Counted from the stretch's first letter, positions 1-64,000 are shown. The stretch is 64,000 nt of DNA from an uncultured bacterium (GCA_963801165.1 CAWDDT010000005.1:448001-512000); one strand, 5' to 3'. Numbers and translations: made by a program. The notes: generated by a model not told the origin, from the sequence alone.

Positions 1-459
1 CCACACCGCCCCCCACAGACCATCGGGATACTTGCCCCGATCGTCCACGTCGACCAGAAACACAGGGATGGGGACGCGGCCATCGTCGTCGTAGTCGCTC
101 CCCGAACGAACCGAGACGATGTCCTCCCAGGGGATATCCATCATCGAGAGCGGGCCGGCAACCCTGAGTCGGATCGACTCATCGGTCAGCTCGACCATGG
201 GTCGCGCCGCCACCAGGCCCCCGAGACCGACCACGATGAGCGAGGCTCCCACCGCGGTGAAAAGCGATCCCCAGGCAATGTCGGTGCGGCGCTCGGTCTG
301 CCCCTTAGAGGTGAGAACACCGTCTGCGTTTGTCGTCGGCGGATCGGAGAGGCGGTGCAAGCTCACGATGTCCAAAGCGGCAACCAGAAGCAGGATGCCG
401 GCCGCAGCCATGAGCAACTGGCGAGTCGCCGACCGTTTGGAAGCAAACACCGTCGTCAC
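1..459 (-). CDS. Hypothetical membrane protein (2 TM segments plus a possible PH-like domain); runs off the window edge
   Basis: Open frame read manually from GTG at 459, which overlaps the pyrE stop (GTGA): VTTVFASKRSATRQLLMAAAGILLLVAALDIV...RPMVELTDESIRLRVAGPLSMMDIPWEDI; no stop before position 1. Confidence 0.7.
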   Translation of the reverse strand, partial: MTTVFASKRSATRQLLMAAAGILLLVAALDIVSLHRLSDPPTTNADGVLTSKGQTERRTDIAWGSLFTAVGASLIVVGLGGLVAARPMVELTDESIRLRVAGPLSMMDIPWEDIVSVRSGSDYDDDGRVPIPVFLVDVDDRGKYPDGLWGAVW

Positions 460-1004
460 GCGGTCACCCCCAGATCCTCGGGCAGCAGCAAAGCCACCAG
501 CGGTACTCCCAGGCTCGCCAGCAGATCCCGGGCGGCACCATCGCTGCGATCGACGAGGACAATCGCCTGGATGACGTCGACGCCCTCGGCTCGCAGCGCC
601 TCGATCGCCGCTGCCATCGATGCACCCGTCGTAACCGCATCCTCAACGACCACGGCGCGATCGCCCGCAAAGATCGGCCCGACGAGCCGGCCGCCGGTGC
701 CGTGCTCCTTCGCCTCCTTGCGCACGCTGAAGGCCCGCAGCGGTCGGTCCGCCAGGACCGCCGTGGCAACCGCAATCGGATCTGCCCCCATGGTCATACC
801 TCCGACAACGTCTACCGAGTCGTCGAGGACCTCGAGGACACATGCGGCGACGATGCGGGCTCCGGCGCCGTCGAAAGTGGTCTGCCGTCCGTCGACGTAC
901 CAGCCGGACTCCAGGCCGGAGCTCAACCGGTAGGGGCCTTCTGTGTACAGCCCGTTGGCCTGGAGATGAGCTACTAGTTCGTTTTGGTTCTCCGTGAGAT
1001 TCAT
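456..1004 (-). CDS. pyrE: Orotate phosphoribosyltransferase
   Basis: LSSGLESGWYVDGR, VRKEAKEHG and PRPP-binding VVEDAVTTGAS motifs; ATG at 1004 chosen as start. Confidence 0.93.
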   Translation of the reverse strand: MNLTENQNELVAHLQANGLYTEGPYRLSSGLESGWYVDGRQTTFDGAGARIVAACVLEVLDDSVDVVGGMTMGADPIAVATAVLADRPLRAFSVRKEAKEHGTGGRLVGPIFAGDRAVVVEDAVTTGASMAAAIEALRAEGVDVIQAIVLVDRSDGAARDLLASLGVPLVALLLPEDLGVTA

Positions 1005-1019
1005 CAAGGAAAAAACCCC

Positions 1020-1047
1020 TAAAGGATTTGGCAACGCGGACCGATAT
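1020..1047 (+). promoter_or_regulatory. Sigma28/WhiG-like promoter P1 (TAAA-N16-ACCGATAT)
   Basis: Resembles the FliA/WhiG consensus TAAA-N15/16-GCCGATAA; the same geometry recurs at 1171, 34577 and 38623. Confidence 0.6.
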
Positions 1048-1053
1048 GGTACT

Positions 1054-1123
1054 CAGACTGGATGCCTTCCTACCTCCCGTCTAAAGCCCAGAAAGAGACC
1101 GCCGCCAGGCGGTCTCTTTCTTT
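1054..1123 (+). ncRNA. Candidate small RNA 1 (5' hairpin with C/U-rich loop plus intrinsic terminator)
   Basis: AGAC-T-GGA[TGCCTTCCTACC]TCC-C-GTCT hairpin followed by GAAAGAGACCGCC-GCCA-GGCGGTCTCTTTC-TTT; begins about 7 nt after promoter P1. Confidence 0.6.
1091..1123 (+). terminator. Intrinsic terminator hairpin (possibly bidirectional)
   Basis: Perfect 13-bp stem, 4-nt loop, T-rich tail. Confidence 0.8.
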
Positions 1124-1170
1124 GTGCACTCTGTCTCCGGAGAATCCCGAGAAAATATCTCAGAAATTCC

Positions 1171-1198
1171 TCAAGGTTCTCATTATCGGGACCGACAT
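1171..1198 (+). promoter_or_regulatory. Sigma28/WhiG-like promoter P2 (TCAA-N16-ACCGACAT)
   Basis: Same spacing and -10 core (ACCGA) as P1. Confidence 0.6.
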
Positions 1199-1205
1199 AT
1201 TCGCT

Positions 1206-1270
1206 CGGGAAGACTCCTTCTCCTTCCGTACTCGCACCGGAGGCCGCCGTCAGGCGGCCTCTAGTGTTTT
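1206..1270 (+). ncRNA. Candidate small RNA 2, paralog of sRNA 1
   Basis: GGAAG[ACTCCTTCTC]CTTCC hairpin followed by GAGGCCGCC-GTCA-GGCGGCCTC-TAGTGTTTT; begins about 7 nt after promoter P2. Confidence 0.6.
1235..1270 (+). terminator. Intrinsic terminator hairpin
   Basis: 9-bp perfect GC-rich stem at 1240-1261, extended by CAC/GTG and followed by TTTT. Confidence 0.7.
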
Positions 1271-1284
1271 CCGAGGAGCTCCGA

Positions 1285-4200
1285 TCAGCCGGATGGTTCC
1301 CCGTCCTGATCACGCCCGTTATAGATCTGGCTCGCCAGCACCAGACCGATCCCGAACATGGTCAGCAGCGCACCCCATAGAGCCAGGACATCCACGTCGA
1401 ACCCGGTCAGAGGCAAACCGGCCTGAAAGCCGAAGTTGGCGTCGAGGACATGGACGCCACCGGTGAGATCCACCGTGGTAACCATATCGATGACCCCGTC
1501 CCGATCCCACGTAGGTCGCAGATGGCCGGGAACGGATGCGTAGTCGATCTGGACCACATATGTTCCGGGGAACAGATCGTCGAACCCGTACGACCCGCCC
1601 CCGTCCGTGCCGGTGAATGCGACAAGACTGCCGAGCTCGTCATAGAGGTTGACCAGGACCGCGGACACACCATCCTCCCCGGCATCCACCACCCCGTTGC
1701 CGTTTCCGTCGACCCACACCTTCGAACCGACCCGGAGCATCAGGGCGATCCCGAAGTCCGCCGCTGCCGTACCCGCCGGATCCACGACGATTGGCACGTC
1801 CGTGGCAGTTGTCGGGCTCATCCCGAGAGGCACAGACAGAGGATCGATCGCCGTGTCGTATATGCCCGGGGGCAGATTCTCGATCCGCCAGGCTCCGAAC
1901 GCGTCGGTCTCGCCAGCAAGCAAGACGTCGCCCGACTGATCTCGCCAGACCACGTCGATCCCCACCGAGGCGACCCCGACCTCGGCGTCGCCGCGCAACT
2001 CGTCCCCGTCGCGATCGTTCCAAACGGTCCCGCCTATCGTGCCGGTGCCGGTCGTCCTGAAGTCGATGCCGGCAACGGTCGCTCCTGCGCCCAGAGTCAC
2101 CGGAATCGGGTTGTCGCCGGTCAGCGCCAGCCCATCGGGAAGCGAAGCCTCGTCGAACTCGATCTCGTAGAACCCCGACGGCAGACCGGGTACGTGATAC
2201 GTACCGTCGGTTCCGGTCACGGCGGTGAAGACCGCATCGGTACCGGTGGGGGCGTCCGGACCGAGGTACGTGATGGTGACGACCCCGTCCCGGACACCGG
2301 GTTCCCCGGTTTGCCGGTCGCCGTCGCTATCGACATCGATCCATATCGTGCCGGCAGCCGTTCCGTCGCCCCTCAGCCCGAAATCGATCTCGCGATGAGT
2401 CTCGTAGGGGCCGATAACCAGCTGGGTCGCGCCGTCCGTCACCGTATCCGGATCAGATGCGGGACCCACTCCTGGGGGCACGGCGGTACCGTCGATCGCC
2501 ACCAGGCAGGTGCCCGGGGGCAGGTCGGTGAAGAGATAGCCGCCCGTGCCGTCCGTCGTTGCCGCCCAGGTGACGTCGTCACCGGTCGCCAATGACCCGT
2601 CCCACCCCGCCCATGTGAGAGACACCGGGACGTCGCTCATTCCCGGCTCCCGCGGCGACTGCATGCCGTCGGCGTCGAGATCCCAGAAGACGGAGTCGCC
2701 AACGGTACCGCCACCCGCATAACCGAAATCGATCGCGGTCTCGGTATCACCCGGGTTGACACCGGCTATGACCGTCCGCCCGTCCCCGTTGCCGTCGGGG
2801 TCCCCGCTGTTGCCCAGCCCGTCGGCGATGCCCGACACGACGGCAACCTCGAAGTTGCCCGCCGGGAGCCCTGTGGCGACATAGCCGCCGTCGAGGTCGG
2901 AGGTGGTCGCTACCGCAACGAAATCGTCTCCGCCTCCGGCGACCCCGTCGCCTCCCAGCCACGTCACCGTGATACCGGCATCAGGCACCCCGGGCTCCCC
3001 GGCGTCCGTGCTCCCGTCGGCGTCGACGTCGAGCCACACCAGGTCGCCTATCTGCGCGGTGCCGTGATAGCCGAAGTCGCTGCCGTGGTCGGTGGCGCCG
3101 CCCGCCAGGGTGACATCGACACCCGAGTTGTGGTCGCCGTCCTCGTCATAGGTGTTGTCTGCCCGTGAGACGATCACACCGGTGATCGCGATGCGATATG
3201 TCCCCGGTGGCAGGTTGGCAAACAGGTAGCTGCCGTCTCCATCGGTCGCCAGGTCGTAGATCTCGTCGTCGGCCGTACCGATCACGTTGTCGCCGCCGGC
3301 CGCGATCATCTCGACGTCCTGGCCCGGGATCCCCGGCTCATCGGCGCCCACCGTCCCGTCGCCGTTCTGGTCGAACCAGACGAGATCACCGATCGACCCG
3401 GTTCCGTAGTAGCCGAAATCAGCGCTCAGGTGGGTCTCGCCTTCGGCCACAGCAAATAGGGTCCGGTCGTCGAGCACGCCGTCTTCGTCATTGGAACCGA
3501 CCATCCCCGAGGGGAGCGATGCCGGGTCGACAACAACGGCGTAGTTGCCGGGCGGCAGATTCGACACAAGGTAGCTGCCGTCGGGGCCTGTCGTGGCGGT
3601 GAAGGTCTCGTCGTCTGCGGTGGCGTGGATCCCGTCGGGGCCCGCCCAGATCACGTCGACCACCACACCCTCGATCCCGTACTCGGCCGTACCGGGCGCG
3701 CCGTCACCGTCCTGGTCGAACCAGATCAAGTCGCCGATGTCGGCACCGCCGTCGTACCCGAAGTCCTGGGTATCGTCGGTGGCGCCGCCGGCAAGCGTCG
3801 TCACCGATCGGTGCAAGGTCGATAGACCGTCGTAGTCGTGGGTTGGGATTACGCCGGTTGGGAGCGAACCCGGATCGACCGCCACCCCATAACCGCCCGC
3901 GGGCAGACCGGAGACGCCGTAGTTGCCGTCGATATCGGTTGTCGTGTCCAGAGTGAAGTCATCGGCCGTTGCCGGCGTCCCGTCGACACCGAACCATGTC
4001 ACCGCAACGTCGACAGCGGGGAGACCGGGCTCGGCCACGTCCTGGACACCGTCCGAATCGATATCGAGCCAGATGTAGTCGCCGATCGATCCGGTGCCTT
4101 CGTACCCGAAGTCGGCGGTGAGATGGATCTCGTCGACCGTCAGACCCGCGACGAGGCTGACCCCATCGAGGCCTCCGTCTTCGTCATACGTCTGCACCAA

Positions 4201-7200
4201 GCCGCCCGGGACTCCCGAGTCGATCACCACCCGGTAGTCACCCGCCGGGAGGTCCGCGAGAAGAAAGCCGCCGCCGGCACCGGTCGTAGTTGCGAACGAC
4301 AAGTCGTCGCCGTTGCCGAACGTACCGTCGAGACCGGCGTAAGTGAGAGCCACGGCCACTCCCGGGATGCCCGGTTCCCCGGCGTCGAGGGCACCGTTGC
4401 CGTCGAGGTCCCACCAGACGATGTCACCGATTGAGGCCGTACCGTGAAAACCGAAGTCGGCGGTGAGATGGGTCTCCCCGTCGCTGAGGGTGACCACCGC
4501 CGTTGCATCGCTCCCCCCGTCCTCGTCAAACGTGTTGGGGGCGGCCTCAGGAAGCCCCGCGAGGATCGTCACCTGGTACTCGCCGGGCGGCATGTTGGCG
4601 AATGTGTACAGCCCGTCTGAGTCGGTTGAGGTCAAGAACGGCTCGTCGTCACCACCCCCGAGCACACCATCCTCGCCGGGCCATGTCAGCTGAACGGGCA
4701 CGCCGACGATCCCCGGTTCGGTGCCATCCTGCACACCGTCTCCGTCGCGGTCGAGCCACACAAAGTCGCCGAGGGTGCCAGTGCCGGCATAGCCGAAGTC
4801 CTCGTCCGGGTCGACGGTACCGCCCCCAAGGATGACGACTGTGGACCCCGGCGTCCCCACCCCGTCGGTGTCGTACGTGGCCCCCATCCCGGCGGGCACC
4901 GTCGCATCGTCGATGTCGATCGTGTAGATGCCTCCGGGGAGACGGGAGATCAGGAACCCGCCGGAGCCGTCTGTCGCCGTCGTGTAGACGACGTCGTCTC
5001 CGCCCGGAACACCGTCCAGGCCGAGCCACGTGACGGTCAGCGTGACGCCCTCCAAGCGATACTCGGCGCCGTCGAGCATCCCATCCCGGTCGCTGTCGAA
5101 CCAGACCGTGCCACCGATGCTCCCGCTTCCGGTGTAGCCGAAGTCGACGTCGAGCTTGTCCTCGCTCTCCCCCAGCGGGCCCGGTCCCCAGCCGCCGTCC
5201 GGACTCAGCGTCCCCCCGTCGAGGTCGTATGAGGGGACAAAGCCGGCCGGGATGTCGGAGGCATCCACCACCACGGTGTACGAGCCACCCGGCAGGTGCT
5301 CGACCAGAGCTGAGCCGTCGCTTGCAGTGGTCACGAGATGCGGCTCGTCGTCGCCGCTGACCACCCCATCGAGACCCAGATACGTCATTGTGAGATCGAC
5401 GCCCGGGAACGGCGGCTCGCCTGCGTCCCACACGCCGTCGGCGTCGACGTCGAACCACACTGCGCTCCCGATGGACGCCAGATCGAGCTCGACTTGCACC
5501 GTATCGGCCGTCACGTTGTCGTAGTTGCGATACGTGAAGGTCGGATTTGCGGCCCGCGCCGCAGCCGCTACCGCGTAGTACGACGTGATGTCCGCAGTAT
5601 TGGTTGCCTCCCTGCTCCCGTCGTCTTCATCGCTCGAGTTGAGACTCGCATCCACCGTCGCCTCATAGGTTCGGGTCAGCGAAGCGCCGGGGGCGAGCGG
5701 GCCGGGATCGGTCCAGGTGATGGTCCCGCCGACACCATCACCCGGAGTCGGGTCGGCCACCCACACCCCGCCGCCGGGGACGGGCAGCGTGACGGCGAGA
5801 CCTTCGGGCAAGGTGTCGACGATCACCAGGTCATACGCCGCTGATGTGTGGCTTGCGCTCGAGCCCGTTGCGACGATCGTGAACGACAAATTCTCGCCGG
5901 GGACCGCCCGGCGATAGTCGCCATCTCCGACCTGGCCGGCTACGTCCTTGTCGATCGTCAATCGCGGCTCGACAACGGTGACCGTGTCCGTCGCAGGCCC
6001 GACGGCGACATCGAACGAAGACGGGAGCGGTACCGACGACGGCGTTCCCGCGATCTTGTCAGTCTGGTTGCCGTACACCGACGCCGAGCTCACCCGGGTG
6101 TTGCCCGCCACTCCGGAATCCAGCAGGTGCGCCCGGTACTCGATCGTGACGACTCGCTCTTCTCCGGTTGCACTCGAAATGTCGATGTCCCCGAAGAAGA
6201 ACGCGGCAGTCGTCGATCCCGCAATACCGATCTCGGTTGCGGTGACCATCGGGTCACACGGCCCGCCTCCCATGTCACAGTTCGACGAAACGAGCCCGTC
6301 GAACTCCATCCCGGCGGGCAGCGAGTCGATCACAGTGGCGTCATACATGATGGTTCCGGGTGGCATCGTGACGTCGAGGGTGTAGGTGACGACGTCGCCG
6401 ATCGTTGCCGACCCGGGATCGACATCGCGCGACAACCCGGCGAGCGGGGTGTTGAGGATGCGCCCGGCTGAGGCGTGGTAGCCGGTCCCTGCCGAACGCT
6501 CTACCGCGGCGGCCCCGGCTATCGACGAACCATCGACGGTCACCGTGTTGACAAAGGTCGTGCTGACGACAACCGGATCGTCGATCGTGACCTCATACGT
6601 GCGAGCCAGCGACGACGCTGCCGCAAGCGATGCGACCGACCAGGTTATCGTGCCGCCGACGCCGTCACCGGGTGTGCCGTCGGCCGCCCACACGCCGCCG
6701 TCGGGCACCGGGATGGTGAGCGTCACTCCCTCGGGAAGCGTGTCGACGATCTCCAGGTCATGGGCGGTGCCGACGCTGGTGGTCGCCGGGTTCGTGACGG
6801 TGAGGGTGTAATCGACCGTCTCGTTGCCCACAACCGTGCCGTTGTTGCCGATGCTGTCCACGCTCGTCTTGGCGATGCTCAGCAGCGGCTCCACCACAGT
6901 CGTGCTGACCGAGGTTCCCTTCGTGTGAAAAACGGCGTTCTGGTCGAGCCAGGTGAACGCCGCGGAGTTGCCGATCGATGTGCCCCGGCTGTTGGCCGGG
7001 ACATCGATAACCCGCGCCACCAGAGTGAGCACGAGGGTGTCGTTCCCTGTCCCGGGCGCGTTTCTGTAAGACGGATCGGGAAAGTCGATGGTGACGCTGT
7101 CGGCCGCTCCGTCCTCCGTCAACACCAGAGCTTCCTCACCGTCGAAGGTGTGGCTCGACGACACGAGATCGAGGTTGGCAGGGAGATCATCGAACAGCCG

Positions 7201-8889
7201 CGCGTCCCAGACGGTGGTGCCCTCGGGGACGGCGAGGGTCACTGTGTAGGTGATCAACTCACCGATAGTCGCCTGGCTAGAGGCGTTGTTCCCCGACTCG
7301 GTGATCCCGGTGGTACGAGTGCTGGCGAGCGTCACCGCAGGGGTGACGACGTTCGAGGCATCGTCGGCCGACGCCGTGTTGCTGCTTCCTGCACCCGCGT
7401 CGACATTGCTGCTGGGAACGTAGGAGAAGGGATCGTTGTTCGTGGCCGAGGTGTAGGACACCACCCCGGCGTGATTGCCCAGCGTGGTCGACGGAGCGAT
7501 CCCGGAGGGAATCGTGGCGTCGTACGTGACCGCGACGGTGGCTCCCGCGCCAACCGAGAGCGTGCTGGGCCCCGTCCACTCGACACGGTTGGCTGCGTCG
7601 TCGCACGCCCCGCCGTCGCTGATGGTCGAGATCTGGGAGGTGCACGGCGCCAGCAAATCCGGGAGCAGATCCCAGACCACCACATCGGCCGCGTCGACAC
7701 CACCGGAGTTGCTGACAGACAGGCGGTAGGTGACGACGTCGTCTTCCTTCACCGTGACTCCGTCGAGGCTGCCTCCCGTACTCACCGTATTCACCGCGAT
7801 GACACCCTTGGTCAGATGCACCTCGGGTTCCAGGACCTTCACGATGGCCGCGTCCGAGTTAGTGATGGTCGACCCGCTCGTGGTGTGGTGGTAGTGGTTG
7901 GCGATACTGGTGACGTTCTGCCCCGATGACGTTGCTGCGGGTTTGGTGATCGTGGTTGACACGACCACTTCCAGACGTTCCCCGGACGCCACGTAGCCGG
8001 CGCCGTCACCGATGTTCCAGGTCAGCGTGCCGGCTCCGGTGACGACGCCCGCTCCGTCGACATCGGAGACCGGGACGGTGTTGCCCGATCCGGGTGCCCA
8101 GGTGTCGTTGGCCGTGTAGGTCTGCCCTGTCGGCACCGGAAACGTGACCTGCGAGTCGGCGGTGGTGAGACCGCTCGGGTAGACGACGCTGATCCGCCAG
8201 CAGACCTGGTCACCGACCCGGTAGCTCGTGGCGGCCGTGTCGTTCCACGTCAGTCCCGCCCCGTCGGAGCAAACAGCCGGCTGGGTCAGGGTCGCGGGTC
8301 GGGTGGCGATCTCCTCGGTGACCGCCACCCCGCCCGCGGTCTGGCCGACCGTGGCGGTGTCGTTGACGTCGGTTCCGTCCACCGTGCCGTCCACCCTGGC
8401 GGCATTGGTCCACGAATCCCGTGCCAGAACGGGCGTGTCATCGGCGAAGCCCTCCTGGTAGTACGCCCCGGCCTCGGTGGAGAAGGTGATCTGGGTCTGG
8501 GTCGATGGCCCCATGTCTGCCAGATACCAGATCAACGTCCATGTTCCGTTGCTGTTCTCGGTGGCTGTGGTGTAGTCGGGCGAAGCGGCCACCCCCCCGG
8601 TGCAGTCGGGGTCGCCCGCTCCGTCAGGACACAACCCGTCGGGCAGCGTGTCGGTGACAACGATGCCCGTGGCCATGGTCATATCGGCCGAGGTACCCAC
8701 TGTCAGCGTCCAGTTGCTCACAGCACCCTGGAAGATGGCGTTGTTGTCGACGGCGACGGCGACGGTGAGGTCGTCGACAGCCGCCTCCGCTCGCGGGGAG
8801 CCCGGAATGAGCACGACAGCGCCCAGGAACGTGAGGAAGGCGAGGACGACGCGCAGCACACGCGCTAGGTATCCAGGCTTCGCAGTCAC
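1285..8889 (-). CDS. Giant cell-surface adhesin-like protein: signal peptide, several DUF11/isopeptide-type Ig domains, ~12 SdrD-B-like repeats, LPXTG anchor
   Basis: Signal ending PRAEA after a GTG at 8889 with GAGG RBS; repeated (I/V)xDTLPxG and TYTL motifs; 12 GDxVWxDxDxDG repeats; C-terminal LPLTG followed by a hydrophobic helix. Confidence 0.88.
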   Translation of the reverse strand: MTAKPGYLARVLRVVLAFLTFLGAVVLIPGSPRAEAAVDDLTVAVAVDNNAIFQGAVSNWTLTVGTSADMTMATGIVVTDTLPDGLCPDGAGDPDCTGGVAASPDYTTATENSNGTWTLIWYLADMGPSTQTQITFSTEAGAYYQEGFADDTPVLARDSWTNAARVDGTVDGTDVNDTATVGQTAGGVAVTEEIATRPATLTQPAVCSDGAGLTWNDTAATSYRVGDQVCWRISVVYPSGLTTADSQVTFPVPTGQTYTANDTWAPGSGNTVPVSDVDGAGVVTGAGTLTWNIGDGAGYVASGERLEVVVSTTITKPAATSSGQNVTSIANHYHHTTSGSTITNSDAAIVKVLEPEVHLTKGVIAVNTVSTGGSLDGVTVKEDDVVTYRLSVSNSGGVDAADVVVWDLLPDLLAPCTSQISTISDGGACDDAANRVEWTGPSTLSVGAGATVAVTYDATIPSGIAPSTTLGNHAGVVSYTSATNNDPFSYVPSSNVDAGAGSSNTASADDASNVVTPAVTLASTRTTGITESGNNASSQATIGELITYTVTLAVPEGTTVWDARLFDDLPANLDLVSSSHTFDGEEALVLTEDGAADSVTIDFPDPSYRNAPGTGNDTLVLTLVARVIDVPANSRGTSIGNSAAFTWLDQNAVFHTKGTSVSTTVVEPLLSIAKTSVDSIGNNGTVVGNETVDYTLTVTNPATTSVGTAHDLEIVDTLPEGVTLTIPVPDGGVWAADGTPGDGVGGTITWSVASLAAASSLARTYEVTIDDPVVVSTTFVNTVTVDGSSIAGAAAVERSAGTGYHASAGRILNTPLAGLSRDVDPGSATIGDVVTYTLDVTMPPGTIMYDATVIDSLPAGMEFDGLVSSNCDMGGGPCDPMVTATEIGIAGSTTAAFFFGDIDISSATGEERVVTIEYRAHLLDSGVAGNTRVSSASVYGNQTDKIAGTPSSVPLPSSFDVAVGPATDTVTVVEPRLTIDKDVAGQVGDGDYRRAVPGENLSFTIVATGSSASHTSAAYDLVIVDTLPEGLAVTLPVPGGGVWVADPTPGDGVGGTITWTDPGPLAPGASLTRTYEATVDASLNSSDEDDGSREATNTADITSYYAVAAAARAANPTFTYRNYDNVTADTVQVELDLASIGSAVWFDVDADGVWDAGEPPFPGVDLTMTYLGLDGVVSGDDEPHLVTTASDGSALVEHLPGGSYTVVVDASDIPAGFVPSYDLDGGTLSPDGGWGPGPLGESEDKLDVDFGYTGSGSIGGTVWFDSDRDGMLDGAEYRLEGVTLTVTWLGLDGVPGGDDVVYTTATDGSGGFLISRLPGGIYTIDIDDATVPAGMGATYDTDGVGTPGSTVVILGGGTVDPDEDFGYAGTGTLGDFVWLDRDGDGVQDGTEPGIVGVPVQLTWPGEDGVLGGGDDEPFLTSTDSDGLYTFANMPPGEYQVTILAGLPEAAPNTFDEDGGSDATAVVTLSDGETHLTADFGFHGTASIGDIVWWDLDGNGALDAGEPGIPGVAVALTYAGLDGTFGNGDDLSFATTTGAGGGFLLADLPAGDYRVVIDSGVPGGLVQTYDEDGGLDGVSLVAGLTVDEIHLTADFGYEGTGSIGDYIWLDIDSDGVQDVAEPGLPAVDVAVTWFGVDGTPATADDFTLDTTTDIDGNYGVSGLPAGGYGVAVDPGSLPTGVIPTHDYDGLSTLHRSVTTLAGGATDDTQDFGYDGGADIGDLIWFDQDGDGAPGTAEYGIEGVVVDVIWAGPDGIHATADDETFTATTGPDGSYLVSNLPPGNYAVVVDPASLPSGMVGSNDEDGVLDDRTLFAVAEGETHLSADFGYYGTGSIGDLVWFDQNGDGTVGADEPGIPGQDVEMIAAGGDNVIGTADDEIYDLATDGDGSYLFANLPPGTYRIAITGVIVSRADNTYDEDGDHNSGVDVTLAGGATDHGSDFGYHGTAQIGDLVWLDVDADGSTDAGEPGVPDAGITVTWLGGDGVAGGGDDFVAVATTSDLDGGYVATGLPAGNFEVAVVSGIADGLGNSGDPDGNGDGRTVIAGVNPGDTETAIDFGYAGGGTVGDSVFWDLDADGMQSPREPGMSDVPVSLTWAGWDGSLATGDDVTWAATTDGTGGYLFTDLPPGTCLVAIDGTAVPPGVGPASDPDTVTDGATQLVIGPYETHREIDFGLRGDGTAAGTIWIDVDSDGDRQTGEPGVRDGVVTITYLGPDAPTGTDAVFTAVTGTDGTYHVPGLPSGFYEIEFDEASLPDGLALTGDNPIPVTLGAGATVAGIDFRTTGTGTIGGTVWNDRDGDELRGDAEVGVASVGIDVVWRDQSGDVLLAGETDAFGAWRIENLPPGIYDTAIDPLSVPLGMSPTTATDVPIVVDPAGTAAADFGIALMLRVGSKVWVDGNGNGVVDAGEDGVSAVLVNLYDELGSLVAFTGTDGGGSYGFDDLFPGTYVVQIDYASVPGHLRPTWDRDGVIDMVTTVDLTGGVHVLDANFGFQAGLPLTGFDVDVLALWGALLTMFGIGLVLASQIYNGRDQDGEPSG

Positions 8890-9010
8890 ATTCACCTCAC
8901 GGCGGCGGGAGATTCCGGTTACTCCGACCACCATCCCTGTCGGCATGGACGAGGCGGAGATAACGCCAGGAACACGGGGGCGACACCGTGGGGTGCGCTT
9001 GGCGACGGGG

Positions 9011-9601
9011 CTAGACGGACATACCCCGGATCAGGAACTCGACTGCGATTTCTGCGATCTCATGGACCTGGCCCTTGGGGTCGGCGGTGTCCATGATGGT
9101 CCGGCCAGCGCCCATGATGATTTGGAACATGAGCTGGCCGGCTACCCGGTGCGGCAGGTCCCGGAAGACACCTGCAGCGACACCGTCCGCGTACACCCCG
9201 GCCAGCGCCCCAACCAGACCGGCATGAGCCGCGGCCACCCGCTGTTGCGCGTCGTCGGAGAGTTGCATGGCTTCGGTGTGAAGGATGAGACCGAGGTGGT
9301 CCAGCCCTACGAACTCCACCGTCCTGGTCCCAAGCTCCCGCATCCGTGCGACCGGATCGGCGTCAGCCGGGATGCCGCCGACGATCTCAGCAATGAGCGC
9401 GGGAAGCCGCTCTTCGACGAGCTGCACGAGAAGGTCCTCGGTACTTTCGAAGTACTCGTAGAACGTGGTGCGCCCGATCCCGATCTCGGCAGCCAGATCC
9501 GCATGCGTAGTGTCCCGAAAGCCGTGGTTCACGAACGACTCGAGCGCCGCGTCGAATAGGGCAACCCGTGTCTCTTCACGTGAAGACCGGCGACTCGGCA
9601 T
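9011..9601 (-). CDS. TetR/AcrR family transcriptional regulator
   Basis: HTH region GFRDTTHADLAAEIGIGRTTFYEYF; ATG at 9601 with GGAGG RBS. Confidence 0.92.
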   Translation of the reverse strand: MPSRRSSREETRVALFDAALESFVNHGFRDTTHADLAAEIGIGRTTFYEYFESTEDLLVQLVEERLPALIAEIVGGIPADADPVARMRELGTRTVEFVGLDHLGLILHTEAMQLSDDAQQRVAAAHAGLVGALAGVYADGVAAGVFRDLPHRVAGQLMFQIIMGAGRTIMDTADPKGQVHEIAEIAVEFLIRGMSV

Positions 9602-9611
9602 CAGACCTCCG

Positions 9612-10409
9612 TCATTTACCGTAGCGCCGGTTGCTGTGTGTGAAATCCCGAAGCGCGCGGAGAAAGTCGACTCTGCGGAACTCCGGCCAGTAGACATCGA
9701 CGAACGAGAACTCGGCGTAGGCGGCCTGCCAGAGCAAGAACCCCGAGAGCCGGGTCTCGCCGCTCGTACGGATGACGAGATCCGGGTCGGGGAGATCCGG
9801 TGTGTACATGTAGGAGCTGAGGGTGGCGACATCAATGTGCTCAGCCATCTCTTCGGGGGCGACTCCATTAGCAGCGAGGCTGCTCACCATCTCGCGGGTG
9901 GCATCGATGATCTCCTGACGCCCTCCGTAAGCGAGAGCGATGGTTACGTGGCGGCTCCCCTTATTACAGGTGGCGGCCAGCCGCTTGGCGGCGTCGGTCA
10001 GCCGTTGTGGCAGCAGGTCGAGGCTGCCGACGAACCTGACGGCAACGTCGTGGCCCGTGATCCTTTCCGGTATCGAATCGAACAGGTCGATGAGCACCTC
10101 GTAGTAGGGCTCCAACTCCTCGACCGGCCGGGACAGGTTCTCGGTTGACAGCAACCAACAGCTGATTGCGTGGATCTTGAGCTCGTCGGCCCAACCGAGG
10201 AACTCGACGACCTTGTCCATTCCCTCTCGATAGCTCGCCGCATAGTCCGGCAGCCTCTCGGCGCGGGCATAGCGCCGGTGGCCGTCGTGAATGACCCCGA
10301 TGTGCTTAGGAAGTTTGTCCCGATCGAGGAACTTCAAGATACGCGCTTCGTAGATGCGATAGAGCGGCTTCTTGGCGATCCTCTTGAGCTTGTTCAGATT
10401 CACCCGCAA
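9612..10409 (-). CDS. Cis-isoprenyl diphosphate synthase (UppS family, Rv1086-like short-chain type)
   Basis: PKHIGVIHDGHRR, LSTENLSR, YGGRQEI and DPDLVIRTSGETRLSGFLLWQ motifs; divergent from a hemolysin III gene as in other actinobacteria. Confidence 0.92.
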   Translation of the reverse strand: MRVNLNKLKRIAKKPLYRIYEARILKFLDRDKLPKHIGVIHDGHRRYARAERLPDYAASYREGMDKVVEFLGWADELKIHAISCWLLSTENLSRPVEELEPYYEVLIDLFDSIPERITGHDVAVRFVGSLDLLPQRLTDAAKRLAATCNKGSRHVTIALAYGGRQEIIDATREMVSSLAANGVAPEEMAEHIDVATLSSYMYTPDLPDPDLVIRTSGETRLSGFLLWQAAYAEFSFVDVYWPEFRRVDFLRALRDFTHSNRRYGK

Positions 10410-10512
10410 AGTCTACGCCCCAATCCGTTTATGCCGACACCGATATATCGAAGCTCTGGAGACCCCGCTTGAGCCACTACCGTTTGAGCGAATCGCCCGG
10501 TAGCCTCGTCGC

Positions 10513-11184
10513 GTGCAACTCAACGACGACCTGAAACGCTGGACGCTGGGCCCGATGCAGAACCCCGTGCGGGGTATTCTCCACGGCACCGCCGCCGTCA
10601 TCTCATTGCTGGGGACGGTTCTGCTGGTGGCCAGGGCCAACACCGGCAAGGCGGTGATAGCCGCGATCGTCTTCGGCATCGGGCTGCTCGGTCTCTACAC
10701 AACGAGCTCGCTGTACCACTCGATCCCATGGCGAGACGGATGGAAACGGCGCATGCAGCGTCTCGACCATTCCATGATCTTCGTCCTCATCGCCTCCACC
10801 TACACCCCGATCGCGCTGATCATCCTCAATGGCGTATGGGAGTGGCTCGCTCTTGCCGTGGCGTGGGGGATCGCCCTCGTCGGGATCATAAATCGGCTCC
10901 TCGGGTCGATGGAGCGCCACGTGTTCTCGTTCAGCCTGATGCTGATCCTCGGGTGGCTCTCCATCCCGCTCCTGTTCCCGCTGGCGCACCGTGCGGGGAC
11001 ATCAGCCGTGGTGCTGATCGCGGTGGGCGGCGGTCTCTACACGATGGGGATGATCTTCAAGGTGACGCGCTGGCCGCGGCTGTGGCCCCGCGTCTTTTCG
11101 GCCCACGAGCTCTTCCACGTATGTGTGGTCGCCGCCTCGGTGCTGCACTGGACCGCGACCTACCGGTACGTTCTCTCGCCCTGA
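10513..11184 (+). CDS. Hemolysin III/PAQR family membrane protein (TrhA-like)
   Basis: SSLYH, RLDHSMIFVLIASTYTP and HELFHV motifs; about 7 TM segments. Confidence 0.92.
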   Translation: MQLNDDLKRWTLGPMQNPVRGILHGTAAVISLLGTVLLVARANTGKAVIAAIVFGIGLLGLYTTSSLYHSIPWRDGWKRRMQRLDHSMIFVLIASTYTPIALIILNGVWEWLALAVAWGIALVGIINRLLGSMERHVFSFSLMLILGWLSIPLLFPLAHRAGTSAVVLIAVGGGLYTMGMIFKVTRWPRLWPRVFSAHELFHVCVVAASVLHWTATYRYVLSP

Positions 11185-11191
11185 ACGGGTC

Positions 11192-11527
11192 CTACGGGGT
11201 GCGGTCTCGATGGGGTTCCTGTAGGACCAGCAGTCGGCCTACCTCGTAGCCGCCGTTGTGATATGAGTACTGCTCGCCACCCTCGAAAACGAGAACGTCT
11301 CCCGGTGTCACCAATGCGGTCTCACCGTCGCAGGTGAAAAGCACCTCGCCGCGCAGACCTACGTAGATCTTCTCATTGCGCTGCTCGGCGAAGGGCGGGT
11401 GCTCTCCCCCGATCGGCACTTCGACGACTCCGATCGACAGCTCGGCGAAAGTCTGCGGGGTCATGTTGCGGACGTTGAGCGTTCCAAACGGGAATGGGGC
11501 TTCGTCGCGGTACGTCTTCAGTTCCAC
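11192..11527 (-). CDS. Cupin domain protein
   Basis: EKIYVGLRGEVLF...VTPGDVLVF cupin-like pattern; GGAGG RBS. Confidence 0.75.
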   Translation of the reverse strand: MELKTYRDEAPFPFGTLNVRNMTPQTFAELSIGVVEVPIGGEHPPFAEQRNEKIYVGLRGEVLFTCDGETALVTPGDVLVFEGGEQYSYHNGGYEVGRLLVLQEPHRDRTP

Positions 11528-11671
11528 CTGAGTACCTCCATGGAGATAACTCTACGGACGACGACGCAGCGTGTGAAATCTGACCGCGGTGATCCGGTGT
11601 CAGTTGCCGGAGCCGTAGAGCCGACGCCTAGTCTTGAAGCCGGAAGTTCGCCTCAGATCGAGACGCCGGTA

Positions 11672-13093
11672 ATGACCACCACCCACCGCGCCAAGCAACG
11701 AGATCGCAGGCTGCCCACACGGGCGCTGTGGTTGCTGCTCGCTGCCGTGGTGTTCATCATCCCGCTCGTCGTTCATTTCCCCGACCTGTCCCCGGCAGGG
11801 CATCGCATGCTGGCGATCTTCTTTGTCGCCATCGTGTTGTGGGTCACAGAGGCGATCCCGCTATACGGCACGGCCGTCCTCATCATCTTTCTCGAGATCC
11901 TCATGATCAGCGACCAGGCGATCGTGACTCTCCCGGCCGGTTTCGAGCCGAGCAGCTACCGCAACTACTACTCGGCGCTGGCGGACCCCGTTCTGATGCT
12001 CGTGCTCGGCGGCTTCTTTCTCGCCATCGGTGCGGCACGATTCCAGCTCGACAGAGCGGTAGGCAGGATCATGCTGCGGCCGTTCGGTGACCGCCCGACC
12101 CGCATCATGCTCGGTCTCATGCTGGTTACGGCGACGTTCTCGATGTTCATGTCGAACACCGCTACAACTGCAACGATGATGGCGGTCGTCCTTCCGGTGG
12201 TGGCGGCGCTGCCCGAGACCGACCGCCTGCGCGTCGCCATGATCCTGTCGATTCCGTTCGCCGCGAACATCGGCGGGATCGGCACCCCGGTCGGTACTCC
12301 GCCGAACGCGATCGCCATCGGACAGCTCGCCGAGGTCGGGATCTCGGTCAGCTTCGGCAAGTGGATGGTGATGGCTGTGCCCGGCGTCGTGGTCATCATC
12401 CTCATCGCCTGGTGGGTGTTGCGTCTGATGTTCCCGTCCGACACGGAGTCGATGACGGTGCGGATCGAGGGTGAGTTCGTGCATTCCCGTGATGCCCACA
12501 TCTTCTACGGGGTGTTCATCGTCACCGTTCTCCTCTGGCTCACCGAGTCGTTGCACGGGGTGTCCTCGACCATCGTCGGCTTCATCCCCGTAGTCGCCTT
12601 GCTGGTGACGGGGGTCTTCAACGAGAAGGACCTCCAGAAGGTCCAGTGGCACGTCTTGTGGCTGATCGCAGGTGGCATGGCGTTGGGCCGGGGAATCCTC
12701 GATTCGGGCCTCGACCGGTGGGTCATCGGTCTCATCTCCTGGGAGAACATCGGGCCGACCGTCGTCGTTGCCCTTTTCGCTCTTGCCGCGCTCTCGCTCG
12801 CCACGGTCATGTCGCACAGCGCCAGCGCCAATCTGATCATCCCGCTCGGCATCTCGGTTGCCACCTCCCCGGTACTCGACCTGGATCCACTCGTGGTTGG
12901 TTTCATGATCGCCATCGGGGCATCGCTGGCCATGTCGCTGCCCATCTCGACTCCGCCAAACGCCATTGCCTACAGCTCGGGACTCATCAAGACGGGGGAC
13001 ATGGCCAAAACCGGCATCCTCATCGGCATCATCGGTCTGATCATCTACCTCGTAGTGTCACCACTTCTGTGGTCTGTGCTCGGTGTGACATGA
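11672..13093 (+). CDS. SLC13/DASS family anion permease
   Basis: SMFMSNTAT, TPVGTPPN, LPISTPPNAIAY and LWVTEAIP motifs. Confidence 0.93.
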   Translation: MTTTHRAKQRDRRLPTRALWLLLAAVVFIIPLVVHFPDLSPAGHRMLAIFFVAIVLWVTEAIPLYGTAVLIIFLEILMISDQAIVTLPAGFEPSSYRNYYSALADPVLMLVLGGFFLAIGAARFQLDRAVGRIMLRPFGDRPTRIMLGLMLVTATFSMFMSNTATTATMMAVVLPVVAALPETDRLRVAMILSIPFAANIGGIGTPVGTPPNAIAIGQLAEVGISVSFGKWMVMAVPGVVVIILIAWWVLRLMFPSDTESMTVRIEGEFVHSRDAHIFYGVFIVTVLLWLTESLHGVSSTIVGFIPVVALLVTGVFNEKDLQKVQWHVLWLIAGGMALGRGILDSGLDRWVIGLISWENIGPTVVVALFALAALSLATVMSHSASANLIIPLGISVATSPVLDLDPLVVGFMIAIGASLAMSLPISTPPNAIAYSSGLIKTGDMAKTGILIGIIGLIIYLVVSPLLWSVLGVT

Positions 13094-15081
13094 CTTCTGA
13101 GGCGATCGTCGACATCGTGTTCTGCGCCTCGAGTGATGCGACCACGTGCTCGCAACTCGAACGCGACCTGGTGGCGCTCGCCGAAGGTGCCTTCTCGGTC
13201 CGGACGGTTACCTCGGCTGCCGACCTGGTGCGCGACGCCGGCTCTGCTGTAGCCAAGGGGGCTATCGTCCCGCTTGTGTTTGTCGACGAGGTCCTGCGCG
13301 ACGCCAGCGGCCTGGCCACCCTGGAACGTCTTCGCGACACCCCGGGCCTCGAGATGGCGCGCCGCATCCTCATCACGGAGAACCCTCCCGACGTGACCGG
13401 TGTGAGCGACGGGCTCCTCACTGTCCCGTGGAACCCGCAACGGCTGAAATCGCTCGTCTCCCGGTTGGTAACCGAGTACTTCGTAGAGGAGGCCCCACAG
13501 GAGGTCGACGAGGTCGCCGACGTTGTCGACGTTGACGTCCTCTCCCGGGCATTTGTCGAGGTCGAGGAACGCGCCCAGGCAGTCACCGAGCGTCTCGCCC
13601 TTCTGCAGCGCTCGTTTCTCGAGGACCGCGCTCTCTCCGACGATGAGGTCGAGGAGGAGATGATCGCGGAGATCGACCGCTCTCTCGGTGACCCGCCGCG
13701 CGTCACCGTCCCCACCGGGACGAGGATCCTCACCGCAGGCGAGCCCGTCGACGGGATCCGCGTCGTCGTCTCCGGCCGGGTACATCTGACCCTCGAGGTG
13801 GATGGGCGCGAGATCGTATTCCATGCCCGGACCGCGGGGCGCGTGATCGGGCTCAACGCCATCGCCCTCTCCGAGACCGCGGCGTTCTTCAACGTCGACA
13901 CCATCGAGGAGACAACGTTCATCCCGCTTACCCTGGAGCAATTCGACGATGCCCTCCGTCACAGCCCCACTCTTGCCATTCACTTCGTCTCGGTGGCGTT
14001 GCGGGCGATGGCGCGACGAAACCAGCGATCGATCGAGCTACGCACAACCGTCGACCGTCTCGCCCGCGACCTCGAGCAAGAGCGCGACGAGCTGGCGGTC
14101 GCGATCGACCGTCTCAATGAGACCCAGGCCCGGCTCGTCGAGTCCGAGAAACTCGCCACGCTCGGGCAACTCGCCGCCGGGATCGGTCACGAGCTGAACA
14201 ACCCCGCCGCTGTGGTCAGTCGTGCCGCCGATTTCCTCACCGAGGACATCGAGGCGCTGACGGCAAGCGTGCCCGGGGCCGACATGTTCATCGACGCAGT
14301 CAGGGTCGCCAGAAGCCGGCCGCCCGTGTCCACCCGCGTGCTGCGGCACCAGACCAAACAACTCGCCGATGATCTCGGTGACGATGCTCTGGCGCGCCGT
14401 CTGGTCCGGATTGGAATCACCACCCGGGCCGAGTACGAGAGGCATTTCGAGGACATTCCAGACGCCGAGGTACAGCTCGACCGCATGGAGCGGTTCCACC
14501 GTATCGGTACCTCGATCCGCAACATCGACACCGCCGCCGAGCGGATTGTCAGACTGGTCGGCTCAGTACGCTCGTACGCCAGGGGAAACCAGGAGCAGGC
14601 CGTTGCCTGCGACATCCGCCCGGGGATCGAGGAGACTCTGCTTCTCCTCGGTCACGAGCTGGTATCCGTCACAGTCGAGACCTCATATCCCGACGAGACA
14701 CCTTGTGTCGACGGCTACCCGGGCGACTTGAACCAGGTTTGGACGAACCTCATCACCAACGCCATCCAGGCTATGGACCAGAGCGACGCCCGGCTGGCCA
14801 TCGATGTTTCCATGTCGCCCGAAGGTGACGTCGCCGTCGCCATCACCGACAACGGTCACGGCATCGCACCCGAGAACCTGGAGCGGATCTTCGAGCCGGC
14901 GTTCACCACCAAGTCGGGCAGGATCGAGTTTGGCCTCGGTCTCGGGCTTCAGATCGTCAAGGACATCGTCGTGCGTCACCGTGGCTCGATCTCGGTCGAG
15001 TCGGAACCGGGCCGCACCTGCTTCACGGTGGCGCTGCCTGCTTCCCGCACCGGATGCGGCGACAATGGAGGCGTCACATGA
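13090..15081 (+). CDS. Cytoplasmic histidine kinase with receiver-like, cNMP-binding, HisKA and HATPase domains
   Basis: LAAGIGHELNNP H-box; LNQVWTNLITNA; DNGHGI; GLGLGL; ATGA overlap with the permease stop. Confidence 0.9.
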   Translation: MTSEAIVDIVFCASSDATTCSQLERDLVALAEGAFSVRTVTSAADLVRDAGSAVAKGAIVPLVFVDEVLRDASGLATLERLRDTPGLEMARRILITENPPDVTGVSDGLLTVPWNPQRLKSLVSRLVTEYFVEEAPQEVDEVADVVDVDVLSRAFVEVEERAQAVTERLALLQRSFLEDRALSDDEVEEEMIAEIDRSLGDPPRVTVPTGTRILTAGEPVDGIRVVVSGRVHLTLEVDGREIVFHARTAGRVIGLNAIALSETAAFFNVDTIEETTFIPLTLEQFDDALRHSPTLAIHFVSVALRAMARRNQRSIELRTTVDRLARDLEQERDELAVAIDRLNETQARLVESEKLATLGQLAAGIGHELNNPAAVVSRAADFLTEDIEALTASVPGADMFIDAVRVARSRPPVSTRVLRHQTKQLADDLGDDALARRLVRIGITTRAEYERHFEDIPDAEVQLDRMERFHRIGTSIRNIDTAAERIVRLVGSVRSYARGNQEQAVACDIRPGIEETLLLLGHELVSVTVETSYPDETPCVDGYPGDLNQVWTNLITNAIQAMDQSDARLAIDVSMSPEGDVAVAITDNGHGIAPENLERIFEPAFTTKSGRIEFGLGLGLQIVKDIVVRHRGSISVESEPGRTCFTVALPASRTGCGDNGGVT

Positions 15082-15563
15082 ACCGGCTGGTCATTCTCTG
15101 CATAGAAGACGAGGACGAGGTCCGCGAGGCTGTGATGCGCGACCTCGAGGTGTTCGAGCCTGCTTTTGTGGTCGAGATGGCCGAGGACGCCGCCGACGCC
15201 AGGCAAGCCACCGCGGAGATCGCGGCCGCAGGAGACACGATCGCGCTGGTGATCGCCGACCACCGACTACCCGGGATGCAGGGGACCGACTTCCTGATCG
15301 AGCTTCACCACAGCCCGGCGACGGCGCCCGCCCGCAAGGTGCTGCTGACCGGGCAAGCGGGGCACGAGGACACCATACGCGCCATCAACGAGGCGGGCCT
15401 CGACCATTACATCTCCAAGCCGTGGACGCCTGAGGAACTGCACGCCGTAGTCCGAGAGCAGCTCACCGAATTCGTGCTCGAGAACGTCGTAGATGTACTG
15501 CCTTACGTGGCGGTCCTCGACGGACCCCGACTGTTGGAGCGCCTGGCCGACGACTCGGTGTGA
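15078..15563 (+). CDS. Stand-alone response regulator (receiver domain, no DNA-binding output)
   Basis: IEDE, ADHRLPGMQG, LLTG and ISKPW motifs; ATGA overlap with the kinase. Confidence 0.92.
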   Translation: MNRLVILCIEDEDEVREAVMRDLEVFEPAFVVEMAEDAADARQATAEIAAAGDTIALVIADHRLPGMQGTDFLIELHHSPATAPARKVLLTGQAGHEDTIRAINEAGLDHYISKPWTPEELHAVVREQLTEFVLENVVDVLPYVAVLDGPRLLERLADDSV

Positions 15564-15696
15564 CCGCTCGGGGCCCCGTCGATCTCGACGGGCGCTGCCA
15601 TTGGAAGTGACAGATTCGGGACATAGTCCTCTTTTCCGGCCCTCTCGGAGTGACGTACGTTGAGATGACAGCGAGACCCGCAGCTCGGAGGACTAG

Positions 15697-17400
15697 ATGG
15701 CCTGGTGGAGGCGGATCACCGATCCGGACGAGGTGATCGTGGTCGACCGCGTAGAGACCGTGGCTCGCGGTATCGCCCGCACCTGGAGCCTGCTGGCCAT
15801 TGCCGTGTTCGTCGTCCTCGGCCTCACGGTAGGCATCCCGCACACACCGGATATGGAGCAGTGGGAGAAGACCGTGCAATTGGCCACCCTCGGCGTGATC
15901 GTCGCCGGCGCCGTGGTCGCATGGCTCCTCGAAGGCGTGGGCGGAGCGGTCATGCTCGTGGGGGCCGCCGCTCTTGGGGATATGGCAACGCTCGAGCATC
16001 AACCGGTGGTGGCGCTCATTCCCGCATTGGTGTTCTCGATCCCGGCCATCTGCTTCCTGATCGCCTGGAAGCGCACCCGCTCGATGCTGTCCCTCCTGAT
16101 CCTCGGTGCAGCCATCGTCGTCGTGCTCGGTGCCGGTGGGACCGTCGCCTACTCCACTTATCAGCACGGCTACGGTCCCAGCCACCCGCAATCGGCGCTC
16201 CCGCCACTTCCCGAAACGCCTGTCGTCTGGATGTGGTCCGGTGGCGTCACGGACTCGGCCGCCGTCGTCACCGCCCGTATCGATGGCGACGACGCTGAGC
16301 TCGAGCTCGCGACAGAGGCCGGCGGCGCCGGCACGTACACGGGAACACAGACCGACGGCGTGTGGCGATTCTCGCTCTCGGACCTCACCCCGATCACCAC
16401 TTACAGCTACCGATTCGTCGTCGACGGCGTCCTCGAGCCGCTTCGGGTTGGGCAGTTCCGGACGTTCTCTACCGACCCGATGAGCTTCACCATCGCCCTC
16501 GGCTCCTGCGCCCGACTCGGGTCAGCAGGCAAGGTCTTCGAGACCATCCTCGCCATGGACCCCGACCTCTTCATTTCGACCGGCGACTTCTTCTACGCCG
16601 ACTACATCACTACCGCCTCACAATTCGCGGCAGCCTACGACGACACGCTCACAAGCCCCCCGCAAGCTGCCCTCTACGCCGCCGTGCCGATCGCATACAC
16701 GTGGGACGATCACGACTACGGTGGCAACGACTCCGACTCCACCGCTCCGGCACGGGACCAGGCCCTCTCCGCCTACGAAAACCTCGTTCCGCACTATCCG
16801 CTCACCGACACCGGCGCCATCAACCAGACGTTCTCGATCGGTCGGGTCCGGATCATCCTGCTCGACGGTCGCTCTGCCCGGGAGCCCGACACGCTCCCCG
16901 ACGGACCGAACAAGACGATGCTCGGAACAGCGCAGCTCGACTGGTTCGAGAACGAGCTCCTCACCTCGTCGCAGAACCATGCCCTCGTCATCGTCACCAC
17001 CTCAGTTCCGTGGATCTCGGCACCGATCGACGGTGGGGACGATTGGGGTGGCTTCACCACCGAACGTCGTACCATCGCCAACTTCCTCGCCGACAACGAC
17101 ATCGACAACGTGATGATGATCGCCGGTGACGCTCATATGCTCGCCATCGACGACGGCACCAACACCGACTACTCGGATAGAGGCGGCCACGGTTTCCCTC
17201 TGTTCCATGCGGCGGCGCTCGATCGGCCCGGCAGCTTCAAAGGCGGCCCGTACAGCGAAGGGGCCTTTCCCGGAGGAGGGCAATTCGGTGTGATCACGGT
17301 GACCGACGACGGCGGCCCGATTCTCCACGTCACACTGGCGGGGTACAACTGGACCGGCGCCCGGCTAATCGACTACAACTTCGAGGTGGCGTCACCATGA
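15697..17400 (+). CDS. PhoD-family alkaline phosphatase/phosphodiesterase with an N-terminal multi-TM region
   Basis: GSC, TGDFFYAD, WDDHD, LDGR, DDWGGF and GDAH PhoD motifs; about 5 hydrophobic helices in the first ~150 aa. Confidence 0.88.
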   Translation: MAWWRRITDPDEVIVVDRVETVARGIARTWSLLAIAVFVVLGLTVGIPHTPDMEQWEKTVQLATLGVIVAGAVVAWLLEGVGGAVMLVGAAALGDMATLEHQPVVALIPALVFSIPAICFLIAWKRTRSMLSLLILGAAIVVVLGAGGTVAYSTYQHGYGPSHPQSALPPLPETPVVWMWSGGVTDSAAVVTARIDGDDAELELATEAGGAGTYTGTQTDGVWRFSLSDLTPITTYSYRFVVDGVLEPLRVGQFRTFSTDPMSFTIALGSCARLGSAGKVFETILAMDPDLFISTGDFFYADYITTASQFAAAYDDTLTSPPQAALYAAVPIAYTWDDHDYGGNDSDSTAPARDQALSAYENLVPHYPLTDTGAINQTFSIGRVRIILLDGRSAREPDTLPDGPNKTMLGTAQLDWFENELLTSSQNHALVIVTTSVPWISAPIDGGDDWGGFTTERRTIANFLADNDIDNVMMIAGDAHMLAIDDGTNTDYSDRGGHGFPLFHAAALDRPGSFKGGPYSEGAFPGGGQFGVITVTDDGGPILHVTLAGYNWTGARLIDYNFEVASP

Positions 17401-19976
17401 CCCTTGTCGCCCGCCCTCGCAATCGTCTGTTCACCTACCTCGAGGGCTCGGGCCATACCGTGGAAGAGGTCGGAGGCAAGGGCGCCGGTCTCGATCGGCT
17501 CGTCGCGGCCGGTCTGCCCGTCCCCACCGCCGCCGTACTGACAACAGACGCCTACCGGCTGGCGACCGAAGAGCGCAGCCTGCACCTCCTGATCGAGGAT
17601 CTCCGAACGTCGTCGCTACCCGCCCCCGACGGTCTCGCAGCCGAGGGTGCCGCCATCGAGCGGACCTTCCTGGCTGCGCCACTCCCGGAAACGATCACCA
17701 CTGCCATAGCCAGGATCGGCAGAGAAATGCTCCCCGACGGGCCGGTGGCCGTCCGCTCCTCCGCCACCACAGAGGACACGACATCGGCCTCATTCGCCGG
17801 GCAATACCTGACCATCACGGGGGTGAGCGGGCTACGCGAGCTGGAGCGGGCCATCCGCCGGTGCTGGGCGTCGCTTTGGGCTCCGGCGGCTCGCGCGTAC
17901 AGGAGACATCAGACGATAGACGAGCAGCATGTCGCCATGGCGGTGGTGATACAAACGATGGTCGACCCTATTTGGTCCGGGGTCGCCTTCACCAGTGATC
18001 CCGAACGCGGCCGGCATCTGATCCGCGTGGAGGCCGTCGCCGGGCCCGGCGAGGCCCTCGTATCGGGGCGCGTAACCCCCGACGACTACACGATCCGTAA
18101 GGACACGCTCCAAATCGTGCCCGGCAACGGCGCCGAACCACTCGACTTCCTTGAAGACCTGAGCCGGCTCGCTATCGACATCGAGCGCATGGCACACGCT
18201 CCTCAGGACATCGAGTGGGCCTACACGCTGACCGGGTTGACCCTACTCCAGACCCGGCCGATCACAGCGGCCGCAGACATCTCCACATACACCGACCGTC
18301 TCGCCACGACTGCTCACCCGCAAGCGGTCTACACCCCCCACGGCATCATCGAGATGCTGCCCGGCGTCCTGTCACCACTGCTGTGGACGATCAATGCCCC
18401 GATGCTCGAGGATGCGTTGCGCACCACGCTCGCCTGCCTCGGCGGCGAGACGCCCGACCGGTCCCGCAGACTCGTTTGCCGGTTCCGCGGCAGGGCCGCC
18501 CTCGATCTCTCGGCGCTCGGCGATATCGCAGCCTCGCTCCCCGGGGGGAGCGCAGCAGAAGTGGAGCGCCAGTACCTGGGACGACCACTCTCTGCAGAGG
18601 TCGTACCCGGAAAGAGCGGGATCCACATGCCCGCGGCGTTTCGTATGCGCGGGGTGCATAACCGGATTGCCGACGAGGTTGCCCTCGTTGCCGCGGCGGC
18701 CCGCGGGCTCAACGCCATCGGTCTCGACCTCGAGGCGTTGCCGGTGCGGCGGCTGGTCGCCTACCGCCGGCGAATCCGCGATCTCGCCTGGCGGGGATAT
18801 GCGGCAGAAGTCGGAGCCTCCAGTGCGGCGGCGACGGCCTACCACGCCCTCGAACTGCTGCTTGCCAGGTGGTACCCGAAAGACGAGGCCGCACGGTGGG
18901 CACAACGGACCACCAGCGGCAAAAGCGCAGTCGGGGCGGCCAGAGCGAAAGCGCTCGCCGATGTGCTCTCCGAACATGCGACAAACACGATAAGGGACGT
19001 GATCACGGGGGACGCAGAGGACAGGAGGGAGCGCATCGCTGCCACCGGGCCGGATGGATCGCGGTTCCTCACAGCACTCGACACCGTCGTCAATTCCATG
19101 GGATCACAGGCGCTCTACGGCGACATCACCTGGGCCGAAAACGAATGGTGGATCTGGCGTCAACTACAACTCCTCGTGGCCGCACGGGATCCCGGCCACC
19201 ACCGGGATGCGGATGAGATTGCCTTGCTGTGCCGCGAGCTAGCGTCTCGCCCCGGCTGGCGACGTACCCGGATCCTCACCGGTCAGTTCGTCGATGTCCG
19301 GATCCGTCTGCTCCGCCGGCAGGTAGCCGAGACGGCACGGTTGCTCGAGCTTCGGGAGAAGGCCAAGGACGCGCTGCTCGTGCTCGGTGGGGAAGAGCGT
19401 CGCGCCATCCTGGAAGCAGCGAACCGTATGGTCGACTCCCGGCTGCTGGCTCGTCCCGAGGAAGTCCATTTTCTGACCGATGCCGAACTCGAAGCGATGC
19501 TGTTCGGCGGACAAGGTGCCGACAAGGACGCATTGTCCGATCGACGGCGTGTGGCTGCGAGACAAGCTAGGGACCGCGCCCTCCCCGACTGGTTCCGTGG
19601 CGACCCCGACGATCAGGAACCGATTGCCGTCGTTCCGGGGAACCGGATCTCGGGTTGGGCAGCAAGCCCCGGCCGGGCCGAGGGCACCGTACGCATCGTC
19701 GACTCGTTGGCCGCAGGGACCCGCCTGCAACATGGTGACGTACTCGTGGCGCATGCCACTGACCCGTCATGGACTCCGCTGTTGCTCACGGCCGGTGCGA
19801 TTGTGCTCGAGACCGGGGGCCCGCTGGCACATGTCGCGATTGTCGCCCGGGAGTTCGGGCTTCCCGCGGTACTGAATGTCCCGTCTGCCACCTCCATCCT
19901 CACCGAGGGAGAGACGGTTCGAGTTGACGGCAGCCGCGGCGTGGTCGACAGGATCGGGGACGGGAGCAGCGCATGA
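17397..19976 (+). CDS. PEP-utilising/PPDK-like dikinase with RPH-type domain order (ATP-grasp, central domain, C-terminal His swivel)
   Basis: VGGKG, VAVRSSA, SFAGQY, GEALVSG, QDIEWA and LQTRPIT motifs; C-terminal TDPSW and GGPLAHVAIVAREFGLPAV. Confidence 0.88.
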   Translation: MTLVARPRNRLFTYLEGSGHTVEEVGGKGAGLDRLVAAGLPVPTAAVLTTDAYRLATEERSLHLLIEDLRTSSLPAPDGLAAEGAAIERTFLAAPLPETITTAIARIGREMLPDGPVAVRSSATTEDTTSASFAGQYLTITGVSGLRELERAIRRCWASLWAPAARAYRRHQTIDEQHVAMAVVIQTMVDPIWSGVAFTSDPERGRHLIRVEAVAGPGEALVSGRVTPDDYTIRKDTLQIVPGNGAEPLDFLEDLSRLAIDIERMAHAPQDIEWAYTLTGLTLLQTRPITAAADISTYTDRLATTAHPQAVYTPHGIIEMLPGVLSPLLWTINAPMLEDALRTTLACLGGETPDRSRRLVCRFRGRAALDLSALGDIAASLPGGSAAEVERQYLGRPLSAEVVPGKSGIHMPAAFRMRGVHNRIADEVALVAAAARGLNAIGLDLEALPVRRLVAYRRRIRDLAWRGYAAEVGASSAAATAYHALELLLARWYPKDEAARWAQRTTSGKSAVGAARAKALADVLSEHATNTIRDVITGDAEDRRERIAATGPDGSRFLTALDTVVNSMGSQALYGDITWAENEWWIWRQLQLLVAARDPGHHRDADEIALLCRELASRPGWRRTRILTGQFVDVRIRLLRRQVAETARLLELREKAKDALLVLGGEERRAILEAANRMVDSRLLARPEEVHFLTDAELEAMLFGGQGADKDALSDRRRVAARQARDRALPDWFRGDPDDQEPIAVVPGNRISGWAASPGRAEGTVRIVDSLAAGTRLQHGDVLVAHATDPSWTPLLLTAGAIVLETGGPLAHVAIVAREFGLPAVLNVPSATSILTEGETVRVDGSRGVVDRIGDGSSA

Positions 19977-20503
19977 CATTCGCCGTGTTCTTCCCGAGCC
20001 TCATGGGTGTGGGGATCATCGTGTCGGGGACGCTGCTCCTCTCCGACTGGCTGCGGCGACTCTTCCCTCAGGTGCGCTTGCGTAGAGAGCATGCGGTCGC
20101 GGCCGGCGCCTACGGAGCGATCACGGATGCGCTCGCTGCGGCCGGATACCTCCTGGCCGAGCCCGGGTTTCTCCGCCGAGTGTTGCGGCACCGACCCACG
20201 TACGTGGCCGTCGCAATCGCGGGCGCCCTTGTCGCCGCTGCCTCGGTACGGGGTGGTCTGGCACTGCACAACGACCCGCGCGTGCTCCTCGAGAGCCCGT
20301 GGGCTGTCGGCATCGCGTACGTGCTGGGTGGAGCCGCGGCCGTCCTTAGCGTCACCGGTCTGGTCATCGCTCTCTGGTATCGGAGGCTGCCCCGTCTTAT
20401 ACGGGGACTCGTCGAGGCCACGTCGCTGGGCCGCTACAACCTGCCAACCGCCACCGACCAGGCAACCTCACTGAGCAAGATCGAAAAAGGAGTTTCGCCA
20501 TGA
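19973..20503 (+). CDS. Hypothetical membrane protein (3 TM)
   Basis: ATGA overlaps at both ends; hydrophobic segments. Confidence 0.7.
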   Translation: MTFAVFFPSLMGVGIIVSGTLLLSDWLRRLFPQVRLRREHAVAAGAYGAITDALAAAGYLLAEPGFLRRVLRHRPTYVAVAIAGALVAAASVRGGLALHNDPRVLLESPWAVGIAYVLGGAAAVLSVTGLVIALWYRRLPRLIRGLVEATSLGRYNLPTATDQATSLSKIEKGVSP

Positions 20504-20877
20504 AGCGAACCCTGGCAATGGTCGCCCTCATCGTCTTTCTCATCTTCACAGGCATCTACATCTTCGTGTACTTGTTTCGCGCTTTCCGCGAGACCGCACC
20601 GGTCGGTGATCCGGTCCAGATCTGGCATGGGGATCCGTTCGCCCGGGCGATCCTCGTTTCGATCTTCTTCATGATCGGTCTGCTGATCATGTTGTTTGTG
20701 ATGCTGATGCGACCGGGCGCCCATCGCGCCGGCCGGATCTCGGTGCGACCCGATCTGTGGCAGTGGCTCGTCGAACAGGGCAAACGCACCAACGAGCCTC
20801 CCGAGCGCATTGGAGAGCGGGCTATCGCCGTCTATCAAGCACGCCTCGAAGGAACCGACACCGGTGAGCACCGCTAA
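20500..20877 (+). CDS. Two-TM membrane protein with a possible C-terminal ribbon-helix-helix domain
   Basis: AAAGGAG RBS; two strongly hydrophobic helices, then RISVRPDLWQWLVEQGKRTNEPPERIGERAIAVY. Confidence 0.7.
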   Translation: MKRTLAMVALIVFLIFTGIYIFVYLFRAFRETAPVGDPVQIWHGDPFARAILVSIFFMIGLLIMLFVMLMRPGAHRAGRISVRPDLWQWLVEQGKRTNEPPERIGERAIAVYQARLEGTDTGEHR

Positions 20878-20886
20878 TCGAGAGCG

Positions 20887-21354
20887 CTATTCGATCTCGT
20901 AGGCGGGCTTGGCACAGACGGTCCGGAGCGCAAAGCTCGACCGCAGCCTGATAACGCCGGGAAGACGGGACAGATAGGTGCGGTGGATCCTCTCGTAGTC
21001 CTCGACGTCGGCACACAGGATCTGGACGACGTAGTCGGCGTCTCCGGCCATGAGGTGACATGACATCACCCCGGGTACTTCCTTGACGGCCGCCTCGAAC
21101 TCGTCGAGGAGGCCCTCACGCTGGCTCGATAGCGAGATGTCGACAAACACGGACGTCGCCTTGCCGATCGTCGCCGGGTCGATAACCGCTGTGTAGCGGG
21201 CGATCACCCCCTGCTCCTCGAGTCGCCGCACCCGGCGGAGACAGGCGGAGGGGGACAGATGCACCGTCTCGGCAAGAGCAACGTTGCTGATGCGGCCGTC
21301 GTCACCCAACGCAGCCAGAATGGCTCGGTCTGTCCTGTCGAGGCGGTGTGTCAC
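20887..21354 (-). CDS. aldR: Lrp/AsnC family regulator (AldR-like), divergent from ald
   Basis: LDRTDRAIL...LSPSACLRRVRRLE...CHLMAGDADY. Confidence 0.88.
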   Translation of the reverse strand: MTHRLDRTDRAILAALGDDGRISNVALAETVHLSPSACLRRVRRLEEQGVIARYTAVIDPATIGKATSVFVDISLSSQREGLLDEFEAAVKEVPGVMSCHLMAGDADYVVQILCADVEDYERIHRTYLSRLPGVIRLRSSFALRTVCAKPAYEIE

Positions 21355-21383
21355 AACAATCCTTCGCCTTGAGTCTCAGTTAC

Positions 21384-21406
21384 GCATGATTATTGCACAA
21401 TCATGC
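21384..21406. promoter_or_regulatory. Inverted repeat GCATGATT-N7-AATCATGC in the aldR/ald intergenic region; candidate operator
   Basis: Perfect 8-bp inverted repeat in an AT-rich divergent promoter region. Confidence 0.5.
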
Positions 21407-21484
21407 ATTTCTACGCTACAAATCGCAACCACATGTCGGCAATACCGCGATATGTTTGATTCAGCCTCATCGGGAGCTGGTTCT

Positions 21485-22606
21485 GTGATCGTTGGAGTGC
21501 CCAAGGAAATCAAAGTCGCCGAACGACGGGTGGGTCTGAAGCCTCCTTCGGTCCGTGAGCTCGTCAACCACGACCAGCAGGTCATCGTCGAGACGGGTGC
21601 GGGGGCGGGTGTGGGGGCGTCCGATGCGGAGTACGAAGCTGCCGGCGCCCGGATCGTTTCGACTGCCGCCGACGTGTTCGCCACCGCGGACATGCTGGTC
21701 AAGGTCAAGGAACCACAGCCGCAGGAACGCGCCATGCTCCGCGAGGGCCAGATCCTCTTCACCTATCTCCACCTGGCTCCCGATCCGAAGCAGGCGGCCG
21801 ATCTCATCTCGAACAAGTCGATCTGTATCGCATACGAGACCGTGACCGACAACCACGGTGGCTTGCCGTTGCTGGCGCCGATGTCGCGCGTCGCCGGCCG
21901 GCTGTCGGTACAAGCGGGTGCCACCGCGCTCGAGAGCGTCAACGGCGGCTCCGGCATACTCCTCGGTGGGATCCCGGGAGTTGCGCCTGCCCTCGTGGTC
22001 GTCATCGGAGGAGGGGTCGTCGGGGTCAACGCCATCGACGTCGCTCTCGGCATGGGAGCCAACGTCACGGTCCTCGACAACGACGTCGACGTGCTCGACC
22101 GGCTCGGCCGTCACTTCGGTCCGGCGCTGACCACGATCTACTCGACGGCCGCGGCCCTCGACGAGGCCGTCATCAAGGCGGACCTGGTCATCGGAGCGGT
22201 GCTGGTGAAGGGGGCGCGAGCGCCGAAGCTGGTTACGGCGGACATGGTGGCCCGGATGAGCCCGGGCTCGGTCCTCGTCGACGTTGCCATCGATCAAGGC
22301 GGGTGTTTCGAGACGTCACACCCCACTACCCACACCGACCCCACCTTCATCGTCGACGATACCGTTCACTACTGCGTGGCCAACATGCCCGGTGCGGTGC
22401 CGAAGACCTCGACCGCAGCCCTGAACACGGTGACCCTCCCCCGCGTGCTCGCCCTGGCGACGAAGGGTGTCAAGCAGGCCCTTCTCGACGACCCGAACCT
22501 TCGCAACGGGTTGAACGTGTGTGCCGGCATGGTCACCGACGAGGCGGTCGCCAGCGAACTCGGCTACGAGTACGTGGACCCGCTCCAGGCACTCGCTTCG
22601 TTGTAA
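21485..22606 (+). CDS. ald: Alanine dehydrogenase
   Basis: GVPKEIK, VKVKEP, YLHLA, DVAIDQGGCFETS and YCVANMPGAV motifs. Confidence 0.96.
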   Translation: MIVGVPKEIKVAERRVGLKPPSVRELVNHDQQVIVETGAGAGVGASDAEYEAAGARIVSTAADVFATADMLVKVKEPQPQERAMLREGQILFTYLHLAPDPKQAADLISNKSICIAYETVTDNHGGLPLLAPMSRVAGRLSVQAGATALESVNGGSGILLGGIPGVAPALVVVIGGGVVGVNAIDVALGMGANVTVLDNDVDVLDRLGRHFGPALTTIYSTAAALDEAVIKADLVIGAVLVKGARAPKLVTADMVARMSPGSVLVDVAIDQGGCFETSHPTTHTDPTFIVDDTVHYCVANMPGAVPKTSTAALNTVTLPRVLALATKGVKQALLDDPNLRNGLNVCAGMVTDEAVASELGYEYVDPLQALASL

Positions 22607-22758
22607 GGACTTCCGACGTCCGGCCGGATTTCGCCCACGGTACACAGATGAGGGCACCTGATTCTTTCTCCGCTCCGCTAGGCGGCTGTGATCGAGCCGG
22701 ATACAATCGCAGTGGGACGCTGCAAGTTGCCGATGGTGCTACGAGGAGCGGCACAGCC

Positions 22759-23163
22759 ATGGAGTACACGCTCACGCCGTCTACCGATTCGCAGTACATC
22801 ATCATCAAAGTCGTGGGCGAGTTCACTCGGCCCGAGGCGCTCAAGATAGCCAGCGACGCGTTCGAGCTCGGGCGTGAGCTGGGAATCCGGTGCCACCTGA
22901 ACGACATGACCGAAGCACGCAACGTCGACCGCGTCATCGATGACGTGTACTTCACCAGGAAGGACGTCCGGGACATCGAGGCCCGTGACGATATGGCTTG
23001 CGCCGCGGTTCTGGTCGACCCGTCAGACCATTCCCACGATTTCTACGTAGCGTTCGCCAGAGGCAACGGCATCGACATAACACTGTTCTGGGACCGCGAC
23101 GAGGCGATCGCCCATCTCCTGAAAGCCGCAAAGCGCCTCGCAACCGATCGCAGCGACGAATAG
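22759..23163 (+). CDS. Hypothetical protein, STAS/SEC14 (SpoIIAA-like) fold suspected
   Basis: GAGGAG RBS; YIIIKVVGEF...LNDMTEA...LFWDRDEAIAHL pattern. Confidence 0.65.
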   Translation: MEYTLTPSTDSQYIIIKVVGEFTRPEALKIASDAFELGRELGIRCHLNDMTEARNVDRVIDDVYFTRKDVRDIEARDDMACAAVLVDPSDHSHDFYVAFARGNGIDITLFWDRDEAIAHLLKAAKRLATDRSDE

Positions 23164-23308
23164 GGAGACGGACGCTCAGACGATGGCCGGTCCATCGGGG
23201 CGACTGGCGTCGAGGGTGGATGTATTCAGGGACGCCGCTGCAACGTCTCCGTCATCACAGCCCGGGTTCGCCGCGGGCCGGTTCAGCCGCGCAGGGCAGG
23301 ACGGGTCG

Positions 23309-23743
23309 TCACGACGACTCGGCGCCGGGGAGAGCCCGCCAGGCGCGATAGCCGCCGATGAGGTCGGTCGCTCCCGGCACACCGAGGTCCTGGAGGCGGG
23401 CCGCAGCAAGTGATGAGCTGTACCCGTCACTGCAGACGAGAATCACCTTCTGTCCCGGAGCGATCTCGAACGTCCTCGTCGTGCTGGAAGGTGCGAGTCG
23501 CCACTCGAGAACGGTCAGATCGACCACATGCGCGCCGGGCAACTCGCCCTCTCGATGACGTATTGCCGTGTCTCTGACATCGACGACCACGGCACCGTCA
23601 CGCATCTCCTCTGCAAGAAGCTCGGGCACGACGCGATCGAGTCGTGCCCGAGCCCGGGCGAGCAGTTCGTCAATCGAGATCGCTCGAACTGGCGATCCTA
23701 AAGCCGTAGCTCGGGACGCGTAACCACCCGGTAGAGCACCCAA
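23309..23743 (-). CDS. Rhodanese-like domain protein (start uncertain)
   Basis: VVVDVR, GELPGA, CSDGYSS and DLIGGYRAW motifs. Confidence 0.85.
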   Translation of the reverse strand: MGALPGGYASRATALGSPVRAISIDELLARARARLDRVVPELLAEEMRDGAVVVDVRDTAIRHREGELPGAHVVDLTVLEWRLAPSSTTRTFEIAPGQKVILVCSDGYSSSLAAARLQDLGVPGATDLIGGYRAWRALPGAESS

Positions 23744-24162
23744 CCGATCAGCAGGATCACAACGCCGAGGCCGACCGCCATCGCCGACACGCCAAACGCA
23801 ATCACCGACGCATAGAGCGATGCCCTGAGGAACGACGCCGTCATTGCCGTATCACGAAGTGGGTCATCCCGGCCGAGCTGGGCATAGGTGAGCCCGCCGG
23901 TCGCATCCAGCTCGTGGTGCTTGATGGTGAGCGCTTGCTCATATGCGGTGAACGGCCCGTCCACTATCTGGCCGGCGAAGTGGTTGGCGTCGGCTGACAC
24001 GGTGATCTGCTCATCATGAAGATGATGCTTGACGTTGAACCACGTGAAGACCCCGGTTGCGGCCAGGATCAACCCCGCAACCATCACGAGAATTGCGATG
24101 ATCCGCAGAGACGAGCCAGCCGTGGCGGCATCGGGTTTGGATTCGGTGGGTGTGTCGGTCAT
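23698..24162 (-). CDS. Conserved actinobacterial 2-TM membrane protein (family often labelled 'aromatic ring-opening dioxygenase LigA')
   Basis: GPFTAYEQA, ATGGLTYAQL and ASFLRASL motifs. Confidence 0.75.
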   Translation of the reverse strand: MTDTPTESKPDAATAGSSLRIIAILVMVAGLILAATGVFTWFNVKHHLHDEQITVSADANHFAGQIVDGPFTAYEQALTIKHHELDATGGLTYAQLGRDDPLRDTAMTASFLRASLYASVIAFGVSAMAVGLGVVILLIGWVLYRVVTRPELRL

Positions 24163-24321
24163 AGGGCCCTCTCTTCGTCGAGCTTTCGACCTGAGGCTAG
24201 GCTTTTGAAACGCGGTCTGCGACGAATCCCGGGCGTGGGATTCTTGCCGGGCCTCTACTCGCCGGTGTGGTGGCCATGGTCGATGTCGACGAGCGCCAGC
24301 ACGAATCCGGCCGTCGAGCCG

Positions 24322-25674
24322 TTAGCCGAGTATCTCGCGAAGTCTGTCGAGCTGAGCCCTCACTGACTCCATGGAACCGCCACCGGCAGTGATCCGGGAC
24401 GCCACCGATGCTCCAGGAGAGAGCTCGGCCAGGTCCTCGGGGATGAGCTGTGTGTGCGCCGCCTCGAGCTCCCCGGCGGTGGCGTCCGAGAGAGTGCGTC
24501 CCTGCGCCGCCAGCCCGGCGACGAGTCGACCGACGGCGTCATGTGCCGCCCGGAAGGGGACCCCGCGCCCCACCAGGAGCTCCGCCAGATCCAATGCGGT
24601 TACCATCGACGACGGCTCCGGTGGATGGAAGCTGGCGCTCTCGATCATCCCTCCCATGGCGACCAGCGCCAGGGCCAGCGTATCGTCGGCGTGGAAGACC
24701 GCCCTCTTGTCCTCTTGGAGATCCCGGTTATAGGTGAGCGGGAGACCTTTCTGCAACGCGAGCAACGTGGTGAGATCGCCGATGACCGCCGCCGCCTTCC
24801 CCCGGGTGAGCTCGGCGATATCGGGGTTCTTTTTCTGCGGCATTGCCGAGGATCCGGTGGTGAAAGCATCGCTGAACGTAGCCCAACCAAACTCCTCGGT
24901 CCCCCACAGGACCATCTCCTCAGAGAGACGCGATAGCGTCACCATGGTCTGCGCACAGCAGAACACATACTCGGCGACGAAGTCCCGTGACGCCACGGCG
25001 TCCATCGAGTTGGCGAACACCGCTTGGAACCCGAGGCTCGCCGCACTTCGCCCGGGATCGATGGGCAGCCGGCTTCCCGCCGAGGCTCCCGCACCGAGAG
25101 GCGATACGTCGATCCGCAGGTACGCATCGAGAAAACGGCTGCGGTCGCGTAACAGCATCCAGGCGTAGGCCAATAGGTGGTGCGCCAATGGCACCGCCTG
25201 AGCCTGCTGAACATGGGTATACGAGGCGACAACGGTGTCGCCCGCATCCTCGGCGCAACCCATCAACACTCGTACCAGATCGGTTATCTCTGCGGCGCGC
25301 TCCCCGGCGGCCCGGCGCAGGTAGAGCCGCAAGTCGAGGCACACCTGATCGTTGCGAGAACGCCCGGTGTGCAGCTTCCCGGCTACCTCGCCGATCAGCT
25401 CATAGAGCCTCCGCTCTACGGCGGAATGCACATCCTCGTCACCATCGGACCAGGCGAACCCACCCGAGGCTGCCTCCGCCAGTGCCGTGGCCAGACCGAG
25501 CTGCAACTGGTCTCGCTCCTCGGCCGTGAGGACGCCCACCTCCGCGAGCATGGCCGCGTGAGCCTTCGATCCCTCGATGTCGTCGACGAGCAGCCGGCGG
25601 TCGGCATGATCGACGGTAAACCGCCACAGCAGCTCGCCCGGGCCCTCCTCGAACCTGCCACCCCACAAGGTCAC
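24322..25674 (-). CDS. argH: Argininosuccinate lyase
   Basis: LWGGRF, LHTGRSRNDQ and GSSAMPQKKNP motifs. Confidence 0.97.
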   Translation of the reverse strand: MTLWGGRFEEGPGELLWRFTVDHADRRLLVDDIEGSKAHAAMLAEVGVLTAEERDQLQLGLATALAEAASGGFAWSDGDEDVHSAVERRLYELIGEVAGKLHTGRSRNDQVCLDLRLYLRRAAGERAAEITDLVRVLMGCAEDAGDTVVASYTHVQQAQAVPLAHHLLAYAWMLLRDRSRFLDAYLRIDVSPLGAGASAGSRLPIDPGRSAASLGFQAVFANSMDAVASRDFVAEYVFCCAQTMVTLSRLSEEMVLWGTEEFGWATFSDAFTTGSSAMPQKKNPDIAELTRGKAAAVIGDLTTLLALQKGLPLTYNRDLQEDKRAVFHADDTLALALVAMGGMIESASFHPPEPSSMVTALDLAELLVGRGVPFRAAHDAVGRLVAGLAAQGRTLSDATAGELEAAHTQLIPEDLAELSPGASVASRITAGGGSMESVRAQLDRLREILG

Positions 25675-25676
25675 GG

Positions 25677-26887
<1,211 letters not shown>

Positions 26888-26891
<4 letters not shown>

Positions 26892-27358
26892 TTCCTTGCT
26901 CCCATTTCTTCGATCTTGGCGGCAATCGTGTCCCCGCCGATCTCGGCTGAGGCCACGATCACGATGGTGTCATCACCGGCGATCGTGCCGAGAACACCGC
27001 CGACCAGGGCCCGGTCGATCGCTCCGGCGACGAGGTGGGCTGCTCCAGGCGGGGTGTGCAGCACTACCAGGTTGTCCGATACAGCCATCTCCTCGACAAA
27101 GTCGTTCACGGCGCGGCGCAATCTGATCTCGGCGTCGCTCAACTGCTCGGTGCCCGGTGTCAGGCTGTAGCGCACTGAGCCGTCATCGTCGCGAATCTTG
27201 AGTGCACCCAGCGCATCGAGGTCCCGGGACACCGTCGCCTGTGTCACCGGATAGCCCTCTTCCTCGAGCAACTCGACGAGCTGGCTCTGGCTGGTGATCT
27301 GCCCCTCGGTAAGAAGCTTGCGAATCAAGCGGCGTCGGCCTGCGGTCGCCGGGCTCAC
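26888..27358 (-). CDS. argR: Arginine repressor
   Basis: [10 protein letters not shown] and GTIAGDDT motifs; GTG overlaps the argB stop. Confidence 0.96.
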
Positions 27359-28263
27359 GGCACCGGCTCCATCGTCACCATTGTTCCTATCCCTTCTGGT
27401 GTGAAGATCTCGAGAAGCAAAGCGTGCTGCATCCGTCCGTCGAGTATGTGGGCCCTCTCCACTCCACCTTCGATCGCAACGATGCAAGACCGCAGCTTGG
27501 GGAGCATCCCTGAAGAAACCGACCCGGAGTCAATCAACTTCTTCAGATCGGGCACGACGATGCGCGCTATCAGCGACTCCTCGTCGCCGAGGTCGCGGTA
27601 CAGACCCTCGACGTCTGTCAGATAGATCACCTTCACCGCGCCCACAGCCTCGGCGAGCGCCCCGGCTGCGGTATCCGCGTTGAGGTTGTACGTCTTGCCG
27701 TCTTCCCCCCGTGCCAGCGGCGCCACCACGGGTACATAGCCCTCAGCCTGGAGACTCTGGATCAGGTCGGGATTGACCCGGGTGATCTCGCCGACGTATC
27801 CCAGCTTCTCGTCCTTCGGTCGGGCGATGAAAGTGTTCCCATCCAGACCGTTCACCCCGGCCGCCACCGAACCGTGGGTGTTGATCAAGCGCACGATGTC
27901 CGGGTTGATCTCGCCGGCGAGCGTCGACTGGACCACCCTGATTGTCTCCCCGTCGGTAACCCGCAAACCCTCGTGCCACACCGGCTCGATACCAAGCTGC
28001 CCCATCGCCCGCGAGATGTGAGGCCCACCCCCGTGGACGATGACCGGCTTGATGCCCACGTAATGCATCATGGCAACGTCGTCGGCAAACGTGCTGCGCA
28101 AGCTCTCGTCGACCATCGCAGATCCGCCGTACTTGATAACGACCGTTTTGCCGCGGAAGTCCTTGATGAAGGGAAGAGCCTCGGAGAAGATACGGGCCTT
28201 GCCCATGGTCTTGGCAATGCGGGGTTTGGCTTCGTGCGGTGTGGAGTGTCCTGTCGTGCTCAT
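27355..28263 (-). CDS. argB: Acetylglutamate kinase
   Basis: VIKYGGSAM, VHGGGP, NLNAD and GMLPK motifs. Confidence 0.96.
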   Translation of the reverse strand: MSTTGHSTPHEAKPRIAKTMGKARIFSEALPFIKDFRGKTVVIKYGGSAMVDESLRSTFADDVAMMHYVGIKPVIVHGGGPHISRAMGQLGIEPVWHEGLRVTDGETIRVVQSTLAGEINPDIVRLINTHGSVAAGVNGLDGNTFIARPKDEKLGYVGEITRVNPDLIQSLQAEGYVPVVAPLARGEDGKTYNLNADTAAGALAEAVGAVKVIYLTDVEGLYRDLGDEESLIARIVVPDLKKLIDSGSVSSGMLPKLRSCIVAIEGGVERAHILDGRMQHALLLEIFTPEGIGTMVTMEPVP

Positions 28264-29426
28264 CAGCTGTACTCCGCGTTGAACGCTACGTATTCGGGGG
28301 TGAGGTCGGTGGTGATCACCCTGGCCCGGCCCGGGCCGTCACCTACGGTCATCGTCACCGTGAAGTCACCCTTGGCGATGGCCTCGTGGAGAGCGGGCCC
28401 ATCGTGGTCAACAGCGACGCCCGCACGGGCAATGTCGATTCCCTCGTAGGCGACACCAAACCGGGCGGGGTCGAATTCGAAGTCGGTTGCCCCGAGCGCA
28501 CCGAGCAGCCGACCCCAGTTGGGGTCGCCCCCGTAGAACGCCGCCCTGACCAGCGCAGAATCGGCGACGAGCCGCCCGGCGCGACGCGCCTCGGCATCGC
28601 CGGCTGCCCCGACCACCTCGATCAGCACGACCCGGCCGGCACCCTCCGCGTCGGCGGCGAGTTGGTTGGCGAGATCCCAGCACACCCGGGTCATGGCCTC
28701 AGTGAATGAACCGGCGTCCGGAGCCGTCCCGCTCTCCCCCGAGGCGAGGGCGATCACGGTGTCGTTGGTGGAGGGGCACCCGTCGATGTTGAGGGCGTGA
28801 AAAGACTCATCGACAGCAGCTCGCAGTGCGGTTTCCAGCATCCCTGGGTCGACCACGGCGTCGGTGGTCAAGACGGCCAGCATGGTGGCGAGGTCGGGAC
28901 GCACCATACCCGCACCTTTGGCCATCCCGCCGACGGTGTATCCGGGCGCCGCGTACACGCTCTCCTTGGGCACCGTGTCTGTGGTCATGATCGCCCGGGC
29001 CGCCCGGGTACCGGCGTCGGCATCACCCGCCAGTTGCTCACCGGCGGCGAGGATCCCCTCGATCACTCTCTTGATGGGAAGTGGCTTGCCTATGCCGCCG
29101 GTGGAGCACACCAGCACTTCCTCGTGGCTGCACCCGACCACGCTGGCCGTGGCGTTGACCATCGCCCTGGCGTCGGCAACACCGGTCGCGCCCGTGGCTG
29201 CGTTGGCGCACCCCGAGTTGAGAACGACGGCCCGCATTGTCTTGCTACGATCCAGCTGCTCGCGGCTCACCACCACCGGCGCCGCCTGCGCCCGGTTGCG
29301 AGTGAACACTGCAGCAGCGGCCAGCCCGGCGTCGCCGGCGATGACGGCGATGTCCGGCGCACCCGATGCCTTGATGCCGGCGGCCACACCGGCTGCTTTG
29401 AACCCCCTTGCCGCGGTGACGCTCAC
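28263..29426 (-). CDS. argJ: Ornithine acetyltransferase/N-acetylglutamate synthase
   Basis: NSGCANA, IMTTDT, AKGAGMVRPDLATML, STNDT and DPNWGR motifs. Confidence 0.96.
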   Translation of the reverse strand: MSVTAARGFKAAGVAAGIKASGAPDIAVIAGDAGLAAAAVFTRNRAQAAPVVVSREQLDRSKTMRAVVLNSGCANAATGATGVADARAMVNATASVVGCSHEEVLVCSTGGIGKPLPIKRVIEGILAAGEQLAGDADAGTRAARAIMTTDTVPKESVYAAPGYTVGGMAKGAGMVRPDLATMLAVLTTDAVVDPGMLETALRAAVDESFHALNIDGCPSTNDTVIALASGESGTAPDAGSFTEAMTRVCWDLANQLAADAEGAGRVVLIEVVGAAGDAEARRAGRLVADSALVRAAFYGGDPNWGRLLGALGATDFEFDPARFGVAYEGIDIARAGVAVDHDGPALHEAIAKGDFTVTMTVGDGPGRARVITTDLTPEYVAFNAEYS

Positions 29427-30448
29427 GGCATCCACCCCGCCATAGGCAGCCCGGTCGTCTCATCGAGACCGAGCGCGATGTTGACCGATTGGACGGCGGC
29501 GCCTGCGGTGCCCTTGGTGAGGTTGTCGATGGCCACGAGCACGAGCGCGGTCCCGGTGCGAGGGTCGAAGTGCGGTTTGAGCAGCACCCTGTTCGAGTTG
29601 GTGACCCAACGTGTGTTGGGTGACGCCTCGGACACCGAGACAAACGGAGTCTTGGCGTAAGCATCGGCGAAGATGTCGTCGACAGCCTCGCCGTCCGTCC
29701 CTTCGGTCACCGGGATGTAACAGGTCGACAGAATCCCCCTCTGCATGGGGATCAGGTGAGGGGTGAAGATCACCGTCGGTTCGAACGGCCCGTCCTGGCC
29801 GAGCACCTGCTCGATCTCGGGTTGATGGCGGTGGGCGAGCACCCCGTATGCGACGGCACCTTCGTCCACGGCGCCGAACATGAGATGCTCCTTGGCGCCG
29901 CGACCGGCACCAGAGACACCCGAGACCGCGTCAACGATGATGGGACCGGCAACGAGCCCGGCCCGGTGCAAGGGGGCGATGCCGAGCAGCGCCGAGGTCG
30001 GGTAGCAGCCGGGGACCGCGATGCGATCGGCACCGGCGAGCTCGGCGGCGAACAGCTCGGGCAGACCGTAGACCCATTGCCCGAGCTGCTCCGGGTAAGG
30101 GTGGGGCGAGCCGTAAGCCGCCAGGTAGCGCTCGGGCGTGTCGAGACGGAAGTCGCTGCCCATGTCGACGACCTTGGCTCCCGTCTCCCTCATCCGCATC
30201 GCCGGCTCCGCAGAAGCGCCGTGCGGCAATGCGAAGAACGCGACCTCGACGTCGGGCAAGAAATCCGGCTCGTTGGAGCGAAGGATGCGATCCCCTCCCG
30301 CGAGGTGGGGATGAACGTCGCCGAGGGAAGCCCCCGCCCTGGTGTGCGCTCCGAGATAGACTGCCTCCAGATCAGGATGGGCGTCGATCAATCTGATCAA
30401 CTCGCCCCCGCCGTACCCGGATGCTCCGAAGATGGCTGTGCGGATCAT
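29423..30448 (-). CDS. argC: N-acetyl-gamma-glutamyl-phosphate reductase
   Basis: GASGYGGGEL, PGCYPT, SGVSGAGR and IDNLTKG motifs. Confidence 0.96.
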   Translation of the reverse strand: MIRTAIFGASGYGGGELIRLIDAHPDLEAVYLGAHTRAGASLGDVHPHLAGGDRILRSNEPDFLPDVEVAFFALPHGASAEPAMRMRETGAKVVDMGSDFRLDTPERYLAAYGSPHPYPEQLGQWVYGLPELFAAELAGADRIAVPGCYPTSALLGIAPLHRAGLVAGPIIVDAVSGVSGAGRGAKEHLMFGAVDEGAVAYGVLAHRHQPEIEQVLGQDGPFEPTVIFTPHLIPMQRGILSTCYIPVTEGTDGEAVDDIFADAYAKTPFVSVSEASPNTRWVTNSNRVLLKPHFDPRTGTALVLVAIDNLTKGTAGAAVQSVNIALGLDETTGLPMAGWMP

Positions 30449-30472
30449 CGTTCCTTCCAACAAAGAGGATGG

Positions 30473-30500
30473 ACTATACGCATATGCACATACTTGTCAA
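30473..30500 (-). promoter_or_regulatory. Housekeeping-sigma promoter of the arg operon (TTGACA-N16-TATAGT); the AT-rich TGCATATGCG spacer may be an ArgR site
   Basis: Near-consensus -35 and -10 read on the minus strand about 25 nt upstream of argC. Confidence 0.7.
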
Positions 30501-30635
30501 GCCGAACTTCGCTCCATATTCGCTCCCCGTGCCAAATAGGTTCGCCAATTTGAGCCTTGAGAACAAGCGCGGGAGCGCCTGTCGCTACCGCACATGAACC
30601 CCGCCGCGGTATTGTCGCGGCATGATGTGGTTGCC

Positions 30636-30839
30636 ATGATGTGGTTAGTCGCCCACCAGGGCGGGTGGGATGAGATATTGCTCTTTGTCGCACCGCTCGC
30701 GATCGCTTTCATCGCCATCGGCGCGTTCGAGCGCCGCGGTCGTAAGCCCGATGCCGACCGGGATCCGGAGAAGCCGACCGGCCACGCCGACGAACGGCGG
30801 CCCGGGCGTGCTTCGGGAGATACAAAAGAGTCGAGCTGA
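30636..30839 (+). CDS. Small single-TM protein with an HQGGWDE motif
   Basis: MMWLVAHQGGWDEILLFVAPLAIAFIAIGAFERR followed by a charged tail. Confidence 0.6.
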   Translation: MMWLVAHQGGWDEILLFVAPLAIAFIAIGAFERRGRKPDADRDPEKPTGHADERRPGRASGDTKESS

Positions 30840-30882
30840 TGCCTCGAGCTGGTGCAATTCGCCAAACTTCTAGACTGAACCC

Positions 30883-32775
30883 GTGATTCACAGCCGGCAC
30901 ACGTGGTTCGCGTTCGCCGTTTCGGCCGGAGCCGCGCTGACGCTCACCAGCGCCGCGACTCTCCTCCTCGCCCTACGTCAAGCGAAGCTCCTCGAGACCG
31001 CGATCCTGATGTTCGTTGTCGGCGCGCTCTCATGGTGGTGGGCAGTCATGCTCGCCTTTTCCGCCGATCAGTCGGAACCGCTGACGGTGGGTCAGACGCG
31101 TGCCGGGGCGGGGCTCGCCGCCACCGTCACCGCCGTTGTCTCGCTCGCCCCCGACCCGAACCGGCTCGGCCGGCTCCAACTCACGGTTCTCGGAGCCGCC
31201 GCTCTTCTCGTGATCGCCACCGTTCTCAGCCCGTGGCTGGTGCGACGAGGCTACGGCGACCGCCTGCTGCATCTGCTGGGACGCAGGTCGCTGCCGGCAC
31301 CGGTGACCCTCACCGGTGAAGACCGGGATCGGCGTGAGCTGCTGTGGGGTCTGGTCATAGTGGCTGTTGCGGCCCTGGCATTCTTCTGGCTGGTCACCGG
31401 CGGTCCTCTTGGACACGACGAGAGCACCTATGCGCTCAAAGCGCGCGCGTGGCGGGAAGGCACGCCCACAACCGGCTACGGTGTCCACCGGCCGGTCGGA
31501 ATGGCCGGGGTCGCCTGGGTCGTGTTGGGCTTTGCCGATGCCGAAGGCGGGCTGCGGATGCTCGCCGCCGCCGTATCGGTACTGACGATCGTGCTCGTGT
31601 GGCGTGCCGGCAGGGCGCTGCTGTCGCCTGGCGCTGCTCTACTTGCGGCCGCACTACTCGTTGAGGCACCGTCGTTCCTTCGCCGCGCGGCTGAGTTTCT
31701 CAACGATATCGCCACCACTGCTTTGGTCGTGCTGATTATCTACCTGCTCTGGCGCCACTTCGAAGAGCGCGCCACCAACCGATGGGAAGTCGTCCTGGTG
31801 GCCCCACTCGCCGCCGCTGCCTTCTACCTCCGGTACGGCGTCGTGTCTACGTACCTGGTCGTGCTTCTGGTTGGCGGCGTCGTCTGGCGCAAGAAGATCG
31901 CCGCGTCTATAGGTCCTCTACTCATCACGGCAGCGGGACTGGTCCTCCTGATCGTCCCCCACGTCGTGTATGCGATCGGCACAACCGGATCACCGGTCGG
32001 GATCCTCACTGCGGCTACAAGCACCGCAGGACGTGCGTACTTCGGCGAGGGTCTCGTCACATATGTCAGATGGTTGCCGATCGAACTTGCCGGTCCGCTG
32101 CTCGGCCCGGTAGTTGCGGTCGGCGCTCTGGCCACGATCGCGGCGCTCGTTGGTCGCAACAAGGGCGAGAGCCGGCGTCGGCGGACCATCCTCCTTCTGG
32201 GCGGGATCGGAGCAGGTCATCTCGCGCTGACCGGGTTGTTCGTCCACGCCGAGCAACGGTATGTCTTCCTGTCAATAGCGTTGCTCGGGTTGGTTGGGGC
32301 CCAAGCCATCCTCGACGGCGGGGCCCGGCTCGAGGCAACGATGCGGCGCACCACCGGAATCGCTGCCCTCGCCCTCCTTCTTCTGTTGACCGCCGTCGAT
32401 GTGACCAGGGCGCATACGAACCTCCGAGATGTCGCGGCGGACCGGGTCGTGATCGAGGACGCCGGCGAGGCGATCGCTGAGGCCGCCGATGCCGATTGCC
32501 TGGTCATGACTTCGTATCTGCCTCAGGTCACCTGGTATTCGAGTTGCGCCACGACGGCCTTTGACCTGGAGTCGGTGCCCCGGCCTCTCGTTGAAGGCCT
32601 AGCGATCACCGATTTCCTGCTCTTCTTCGATAACGGGAAACGCCAGCCCGAGGGCCGGGTGCTCGAGGGGTACCTCAATGACATCCCCGAGCAATTAGTC
32701 GTTACTATCGACGACGCTGGTGCAGTCGGTGATGCCCATATCCACCGCGTGGAAGGAAAGACGGGAGATGGCTGA
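30883..32775 (+). CDS. GT-C (ArnT/PMT-like, GT39/83) multi-TM glycosyltransferase
   Basis: HDESTY acidic loop, HRPVG, EFLND and EQRY motifs; many TM helices; adjacent GT2 gene. Confidence 0.8.
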   Translation: MIHSRHTWFAFAVSAGAALTLTSAATLLLALRQAKLLETAILMFVVGALSWWWAVMLAFSADQSEPLTVGQTRAGAGLAATVTAVVSLAPDPNRLGRLQLTVLGAAALLVIATVLSPWLVRRGYGDRLLHLLGRRSLPAPVTLTGEDRDRRELLWGLVIVAVAALAFFWLVTGGPLGHDESTYALKARAWREGTPTTGYGVHRPVGMAGVAWVVLGFADAEGGLRMLAAAVSVLTIVLVWRAGRALLSPGAALLAAALLVEAPSFLRRAAEFLNDIATTALVVLIIYLLWRHFEERATNRWEVVLVAPLAAAAFYLRYGVVSTYLVVLLVGGVVWRKKIAASIGPLLITAAGLVLLIVPHVVYAIGTTGSPVGILTAATSTAGRAYFGEGLVTYVRWLPIELAGPLLGPVVAVGALATIAALVGRNKGESRRRRTILLLGGIGAGHLALTGLFVHAEQRYVFLSIALLGLVGAQAILDGGARLEATMRRTTGIAALALLLLLTAVDVTRAHTNLRDVAADRVVIEDAGEAIAEAADADCLVMTSYLPQVTWYSSCATTAFDLESVPRPLVEGLAITDFLLFFDNGKRQPEGRVLEGYLNDIPEQLVVTIDDAGAVGDAHIHRVEGKTGDG

Positions 32776-33517
32776 CACTCCCGAAGTCAGCATCGTCATC
32801 CCCGCTTACAACGAGGAAGTCAGGTTGGGCGACACTCTCGACGAGCTGGCCGCTCTCGCCGGAACCGAGCAGTGGGACCTGGAGGTCTTGGTGGTCGACG
32901 ATGGCTCGACGGATCGCACCGCAGGGATCGCAGCCGAGCACCTCACAAGTTTCTCTGCCGGCCGTGTTGTCCCCACTAGCCGCAACCGGGGCAAAGGTCA
33001 TGCGGTACGGGTGGGCATGCTGGCCGCCCACGGGAGAAGGCGCTTGTTCATGGACGCAGATGGTTCGACCGCTCTCGATGAGATCCCGCGCTTTCTCGAG
33101 CGCTCCGCGCAGGTGGCGGGTGACCACGTCCTCATCGGCTCGATCGCTGTTCCCGGGGCGACCGTCGCACCGCAGCCCTGGTACCGCCAGACCGCCGGGA
33201 GGCTCGCCAACTGGCTCATCCGGCTGCTCGTGCTCCCCGGTATCAAGGACAGCCAGCGTGGCTTCAAGCTCTTCACGGCGCACGCCGCCGAGGAAGTCTT
33301 CGGCCGGTGTGAGATCGACGGTTGGCTGTTCGACGTCGAGGTGCTCACCCTCGCCCGCCGCCTCGACATCCCGGTTATCGAGATACCGGTGACCTGGGAA
33401 CACCGCGAGGCGAGCCGCGTCTCGCTGCGCTCCTATGGCCAGACACTGACCGATCTCGTGCGCATCCGGTGGCGGATCTCCCGCGGTCACTACGGCACCA
33501 GGCAACCGCGCCGCTGA
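32768..33517 (+). CDS. Polyprenyl-phosphate glycosyltransferase (GT2, dolichyl-phosphate glucosyltransferase-like)
   Basis: IVIPAYNEE, VDDGSTD, NRGKG, FMDAD, DSQRGFK and FDVEVL motifs. Confidence 0.92.
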   Translation: MADTPEVSIVIPAYNEEVRLGDTLDELAALAGTEQWDLEVLVVDDGSTDRTAGIAAEHLTSFSAGRVVPTSRNRGKGHAVRVGMLAAHGRRRLFMDADGSTALDEIPRFLERSAQVAGDHVLIGSIAVPGATVAPQPWYRQTAGRLANWLIRLLVLPGIKDSQRGFKLFTAHAAEEVFGRCEIDGWLFDVEVLTLARRLDIPVIEIPVTWEHREASRVSLRSYGQTLTDLVRIRWRISRGHYGTRQPRR

Positions 33518-33551
33518 GGGCCGAAGACGCGATGCGTCGTTTGGGCCTCTC
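33516..33551 (+). terminator. GC-rich stem-loop after the GT2 gene
   Basis: GAGGGCCGAAGACGC-GAT-GCGTCGTTTGGGCCTCTC imperfect hairpin with no U-tract. Confidence 0.4.
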
Positions 33552-33694
33552 GGGCCTCTATATCATCGGGATGTCTTCACTGAAGGCATGAGGGAGATCT
33601 GTACCGCCACGGGCATTGACAGCGCTGATCTCCCCGCATCGGATCGGCCGCGACATGGCGACCCGCACGCAATCGAGAGAAAGTCAACCGGGCC

Positions 33695-34558
33695 GTGACT
33701 CTGAAAGTAGCCCAGGGGCACCTCAACGACGTAATACGGTTCAGTGCTGTCGACGGACCTGGCAACCGCTTTGTCGTTCTCCTCCAGGGCTGCAACTTCA
33801 ACTGCATCGCGTGCCATAAGCCCCACGCAATCAACCAGTGCGACAGCTGTGGTCTATGTGTCGAACCCTGTCCCGAGATGGCCCTCTATTACGATGGTCA
33901 CCACCGCGTCGTGGTCGACAGCGACGAGTGCACCAACTGCGCCATCTGCCTCGACGTATGCCCAAGCGACAGCACCCCGCTGAGCCAGATGATCCGTCTT
34001 GACAGTCTCACACGACAGATTGCCGACGTGGCTCATTTTCTCTCCGGGGTCACCATCTCGGGTGGTGAGCCGACGCTCCAGGCCGATTTCGTTGCCAGCC
34101 TGTTCTGCGCCATCAAATGCGATGACAACCTGTCCCGCCTCACGACGTTCGTCGATTCGAACGGTCACGCCAGCCGGCAGGTCTGGGACCGTGTCCTCCC
34201 CGTCATGGATGGAGCCATGATCGACCTCAAGGCCCTCGACCAGGAAACGCATGTCGCCATGACCGGCCAGCCCAACACGCTGGTCCTCGACACGATCCGC
34301 TACCTCGCCGAATGGGACCGCCTCTACGAGGTCCGCCTGCTGATGGTCCCCGGTAAGAACGACGACCCGGCGACGGTCGAGAGGACCGCACGCTGGCTTC
34401 ACAACGTCGACCCCTCGTTGCGGATCAAGCTGATCGGATTCGACAACAAAGGGGTACGTAGTCAATTTGCCCACGTCCCGAGCGCCGACCCGGCCATGAT
34501 CGCTCTGCTCGCCGATATCATCCGCGGCGTAGGCTTCGAGGACCTTATTGTGGCCTGA
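33695..34558 (+). CDS. YjjW-family glycyl-radical enzyme activase (radical SAM with a ferredoxin insert)
   Basis: SAVDGPGNR, GCNFNCIACH, two CxxCxxCxxxCP motifs, SGGEPTLQ, DSNG and MIDLK. Confidence 0.88.
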   Translation: MTLKVAQGHLNDVIRFSAVDGPGNRFVVLLQGCNFNCIACHKPHAINQCDSCGLCVEPCPEMALYYDGHHRVVVDSDECTNCAICLDVCPSDSTPLSQMIRLDSLTRQIADVAHFLSGVTISGGEPTLQADFVASLFCAIKCDDNLSRLTTFVDSNGHASRQVWDRVLPVMDGAMIDLKALDQETHVAMTGQPNTLVLDTIRYLAEWDRLYEVRLLMVPGKNDDPATVERTARWLHNVDPSLRIKLIGFDNKGVRSQFAHVPSADPAMIALLADIIRGVGFEDLIVA

Positions 34559-34576
34559 GCGGTCACCCCGAAGTCC

Positions 34577-34604
34577 TCAAGGAACCATCTGAAGGACCCG
34601 ATTT
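34577..34604 (+). promoter_or_regulatory. Sigma28/WhiG-like promoter P3 (TCAA-N16-CCCGATTT), 6 nt before the GTG start, so probably leaderless
   Basis: Same geometry as P1, P2 and P4. Confidence 0.5.
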
Positions 34605-34610
34605 CATCAA

Positions 34611-35360
34611 GTGCAACGATTTACCGGCAGCGCATACCTAATCGACGATCCCGACAGTGTATTTACCGCCGAAGTCGATCTCGACTTGAACCGCATCACG
34701 GTCAAAGCCGACGGGACCGAGATCGGCTCGTGGAAGCAGGCCGACGTCACCGTTGCCAGGACGAAGGACCGGGTGCACCTCACTGCAGACGGGGACACAC
34801 TGGTACTCGATCTCGAGGCGCGGGACTTCTTCCTCGACATGTTCAACGTCGACGAAGCGCAGCCTACGAAGCGGCGCCGAAGGCGGGCCGCTGCGCCCGA
34901 TTATGAAGCCGAGGGTCGCAAGCCGTTCAGCCTGGCCGACGTCAAGACGCAGATGCTCGAGGACACAGCCGACCAGATCGACCAGCGTGTCGCGGGGCTG
35001 ATGGCCGCCGCAGCCGTGGCGGTCCTCCTCGGTGCTGCCCTCACCTGGGGGCCGTTCCGGTTGCTCGACCCGGGCAGCTTCCCCATCGGGCGGATCCTGG
35101 CCGCATTTGGCGGTCTTGGTGGTCTGGTCGGCGTCTACCTCGCCTACTTCGACCGGAGCCGGGTCACGGGTTCGGCGGCTGCCATCGCCGCTGGCCTTGT
35201 CACCTTCTGCATCTTGTACCTGTACGCCCGGGCCGCCCACTTGGGCATCGGTTTCGTGTTGGCACTGCTCGGATCGCAGGCTCTCATTGCCGCAGGCGTC
35301 GTCGGGATGCTACGTCGCTCGTCTTCCGACGACTCGTCCGCGGACGATCCGGAGGAGTGA
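34611..35360 (+). CDS. Hypothetical protein with a beta-rich N-terminal domain and 4 TM helices
   Basis: 249-aa ORF filling the gap between neighbours; protein-like composition. Confidence 0.7.
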   Translation: MQRFTGSAYLIDDPDSVFTAEVDLDLNRITVKADGTEIGSWKQADVTVARTKDRVHLTADGDTLVLDLEARDFFLDMFNVDEAQPTKRRRRRAAAPDYEAEGRKPFSLADVKTQMLEDTADQIDQRVAGLMAAAAVAVLLGAALTWGPFRLLDPGSFPIGRILAAFGGLGGLVGVYLAYFDRSRVTGSAAAIAAGLVTFCILYLYARAAHLGIGFVLALLGSQALIAAGVVGMLRRSSSDDSSADDPEE

Positions 35361-35364
35361 GTCC

Positions 35365-36765
35365 CTAGCCGCTCACACTTCGGAATCGAGCCCACCACTC
35401 ATCCAGAAGCCGATACGCTTCTTCGGGTTCGTAGGGGCCGTGCTCGAGCCGGTGTTCGAGAAGCATCCTCATCGCCCGCCCGACATCGGGCCCCGGTTGG
35501 ATGTCGAGGTGCGTCATCACGTCGTTGCCGTCGATCGGCGGCCGCATCGCGTCGAGCTCCTCCCGCTTGCGCAGCTCCGTGATCCTCTCCTCCATATCGT
35601 CGATACGTCGGGAGATCGCATTCGCCCGTCTCTTGTTGCCCGTAGTCACGTCACATCGGACCAGCTCGTTCAGCCTGGGGAGCAACGGGCCGGCGTCGCG
35701 CACGTAACGGCGCACCGCCGAATCTGTCCAGCCCAGCTTGTACGTGTGCGGGCGCATGTGCAAGAAGACGAGCTGTGACACGTCCTTGATGGTCTCGTTG
35801 GGAAACCGCAGCTCACGCATCCGCTGCCGCGCCATCCGTGCCCCCACCACCTCGTGATGATGAAAGGTGACGACCCCCTTTGACCCGTACTCCCTGGTCG
35901 CCGGCTTGCCGACGTCGTGAAAGAGAGCAGCCAGCCGGAGCGTCTCATCAGGCGACGCCTTGGCAACCACGGCAATCGTGTGCGCCAGCACGTCCTTGTG
36001 ATGATGAACGGGATCCTGCTCGAGCTCGAGGGCGATCAACTCGGGTAGGAACTCCTCGGCAAGCCGGGTGCGGACCAGACCCCAGAGCGCCTCCTCGACA
36101 AAGGTGCCTGTGATCAGCTTCGCCAGCTCGTCTCTGACACGCTCGCGCGAGACGATGGCGAGACGCTCCCGCATCCTGGACACCGCGTCTTCTGCATTCG
36201 GGTCGGCGGTGAAGCCGAACGTGGACACGAACCGGTACAGACGGAGCATGCGCAGCGGGTCGTCACCGAACGACACCTCCGGATCGATCGGCGTGCGCAG
36301 CAACTGTGTCGCCAGGTCGGCCAGACCCCCATACGGGTCGACCATCTCCGGGGCGTCGTCCCCGGTCAGCCGGATGGCCATCGTATTCACGGTGAAATCG
36401 CGCCGGGAGAGGTCGGCCTCGATGTTGTCGGAGAACTCCACGTGTGGCTTGCGGCTGTCCTCCCGATAGACGTCACTGCGGAAAGTCGTGACCTCGTACC
36501 GCTCCCCGCCTTTCGTCGCCCCGATGGTGCCAAAGGCCTCCCCCACCCGGAACACATTGTCGGCCCACCCGGCAAGAAGGTCGGCGGTATCGGCCGGCCG
36601 GGCGTCGGTGGCGAAGTCCAGGTCCTTGGTAGCAGCATCGAGAAAAGCGTCGCGAACGCTTCCCCCGACCAGATACAGCTCATGACCGGCTGCGGCGAAA
36701 CGCTCCCCCAGGCTACGAATCGCGGAGCCGTCTGCGAGCAGTGGATCGAGCCGTGCGGGGATCAT
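35365..36765 (-). CDS. cca: CCA tRNA nucleotidyltransferase with HD domain
   Basis: LVGGSVRD, DLDFAT, DLSRRDFTVN, DDPLRMLR and LFHDVGKP motifs. Confidence 0.93.
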   Translation of the reverse strand: MIPARLDPLLADGSAIRSLGERFAAAGHELYLVGGSVRDAFLDAATKDLDFATDARPADTADLLAGWADNVFRVGEAFGTIGATKGGERYEVTTFRSDVYREDSRKPHVEFSDNIEADLSRRDFTVNTMAIRLTGDDAPEMVDPYGGLADLATQLLRTPIDPEVSFGDDPLRMLRLYRFVSTFGFTADPNAEDAVSRMRERLAIVSRERVRDELAKLITGTFVEEALWGLVRTRLAEEFLPELIALELEQDPVHHHKDVLAHTIAVVAKASPDETLRLAALFHDVGKPATREYGSKGVVTFHHHEVVGARMARQRMRELRFPNETIKDVSQLVFLHMRPHTYKLGWTDSAVRRYVRDAGPLLPRLNELVRCDVTTGNKRRANAISRRIDDMEERITELRKREELDAMRPPIDGNDVMTHLDIQPGPDVGRAMRMLLEHRLEHGPYEPEEAYRLLDEWWARFRSVSG

Positions 36766-37343
36766 GTCTCCCGCCATCTCGCCGCCAGCCTGTCGGCGTA
36801 CTCGTTCCATTTGAAACCGACGTGAGCCTTGATCCATTGCAGCTCGAGCTCTGGTCGCCTCCGGTATCCGTGATAGACCGGCTCGACCAGGTCGCGGTTC
36901 TCGACGGGCCCCGTTTTTCGCTTCCAGCCGCGCTTCTCCCAACCAGGTGCCCATTCGGTGATTGTGCGTACCGCCAGATTCGAGTCCGAGTACACGGTAA
37001 TGGCCGTGCCTTCCGGGACCACCTCGAGGGCGACCAGCAATGCCGTCAGCTCCATCCGGTTGTTGGTCGTATCGGGGTCATGACCAAACCGCTCGGCGAC
37101 GATCTCATCGTCGACGACGTAGACAACACCCCACCCCCCTGGTCCCGGGTTGGGAACCGAGCTGCCGTCGGTGAATACGCCCGTATGCGGGTCGGTGACC
37201 TGATCGGGCGGCTTGGCATTGCGAGCGGGTGCCCCGTGCCGGCAGTTGCGACATTGCCGGGGAACCCAACCTGGATACCGATCCAGGATGTGCTGCGGCA
37301 GCAAGAACGCGGCTCCGCAATCGCGACAGACAAACTCGGGCAT
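36762..37343 (-). CDS. rnhA: Ribonuclease HI with an N-terminal CxxC...CxxC zinc ribbon
   Basis: FTDGSSVPNPGPGGWG, TTNNRMEL, SDS and WIKAHVGFKWNEYAD motifs; N-terminus CRDC-x21-CRNC. Confidence 0.92.
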   Translation of the reverse strand: MPEFVCRDCGAAFLLPQHILDRYPGWVPRQCRNCRHGAPARNAKPPDQVTDPHTGVFTDGSSVPNPGPGGWGVVYVVDDEIVAERFGHDPDTTNNRMELTALLVALEVVPEGTAITVYSDSNLAVRTITEWAPGWEKRGWKRKTGPVENRDLVEPVYHGYRRRPELELQWIKAHVGFKWNEYADRLAARWRET

Positions 37344-37446
37344 GCCAGAAGCGTAATGCCTCCGCACCCTCGGGTAGCGGGTAGGGTTCGGGGCTCTGGA
37401 AAACCCTGCCTTGGCTTCCTGTGAGCCCCGGACCCGGACCCTCTCT

Positions 37447-38535
37447 TCAGGCTGTGCGCAAGCCCGACTTTTGGGCCGCCATCCTGAAATCTGAGGGATG
37501 AGAGGCATTGTTGAGTGCCTCTTCGAAGGTGATCGTGCCTTCGCGGAACATGGCGAGCAGACTCTGGTCGAACGTCTTCATCCCGTAGTAGGCCCCCTCC
37601 GCCATGACTTCCTCGAGACGACCGGTCCGATCCGGGTCCATGACATAGTCGAACGTGCGATCAGTGTGCGTCAGTACCTCGAACGCAGGTATCCGTCCCG
37701 ACCCGTCTGCCGCGGCGACCAGACGCTGACTCAGGATCATCTTGAGGTTGCGACCGAGCCGCAGCCTCATCTGGTGGTGACGGTGGGGCTCGAAGACCTC
37801 GACCAATCGAGTGACGGTCTCAGTCGCATCGTTGGTGTACATGGCGGCTAGGACCAGATGCCCGGTCTCGGCGGCATAGAAGGCTGCCTCGATCGTCTCG
37901 GCGTCCTGCAGCTCGCTGACCATGATCACGTTGGGATCCTGGCGCAGGATCCGCCTCAGCCCGTCGGGGAAGTTGGCGGCATCGACACCGATCTCACGCT
38001 GGCTGACGATGGCCATCTTGTCCCGATGAACTGTCTCGATGGGATCTTCCAGGGTGACGATGCTGACCCGTCGCGACGAGTTGATCTCATCGACCATTGC
38101 GTTCAGGCTCGTCGTCTTGCCGGAACCGGATGAGCCGGTGACCAGCACGAGACCGCGTTCCTGTTTACAGACCCGCCCCACAGGTTCGGGGAGACCGAGT
38201 TCGACAAACCCCTTGCTTCCCGACACAACGGCCCGCACCACGAGGGCAATGGAGCCGCGCTGCCTGTAGATGTTCATCCGGAACCGACCCAGACTGGCCG
38301 AACCGTGGCCGAAGTCGACCTCGCCGTCACGAGCGAAAGTCTCCCGCGCCTTGTCGTCCATCAGGGCCTGCGACCACTCCTCGGTATCCTCGGTCTTGAT
38401 CTTGGGCAGCTCGGAGAAATGGAGGTGCCCATCGATCCGATATGCCGGCGGCGATCCGACCTTCAGGTGCAGATCGGAGGCCCCGATCTCGGCGAGTTTC
38501 CCGAGAAGGGCGTCAAGTGTCGGCAATCGATCCAT
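37447..38535 (-). CDS. pilT: PilT/PilU family type IV pilus ATPase with divergent motifs
   Basis: ASDLHL, RFRMNIYRQRG, GSGKTTS, TLEDPIE, QREIG, AETGHLV and GMKTFDQSL motifs. Confidence 0.85.
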   Translation of the reverse strand: MDRLPTLDALLGKLAEIGASDLHLKVGSPPAYRIDGHLHFSELPKIKTEDTEEWSQALMDDKARETFARDGEVDFGHGSASLGRFRMNIYRQRGSIALVVRAVVSGSKGFVELGLPEPVGRVCKQERGLVLVTGSSGSGKTTSLNAMVDEINSSRRVSIVTLEDPIETVHRDKMAIVSQREIGVDAANFPDGLRRILRQDPNVIMVSELQDAETIEAAFYAAETGHLVLAAMYTNDATETVTRLVEVFEPHRHHQMRLRLGRNLKMILSQRLVAAADGSGRIPAFEVLTHTDRTFDYVMDPDRTGRLEEVMAEGAYYGMKTFDQSLLAMFREGTITFEEALNNASHPSDFRMAAQKSGLRTA

Positions 38536-38595
38536 ATCTCTATCCCTCAGCGACTATAGGTAGCGACCCCCGCCACCCTCCGTAGTATCAACAAC

Positions 38596-38623
38596 CTATC
38601 GGTCGGACCGGGCGGGCACTTGA
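38596..38623 (-). promoter_or_regulatory. Sigma28/WhiG-like promoter P4 upstream of pilT (TCAA-N16-ACCGATAG)
   Basis: Minus strand reads TTCAAGTGCCCGCCCGGTCCGACCGATAG. Confidence 0.6.
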
Positions 38624-38718
38624 ACGTTGGCTGTGATCCTCCTTTGCTGCGGCCGACATGCCTCCGAACGCGGTTAACTTGGTGGGTAGCACCGACTGGT
38701 TGCGAAGGATCGAGACCG

Positions 38719-39456
38719 ATGGCTCTAACCGATCAGCCGGCCACCGTTACCCAGCGGGGAACCTGGCCAGGACAGATCACGCTGCGGCGTGGATGGGCGC
38801 GCGCCGAGGCTCGCCCCTGGAACGACGACGAGCCTCAGGCCGCTCTCCGCATGCTGCGCGGTGGGTCTTCGTTTCTCGAGGCATGCTCGGGGCGTCTCCT
38901 CCAGCTCGGCGCCACCGGAGTGATCTCCCCACCGTTGCCGCTTTCGGCGCAACGGTCCTGGATCCAGGCAGGATTCGCGCCCTTCATCGAGCTCGCCTTG
39001 ATGCGCAAATCGCTCGACAAGCCCACGGGCTCCCCCGACCATCTCGTTGCGGAAAAACCGCAAGTCGATCTCGACGAGCTGCTCGAGATCGACGCCGGTG
39101 CGTTCTCGCCCTTCTGGCGTTTCAACCGCGGCGCCCTGGAAGAGGCCATCGGTGCCACCTCCCGGTCGACCACACTCACCATCGTGGACAGCTCGGGTAC
39201 CGCCATCGCATATGCGGTGGTCGGATTTGGCAGCGCCATTGCGTACCTGCAGCGCGTTGCCGTCCGCCCCAACTGGCAAGGTCAGGGGATGGGGCGCTCG
39301 TTGGTGAGGGTGGTCGCTCGCAAGGCTCGCACCGCAGGGGCGAAGGTGCTGCTCCTCAACACACAGACAGACAACGTCTCGGCGATCGGGCTGTACGAGG
39401 ACGAGGGTTTTGTCCGCTTGCCGGAACCTCTGTCGTTGTTGCGCGTCTCCGGCTGA
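38719..39456 (+). CDS. GNAT family N-acetyltransferase
   Basis: LQRVAVRPNWQGQGMG and NVSAIGLYEDEGF motifs. Confidence 0.88.
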   Translation: MALTDQPATVTQRGTWPGQITLRRGWARAEARPWNDDEPQAALRMLRGGSSFLEACSGRLLQLGATGVISPPLPLSAQRSWIQAGFAPFIELALMRKSLDKPTGSPDHLVAEKPQVDLDELLEIDAGAFSPFWRFNRGALEEAIGATSRSTTLTIVDSSGTAIAYAVVGFGSAIAYLQRVAVRPNWQGQGMGRSLVRVVARKARTAGAKVLLLNTQTDNVSAIGLYEDEGFVRLPEPLSLLRVSG

Positions 39457-39466
39457 TCGGACTGCG

Positions 39467-40768
39467 ATGGCACCGCAACTCCCCGACCGGTACCAAACCC
39501 AGGTCCGGTTGGGTCGTGACGGCGATATCGACGAGTGGCTCGCCACCGACACTGTGCTCGATCGACCGGTCCTGATCCGGGTGCTCGACTCCGACGCCAG
39601 CGGGGCCCGGATCAACGAGTTCGTCAGCGCCAACCGGGCTGCCGCAACCGTCGAGCACGTCCACCTGGCCGGGGTCTACGAGGTCGCCGAGTCACCGGCG
39701 GGCGGCGCCCACGCCGCCATCGAATGGAACGGGGGTGTTTCCATCGCCGATCGCCTGGCAGCAGGAGAGACCCTGCCGGTCGCCGAGTTCCTCCCAAATG
39801 CGGCCGGTCTCGCCGAGGGTCTTGCCGAACTGCACGCCGCCGGCGTCGTGCACGGGGCCATCGACCCTGCCGCGATCGTCTTCTCCGCGGCGCACCCGGC
39901 GAAACTCAGCTCCTACGGCAGACACAGGCTCTCGGCGCGTCCTCAGCACGACACAGCGGCATTGGCTCGGGCATTGCGGATTGCCGTGACCGGATCGGCT
40001 AGCCCCGAGATCAGGCCTTCGCATCTGGTCGAGGGATTACCCTCTTCGGTCGACGACGCCATTCGGCGCGCCGAGGCCGGCGAGTTCGATGCCCGCGCCC
40101 TCGGGGCGGCGCTGCGTGCCATCCCCTCCACGTTGCCAACGTCACGTCGTACCGGGTGGTCGTGGCGGTGGCTCATTCCGGCGACCATGCTTCTGATCTC
40201 GTCGGTGGTGATCGCCGGGATCGGGTTGGCGATCGATGTCGACCCGGATTCGCCGTTCCTGTTCCCCGCCACCCCCCCGATCGACCGCACCGTAACCACG
40301 ACAACCACCATCCCTGCGACGACCACGATCGCAGCGTCGACTCCGGGCACACTCGGCGCCGAGCCGTCTATCTACGACCCGTTCGGGGACCAGAGCGAGC
40401 GGGAGAGGGATCTGTCCAACCTGGTCGACGGGAACTTCGCCACCACCTGGAGAACCGAGCGTTACTTCGATCCCCTACCGCTCATCAAGGACGGCGTCGG
40501 CGTGATATTCCGGGTGAGCGGCGCCCCGGGATCGGTGGAGCTGCGGGCGAGTCCCAACACTTCATACGCCGTTCTGTGGGCCGATACCGTGCCTTCGTCG
40601 TTTGCAGGCTGGGAGGAGATCGGGTCAGGCACGGTCTTCGACGCCCCTGCCACCATGCAGCTGCCCAGCCGTGACGGCGGTGTCTGGCTGGTGTGGCTCA
40701 CCGATCTTCCCGAACAGGCAGCCGGCGAGTACTACTCCGAGCTCTCCGAGGTCGTGTTTCGCCCGTAG
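39467..40768 (+). CDS. Membrane-anchored Ser/Thr kinase-like protein (pseudokinase) with an extracellular beta domain
   Basis: Kinase-like N-lobe (RYQ...WLATDTVLDRPVLIR), but HRD is replaced by HGA and DFG by SYG; one TM; sits upstream of sigM. Confidence 0.8.
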   Translation: MAPQLPDRYQTQVRLGRDGDIDEWLATDTVLDRPVLIRVLDSDASGARINEFVSANRAAATVEHVHLAGVYEVAESPAGGAHAAIEWNGGVSIADRLAAGETLPVAEFLPNAAGLAEGLAELHAAGVVHGAIDPAAIVFSAAHPAKLSSYGRHRLSARPQHDTAALARALRIAVTGSASPEIRPSHLVEGLPSSVDDAIRRAEAGEFDARALGAALRAIPSTLPTSRRTGWSWRWLIPATMLLISSVVIAGIGLAIDVDPDSPFLFPATPPIDRTVTTTTTIPATTTIAASTPGTLGAEPSIYDPFGDQSERERDLSNLVDGNFATTWRTERYFDPLPLIKDGVGVIFRVSGAPGSVELRASPNTSYAVLWADTVPSSFAGWEEIGSGTVFDAPATMQLPSRDGGVWLVWLTDLPEQAAGEYYSELSEVVFRP

Positions 40769-40809
40769 CAGAAAATGACACGCTGCCGGATATGCGCCAG
40801 AATCCCACC

Positions 40810-41382
40810 ATGACCAGCAGGGCCGAAGCGGATATCGCACTGCTCGAGCGATTCCACGGGGGTGACGTCACCGCCTTCGACGAGTTGGTCCGCGCCCACG
40901 AGGACCGTGTCTTCGGCATCTGCCTGCGCATGATGCGCGACCGTGAGGCAGCCCTCGATGCTGTGCAAGAGACCTTTCTGACCGTGTTTCGCAAAGCGGA
41001 CCGCTACCAGGCCAGGGCGACGTTCAGCACCTGGCTCTACCGGGTGACGGTGAACACCTGCTACGACCTCCTGCGCAAGGCGAAGCGGAGACAAACCGAG
41101 CCGTTGCCGGAGAACACTCACCCCACCGACACCCACAGCGACGACGATCTCGGCGCGGCGGAGATGCGGCCAGACATCGAGGCCGCGCTCAACGACCTGC
41201 CCGTGGAATTCCGGTCCGCTGTCGTGCTTGTCGACCTCAACGGGCTCTCGCTGCAACAAGCCTCCGAGATCCTCGACGTCCCGGTGGGGACGATCAAATC
41301 ACGAGTATTCAGGGGAAGACGACAACTTGCGACAAGCCTCGGGAACCTCAGAGCAGGGTCCCGGCATCCAAGAGACGAATGA
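40810..41382 (+). CDS. sigM: ECF sigma factor (SigM-like)
   Basis: DAVQETFL, FSTWLYRVTVN and GTIKSRVFRGR motifs; synteny with trxB. Confidence 0.85.
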   Translation: MTSRAEADIALLERFHGGDVTAFDELVRAHEDRVFGICLRMMRDREAALDAVQETFLTVFRKADRYQARATFSTWLYRVTVNTCYDLLRKAKRRQTEPLPENTHPTDTHSDDDLGAAEMRPDIEAALNDLPVEFRSAVVLVDLNGLSLQQASEILDVPVGTIKSRVFRGRRQLATSLGNLRAGSRHPRDE

Positions 41383-42281
41383 GTATGCACGAACACGACC
41401 AGGAACTGATCATGGCTCTCGCCGAGGGAACCCTCGACGAGGCTGCCGCCGCGGCAGCGCGCACCGAGATCAGCGCATGTGCCGGGTGCAGCCGCGACCT
41501 CGAGCTGCAACGCATCGCCATCACCGCGCTCGAGGACCTCCCGGCGGTATACCTCTCCGCGGCCGAGTCCTCCCGTCTCCACGACGCCCTGAAGCGGGAC
41601 CTCGACATGGCCACGCCGCAGACAGCCGCACGTCGGCGCATAATCGCCTGGGGTCGCTGGATCCCGGTCGCGGGCGTTGTTGCCGTCCTCTTGGTCGCCG
41701 TCCTGACGCTCCCCAACATGACCGGTGGCGACAACTCCACTGCGGACATGACCATGGCCGCCGCGGAGACAACCACAACCACTTCCATGACGGCGGAAGC
41801 GCAGGTACCGCGCGATGGAGCGACAGCAACGGGGTCCTCCTCCGACTACGCGGCCGCGCCCAACGCGGGCGGAACCGAGACAACGGCCGCCGCCGAGACG
41901 ACTCAGGACATGCTGGAGACAACGACCGCGGCCGGGCAGGACAGTGCCGAGCCTCTCCCCTATCTCGGCGAGGTTTCGGGCCTCGACTACGACCAGATCC
42001 TCGAACGCGTGGTAACAGAGATGGACGATCTACGGTTGCGATCCCTCGAAGCCCTGCGCTCAGACGGCGTGCTCGCCGAGTGTCTCGCAATCGATAGCTC
42101 CGAGTTCGCTCCCGAGTTCGGTCTTCCCGAGAACAGCACGCCGATCGCTCTCGGTGTCGTCACCGACACGACGGGCGAGGAGCTGGTCCTCGTCGCGTAC
42201 GTCCCTGAGGATGTCACACGGAGTGTCTTTGTGACGATGCGCAGCCCCGGCTGCGAGCTGGTCGCCACGCTGTTTCGCTAG
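41379..42281 (+). CDS. Putative anti-sigma factor (CxxC, one TM, Thr/Ala-rich extracellular region)
   Basis: ATGA-coupled to the ECF sigma gene; EISACAGC motif; TM helix. Confidence 0.78.
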   Translation: MSMHEHDQELIMALAEGTLDEAAAAAARTEISACAGCSRDLELQRIAITALEDLPAVYLSAAESSRLHDALKRDLDMATPQTAARRRIIAWGRWIPVAGVVAVLLVAVLTLPNMTGGDNSTADMTMAAAETTTTTSMTAEAQVPRDGATATGSSSDYAAAPNAGGTETTAAAETTQDMLETTTAAGQDSAEPLPYLGEVSGLDYDQILERVVTEMDDLRLRSLEALRSDGVLAECLAIDSSEFAPEFGLPENSTPIALGVVTDTTGEELVLVAYVPEDVTRSVFVTMRSPGCELVATLFR

Positions 42282-42317
42282 ACCTGGTCGTACCTTGTCC
42301 GAGGCTGACTAATCTCA

Positions 42318-42611
42318 GTGGGGATGAACGACTTTCCAACTCGAATCGCCGACTTCCTCGAAAATACCGCCGGCAAGATAAGGGCGATGACCGTCGACCG
42401 TGTCGCCGGATGGGCTAAGTGGACCGGGGTCGGCATCGTCGCTTCGCTGCTGGGTCTCGTGCTGACCATCTTTCTCGTAGTGGGATTGGTCCGGCTGCTT
42501 GCCGGGCTTGTGGGCATGCAATGGGCGTACACGATCATTGGGGGATTATTTGTGGCCGTCGGGATGTTCTTATGGAGACTCCGCATCCCGCGCGAGGCTT
42601 CACAGGACTGA
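42318..42611 (+). CDS. Small 2-TM membrane protein
   Basis: 97-aa hydrophobic ORF filling the operon gap. Confidence 0.7.
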   Translation: MGMNDFPTRIADFLENTAGKIRAMTVDRVAGWAKWTGVGIVASLLGLVLTIFLVVGLVRLLAGLVGMQWAYTIIGGLFVAVGMFLWRLRIPREASQD

Positions 42612-42626
42612 CGCACAAAGGACACA

Positions 42627-43550
42627 ATGATGACTGAGAAGGTCGTGATCATCGGCTCGGGCCCGGCAGGCCTGACTGCGGCGATCTATAACGCACGCGC
42701 CGATCTGCACCCTCTCATGATCGAGGGATTCGAGCGCGGCGGCCAGCTGATGCTCACCACCGATGTCGAGAACTACCCGGGCTACCCCGACGGCATCATG
42801 GGCCCGGAGCTGATGGAGAATCTGCACAAGCAGGCCGAGCGCTTCGGTACCCGGATCATGAGCTCGGATGTGACCAAGGTCGACTTCTCACAGCGGCCGT
42901 TCCGCATCTGGGTCGACGAGGATTCGTACGAGGCGGATTCGGTCATCATCTCGACCGGCGCTTCTGCGCGCTGGCTGGGGCTCGAGAGCGAGGCTCGTCT
43001 GCGTGGCCACGGGGTGTCCGCCTGTGCAACCTGTGACGGCTTCTTCTTCCGGGGCAAGGAGATCGCAGTGATCGGTGGCGGTGACAGTGCCGCCGAGGAG
43101 GCTCTGTTCCTAACCAAGTTCGCCTCCAAGGTGTACGTCATTCACCGCCGCGACGAGCTGCGGGCCTCCAAGATCATGGCAAATCGGCTCCTCACTCACG
43201 AGAAGGTCGAGATGGTCTGGGACACGGCTGTCGAGGAGGTCCTCGGCGACACCGCTGTGACCGGTTTGAAGCTCCGCAACACGAAGACCGGCGCACTGTC
43301 CGAGCTGGCAGTCGAGGGTATGTTCCTTGCCATCGGGCACACCCCCAATACGAAGGTGTTCCAGGGTCAGCTCGATCTCGACGAGAAGGGCTACATTCTC
43401 GTCGGAGACAACACCATGACCTCGGTGCCGGGTGTCTTTGCGGCGGGTGATGTCACAGATCACGTGTACCGTCAGGCCATCACGGCAGCCGGTATGGGAT
43501 GCCAGGCAGCCATCGATGTGGAGCGGTGGCTGGACGAACAGGAAGGTTGA
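42627..43550 (+). CDS. trxB: Thioredoxin reductase
   Basis: GSGPAG, CATCDG, GGGDSA and YRQAITAAG motifs. Confidence 0.98.
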   Translation: MMTEKVVIIGSGPAGLTAAIYNARADLHPLMIEGFERGGQLMLTTDVENYPGYPDGIMGPELMENLHKQAERFGTRIMSSDVTKVDFSQRPFRIWVDEDSYEADSVIISTGASARWLGLESEARLRGHGVSACATCDGFFFRGKEIAVIGGGDSAAEEALFLTKFASKVYVIHRRDELRASKIMANRLLTHEKVEMVWDTAVEEVLGDTAVTGLKLRNTKTGALSELAVEGMFLAIGHTPNTKVFQGQLDLDEKGYILVGDNTMTSVPGVFAAGDVTDHVYRQAITAAGMGCQAAIDVERWLDEQEG

Positions 43551-43555
43551 GGCGT

Positions 43556-43882
43556 ATGGGCAACACGACAGTGACCGCGAACGATACGGGTTTCGCAGAT
43601 CTCATCAGCGGCGAGACCCCGGTTCTCGTTGACTTCTGGGCAGAGTGGTGCGGGCCGTGCAAGATGATGGAGGGCCCGCTGACTGAATTGGCCGGAGAGA
43701 AGGCGGGCAAGCTCACGATCGCCAAGCTGAACGTGGATGAGAACCCATCCACCGCAATGACGTATGAGGTCATGAGCATTCCGACAATGATCCTCTTCCG
43801 CAGCGGCGAAGAGCAAAAGCGATTCATCGGCGCCCGATCCAAGGGACAGCTCGAAGCGGAGCTCGCCGATTACATCGGTTGA
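43556..43882 (+). CDS. trxA: Thioredoxin
   Basis: DFWAEWCGPCK motif. Confidence 0.97.
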   Translation: MGNTTVTANDTGFADLISGETPVLVDFWAEWCGPCKMMEGPLTELAGEKAGKLTIAKLNVDENPSTAMTYEVMSIPTMILFRSGEEQKRFIGARSKGQLEAELADYIG

Positions 43883-43907
43883 CCAGGCTTTGTGAGACGA
43901 TGGGGCC

Positions 43908-44873
43908 GTGAGGCTCTATCGACAAGGTGACGACGGAGAGGCGGTCCGGGATATCCAGGACCGTCTCGGCGCGCTCGGGTTCGACACCGAAGACGATCCC
44001 ACCGGGAGCTTCGGAGAGTCGACCTACCGCGCAGTCTCGGCCTTTCAGGCCAAGCGCGGGCTATGGGCGGACGGCATCGTTGGTCCCGATACATGGCGAG
44101 CCCTGGTCAGCGCCGGCTACACGCTCGGGAGCAGGATCCTCTATCACCGTGTCCCCATGATGGCCGGTGACGACGTGGCGGATTTGCAGCGTCAGCTCAA
44201 CTCGCTCGGTTTCGACTCCGGAAACGTCGACGGCATTTTCGGCCCGGATACCCTGCGCGGGCTCCTTGCGTTTCAGTCCAACCGGGGTTTGGCCGAGGAC
44301 GGTTTGGCCGGTACCGAGGTGATCGCCGAACTGGCTCTGATGTCCCGCGCAACGGCTAAGCACGGCCGCGAAGCGGTACGAGGCCGCCAATGGCTGGAGA
44401 ATCTTCCCAGGTCGGTGGCGGGGCAGCGAATATACATCGACGCCTTCTGCAGAGACGATCAGGAAGCTGCCATAACGTGGGGGCCTAGTGTTCTTCTCTC
44501 CAGCATCATCCAGTCGCACGGCGCCACTGTGTTTCTTTCCCGCAGCATCGATACCTCCCCAGGCGAGCGGGTGCGGGCGTTGCGAGCCAACCGTCTCGGT
44601 GTCGATCTGATCGTGTCGATTTGTGCTGCCCGCGAGGTAGCTGCGGTCCACTTCTTTGCGTCCGAGATGAGCCGATCCACTGCCGGCGAGGCCGTGGCCG
44701 GCAGTATCGCCGGACGACTCGGTTTGCCCACTGGTGGGCTGGCCATCCCGATACTCAAGAACACCCGCGCCGCCTGCGTTGTCGTCGCTCTGGTTGCGTT
44801 CTCGGTGGCGGACACAACGGCCATCGCCCAGGGCGTCCTCGACGTATATGCGACGGATTGGTCTACCCGTTGA
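43908..44873 (+). CDS. CwlM-like protein: two PG-binding domains plus a degenerate amidase_3 domain
   Basis: FQAKRGLWADGIVGPDTW and GDDVADLQ...DGIFGPDT; conserved position between trxA and parB. Confidence 0.82.
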   Translation: MRLYRQGDDGEAVRDIQDRLGALGFDTEDDPTGSFGESTYRAVSAFQAKRGLWADGIVGPDTWRALVSAGYTLGSRILYHRVPMMAGDDVADLQRQLNSLGFDSGNVDGIFGPDTLRGLLAFQSNRGLAEDGLAGTEVIAELALMSRATAKHGREAVRGRQWLENLPRSVAGQRIYIDAFCRDDQEAAITWGPSVLLSSIIQSHGATVFLSRSIDTSPGERVRALRANRLGVDLIVSICAAREVAAVHFFASEMSRSTAGEAVAGSIAGRLGLPTGGLAIPILKNTRAACVVVALVAFSVADTTAIAQGVLDVYATDWSTR

Positions 44874-44897
44874 CGGGGGATGTCATGACCGGGGAAG

Positions 44898-45746
44898 TCA
44901 GTTGAGCAAGTGGTAGATCCGCTCCAGATCATCGAGAGACGCATATCTGATCGAGACCTTGCCTCCGCGTTTTCCGTGATCGATCTTGACCGCCGTCCCC
45001 AGCCGCTCACCTAGCCGATCCTCTAACTCGATGATCGCAGCGGGCCGCGGTGGCGGAACCGCGGTGGCGCTGGGCCGCCTCTCCCCTGCCCTCTTCTTGA
45101 CCGCCTCCTCCACCTGGCGCACCGACCAGCCCTCGGCGACGACCCGTTCCGCGATGTGAACCGCATAGGAGGCATCCTCGAGACCAAGCAGAGCGCGGGC
45201 GTGCCCGGCGTTGAGGTCGCCCCGGTTGATCATTCCCTGGATCTGCACCGGCAGCTGGAGCAGCCGTAGCGTGTTGGTCACAGCACTACGGCTCTTCCCG
45301 ACCCGGACGGCAACCTGATCGTGCGTAAGACCAAAATCTGCCAGTAGTTGCTGGTAGGCGGCTCCTTCTTCGAGCGGCGACAGGTCCTCGCGCTGAAGGT
45401 TCTCGATGAGGGCTTCCGCCAGGCTGGTCGCCTCGTCAATACCCTCGTCTCTGATCAGCGCCGGGATCTCCTCGAGACCGGCAAGTTGGGCGGCGCGACA
45501 CCGTCGCTCGCCGGCAATCAGGATGTAGCCCTCCTCACTCGGTCGAACCACGACCGGCTGGAGAACACCGACTTCCCTGATCGAGTCGGCCATCGACCCA
45601 AGCGAGGTATCGTCGAACCGTTGCCGCGGCTGCTGTGGATTTGGTCGGATTTGATCAACCGGGAGTGATGCATATCCGCTGGTTGGCCTCTCGACAGGTA
45701 TGAGCGAATCGAGCCCACGGCCCAGTCCGCCTTTACGTGCGGCCAT
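44898..45746 (-). CDS. parB: Chromosome partitioning protein ParB
   Basis: GLGRGL, PNPQQPR, IAGERRCRA and IENLQREDL motifs. Confidence 0.97.
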   Translation of the reverse strand: MAARKGGLGRGLDSLIPVERPTSGYASLPVDQIRPNPQQPRQRFDDTSLGSMADSIREVGVLQPVVVRPSEEGYILIAGERRCRAAQLAGLEEIPALIRDEGIDEATSLAEALIENLQREDLSPLEEGAAYQQLLADFGLTHDQVAVRVGKSRSAVTNTLRLLQLPVQIQGMINRGDLNAGHARALLGLEDASYAVHIAERVVAEGWSVRQVEEAVKKRAGERRPSATAVPPPRPAAIIELEDRLGERLGTAVKIDHGKRGGKVSIRYASLDDLERIYHLLN

Positions 45747-46509
45747 GACGCCTCCTGAACTCACGGGCCAGCTCTCTGTAGGCGATGGCTCCACGTGACA
45801 TGGGGTCAAATGCCTCGATCGGCTCTCCATACGACGGAGCCTCCGACAGACGAACGGTCCTGGGGATTACGGTACGGTACGTCGTTTCGCCAAAGTGGTC
45901 GCGTACCTGGCTGACCACATCGGCAGACAGGGTCGTTCTGCCGTCGTACATGGTCAGGAGAACACCCTCAACCTCCAGTTGAGGGTTTAGGCTTTGTTTG
46001 ACCAGGTCCACATTTCGTTTCAGCTGACTCACTCCCTCCAATGCGTAGTATTCGCACTGGATCGGTATCAGCACCTCATCTGCCGCAGCCAGCCCATTGA
46101 TGGTGAGCAGGCCGAGAGAGGGCGGACAGTCGATGAGGATGAAGTCATATTCGGGAACCATGGATTTGAGCGCTTGAGCCAACCTCTTCTCACGTGAGAA
46201 GAGGGATACCAGCTCGATCTCAGCTCCCGCAAGGTCGATCGTCGCCGGTACAATGTGAAGGTTCCGCACTGAGGTTGGCTCGACAACATCCTCGAGCGGT
46301 ACGTCGTCGATCATCGCTTCGTAGGTCGAATACTCGAGTGCGCCACGATCGATCCCAAGGCCGGACGTTGTATTGCCCTGTGGATCGAGATCAACCAGCA
46401 GGACGCGCTCGCCCTGTATGGCCAACCCGGCGCCAAGATTGATGGCGGTGGTCGACTTGCCCACGCCGCCCTTCTGGTTCGCAATCGCAACGATAGTTGC
46501 GTCGGCCAT
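45733..46509 (-). CDS. parA: Chromosome partitioning ATPase ParA/Soj
   Basis: NQKGGVGKST, DLDPQGN, IDCPPSLG and QCEYYALEG motifs. Confidence 0.97.
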   Translation of the reverse strand: MADATIVAIANQKGGVGKSTTAINLGAGLAIQGERVLLVDLDPQGNTTSGLGIDRGALEYSTYEAMIDDVPLEDVVEPTSVRNLHIVPATIDLAGAEIELVSLFSREKRLAQALKSMVPEYDFILIDCPPSLGLLTINGLAAADEVLIPIQCEYYALEGVSQLKRNVDLVKQSLNPQLEVEGVLLTMYDGRTTLSADVVSQVRDHFGETTYRTVIPRTVRLSEAPSYGEPIEAFDPMSRGAIAYRELAREFRRRHGRT

Positions 46510-46522
46510 GAAGTCTCCTCGG

Positions 46523-47149
46523 CTAAGTTGCCTCAATCCTAAGGAGAGTTGCGTCAGTGTCAAGGACCCGGGCAGGAATTCGAAGGAGCGTGATCCGGAG
46601 CCCGTCTGATTCTTCGGGCAAATTTGGTGGCCTAGCGCTTGTCGACAGCCCGATGTTTGCGACTCCCCCGGGTACAAGCAGGCGTTTCACGTGAATCATG
46701 ATCTCCTCGGGTGGCATAGCGGCTCTTGACACGAGACGCTCGTACTTGTCCTCGACATTGCGAATGTCCAGGTTGACGACACGGCAGTTTTCAAGACCGA
46801 GAATCAGACTTGCCCGTCTGGCAAGGTCGGTACGGCGGCGAGACCGGTCGACAAGCACAAAAGCGATCGCGGGATACGCAATGGCGAGCGGTATTCCGGG
46901 TAGTCCCACACCGCTCCCCACATCGAGACACGCTCCTGTGCCCGCCAGCCCATGACCAAACACGAGCGAGTCGGCTATGTGTCTGCTCCAGAGACGGTGC
47001 TCTTCGTTCGGCCCGATCCCGCCGGCCACGAGCGCCTCGTCACGCAGCCAGGCGTGGTACGTCTCCAGCTGCTCCACTTGTGCAGCACCGAGATCGACAC
47101 CGGCGTAACCGGCGGCAGCAAGCACCATCCCAAACGAATCAGCCCCCAT
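46523..47149 (-). CDS. rsmG: 16S rRNA m7G527 methyltransferase
   Basis: RHIADSL, DVGSGVGLPGIPLA and VSRA motifs. Confidence 0.92.
   Translation of the reverse strand: MGADSFGMVLAAAGYAGVDLGAAQVEQLETYHAWLRDEALVAGGIGPNEEHRLWSRHIADSLVFGHGLAGTGACLDVGSGVGLPGIPLAIAYPAIAFVLVDRSRRRTDLARRASLILGLENCRVVNLDIRNVEDKYERLVSRAAMPPEEIMIHVKRLLVPGGVANIGLSTSARPPNLPEESDGLRITLLRIPARVLDTDATLLRIEAT
46684..46697. promoter_or_regulatory. parS site (GTTTCACGTGAATC) inside rsmG
   Basis: 13/14 match to GTTTCACGTGAAAC, next to parAB. Confidence 0.75.
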
Positions 47150-47164
47150 GTTCCACGTGAAACA
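47149..47164. promoter_or_regulatory. parS site (TGTTCCACGTGAAACA) overlapping the rsmG start
   Basis: Full match to the TGTTNCACGTGAAACA consensus. Confidence 0.9.
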
Positions 47165-47180
47165 TGGGGGCTGCAAGCAA

Positions 47181-47218
47181 CGCTGTCTCAGTCATCTGGC
47201 GCTGTCTCAGTCATCTGG
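47181..47218. repeat. Perfect 19-bp tandem duplication (CGCTGTCTCAGTCATCTGG x2) covering the jag stop codon
   Basis: Read directly from the sequence. Confidence 0.92.
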
Positions 47219-48055
47219 TGCTACGACAACCGATCGGTTTGGCTCTTCGCCCTCCGAATAGGAACGCACGCCGTCGATCTCGGCGATTGCATCGTGGACA
47301 ACCTTGCGATCCGCCGCATTCATTGCCTCGAGCATTGCTTCGCGACCGTCCTCGATAACCGTCTCGGCGAGACGCCCTGCGTAGATCTTGAGCGCTTCGC
47401 GTCGGCGGGCCGCATAGCCGGCGATGTCGAGTCTGATCCGCGGCGCTCCAAATGTCTTCCTCTGTATCACCGTGCGTGTCAGCTCGTGTACCGCCTGGAC
47501 AACCGCACCCTTCCGTCCCACCAGCGCTTCGGTCTGCTCACCCTCGATATCAATATAGAGAACGTCGTCCTCCACCCTTGTATTGACAGTCCCCTCCAGA
47601 CCAAACGCTTTCAGTAGACCCTCGGCGAACTCCCGCGCAACGTCAGCCTGCTCTTCGATGTTTGCGTTTCGATCTGGCTTTGTATCCACGGCAACCTTCT
47701 TCGGTGCACCCTTTTCCTGTCGATTCTCCTGTCGATTCGAGCTCTTGTTCCTCGGCTCGTTTCGGTCTCCGGGTCTTGGTCGGCGCTTGTTCCCGTCCCC
47801 GGTCCTGTCGCTCTTGTTGTCCTTGTCTACACGGTCTGGCTTCCCGTCGCGCACCTTTCCTCGACGTCGTCTCTTCTTCTGCGGCTTGACGGTGACTTTC
47901 ACCTTCGCCTCACGCCCCCCTAGACCAAGGATACTCTTCTTCCCCTCATCAATTACTTCGATATCAACGGCTTCTCTCGAGGTCTGCTCCAGGGCACGCA
48001 TGGCTGCATTGACCGCTTCCTCGACAGTCTTGCCGACCGCCTCGACCCACTCCAT
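47207..48055 (-). CDS. jag: RNA-binding protein Jag/KhpB/EloR (Jag_N, KH, R3H)
   Basis: GKTVEEAV, LVGRKG, DRKVVHD and SEGEEPNR motifs. Confidence 0.95.
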   Translation of the reverse strand: MEWVEAVGKTVEEAVNAAMRALEQTSREAVDIEVIDEGKKSILGLGGREAKVKVTVKPQKKRRRRGKVRDGKPDRVDKDNKSDRTGDGNKRRPRPGDRNEPRNKSSNRQENRQEKGAPKKVAVDTKPDRNANIEEQADVAREFAEGLLKAFGLEGTVNTRVEDDVLYIDIEGEQTEALVGRKGAVVQAVHELTRTVIQRKTFGAPRIRLDIAGYAARRREALKIYAGRLAETVIEDGREAMLEAMNAADRKVVHDAIAEIDGVRSYSEGEEPNRSVVVAPDD

Positions 48056-48057
48056 AC

Positions 48058-48939
48058 CTACTTCCTCCTGCGCCGATTGCGCTTCTTACTGGCATTCGGT
48101 GACGGTCCACTCGGCTTGGGATCCGGGGGAGTGTCGTCATCACCCTTGGCGGGTTTTCCGCCTGAGCCGCCGCTGCCATCACCATCCATTCGGAAAATGA
48201 GAGCCTGCTGACCAACACGGAAGAGATTCGAGACCGCAAAATAGAGGACCAGACCCATCGGGAACCCCCATGAGATGAATCCCATGAACAGCGGCATGAT
48301 CCGCGTCACCATTTGCATCTGCTGGCCCTGCTTCGTATCTCCCTGGTTGCTCCCTTTGGTACGACGGCTGGTCTGATAGGTTTGGTAAAAACTGGATGCC
48401 ACCACGATGAGGACCAGCAAAATGGCGGGGATCGCCTTTGCCAGACCTTGCGTCGAGGCGCTCGACGGAGACTGCAACATGTCGAGCGACAGGAACGAGG
48501 TACTTGCATCGTGGGTCAGCAGCGCGTGAGCGAGGGTCGAATCCGGCGGGATTATGTCCGTGTAGTTGAGCACCGGCGGGGTAGCGGTGGTGGGGCCCAC
48601 CCGGAAAACCCTGTAGAGGGCGAACCAGATAGGCATCTGGAGCAGCAATGGCAAACAGCCGGCGGCCGGGTTGATGCCGCGCTCCTGGTAGAGCGCCATC
48701 ATCTGCTTGTTCATCTCTTCCCGGTCGTCTTTGAACTCCTTCTGGAGCCGCTTGATCTCGGGTTGGATCTCCTGCATCGTCTTCATCGACCGCGTCTGTT
48801 TGAGCGTCAACGGAAACAGGAGGAGGCTCACCATGAGGGTGAGCAGAATGATGGCCAGCCCGTAGTTGTGGGGCCAGACGTCGTAGAGAATGGACATCAG
48901 ATTGCCCAGCGGGGGAGCGAGGATGGTGAAGGGGTTCAC
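48058..48939 (-). CDS. yidC: Membrane protein insertase YidC
   Basis: IQPEIKRLQ, GINPAAGCLPLLLQMPIW and GLVLYFAVSN motifs. Confidence 0.95.
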   Translation of the reverse strand: MNPFTILAPPLGNLMSILYDVWPHNYGLAIILLTLMVSLLLFPLTLKQTRSMKTMQEIQPEIKRLQKEFKDDREEMNKQMMALYQERGINPAAGCLPLLLQMPIWFALYRVFRVGPTTATPPVLNYTDIIPPDSTLAHALLTHDASTSFLSLDMLQSPSSASTQGLAKAIPAILLVLIVVASSFYQTYQTSRRTKGSNQGDTKQGQQMQMVTRIMPLFMGFISWGFPMGLVLYFAVSNLFRVGQQALIFRMDGDGSGGSGGKPAKGDDDTPPDPKPSGPSPNASKKRNRRRRK

Positions 48940-48951
48940 GTTTGCATTGCC

Positions 48952-49215
48952 TTATGCGGTTGAGGTTTCTTCAGAAGACCGATGCGGTGGTACCGGATCG
49001 TAGCCGCCGTCATGCCAGGGATGACATCGGCCGATGCGCTTGACGGCCAGCAACCCGCCCCGGAACAGCCCATGGATGCGAAACGCCTCCTGGGCGTACT
49101 CCGAGCAGGTCGGGCGGTAGCGACAGTTGGAGCGCAGCAACGGCGAGATGAAGCGCCGGTATCCACCGATCAGCTTCATCGCCCAGAAAGACGGATGATA
49201 CGGCCTCGGATTCAT
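48952..49215 (-). CDS. yidD: Membrane protein insertion efficiency factor YidD
   Basis: [10 protein letters not shown] and [17 protein letters not shown] motifs. Confidence 0.96.
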
Positions 49216-49532
49216 CGTGCTTCTCCCGCCAAAGTCATCTTCTCCAAACAGCGCTCGATCCATCCAACCAGCCGGCCGAACTCTGCCTCGAGCACGCCCT
49301 TGTCGGCGACAAGCACATACACGGTATCGCTTTCCAGCCGGCTCTGCGCTATCGCAGCCCGGAGCCGTCTCTTGGCGCGGTTCCTCGCCACCGCCCGGCC
49401 CACCTTCCTGCCCGCAACAAAGCCCACCATCGGTGGCCCCGGCGGTCCGGGGGCCACTATCAACGTGAGGGCGCCACAACGCCGGCGCGCTCCCTCTCGG
49501 TAGGCAGCTTGAAACTGGCTGCCTTTCCTCAA
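49212..49532 (-). CDS. rnpA: Ribonuclease P protein component
   Basis: [17 protein letters not shown] (RNR motif). Confidence 0.93.
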
Positions 49533-49567
49533 AGAGCGGTACGGGCGCCCCAGTTCTGGCCTCCTAA

Positions 49568-49702
49568 TCAGGCGGAGACGCGATGGCGGCCCTTGAGCCG
49601 GCGCCGCTTGATGACAGCTCGGCCGGCGCGGGTTCGCATGCGGCTGCGGAACCCATGCTTCCTCTTGCGGCGTCGCTGATTTGGTTGGTAAGTGTGCTTC
49701 AT
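49568..49702 (-). CDS. rpmH: 50S ribosomal protein L34 (absent from the ORF track)
   Basis: Manual translation: [44 protein letters not shown]. Confidence 0.97.
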
Positions 49703-50098
49703 GACAGAGAATCCCAATCAGAGGGGTTGCGGAGTAAAGCTGTAGGTTATGAACGGGCTCGTCGGATTGTCAAAGGAGGGGAGCCATGTTCGACACCATC
49801 CTTCCCTGTTGCCCGGCACCAGTCGCGAAAAGAAGCCTTCATCCGCGAAAGAAAGAAAAGCGCGGAAAGCGGCGCGACCGCCGTAATCCGGGCGGTTGAG
49901 GGCCTCATGACACCTCTCGTAATCTCCTGTGTCACAACCGATTATCCGAACCAGCACTCGGGAGCCGGCATGACGCTAGTCACGCTTTTGGCGTTCTTGA
50001 ACACCCCCGGCGACATCCCATATACTCGCTCGGCGGGCTGGCGCACCAACCCACAACTTTCCCAGGGCTTTTGATACATATGCGCGCTTGCACGTGTC

Positions 50099-50131
50099 TT
50101 CTCCACAGCATGTGGATAGATATGTGGATGG
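50099..50131. promoter_or_regulatory. Cluster of DnaA boxes upstream of dnaA
   Basis: TTCTCCACA (50099), TGTGGATAG (50111), TGTGGATGG (50123). Confidence 0.75.
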
Positions 50132-50162
50132 CGCCGGGCAAGAGGGATGGCGTGTTCTGGTA

Positions 50163-51542
50163 ATGACAGTTGGACAACACCAACCGCTGCCCACGATGTG
50201 GGACAGCTTCAAGCAGGCAATGCAGGAAGAGGTTTCCACCGGGGCGTGGAAGGCGTGGATAGCTCCGCTGCGTGTTGCGCAACGCGACACGTCGCTTACA
50301 TTCGAAGCCCCCAGCGAGTTTCACCGGTCGTGGGTCCGGGACAGGTATCTCCCTACGCTGCGGCGTATCACCCACGACGTCTATGGCGACGCTTATGAGA
50401 TCTACCTCACGGTCGCACAGGCCGCGGAGCGGCGACGTACACCGGAGACGCCGTTGCCTCACGGCGATACTCTCGGCGATGAACCGCCCCGCCAGCCCCG
50501 TCTCCCGATCGATGGGGAGAGCCGGCTAGTCGAGAAATACACATTCGACAACTTTGTCGTTGGCGCATCCAATCGCTTCGCAAACGCGGCGGCGCTGGCC
50601 GTCGCCGAACAGCCCGGCAGCCAGTACAACCCACTTTTCATCTATGCCGACGCAGGTCTGGGTAAGACCCACCTGCTACACGCCGTGGGCCATCACCGCA
50701 CCGAAATCGCACCCGGCTCCGTCGTGCGCTACGTCACCTCTGAGACGTTCTTCAACGAGTTCATCAACGGGATCCGCCGCAAGCGCATGGACGAGTTCAA
50801 GGCGCGGTACCGGACGATCGACCTGTTGCTGCTCGACGACGTGCAGTTCTTCGACGGCAAGGAACAGATCCTCGAAGAGTTCTTCCACACCTTCAACAGC
50901 CTGTACGAGGCCGGCAAACAGCTCGTCATCACCTCGGATCGCCACCCCAAGCATCTCACGACTCTCGAAGACCGGCTGCGCAGCCGATTCGAGTGGGGGC
51001 TACTCACCGACATCCAGACCCCTGATGTCGAGACGAGGCTCGCCATCCTCCGCAGCAACGCCGAGTACGCACCCACCCCGGTGCCGCCCGAGGTTCTCCA
51101 GTTCATCGCCGAGAGCGTGGCCACCAATATTCGCGAGCTGGAAGGTGCCCTCACGAGAGTGACCGCATACGCCGCCCTGACCCACGAGCGCATCAGCCTC
51201 GAGATGGCTCAGGAGGTTCTCCGTGATCTCATTCCCGCCATCGACACGGCTCCTCTAACCGCAGATGACATCATCGACCAGGTCGCTTTGTACTCAGGGT
51301 CGAGCCGTGACGACCTCGTCGGCCCCAGCCGCCGCCAGCCCCTCGCCCGGCACCGCCAGCTCGCCATGTACCTGTGCCGCGAGTACACCGACCTGTCATT
51401 GCCGAAGATCGGCAGGGCTTTTGGCGACAGAGACCACACGACGGTCTTGCACGCCGTAGACAAGATCCGCACCCTGATGCAGAGCGACGCTGGTGTGTAC
51501 AAGGATGTGACTTCACTGTCACACAACCTGAGGACAACGTGA
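50163..51542 (+). CDS. dnaA: Chromosomal replication initiator DnaA
   Basis: YTFDNFVVG, YNPLFIY, GLGKTHLL, LLLDDVQF and RDHTTVLHA motifs. Confidence 0.98.
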   Translation: MTVGQHQPLPTMWDSFKQAMQEEVSTGAWKAWIAPLRVAQRDTSLTFEAPSEFHRSWVRDRYLPTLRRITHDVYGDAYEIYLTVAQAAERRRTPETPLPHGDTLGDEPPRQPRLPIDGESRLVEKYTFDNFVVGASNRFANAAALAVAEQPGSQYNPLFIYADAGLGKTHLLHAVGHHRTEIAPGSVVRYVTSETFFNEFINGIRRKRMDEFKARYRTIDLLLLDDVQFFDGKEQILEEFFHTFNSLYEAGKQLVITSDRHPKHLTTLEDRLRSRFEWGLLTDIQTPDVETRLAILRSNAEYAPTPVPPEVLQFIAESVATNIRELEGALTRVTAYAALTHERISLEMAQEVLRDLIPAIDTAPLTADDIIDQVALYSGSSRDDLVGPSRRQPLARHRQLAMYLCREYTDLSLPKIGRAFGDRDHTTVLHAVDKIRTLMQSDAGVYKDVTSLSHNLRTT

Positions 51543-51739
51543 TGTTCTCCACACCGGTTGGCATCACGACTATCAGGGCTGTGGACGTCGTCGAGCTTGC
51601 CCACAGCCCTGGTGAAGAGCCTGTGGAGACGAAACTTCAATGATTACGGGATCTGCCGAGGTCTATCCACAATCCACAGGGCCTACTACTACGACTACTG
51701 TCTTGTATCTATAAAGAACCGAAGAAGAGGGAAACGACT
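51543..51739. other. oriC: DnaA boxes, GC-rich spacer, DnaA-trios and an AT-rich unwinding element
   Basis: Boxes at 51545, 51580, 51597, 51622, 51663 and 51670; then GGGC, CTACTACTACGACTACTG (51683-51700) and TGTATCTATAAA. Confidence 0.9.
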
Positions 51740-52819
51740 GTGCGTATCCGAGCTGAACGAGATGATCTGGCTGATGTGCTCACCAGGGCAGGCCGGGCCG
51801 TAGGGACCCGGTCGGCATTGCCCATCCTCCAGGGTCTTCTCTGCGAGGTGTCCGGCGGCAAGCTGAACGTGACCGGCACCGACACAGAGATCACCATCCA
51901 GACGTCCCTCGAGGTGGAGGTACTCGAAGAGGGCCGGACCGTCATTCCTGCCAAATTGGTCGCCGAGGCCGTTCGCAAGTTGCCCGCCGGCGCAGTCTCA
52001 TTTTCCGCACAGGACGGCGAGGTTGAGATCACTGGGAATGGACCACGCTTCAACCTGAGGGAGTTCGACGCCAACGACTTCCCGGATGTTGCCAGAGGAC
52101 ATGGCGAGGGCGGAGTCGAGCTCGACGGAGACGCGTTGACCGTAGCGCTCACTCAGGTAGGTGTGGCCGCATCGAACGACGACGGCCGGCCGACGCTGAC
52201 AGGCGTGCTCTTCGAATCTGAGAGCGATCATCTGCGCTTGGTTGCCACCGACTCGTACCGGTTGGCCGTCCGTGACCTGCCCGCCGTCGCCGGGGTGGAC
52301 ACAACGCTCATTCCCTACCGCGCTCTCAAGGAGATCGGTCGCACCATCGGCGCCGACAAGGTGAACATGGCCATTGGTGATCGCGAAGGGACGTTCTCTT
52401 CCGACCGGGGGAAACTGACTGCACGCGTCATCGAAAGCTCATTCCCGAGTTACAGGACGCTGTTGCCGAGCGAGTATCCCAACCGCCTGACTATCAACCG
52501 CGATGCCCTGCTCGAAGCCGTCGGCCGGGCCTCGCTCGTTGCCGAGGATCACATCCCTGTGCGGCTGAATCTGGGTGCAGGGGGAGTGGAGCTCACCGTG
52601 AGCAGGCAAGACGTGGGTGGCGAGACGGAGTACATCGAGGCGGCCTATCAGGGCGAGGACATGGTCATCGCCTTCAACACCCGGTATCTCACCGACGGGG
52701 TTGCCGCCATGAAGACCGAGAACCTCGTCCTGGAGACGATCAACCCGCTGAAGCCGGGTCTGCTCACGGCAGAGGACGACGACGCCTTCCGATACCTGCT
52801 TATGCCCGTTCGCCTCTGA
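51740..52819 (+). CDS. dnaN: DNA polymerase III beta clamp
   Basis: ALPILQG, VATDSYRL, IAFNTRYL and YLLMPVR motifs. Confidence 0.97.
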   Translation: MRIRAERDDLADVLTRAGRAVGTRSALPILQGLLCEVSGGKLNVTGTDTEITIQTSLEVEVLEEGRTVIPAKLVAEAVRKLPAGAVSFSAQDGEVEITGNGPRFNLREFDANDFPDVARGHGEGGVELDGDALTVALTQVGVAASNDDGRPTLTGVLFESESDHLRLVATDSYRLAVRDLPAVAGVDTTLIPYRALKEIGRTIGADKVNMAIGDREGTFSSDRGKLTARVIESSFPSYRTLLPSEYPNRLTINRDALLEAVGRASLVAEDHIPVRLNLGAGGVELTVSRQDVGGETEYIEAAYQGEDMVIAFNTRYLTDGVAAMKTENLVLETINPLKPGLLTAEDDDAFRYLLMPVRL

Positions 52820-52888
52820 GCCGCGCTTCCATCCCGGGGACGGGGTTGGGGACATCGGAGCGCGGTCGGTGAACGACGGGAAGGAAGC

Positions 52889-53998
52889 ATGCATCTCGCC
52901 TGGCTCGAATTGAGACAGTTCCGCAGCTACGGAGAGCTGCGTTTCGAACCGGACCCGGGGGCGAATGTGTTGATCGGGCGCAACGGCGCCGGCAAGACCA
53001 ACCTGCTCGAGGCGATCGGCTATCTGTCGATGCAGAAGTCTTTCCGCAGGTCGCCGGACGCGGCGTTGATCCTTGCCGGCGAGGACAGCGCGGTGATGCG
53101 CGGTGGTTTCGAAGATGAGTCCGGCATCGTCGACGTCGCCGTCGAGATCCCCAGGGAAGGCAGGAGACAGGTGCTGGTCAATGGGAAGCGGCCCAAGAGA
53201 CTCGGCGACGTGGCCGACACGGTGCCAGTCGTGGCCTTTCTTCCCGATGACCTCGACCTCGTGAAACGGGGCCCGGCGCTGAGGCGGGAGTATCTCGACG
53301 ATTTGGGTGCCCAGCTGGCACCGACCGTGGGTGCCGATCAGAGCGAGTACGAACAAGCTCTGCGTCAGCGCAACACTCTCTTGCGTCAAGACGGTCGCTA
53401 CACCGATCCGATGACCCTCGACGTGTGGGACGTCCGTGTCGCCGAATCGGGTGGAAAGGTGGTGGCCAACCGCTTCGCCTTGCTTGCCCGTCTCCGCGAT
53501 CGCCTCACCAACGCCTATCGCACCGTGGGAGGCTCCGAGGAGGAGACGCTGCTGCCAACCTACGCCTCCTCGTGGTTCGAGCCGGGCGACCCCGGTACGG
53601 ACCGGGAAGGGTTCGAGGTTTATGCGTCGCGGCTGTTGCGTGGGCTCGAGCAGAGACGGAACAGGGATATGGAGATGCGAACCACGAGCGCCGGCCCGCA
53701 CCGGGACGATCCCGGGTTTGAGCTCGCGGGCCGTGACGTGCGGGTGCAGGCCAGCCAGGGAGAGCAACGCTCGGTGGCATTGAGTCTCCGAATCACCGCC
53801 TATCAACTACTCGAGCAGCGCCACGGAAGGCCGCCGATCCTGTTGCTCGACGATGTGTTCTCGGAGCTTGATCCCGGTCGCGCCGACGGAGTCACCGCCT
53901 TGCTGCCACGCGGCCAGGTTTTTGTCACAAGCGCGCGCGATGATGAGGTTCCAGAGATGGGACGACGGTGGCGTGTCAGCGAGGGGGTCCTGACGTGA
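52889..53998 (+). CDS. recF: DNA replication/repair protein RecF
   Basis: GRNGAGKTNLLEA, GPHRDD, SQGEQRS and LLLDDVFSELD motifs. Confidence 0.97.
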   Translation: MHLAWLELRQFRSYGELRFEPDPGANVLIGRNGAGKTNLLEAIGYLSMQKSFRRSPDAALILAGEDSAVMRGGFEDESGIVDVAVEIPREGRRQVLVNGKRPKRLGDVADTVPVVAFLPDDLDLVKRGPALRREYLDDLGAQLAPTVGADQSEYEQALRQRNTLLRQDGRYTDPMTLDVWDVRVAESGGKVVANRFALLARLRDRLTNAYRTVGGSEEETLLPTYASSWFEPGDPGTDREGFEVYASRLLRGLEQRRNRDMEMRTTSAGPHRDDPGFELAGRDVRVQASQGEQRSVALSLRITAYQLLEQRHGRPPILLLDDVFSELDPGRADGVTALLPRGQVFVTSARDDEVPEMGRRWRVSEGVLT

Positions 53999-54008
53999 AG
54001 GGTCGAGA

Positions 54009-54356
54009 ATGATCAATCCGTGGACAGGGGAAGAGACCGACCGTGGCCTGGCGCTCGTCGGCGGGGCATTGGAAGAGGTGCTGGAGAGGGTCACCGAAGG
54101 CCGGCTGGCCGCGCTCGAGGTCGTTAGGGCAGTGTGGAACGATGTTGTATCCGACACCTGGCGGGCGCGCTCCCGGCCCGTGCGTCTCGAGAACGGCGTA
54201 CTCACGGTCGAGGTTTCCGACGGGGGAGTGGCCTCTCGCCTGAGGCTGGAACAGACCAAGATCAGAGCAGCTCTCGACGAGCGGCTCGGTCGTGGCGAGG
54301 TAGCTCAGATCAAGATGAAAGTCAGCCGCGGCGGTGTCTGGTCGGAACCGTCGTGA
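54009..54356 (+). CDS. DUF721/DciA family protein
   Basis: WNDVV...SRPVRLENGVLTVEV; conserved position between recF and gyrB. Confidence 0.85.
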   Translation: MINPWTGEETDRGLALVGGALEEVLERVTEGRLAALEVVRAVWNDVVSDTWRARSRPVRLENGVLTVEVSDGGVASRLRLEQTKIRAALDERLGRGEVAQIKMKVSRGGVWSEPS

Positions 54357-54366
54357 CGAGGCGTAA

Positions 54367-56382
<2,016 letters not shown>

Positions 56383-56397
56383 CAACAGGACCGATAA

Positions 56398-58844
56398 ATG
56401 CCGAACCAAGACGACGCGCGAATCAGGCCAATCGAGATCGAAAAGGAGATGGAGGACTCGTTCCTCGAGTACGCCATGTCCGTCATCGTGTCGCGCGCCC
56501 TTCCCGACGTGCGCGACGGGCTCAAGCCGGTGCACCGGCGAATCCTCTACTCCATGTACGACGCCGGGATCCGGCCGGGGACGCCGTTTCGCAAGTGCGC
56601 CCGTGTCGTCGGCGACGTCATGGGTTGGTTCCATCCTCACTCGAACGACGCCATCTACGACGCTCTGGTTCGGCTCGGCCAGGACTTCTCGCAGCGCTAC
56701 CCGCTCGTCGAGCCGCAGGGAAATTTCGGGTCGGTGGATGATCCTCCCGCACAGATGCGCTACACCGAGACCCGGATGGCAGCGATCGCCATGCACCTCC
56801 TCGAGAGCATCGACGAGGACACCGTCGACTTCGTTGACAACTACTCGGGGGAGCGGCAGGAGCCGACCGTGCTCCCGTCCCGGTTCCCGAACCTGCTGGT
56901 GAACGGCTCGACGGGCATCGCCGTTGGCATGGCGACCAACATCCCCCCGCACAACCTCAGTGAGATCATCGACGCCACCCTGCACATGATCGACGTGCCG
57001 GAGGCAACCGCGGACGACCTGCTCCAGTTTGTGAAGGGACCCGACTTCCCAACCGGTGCCTGCATCATCCGCAACTCCGGTGTCCGTGAGGCGCTGCTCA
57101 CCGGTCGCGGCTCGGTCAGGATGCGAGCCGTCACCGACATCGTCGAGACCAAGCGCAACCGTCTCGCCATCATCGTGAGTGAGATTCCGTACCAGGTGTC
57201 CATCGACAGGGTGATGAGCAAGATCGCCGATCTCGTCAAGGACAAGGTCGTCCAGGGCATCGCCGACCTGCGAAACGAGACCAACAAGGACGGCATCCGC
57301 ATGGTCATCGAGCTGAAGAGGGATGCCAATCCGCAGGTCGTGCTCAACCTGCTCTACAAGCACACCCAGCTCGAAGACACCTTCGGTGTCAACGCCGTGG
57401 CGCTTGTCGACGGTGTCCCCCGCACGCTCAATGTCGCCCAGATGGTGAGCCACTACATCGATCATCAGCTGGAAGTCATCGAGCGCCGCAGCATCTTCCG
57501 TCTCAACAAGGCTGAGGCCAGGGCACACATCGTCGAGGGCCTCTTGATCGCACTCGACAACATCGACGAAGTAGTCCGAACAATTCGCAGCTCAGCGGAC
57601 GTCGACATGGCCCGACGGACGTTGATGGAGCGGTTCGAGCTGAGCAAGATCCAGGCCGATCACATCCTGGACATGCCACTGCGCCGGCTGACCGCTCTCG
57701 AGACTGACAAACTCCGGCAGGAGTACGACGACCTCCAGGTGGTGATAGCAGACCTGATGGACATTCTGGGATCCGAGTCCCGGCGGCGTTCGATCCTATC
57801 CGAGGAGCTGCGCGAGATCCGGGACAAGTTCGGAGACGAGCGGCGTACCCAGATCATCGCCGACGCAGGCGAGATGTCCCTCGAGGACCTGATCGCGGAC
57901 GAGGAACTGGTTGTTACTGCATCCGAAGCCGGGTATGTGAAGGCGGTCCTCGCCCAGACGTATCGCCGCCAGGGGAGGGGGGACGCGGGGTCAAGGGTGC
58001 CGACCTGCGCGAGGAGGACGTGATCACCCATGTCCTGCACACCTCGGCGCACGCCTACCTGCTGTTCTTCACCAACCGGGGCAAGGTCTACCGGATCCGA
58101 GCCCACGAGCTCCCCAGAAAGGAGCGCACTGCCAAGGGCAGCCTGGTGCAATCGGTGCTTCCCATGGATCCCGACGAGAAGATCGAGGCGATCATCGACA
58201 CCCGGGACTACGAGTCACACAAGTACCTGGTGTGCTTCACAAAGCAGGGCCAGGTCAAGAAGACCAAGTTCAGTGATTACGACTCCCGCAACCAGGTGCT
58301 CGTCGCCATCAGTCTCGTCGAGGACGACGAGGTCGTAGCTGTAAGAGCCACTTCCGGTGAGACCGACCTCGTCATGGTCACGGGAAACGCCATGGCGATC
58401 CGGTTCCCGGAACAAGACGCCCGCCCCATGGGCCGGGACACGCGGGGGGTGCGCGGGATCAAGCTACGTGAGGGCGACAAAGTAGTTTCGGCTGCCACCG
58501 TCACCGAGGGTGAAGAGATCCTGTTCCTCACCAGTGGTGGCTACGGCAAGCGCACAGCCATGGCGGAGTTCCCCAAGCAGAAGCGTGGCGGCATCGGGGT
58601 GAAGGCGATGAAGCTGACCCGGGTTCGGGGCGATCTCGTGGCTGCGATGGCGGTCAACAGGGAGGATCAGATCTTTGTCACTTCCAGCGACGGGATCGTC
58701 ATCCGCCAGTCGGCGGGCGAGATAAGCCGGCAGAAGAGAGCCAGCACAGGGGTGAAAGTGATGAGCCTCGGCGCAGGCACTGCACTGGCGGCGGCCGCTC
58801 TGGTCCCCCGGGATGAAACCGAGGAAGACGCGGATCCGTCCTGA
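56398..58844 (+). CDS. gyrA: DNA gyrase subunit A, interrupted by a one-base deletion in the G-run at 57977-57982 (appears as ORFs 56398-58023 and 58020-58844)
   Basis: RALPDVRDGLKPVHRR and MRYTE motifs; adding one G restores YRRQGRGGRGVKGADLREEDVI and joins the pinwheel CTD. Confidence 0.95.
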
Positions 58845-59051
58845 CATCGAATCTGTTCACAACTCGGGTTTGAGATTGATCCGCAGCTTCGCTGAGGTTC
58901 GTCAGACTCGGTCTGAGCGCGAGGCGTTGTGACGGACGGCGGGCTGCACCGAAGCCACGGGAACGATTGTCGACCGTGAATCGTTGTTGGCGGTGTTACT
59001 AGGTATGCCCCCGGTGGCATTACACTCGGGCCATTCCCGAAGGAGCCTGGC

Positions 59052-59510
59052 ATGGCAGTTCGACGTGTTCGTCGAATCGTTCGCAAGATAGACCCCTGGA
59101 CGGTGCTGAAGGCATCGCTTGTCTTCAACGCCATCATGGGAATGATCTTCGTCCTCGGAATGTGGGTGACGTGGTCGCTCGTGCTGCAAAAGGGCATTCC
59201 CGACAAGATCGTCAACCTCTTCGAATCGGTGACGATCACGCTTACGATCGACGGGCCGCTGTACTTCCGCATCGTCGTCATCCTGGCGATTATCGGTGTC
59301 ATCGGAATGACGGCGTTCATGACGCTGGGCGCTGTCATCTACAACCTGATCTCAGATCTCGTCGGCGGTATCGAGTTGACCGTTCTCGAGGAGACCTACA
59401 ACGGCATGCCGGGACAGCCTGCGGCCCCGCCGCGACGCTCCGTGTGGCGCCCGTTCCCGCAGCCGACGATGAAGAGCCAGACCGAACCCGACAAGCAGCG
59501 GGTCGGCTAA
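59052..59510 (+). CDS. DUF3566 domain membrane protein
   Basis: IDPWTVLK and IYNLISDLVGGIE motifs; follows gyrA as is typical of actinobacteria. Confidence 0.9.
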   Translation: MAVRRVRRIVRKIDPWTVLKASLVFNAIMGMIFVLGMWVTWSLVLQKGIPDKIVNLFESVTITLTIDGPLYFRIVVILAIIGVIGMTAFMTLGAVIYNLISDLVGGIELTVLEETYNGMPGQPAAPPRRSVWRPFPQPTMKSQTEPDKQRVG

Positions 59511-59530
59511 TGCTGCGGGCCGTTGGCCCG

Positions 59531-61600
59531 CTAGAAGTCGGGGAGCTGTACCGCGTGGGGCAGCACGATCCGCGACACGCCGCCTGATGTGACCGACACC
59601 GGCTGGTTGAACCGCACCTGCTCGATGATGCACAAGCCCTCTGAATCCTCACGGCAGTACAGCAACGTCACGTCGGTGGTGATTGATCCCGATCCGGCTA
59701 CGAATACCACGGGCACCGTTACCGGCAGGGTTGCGCCGGTGAGCGTCTGGTCCGGCACAGGATCGGCGACGCCGCCGGACACAACGAACTCGGCCGAGGA
59801 TGGCGCATCTGCGTTGACCTTGTAGCCGTCGGGAAGCTCGATGGCGAGCTCGACCTCCCCCGGTCCCGATGCCACCTCCACCGGGTCGAGGTTGATGACG
59901 GTGCCGGCATAGTCGGTGTCCTCGGGTGCGGGCGTGAAGTCCTCAATCCCATTCAGAACAAGCGTCTTGACCGTATTGGTGGACAGGTCGACGGTGCGTA
60001 CCACCTGATTGTTGGTGTCTGCGACGTAGAGCTTGCCGTCGGCGACGGCGAGGCCGCCCGGTTCGTAGAACTCCGGGTTTGCCCCATCGGCCCAACCCTG
60101 GTCCCCACCCAGGTAGGTGACGGTCGCTCCGGTGGTCGGGTCGATGCGCTTCAGCTTGCTGTTGTAGGTATCGGCGACGATCAGATCGCCGCTCATGTCA
60201 TCCCAGGCGATCCCCAGCGGATGCTGGAGACGGGCATCGGTACCGGTGCCGTCCTCGTCGCCGAAATCAAACAGATTGGCATCTGAGCCCGCCAGCACAC
60301 CCGTTGCGCCTGCGGGGTCGAGGACGTCGGCCCACCGAATGGAGCTGGACTCCGAATCGGCGAAGTAGAGACGTCCTCCCGGGTCGAAGGCGAGACCACT
60401 TGGCTGCGCCAGAGTTGCCTCGGTGAGCGTCCCGTTGTCCACGCCCTCGAGACTGCTGCCGACTACCGGGCTGATGACACCACCTGCGAGGTCGGCGACC
60501 CAGATCTGGTGTGATCCGGCCATCGCGATCCACAAATCACCGTCACGCAGCGTCAGCCCCCAGGGTGAGTCGAGCCGCGCATCTTCGAACAGTGCCGCAG
60601 CCGGCGGGTAGCCCAGGCTGCCTGTGCCGGTGAGGGTGCCCACCTCGCCGGTGTCAACGGCGACGGTGCGGATGGCGTGGTTGTTTGTGTCGGCCACATA
60701 AAGCGTGCGTGTGTCCGGGTCGAAGGCGAGCCCTTGTGGGGAATCGAAGCGGGCGGTCAATGCAGGGCCGTTCGCAAAGCCGGACTTGCCGCTGCCGTAG
60801 ACCGCCAGGATCTCACCCGTGTCCGGGCGGGCTGCGATCACCCTGTTGTGACCGGTGTCACTCACATAGAGAAGACCGTCGCCGACGGTCACTTTGCCCG
60901 GATAGGACAGAACGGTGTTGGCCGCACCGGCACTGTCGGGTGTCAGCTCGAGCGGGGTGCCGTCGATCTCACCGGCAAACTCAGTTGTCAATGCCTCGAT
61001 CACCGGCTGGGCCACGGCGTAGACATCTTCGCCTGCGTGAGTGCCGACCACATTGCCGGCCGGGTCGACGAGAGCGATCGTGGGCCAGCCCTGCGCTCCC
61101 CAGGTGTTCCAGATCTGAAAGTCCTTGTCGTTGACGACCGGGTGGTCGACCCCGTACCGCTTGACGACCTCACGGATATTGGCCGTCTCGGCTTCGTTGC
61201 TGAACTTCGCCGAATGGACACCGATGACCACAAGCTGCGACGGGTACTCATCCTCGAGCCGCTTCAAATCGGGGATGATGTGGATGCAGTTGATACAGCC
61301 GTAGGTCCAGAAGTCGAGCAGCACGATTTTCCCCGTGAGATCGGCCAGCCGGATCGGCTGGTCCGTATTGATCCAGTCGAGCCCTTCGGGGAACTCCGGT
61401 GCAGCGACGGTGCCCGCATAGGTCTGGCCCGCAGTGGTGCTCGTGCCCGTTGTTGGTGTTGTGCCCGTTGTTGGTGTTGTGCCCGTTGTTGGTGTTGAGG
61501 AGACGAGGCCGGCGGTACTGGGCGCGACGGCGTTAGCGCCGGAATCGGAGCAGGCGGATACCAGGAGCACCAGGGCAACAAGCAACAGAGCGGGGCGCAT
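59531..61600 (-). CDS. Lipoprotein with thioredoxin-like and NHL-repeat domains (NHLRC2/SOQ1-like)
   Basis: Lipobox VSAC; LLDFWTYGCINC, GVHSAKF, NHL repeats (YVADTNNH, LQHPLG) and C-terminal YC...C. Confidence 0.88.
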   Translation of the reverse strand: MRPALLLVALVLLVSACSDSGANAVAPSTAGLVSSTPTTGTTPTTGTTPTTGTSTTAGQTYAGTVAAPEFPEGLDWINTDQPIRLADLTGKIVLLDFWTYGCINCIHIIPDLKRLEDEYPSQLVVIGVHSAKFSNEAETANIREVVKRYGVDHPVVNDKDFQIWNTWGAQGWPTIALVDPAGNVVGTHAGEDVYAVAQPVIEALTTEFAGEIDGTPLELTPDSAGAANTVLSYPGKVTVGDGLLYVSDTGHNRVIAARPDTGEILAVYGSGKSGFANGPALTARFDSPQGLAFDPDTRTLYVADTNNHAIRTVAVDTGEVGTLTGTGSLGYPPAAALFEDARLDSPWGLTLRDGDLWIAMAGSHQIWVADLAGGVISPVVGSSLEGVDNGTLTEATLAQPSGLAFDPGGRLYFADSESSSIRWADVLDPAGATGVLAGSDANLFDFGDEDGTGTDARLQHPLGIAWDDMSGDLIVADTYNSKLKRIDPTTGATVTYLGGDQGWADGANPEFYEPGGLAVADGKLYVADTNNQVVRTVDLSTNTVKTLVLNGIEDFTPAPEDTDYAGTVINLDPVEVASGPGEVELAIELPDGYKVNADAPSSAEFVVSGGVADPVPDQTLTGATLPVTVPVVFVAGSGSITTDVTLLYCREDSEGLCIIEQVRFNQPVSVTSGGVSRIVLPHAVQLPDF
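61443..61496. repeat. 18-bp in-frame tandem repeat x3 (GTGCCCGTTGTTGGTGTT) encoding a TPTTGT-type linker
   Basis: Read directly from the sequence. Confidence 0.92.
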
Positions 61601-61627
61601 GGTGATCAGAACAGCCGGAGCTGTTGA

Positions 61628-62386
61628 TCAATTCCCGTGGAGGGTATGGGCGGCGACGTCCAGACCGGCGTCGAGGAGACGGGCGAGATATCTCTCGGAC
61701 AGATCGGCGGGCTGGCTGCTCCCCGGCGGATAGTCGGTGACGAGCATTCCAGCGACGGCGAGCGCCAGGGCCTCCAGGTGCACTGCGAGATCGGCCACGC
61801 CGACGATCCTGGTCACGACACCGGTATCCGAGGCACCGGTCACCCGTGCCATCGCGGCCGCCCATTCACCACCGACGCGGGCGACAAACGCTCGATCGGC
61901 ATATGGGGTCTCCCTCTCTTCTCCCCAGCGCGAGCCGATGGGGTCGGGAAACGGGATGGCGTGACCCCGCCGGCGCGGCGAACCCGGTTCGGTCCACGCA
62001 GCTGAAGTTTCGAGCACGTTGTCCGTGGCTGCCACTTCGTGTGCGATGAGAGATGGTGCGATCCCGGTCGCCAGGTTGCATCCCGTGATGAGACGGAGAC
62101 CGGCGTCGGTGAAATCTTCGTCGTAGCGGTCGTAAGCGTCCTCGGCGTCGACCCAGACGACACAGCTGACTCCGGCAACGAGGGCCATCTCGATATCGGG
62201 CTCAGGCGCGCTCGCGTCGGTGATGAGGGCGTCGTAGGTGGCCAGCACCTCGACCCTCTCCAGCCGGGAGTCGTGCTCTGCGGGGTGCTGGTCGATCAAC
62301 CCGAGCGCGGTGAGCTCCTTTTCGGCGAGAAGGACCCGTCCCGCGCGAGTGGCCACCTCTCCGGTGGCATGGAGGGCGAGTCTCAT
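61628..62386 (-). CDS. Hypothetical protein with a degenerate Rossmann-like N-terminus
   Basis: MRLALHATGEVATRAGRVLL...; co-oriented with neighbours. Confidence 0.65.
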   Translation of the reverse strand: MRLALHATGEVATRAGRVLLAEKELTALGLIDQHPAEHDSRLERVEVLATYDALITDASAPEPDIEMALVAGVSCVVWVDAEDAYDRYDEDFTDAGLRLITGCNLATGIAPSLIAHEVAATDNVLETSAAWTEPGSPRRRGHAIPFPDPIGSRWGEERETPYADRAFVARVGGEWAAAMARVTGASDTGVVTRIVGVADLAVHLEALALAVAGMLVTDYPPGSSQPADLSERYLARLLDAGLDVAAHTLHGN

Positions 62387-62388
62387 AA

Positions 62389-62523
62389 CTAGTGGGGTGC
62401 CTTGCGCTGGTCGGCAGGTCCCCATACTCCGGTGGATGCAGGCTGCTTCACCGGGCGCTTCAGATAGGCCGCAACCGCGGCTGCGAGCGCAGCCAACACG
62501 AGGAGACGCTTGTTCATCACCAT
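62389..62523 (-). CDS. Small single-TM protein
   Basis: MVMNKRLLVLAALAAAVAAYLKRPVKQPASTGVWGPADQRKAPH; fills the gap between co-oriented genes. Confidence 0.5.
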   Translation of the reverse strand: MVMNKRLLVLAALAAAVAAYLKRPVKQPASTGVWGPADQRKAPH

Positions 62524-62536
62524 CAGGGTAACGCGA

Positions 62537-63268
62537 TCAGCTGACTGCCCGATCGAAAAGCCATCCAACCCAATAGGCGATGACTCCGCCGATGCCGGCA
62601 ATGATGAGGTTCTCCAAACCCGCCTTCACCGTGTGGGTCTTGGTCACCACACTCTTAGCCGCACCGACGGCGAACAAGCCGATTGTGGTGAAGACACCGG
62701 CTACCGCCAGACCTGCCTGCGTGCTGCCGATCAGGGCGAAGGGAATCACCGAGGGAAGAGAGCCGCAGATGAAGGTGAAACCCGAGACCGTCATCGCGGC
62801 ATAGGGGGACCGCTCTTCGGAGTCGACGACGCCGAACTCCATCACCTTCATCGAAGCGAGGAGACGCTCGTCGTTCTCGGCAAATATGTCCACTGCGGCA
62901 TCGAGGTCGTCACCGTCCAGCGCCATCTCGGCGAGCATCTCCCTGAGTTGATCGACTTCCATCTGCCTGTGGTGACGGATGTGGTCTCGCTCGATCTTCA
63001 GTTCCCGGGCCAGCACCTCGGTTTGCGACTTGGTTGCCAGGAACTCGCCCGCCGCCATCGAGATCGCCCCGGCAATGGCACCCCCCACCGCAGTCAGCAG
63101 GACTTGCTTGGTGGTGAGTCCACCGCCGACGACGACGGCGACCAGCAGGATCATCGAAACGAGCCCATCGTTCACACCGAGGATGATGTCCCGCCAGTAC
63201 TGGCGGCTCGTCCCCACGTGCGGTTCGTACGGGGCTGGTTCTGCGGTTGCCGGTTCGTTGCCTGTCAT
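62537..63268 (-). CDS. VIT1/CCC1 family metal transporter
   Basis: RDIILGVNDGLVS, AGAISMAAGEFL and GSLPSVIPF motifs. Confidence 0.93.
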   Translation of the reverse strand: MTGNEPATAEPAPYEPHVGTSRQYWRDIILGVNDGLVSMILLVAVVVGGGLTTKQVLLTAVGGAIAGAISMAAGEFLATKSQTEVLARELKIERDHIRHHRQMEVDQLREMLAEMALDGDDLDAAVDIFAENDERLLASMKVMEFGVVDSEERSPYAAMTVSGFTFICGSLPSVIPFALIGSTQAGLAVAGVFTTIGLFAVGAAKSVVTKTHTVKAGLENLIIAGIGGVIAYWVGWLFDRAVS

Positions 63269-63331
63269 CGGTTTCGAAGGTTACCTCGACTGAGGGATGG
63301 CATTCCGTGGGCAGTCGGAGCGAAGTCACCC

Positions 63332-63389
63332 CCGACTAGAAACCACTTCCGACTAGAAACCACTTCCGACTAGAAATCACTTCCGACTA
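63332..63389. repeat. 17-bp tandem repeat CCGACTAGAAA(C/T)CACTT, about 3.4 copies
   Basis: Units at 63332, 63349 and 63366 plus a partial unit at 63383; no spacers. Confidence 0.92.
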
Positions 63390-63519
63390 TCAGACTGAGA
63401 GCCGGTGCGCCGCCGGAACGTTACCCGGGTTTCCGTCGTGGCGGTAGGTGATGTCGCCGCCCATCATCCTCGCCGGCTGCCGGCTCGCCGTGAGGCCGAG
63501 ACCAACAGCTAGGGCCGAT

Positions 63520-63536
63520 TCTCAGTGGATTCTTAG
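63520..63536 (+). promoter_or_regulatory. TCTCAG-N5-TCTTAG direct repeat (MprA/OmpR-family box-like)
   Basis: Hexamer direct repeat with 11-bp period about 80 nt upstream of a secreted-protein gene. Confidence 0.5.
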
Positions 63537-63616
63537 ACACATGACGGCGCCGGGCAAATACGATGTCTGGATATCAATGTCTCGATGTCAGTTGTCGCCG
63601 TGAAAGGACCGACTGA

Positions 63617-64000
63617 ATGAACATGAAGAATTTCCGAACCGGCGTGGCCGCGTCCGTTGGCGGCGCCGTTTTGCTCGGGGGCCTGCTGGTGGGGGCTTCA
63701 ATTGCGCGAGCCGACAACAGCCCCGGGACGACACAGACCACACCGAATCACATTTCCGACAGCCGAACCGGCGACTCCGCTCATTTCCATGGAATAGGCG
63801 TCCATGGGATAGGCGCCACCATTGACGAGCTGGCCAACGAGCTCGGGTTGAGCGTCGATGAGCTCAGACAAAAGCTCGGCGACGGCGCGACTCTCAAGGA
63901 GTTGGCCGATGCAGCCGGTGTCGACGTCGACACCGTGATTGCGAACGTCAAGGACCGTCTCGAGGCCACGCTCGACGACGAAGTCACGGCGGGGCATCTC
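63617..64000 (+). CDS. Secreted hypothetical protein (partial, runs off the window)
   Basis: AAAGGA RBS; MNMKNFRTGVAASVGGAVLLGGLLVGASIARA signal-like sequence; LANELGLSVDELRQKLGDGATLKELA helical motif. Confidence 0.75.
   Translation, partial: MNMKNFRTGVAASVGGAVLLGGLLVGASIARADNSPGTTQTTPNHISDSRTGDSAHFHGIGVHGIGATIDELANELGLSVDELRQKLGDGATLKELADAAGVDVDTVIANVKDRLEATLDDEVTAGHL

Follow-up and report, generated by a model that had tools for sequence, protein, structure and literature searches.

Two related modules, m1 and m2, lie between pyrE and an adhesin-like gene of an uncultured member of the Acidimicrobiia, and they are very likely genuine, undescribed small RNA (sRNA) genes with predicted WhiG-type promoters. 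The explanation that accounts best for the observations as a whole, to which we give a probability of roughly 0.55, is that both are + strand sRNA genes transcribed from WhiG promoters and ended by intrinsic terminators, with products that would pair with ribosome binding sites (RBSs). Together, m1 and m2 probably form an undescribed regulatory RNA family switched on by WhiG.

The window analyzed here is a 64,000-nt stretch (G000:C5:448001-512000) of the 4.55-Mb source genome, G000, and the features under discussion are collected in Table 1. The gap of 280 nt between pyrE and the adhesin-like gene contains two modules with an identical list of parts, namely a promoter-like box pair, a 5' hairpin and a terminator, and the sequence bears out this tandem layout, which a preliminary description had proposed, for all three parts. 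The 5' hairpins begin a few nucleotides past the boxes in both modules; for m2, the GGAAG/CUUCC stem with the loop ACUCCUUCUC is one of two folds, since the minimum-free-energy fold pairs 1207-1222. Box pair, RNA body and terminator are conserved in the manner of a gene, beyond chance, and both modules are conserved far better than the adjoining pyrE coding sequence. This supports the view of m1 and m2 as a related pair of non-coding genes that stand alone on the + strand.

Table 1. Coordinates of the genes and predicted elements considered in the text (window positions unless a contig is given)
Feature	Coordinates	Strand	Details
pyrE, orotate phosphoribosyltransferase	456-1004	-	TIGR00336 118.9 bits (cut-off 106.8); PF00156
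m1 promoter (predicted)	1020-1047	+	-35 TAAA 1020-1023, 16-nt spacer, -10 ACCGATAT 1040-1047; WhiG/sigma-28 type
m1 RNA (predicted ends)	1054-1123	+	5' hairpin 1055-1082, linker AAAGCCC, terminator arms 1090-1103/1108-1121, U-rich tail
m2 promoter (predicted)	1171-1198	+	-35 TCAA 1171-1174, 16-nt spacer, -10 ACCGACAT 1191-1198
m2 RNA (predicted ends)	1206-1270	+	5' hairpin within 1207-1226, invariant CUCCUUCUCCUUCCGUACUC, terminator 1234-1267, U-rich tail
Surface protein gene, 2553 aa, adhesin-like, SdrD B-like repeats	1285-8946	-	PF17210 SdrD_B, 12 stretches, E = 6.6e-134; also DUF11, SpaA
FliA_WhiG sigma factor	G000:C10:160075-160749		TIGR02479 264 bits (cut-off 189.6); adjoins xerC-like gene

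Structure and conservation of the two RNAs

The m1 RNA is predicted to open with a hairpin of the form AGAC.GG/CC.GUCU, whose loop is rich in C and U and which carries CCUCCCG on the 3' side. The predicted fold is clearly more stable than those of shuffled sequences (-33.3 kcal/mol, z = -7.1), and the same is true of m2 (-34.1 kcal/mol, z = -5.7). Homologs of m1 are present in 14 of 14 genomes of the same genus and extend over five families of one Acidimicrobiia order, with 82 species representatives. Between genera of the same family, m1 is 82-92% identical, as compared with 65-83% for pyrE DNA.

Covariance-model searches of the Acidimicrobiia, an approach suggested in the preliminary description, recovered m1 homologs in family f1, to which the source genome belongs, and in families f8, f11, f9 and f3. 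Model R1, built from 19 sequences and run against 150 other sampled genomes of the order, matched m1 in 17/19 genomes of f1, 6/8 of f8 and 6/14 of f11, its single match in f3 being a terminator only. Model R3, built from 100 sequences and run against a class-wide sample of 150 other genomes, matched m1 in f1 (5/5), f11 (1/1), f9 (2/7) and f3 (1/15), with no matches in the other orders, of which that sample lists 31 families. The tallies for the relatives and the order include two genomes flagged as unpublished (G027 and G038), both of which are without the RNA, and no other result depends on them. In addition, a scan of 185,579 species genomes for the exact core pattern returned 82 stretches, all from MAGs or bins. 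Among the 80 listed titles, 54 name Acidimicrobiia, -ales or -aceae, 17 are given at the level of Actinomycetota only, 6 are unspecific and 3 carry other labels; one of these last three, L162, has a score identical to that of the locus in the same-genus genome G007. The assignment of the host to the Acidimicrobiia, which had been made from the window, is supported by these labels. Neither the exact-pattern scan nor the class-wide model search found homologs of any kind outside the order.

The alignment of 83 distinct homologs reveals where this conservation resides. The m1 C/U-rich core, of about 35 nt, is near-invariant across the alignment, with AGACAGGAUGCCUUCCUA(A)CCUCCCGUCU-AAGCCCGA almost invariant in f1, and the homologs of f8, f11, f9 and f3 retain CCUCCCGU.U.AGCCC together with a 5' strand that pairs with CCUCCC(G). 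The 5' hairpin varies too little for covariation to speak for or against it. A small peptide was also considered as the product and rejected, as the ATG at 1046 of the 12-codon open reading frame is not kept, the linker carries indels and no ORF is conserved. Within the source genome, neither BLAST nor either of the two models found further copies, and the extra model matches, such as the one at C6:441202, are plain terminators.

At their 3' ends, both modules show the features of intrinsic terminators, that is, a G+C-rich, covarying stem followed in the window by a U-rich tail. The two arms of the m1 terminator are perfectly complementary over 14 nt, those of m2 (1235-1248/1253-1266) are 86% complementary, and the 23-nt hairpin cores of the two are 87% identical. 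A terminator scan classified both as terminator-like on the + strand (2 found, against a shuffle mean of 0.7). Among the 83 m1 homologs, at least 12 of the 13 terminator pairs have changes on both sides and about 97.3-97.5% of the cells are paired, values reached by 0 of 500 shuffles. Similarly, the 18 aligned m2 homologs display three pairs with compensatory changes, as well as a G-U pair at one position in 15 of the 18. The compensatory difference that had been noticed between the two copies is matched by covariation among the homologs of each. The U-tails are weak in many homologs, for example GGUUCGUCC.

One could argue from these hairpins that the gap holds no RNA genes at all, only two bidirectional terminators for the convergent adhesin-like gene and its neighbors, accompanied by promoter-like words that arose by chance. 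The hairpins are near-palindromic, that of m2 lies about 20 nt from the stop codon of the adhesin-like gene, and the best partial matches in Rfam are the terminator ends of unrelated sRNAs. We nevertheless regard this reading as very improbable, since conservation is highest in the 5' core and the box pair and not in the terminator; this is the opposite of the terminator-only conservation that the preliminary description had set against its own proposal. Beyond the source genome, the ORF that converges on m2 in genome G013 has an LPVTG-type sorting signal at its end.

In our preferred explanation, m1 is the ancestral, widely conserved member and m2 a paralog restricted to this genus and a few related lineages. 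It is found in 14 of 14 same-genus genomes, with 88-95% identity over 1207-1269 and at 0.05-2 kb from m1, and at four further loci directly 3' of m1 (L055, which is G129, L112, L142 and L151; 63-70 bits); the m2 score at L104 is identical to that at L055. These four loci keep the boxes in the form GCTCAAG-N16-(G/A)CCGAT and show compensatory changes in the terminator. The m2 matches score 63-97 bits overall, and four R2 matches of 32-33 bits in other families were not counted as m2. The claim that the two modules are paralogous is supported, as m2 itself is recognized by the m1 models, with 30 bits (E = 0.0036) for one and 35.9 bits (E = 1.5e-4) for the other. Moreover, a 14-nt stretch at the pyrE start (996-1009), 5' of the m1 -35 box, recurs at 1163-1176, 5' of the m2 -35 box (86%), which suggests that the promoter region was included in a tandem duplication. 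Judging from this repeat, m2 probably arose in that way, and with its own boxes and its own terminator it is an independent unit.

Promoter boxes and the WhiG sigma factor

The sigma28-type promoters that the preliminary description had assigned to both modules are conserved as a phylogenetic footprint. A T[AC]AA-N15-16-NNCGA box pair lies 20-27 nt 5' of the CCUCCCGU core in 42 of 43 m1 homologs, with a spacer of variable sequence; 28 of these 42 pairs have CCGA and 14 have (T/A)CGA. When the -35 box is relaxed to T[AC]A[AG], the pair is present in 83/83 homologs. In m2, the homologs found within the genus and in four other species likewise keep (C/T)T(C/T)AAG and CCGA boxes around a spacer that varies. 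The pair kept in the m1 homologs corresponds to the published sigma-WhiG site, which has been quoted as T(A/C)AA-N16-GCCGA (PMC2602773), and the available text of a more recent manuscript gives the consensus sequences T(A/C)AA-N16-GCCGATAA for WhiG2 and CTCA-N16-17-GCCGAACT for WhiG1 (bioRxiv 10.64898/2026.01.14.699351). Both box pairs in the window fit the WhiG/sigma-28 promoter class (-35 T(A/C)AA, 16-nt spacer, -10 GCCGA(TAA)), with exact spacing, save that the first base of the -10 box is A in both instead of the consensus G.

Boxes of this kind occur elsewhere in the source genome. The strict form TAAA-N15-17-CCGATA is found 10 times in the 4.55 Mb, against 0-3 times for five composition-matched control patterns. 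The same box type precedes three of four tandem Flp pilin genes, as well as an HD_5 gene, a class E sortase gene and a GT87 gene, and in the window a TCAAG-N16-ACCGATAG box lies upstream of a PilT/PilU ATPase gene (pilT). No WhiG-type box was found upstream of the adhesin-like gene. Non-flagellar WhiG has been predicted, in the available text of two WhiG papers of 2021 and 2026, to govern type IV pili and c-di-GMP metabolism (bioRxiv 10.64898/2026.01.14.699351), and the box-bearing genes of the source genome have the functions that these papers predict for it.

As for the sigma factor itself, the source genome encodes, besides the FliA_WhiG protein in Table 1, a second copy that scores just below the cut-off (187.9 bits) and lies inside a flagellar cluster, among flagellin genes. 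A FliA_WhiG protein above the cut-off is present in 128/151 genomes of the order, and with WhiG near-universal in this way, its co-occurrence with the RNA proves nothing, being compatible with the proposal and not discriminating. Flagellin, on the other hand, was detected in only 10 of the 151 genomes in the order sample, and CsrA in 12/151 (f1 3/19, f11 0/14), and among the sampled m1-positive genomes of f1, 15 of 17 have no match to flagellin or to CsrA. Since m1 occurs mostly in genomes without detected flagellin or CsrA, the regulon appears to be WhiG-type, comprising pili, sortase and c-di-GMP genes, and membership in a flagellar regulon was rejected. The earlier idea of a FliA/WhiG-like regulon needs correcting on its flagellar side.

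We propose that each RNA, of about 65-70 nt, would be transcribed on the + strand from its own WhiG (sigma-28 family) promoter to its own intrinsic terminator. The cognate sigma would be the near-ubiquitous WhiG-type protein and not the flagellar paralog, in which case the RNAs would be made when WhiG is free, and they would be co-produced with Flp pilins, PilT, the class E sortase and an HD-GYP-type protein. In other Actinomycetota, free WhiG is controlled by c-di-GMP via RsiG.

Linkage to pyrE and the choice of strand

A feature that the preliminary description had missed, and which is a new finding, is the near-obligatory linkage of m1 to pyrE. The two are arranged back to back (divergently) in 78/83 distinct homologs, with m1 38-100 nt from the pyrE start, and the PyrE protein is merely 50-60% identical across the families that bear m1. 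The five remaining homologs differ from this pattern: L141, L072 and L077 have no pyrE match (the L072 contig is short), L103 has a distant, weak match, and L074 has a pyrE-like match downstream on the same strand. Two homologs in f9 have neighbors other than pyrE. This linkage opens the possibility of action in cis, which it fits at least as well as action in trans.

It is thus conceivable that the m1 element is a novel riboswitch- or attenuator-like leader of pyrE, transcribed from the - strand around the purine-rich hairpin GACGGGAGGUAGGAAGGCAUCCUGUC, and that the boxes are nothing more than leader sequence. The position of m1 upstream of pyrE on the opposite strand, kept across families, agrees with such a leader, and so does the 5' domain, whose - strand fold is the more stable one in 36/36 distinct versions (mean -13.6 versus -7.5 kcal/mol). 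This preference is due in part to the purine-rich complement, as expected, and in part to two + strand mismatches that become G-U pairs on the - strand. In addition, two 151-nt contigs from a relative, in X1 (8% of sampled words present), the one RNA library with related sequence, extend across promoter and terminator and cover the whole region as a read-through transcript would; as they overrun both gene ends, these contigs give neither start nor strand and say nothing on expression.

Several observations nevertheless speak for the + strand. Of the 83 m1 homologs, 67 have a terminator that folds more stably as + strand RNA and 13 one that does so as - strand RNA, and the wobble pairs in these stems number 68 on the + strand versus 6 on the - strand. 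Read toward pyrE, the order of elements is a terminator-shaped hairpin, the conserved core, a variable spacer of about 45 nt and the gene, which is not that of an aptamer followed by an expression platform. The two boxes keep their distance while the sequence between them changes, as is characteristic of a promoter. Moreover, m2, which has the same anatomy, is separated from pyrE in two genomes (G007 and G013) by a 288-aa hydrolase-like + strand ORF between m1 and m2, so that m2 is no part of a pyrE leader there, and the f9 homologs lie away from pyrE. Neither the PyrR site nor any other leader in Rfam gives a match at E up to 10. In particular, the - strand sequence AUCCAGUCUGAG, which we take to resemble the PyrR loop, was rejected as a PyrR site, as RF00515 gave no match at this threshold. 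Altogether, we consider a - strand leader unlikely, and the two + strand sRNA genes remain our preferred reading.

The proximity of the two genes also raises a question of promoter architecture. With just 16 nt between the pyrE start codon and the m1 -35 box, pyrE has no room for a promoter that would not overlap the promoter or gene of m1. A - strand TANNNT hexamer is found at one fixed offset, overlapping the -10 box, in 66/83 homologs. We could speculate that the WhiG and pyrE promoters overlap face to face and that the binding of WhiG-RNA polymerase shuts off pyrE, the transcript being a by-product; this would also agree with the retention of the pyrE linkage. However, a by-product would not hold about 35 nt near-invariant while the PyrE protein falls to 50-60% identity, m2 and the f9 homologs retain the RNA without an adjacent pyrE, and a + strand TANNNT at a neighboring offset in 62/83 homologs indicates that the - strand hexamer may simply reflect a TA-NNN-TA pattern. 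As a complete account of m1, promoter interference therefore seems to us quite unlikely. It is compatible with the sRNA explanation and could come on top of it: with the m1 promoter occupying the region upstream of pyrE, transcription directed by WhiG may interfere with the expression of pyrE as well. Interlocked in this way, the promoters of m1 and pyrE would represent a compact arrangement that is conserved across families.

Mode of action and relation to known RNAs

The invariant C/U-rich segments of the two RNAs, GCCUUCCUACCUCCCGU in m1 and CUCCUUCUCCUUCC in m2, with unpaired and 3'-stem bases, resemble the anti-Shine-Dalgarno tail of 16S rRNA. Repression by pairing at ribosome binding sites is our candidate mechanism, which we infer, tentatively, as the simplest reading of the C/U-rich segment; it parallels the 6C and cuckoo RNAs discussed below. 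By pairing with mRNAs at purine-rich ribosome binding sites, the segment would reduce their translation, and it would do so without Hfq, a chaperone that was searched for and not found. Complementarity of a generic GGAGG type was found, and a list of specific seed matches (the 20 best at RBS positions) has no common theme, including three solute-binding proteins, ino1, YceG and acetyl-CoA synthetase, with some entries being internal ORF fragments. The best of these, an 11-nt match in ino1, was rejected as a target, the match not being conserved in 28 other genomes. A genome-wide RNAduplex scan was uninformative because its energies are dominated by G+C content.

It is also possible to imagine that the RNAs bind a protein or the translation machinery and not particular mRNAs, either as a decoy that mimics the 16S 3' end or as a sponge for a C/U-binding protein. 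Of 13 positions in the m1 core CCUCCCGUCUAAG, 11 agree with CCUCCUUUCUAAG, which is the 3' end of the organism's own 16S together with the beginning of the spacer, and GGAU lies upstream in both. A short pairing seed would not require about 35 nt to stay invariant. The lack of a conserved mRNA target, with ino1 tested in 28 other genomes, points the same way. On the other side, the 16S resemblance was spotted post hoc and is weaker in f11 and f9, and the one concrete protein tested fails: ACAGGAUG in m1 resembles what we take to be the CsrA binding consensus, and a CsrA sponge was rejected given the rarity of CsrA in the order (12/151 genomes) and in the very families where m1 is common (f1 3/19 versus 17/19; f11 0/14 versus 6/14). 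We hold binding of this kind to be improbable.

A bolder version of the same idea is that the RNAs act as mimics of the 16S 3' tail that, upon release of WhiG via c-di-GMP, outcompete ribosomes at strong Shine-Dalgarno sites and so retune translation globally, with a throttling of pyrE besides. It is tempting to speculate along these lines, since this would amount to a combined RNA-and-promoter switch for translation and pyrimidine synthesis, conserved across an uncultured order; we would rate it a long shot.

That m1 and m2 belong to no described family, as the preliminary description had suspected, agrees with a scan of Rfam 15 over 800-1500 on both strands, in which E up to 10 gave five matches, all of them below the gathering score and of the terminator type. 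The best, ncS011, reaches 21.3 bits against a gathering score of 48 and covers the terminator only. The 6C family (RF01066) gave no match, either genome-wide (E up to 1) or in the region (E up to 10), in a search of limited sensitivity, as a Corynebacterium control scored only below the cut-off.

The 6C sRNA is nonetheless a useful point of comparison. According to the available text of its description (PMC6486639), it is a small stand-alone RNA of high-GC Gram-positives (Mycobacterium, Corynebacterium, Streptomyces), with a hairpin followed by a terminator and with C-rich unpaired segments for which chaperone-independent pairing with several mRNAs has been proposed or shown. In contrast, m1 and m2 have a mixed C/U motif (CCUUCC, CCUCCC) and not runs of C, one 5' hairpin where 6C has two C-loop hairpins, a WhiG-type promoter and, in the case of m1, a gene locked to pyrE; the two are without a sequence or structure match. 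The cuckoo RNAs of Alphaproteobacteria, as far as described in the available text of PMC4615179, are similar in having hairpin modules with an anti-Shine-Dalgarno-like motif, theirs being CCUCCUCCC, variable stems beside a conserved motif, multiple and often clustered paralogs, and conserved intergenic neighborhoods. However, they belong to another phylum and consist of 2-4 equal hairpins with the motif in each loop, and some members are reported to be linked to Hfq (PMC4615179). The RNAs described here have a single hairpin, with CCUCCC mostly on its 3' side, and a conserved single-stranded linker, AGCCCGA. The sequence contains no CCUCCUCCC, and each RNA has one non-terminator hairpin.

A post-transcriptional arm that depends on a sigma factor of the sigma-28 family is also known from E. 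coli, in the sRNAs FliX, MotR, UhpU and FlgO (PMC10578931), and from Campylobacter jejuni, in its FliA-dependent sRNAs (PMC11187230). As these sources present them, both groups are flagella-related, and those of E. coli are UTR-derived; m1 and m2 stand alone and would depend on a non-flagellar, WhiG-type sigma. Among actinobacteria, the only whiG-dependent sRNA that our literature searches found is scr1906 of Streptomyces coelicolor, which needs whiG for its expression. The authors of its report looked upstream without finding a WhiG-type site, and they proposed an indirect effect (PMC2602773). In m1, by comparison, the WhiG-type boxes are the best conserved feature, and there is no relation to scr1906 in sequence.

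Literature searches, which for bioRxiv 10.64898/2026.01.14.699351 covered the main text, returned neither these RNAs nor any regulatory RNA from this actinobacterial group. The supplementary tables of that manuscript give predicted WhiG promoters for each genome, and boxes assigned to pyrE or its neighbors in Acidimicrobiia may be among them. In the main texts of the 2021 and 2026 WhiG papers, the terms "sRNA" and "small RNA" do not appear (bioRxiv 10.64898/2026.01.14.699351). With scr1906 judged indirect, an sRNA driven directly by WhiG would give the c-di-GMP/RsiG/WhiG switch a post-transcriptional output. It would also add two RNA families to a large, environmentally widespread, uncultured group of actinobacteria, and the alignments and models A3, A5 and R3 are ready seeds for an Rfam entry.

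Layout at the m1-pyrE junction

Overlapping the -10 box of m1, the first of the two paralogous predicted small RNA genes, is a minus-strand TANNNT motif that recurs at the same fixed offset, at the equivalent positions of other loci, in 66 of the 83 distinct m1 homologs, and a plus-strand TANNNT is found at the adjacent offset in 62 of them. The minus-strand motif may be the -10 element of pyrE, set face to face with the WhiG-type box of m1.

The m1 core, CCUCCCGUCUAAG, matches the 3' end of the 16S rRNA of the source genome (G000) and the first spacer bases, CCUCCUUUCUAAG, at 11 of 13 positions, and GGAU lies upstream in both. In families f11 and f9 the likeness is less close.

In most genomes of the same family (G000; loci L201-L229), the gene for myo-inositol-1-phosphate synthase is 2-15 kb away from m1/pyrE, and therefore the entire neighbourhood is syntenic. 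This tempers the linkage of m1 to pyrE at the 45-nt scale, without explaining it. At locus L074 (genome G090, family f8; positions 461-536 and 597-1121), the RNA is followed on its own strand by the best pyrE-like match, which is non-divergent; locus L075, from a sister genome, has the usual divergent layout. Two phosphoribosyltransferase genes may flank the RNA. Two same-genus genomes carry a hydrolase-like ORF between m1 and its paralog m2, of which the window holds no counterpart.

Positions of the features described
Feature	Position	Strand	Remark
TANNNT motif	window 1046-1051	-	
m1 core	window 1074-1086	+	
16S rRNA 3' end	G000:C6:182822 region		
Myo-inositol-1-phosphate synthase gene	G000:C5:434263-435369		
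Hydrolase-like ORF	L018:1073-1939; L023:2028-2894	+	288 aa, membrane-anchored, alpha/beta-hydrolase-like
WhiG-type box pair	window 38596-38623	-	TCAAG-N16-ACCGATAG, 60 nt upstream of ATPase gene
PilT/PilU family ATPase gene	window 37447-38535	-	TIGR01420, 385 bits (cut-off 319)
Four Flp/Fap pilin genes	G000:C6:439800-441300		tandem, 56 aa, near-identical; region of L044
HD_5 (HD-GYP-like) gene	G000:C5:62359-62984		strict WhiG-type box upstream
Class E sortase gene	G000:C5:567259-568115		strict WhiG-type box upstream
GT87 glycosyltransferase gene	G000:C5:192670-194013		strict WhiG-type box upstream
Flagellin genes (4), with CsrA and second FliA-like sigma genes	G000:C11:418000-430000 and C11:474967		outside window

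Genes behind WhiG-type boxes

The box upstream of the PilT/PilU ATPase gene is compatible with type IV pili being under WhiG control. Outside the window, TAAAGG or TCAAGG-N15-GCCGATAC boxes precede three of the four tandem pilin genes, each of which has a separate terminator. Among the three genes with a strict box, likewise outside the window, the class E sortase is noteworthy because the gene adjoining m2 codes for an adhesin of the sortase-anchored type.

Flagellin genes and CsrA

The four flagellin genes of G000 have in common a 5' UTR with ACAUGGAUGU and UACAAGGAGGU, which resemble the CsrA binding consensus. Within that cluster there are also genes for CsrA and for a second FliA-like sigma factor.
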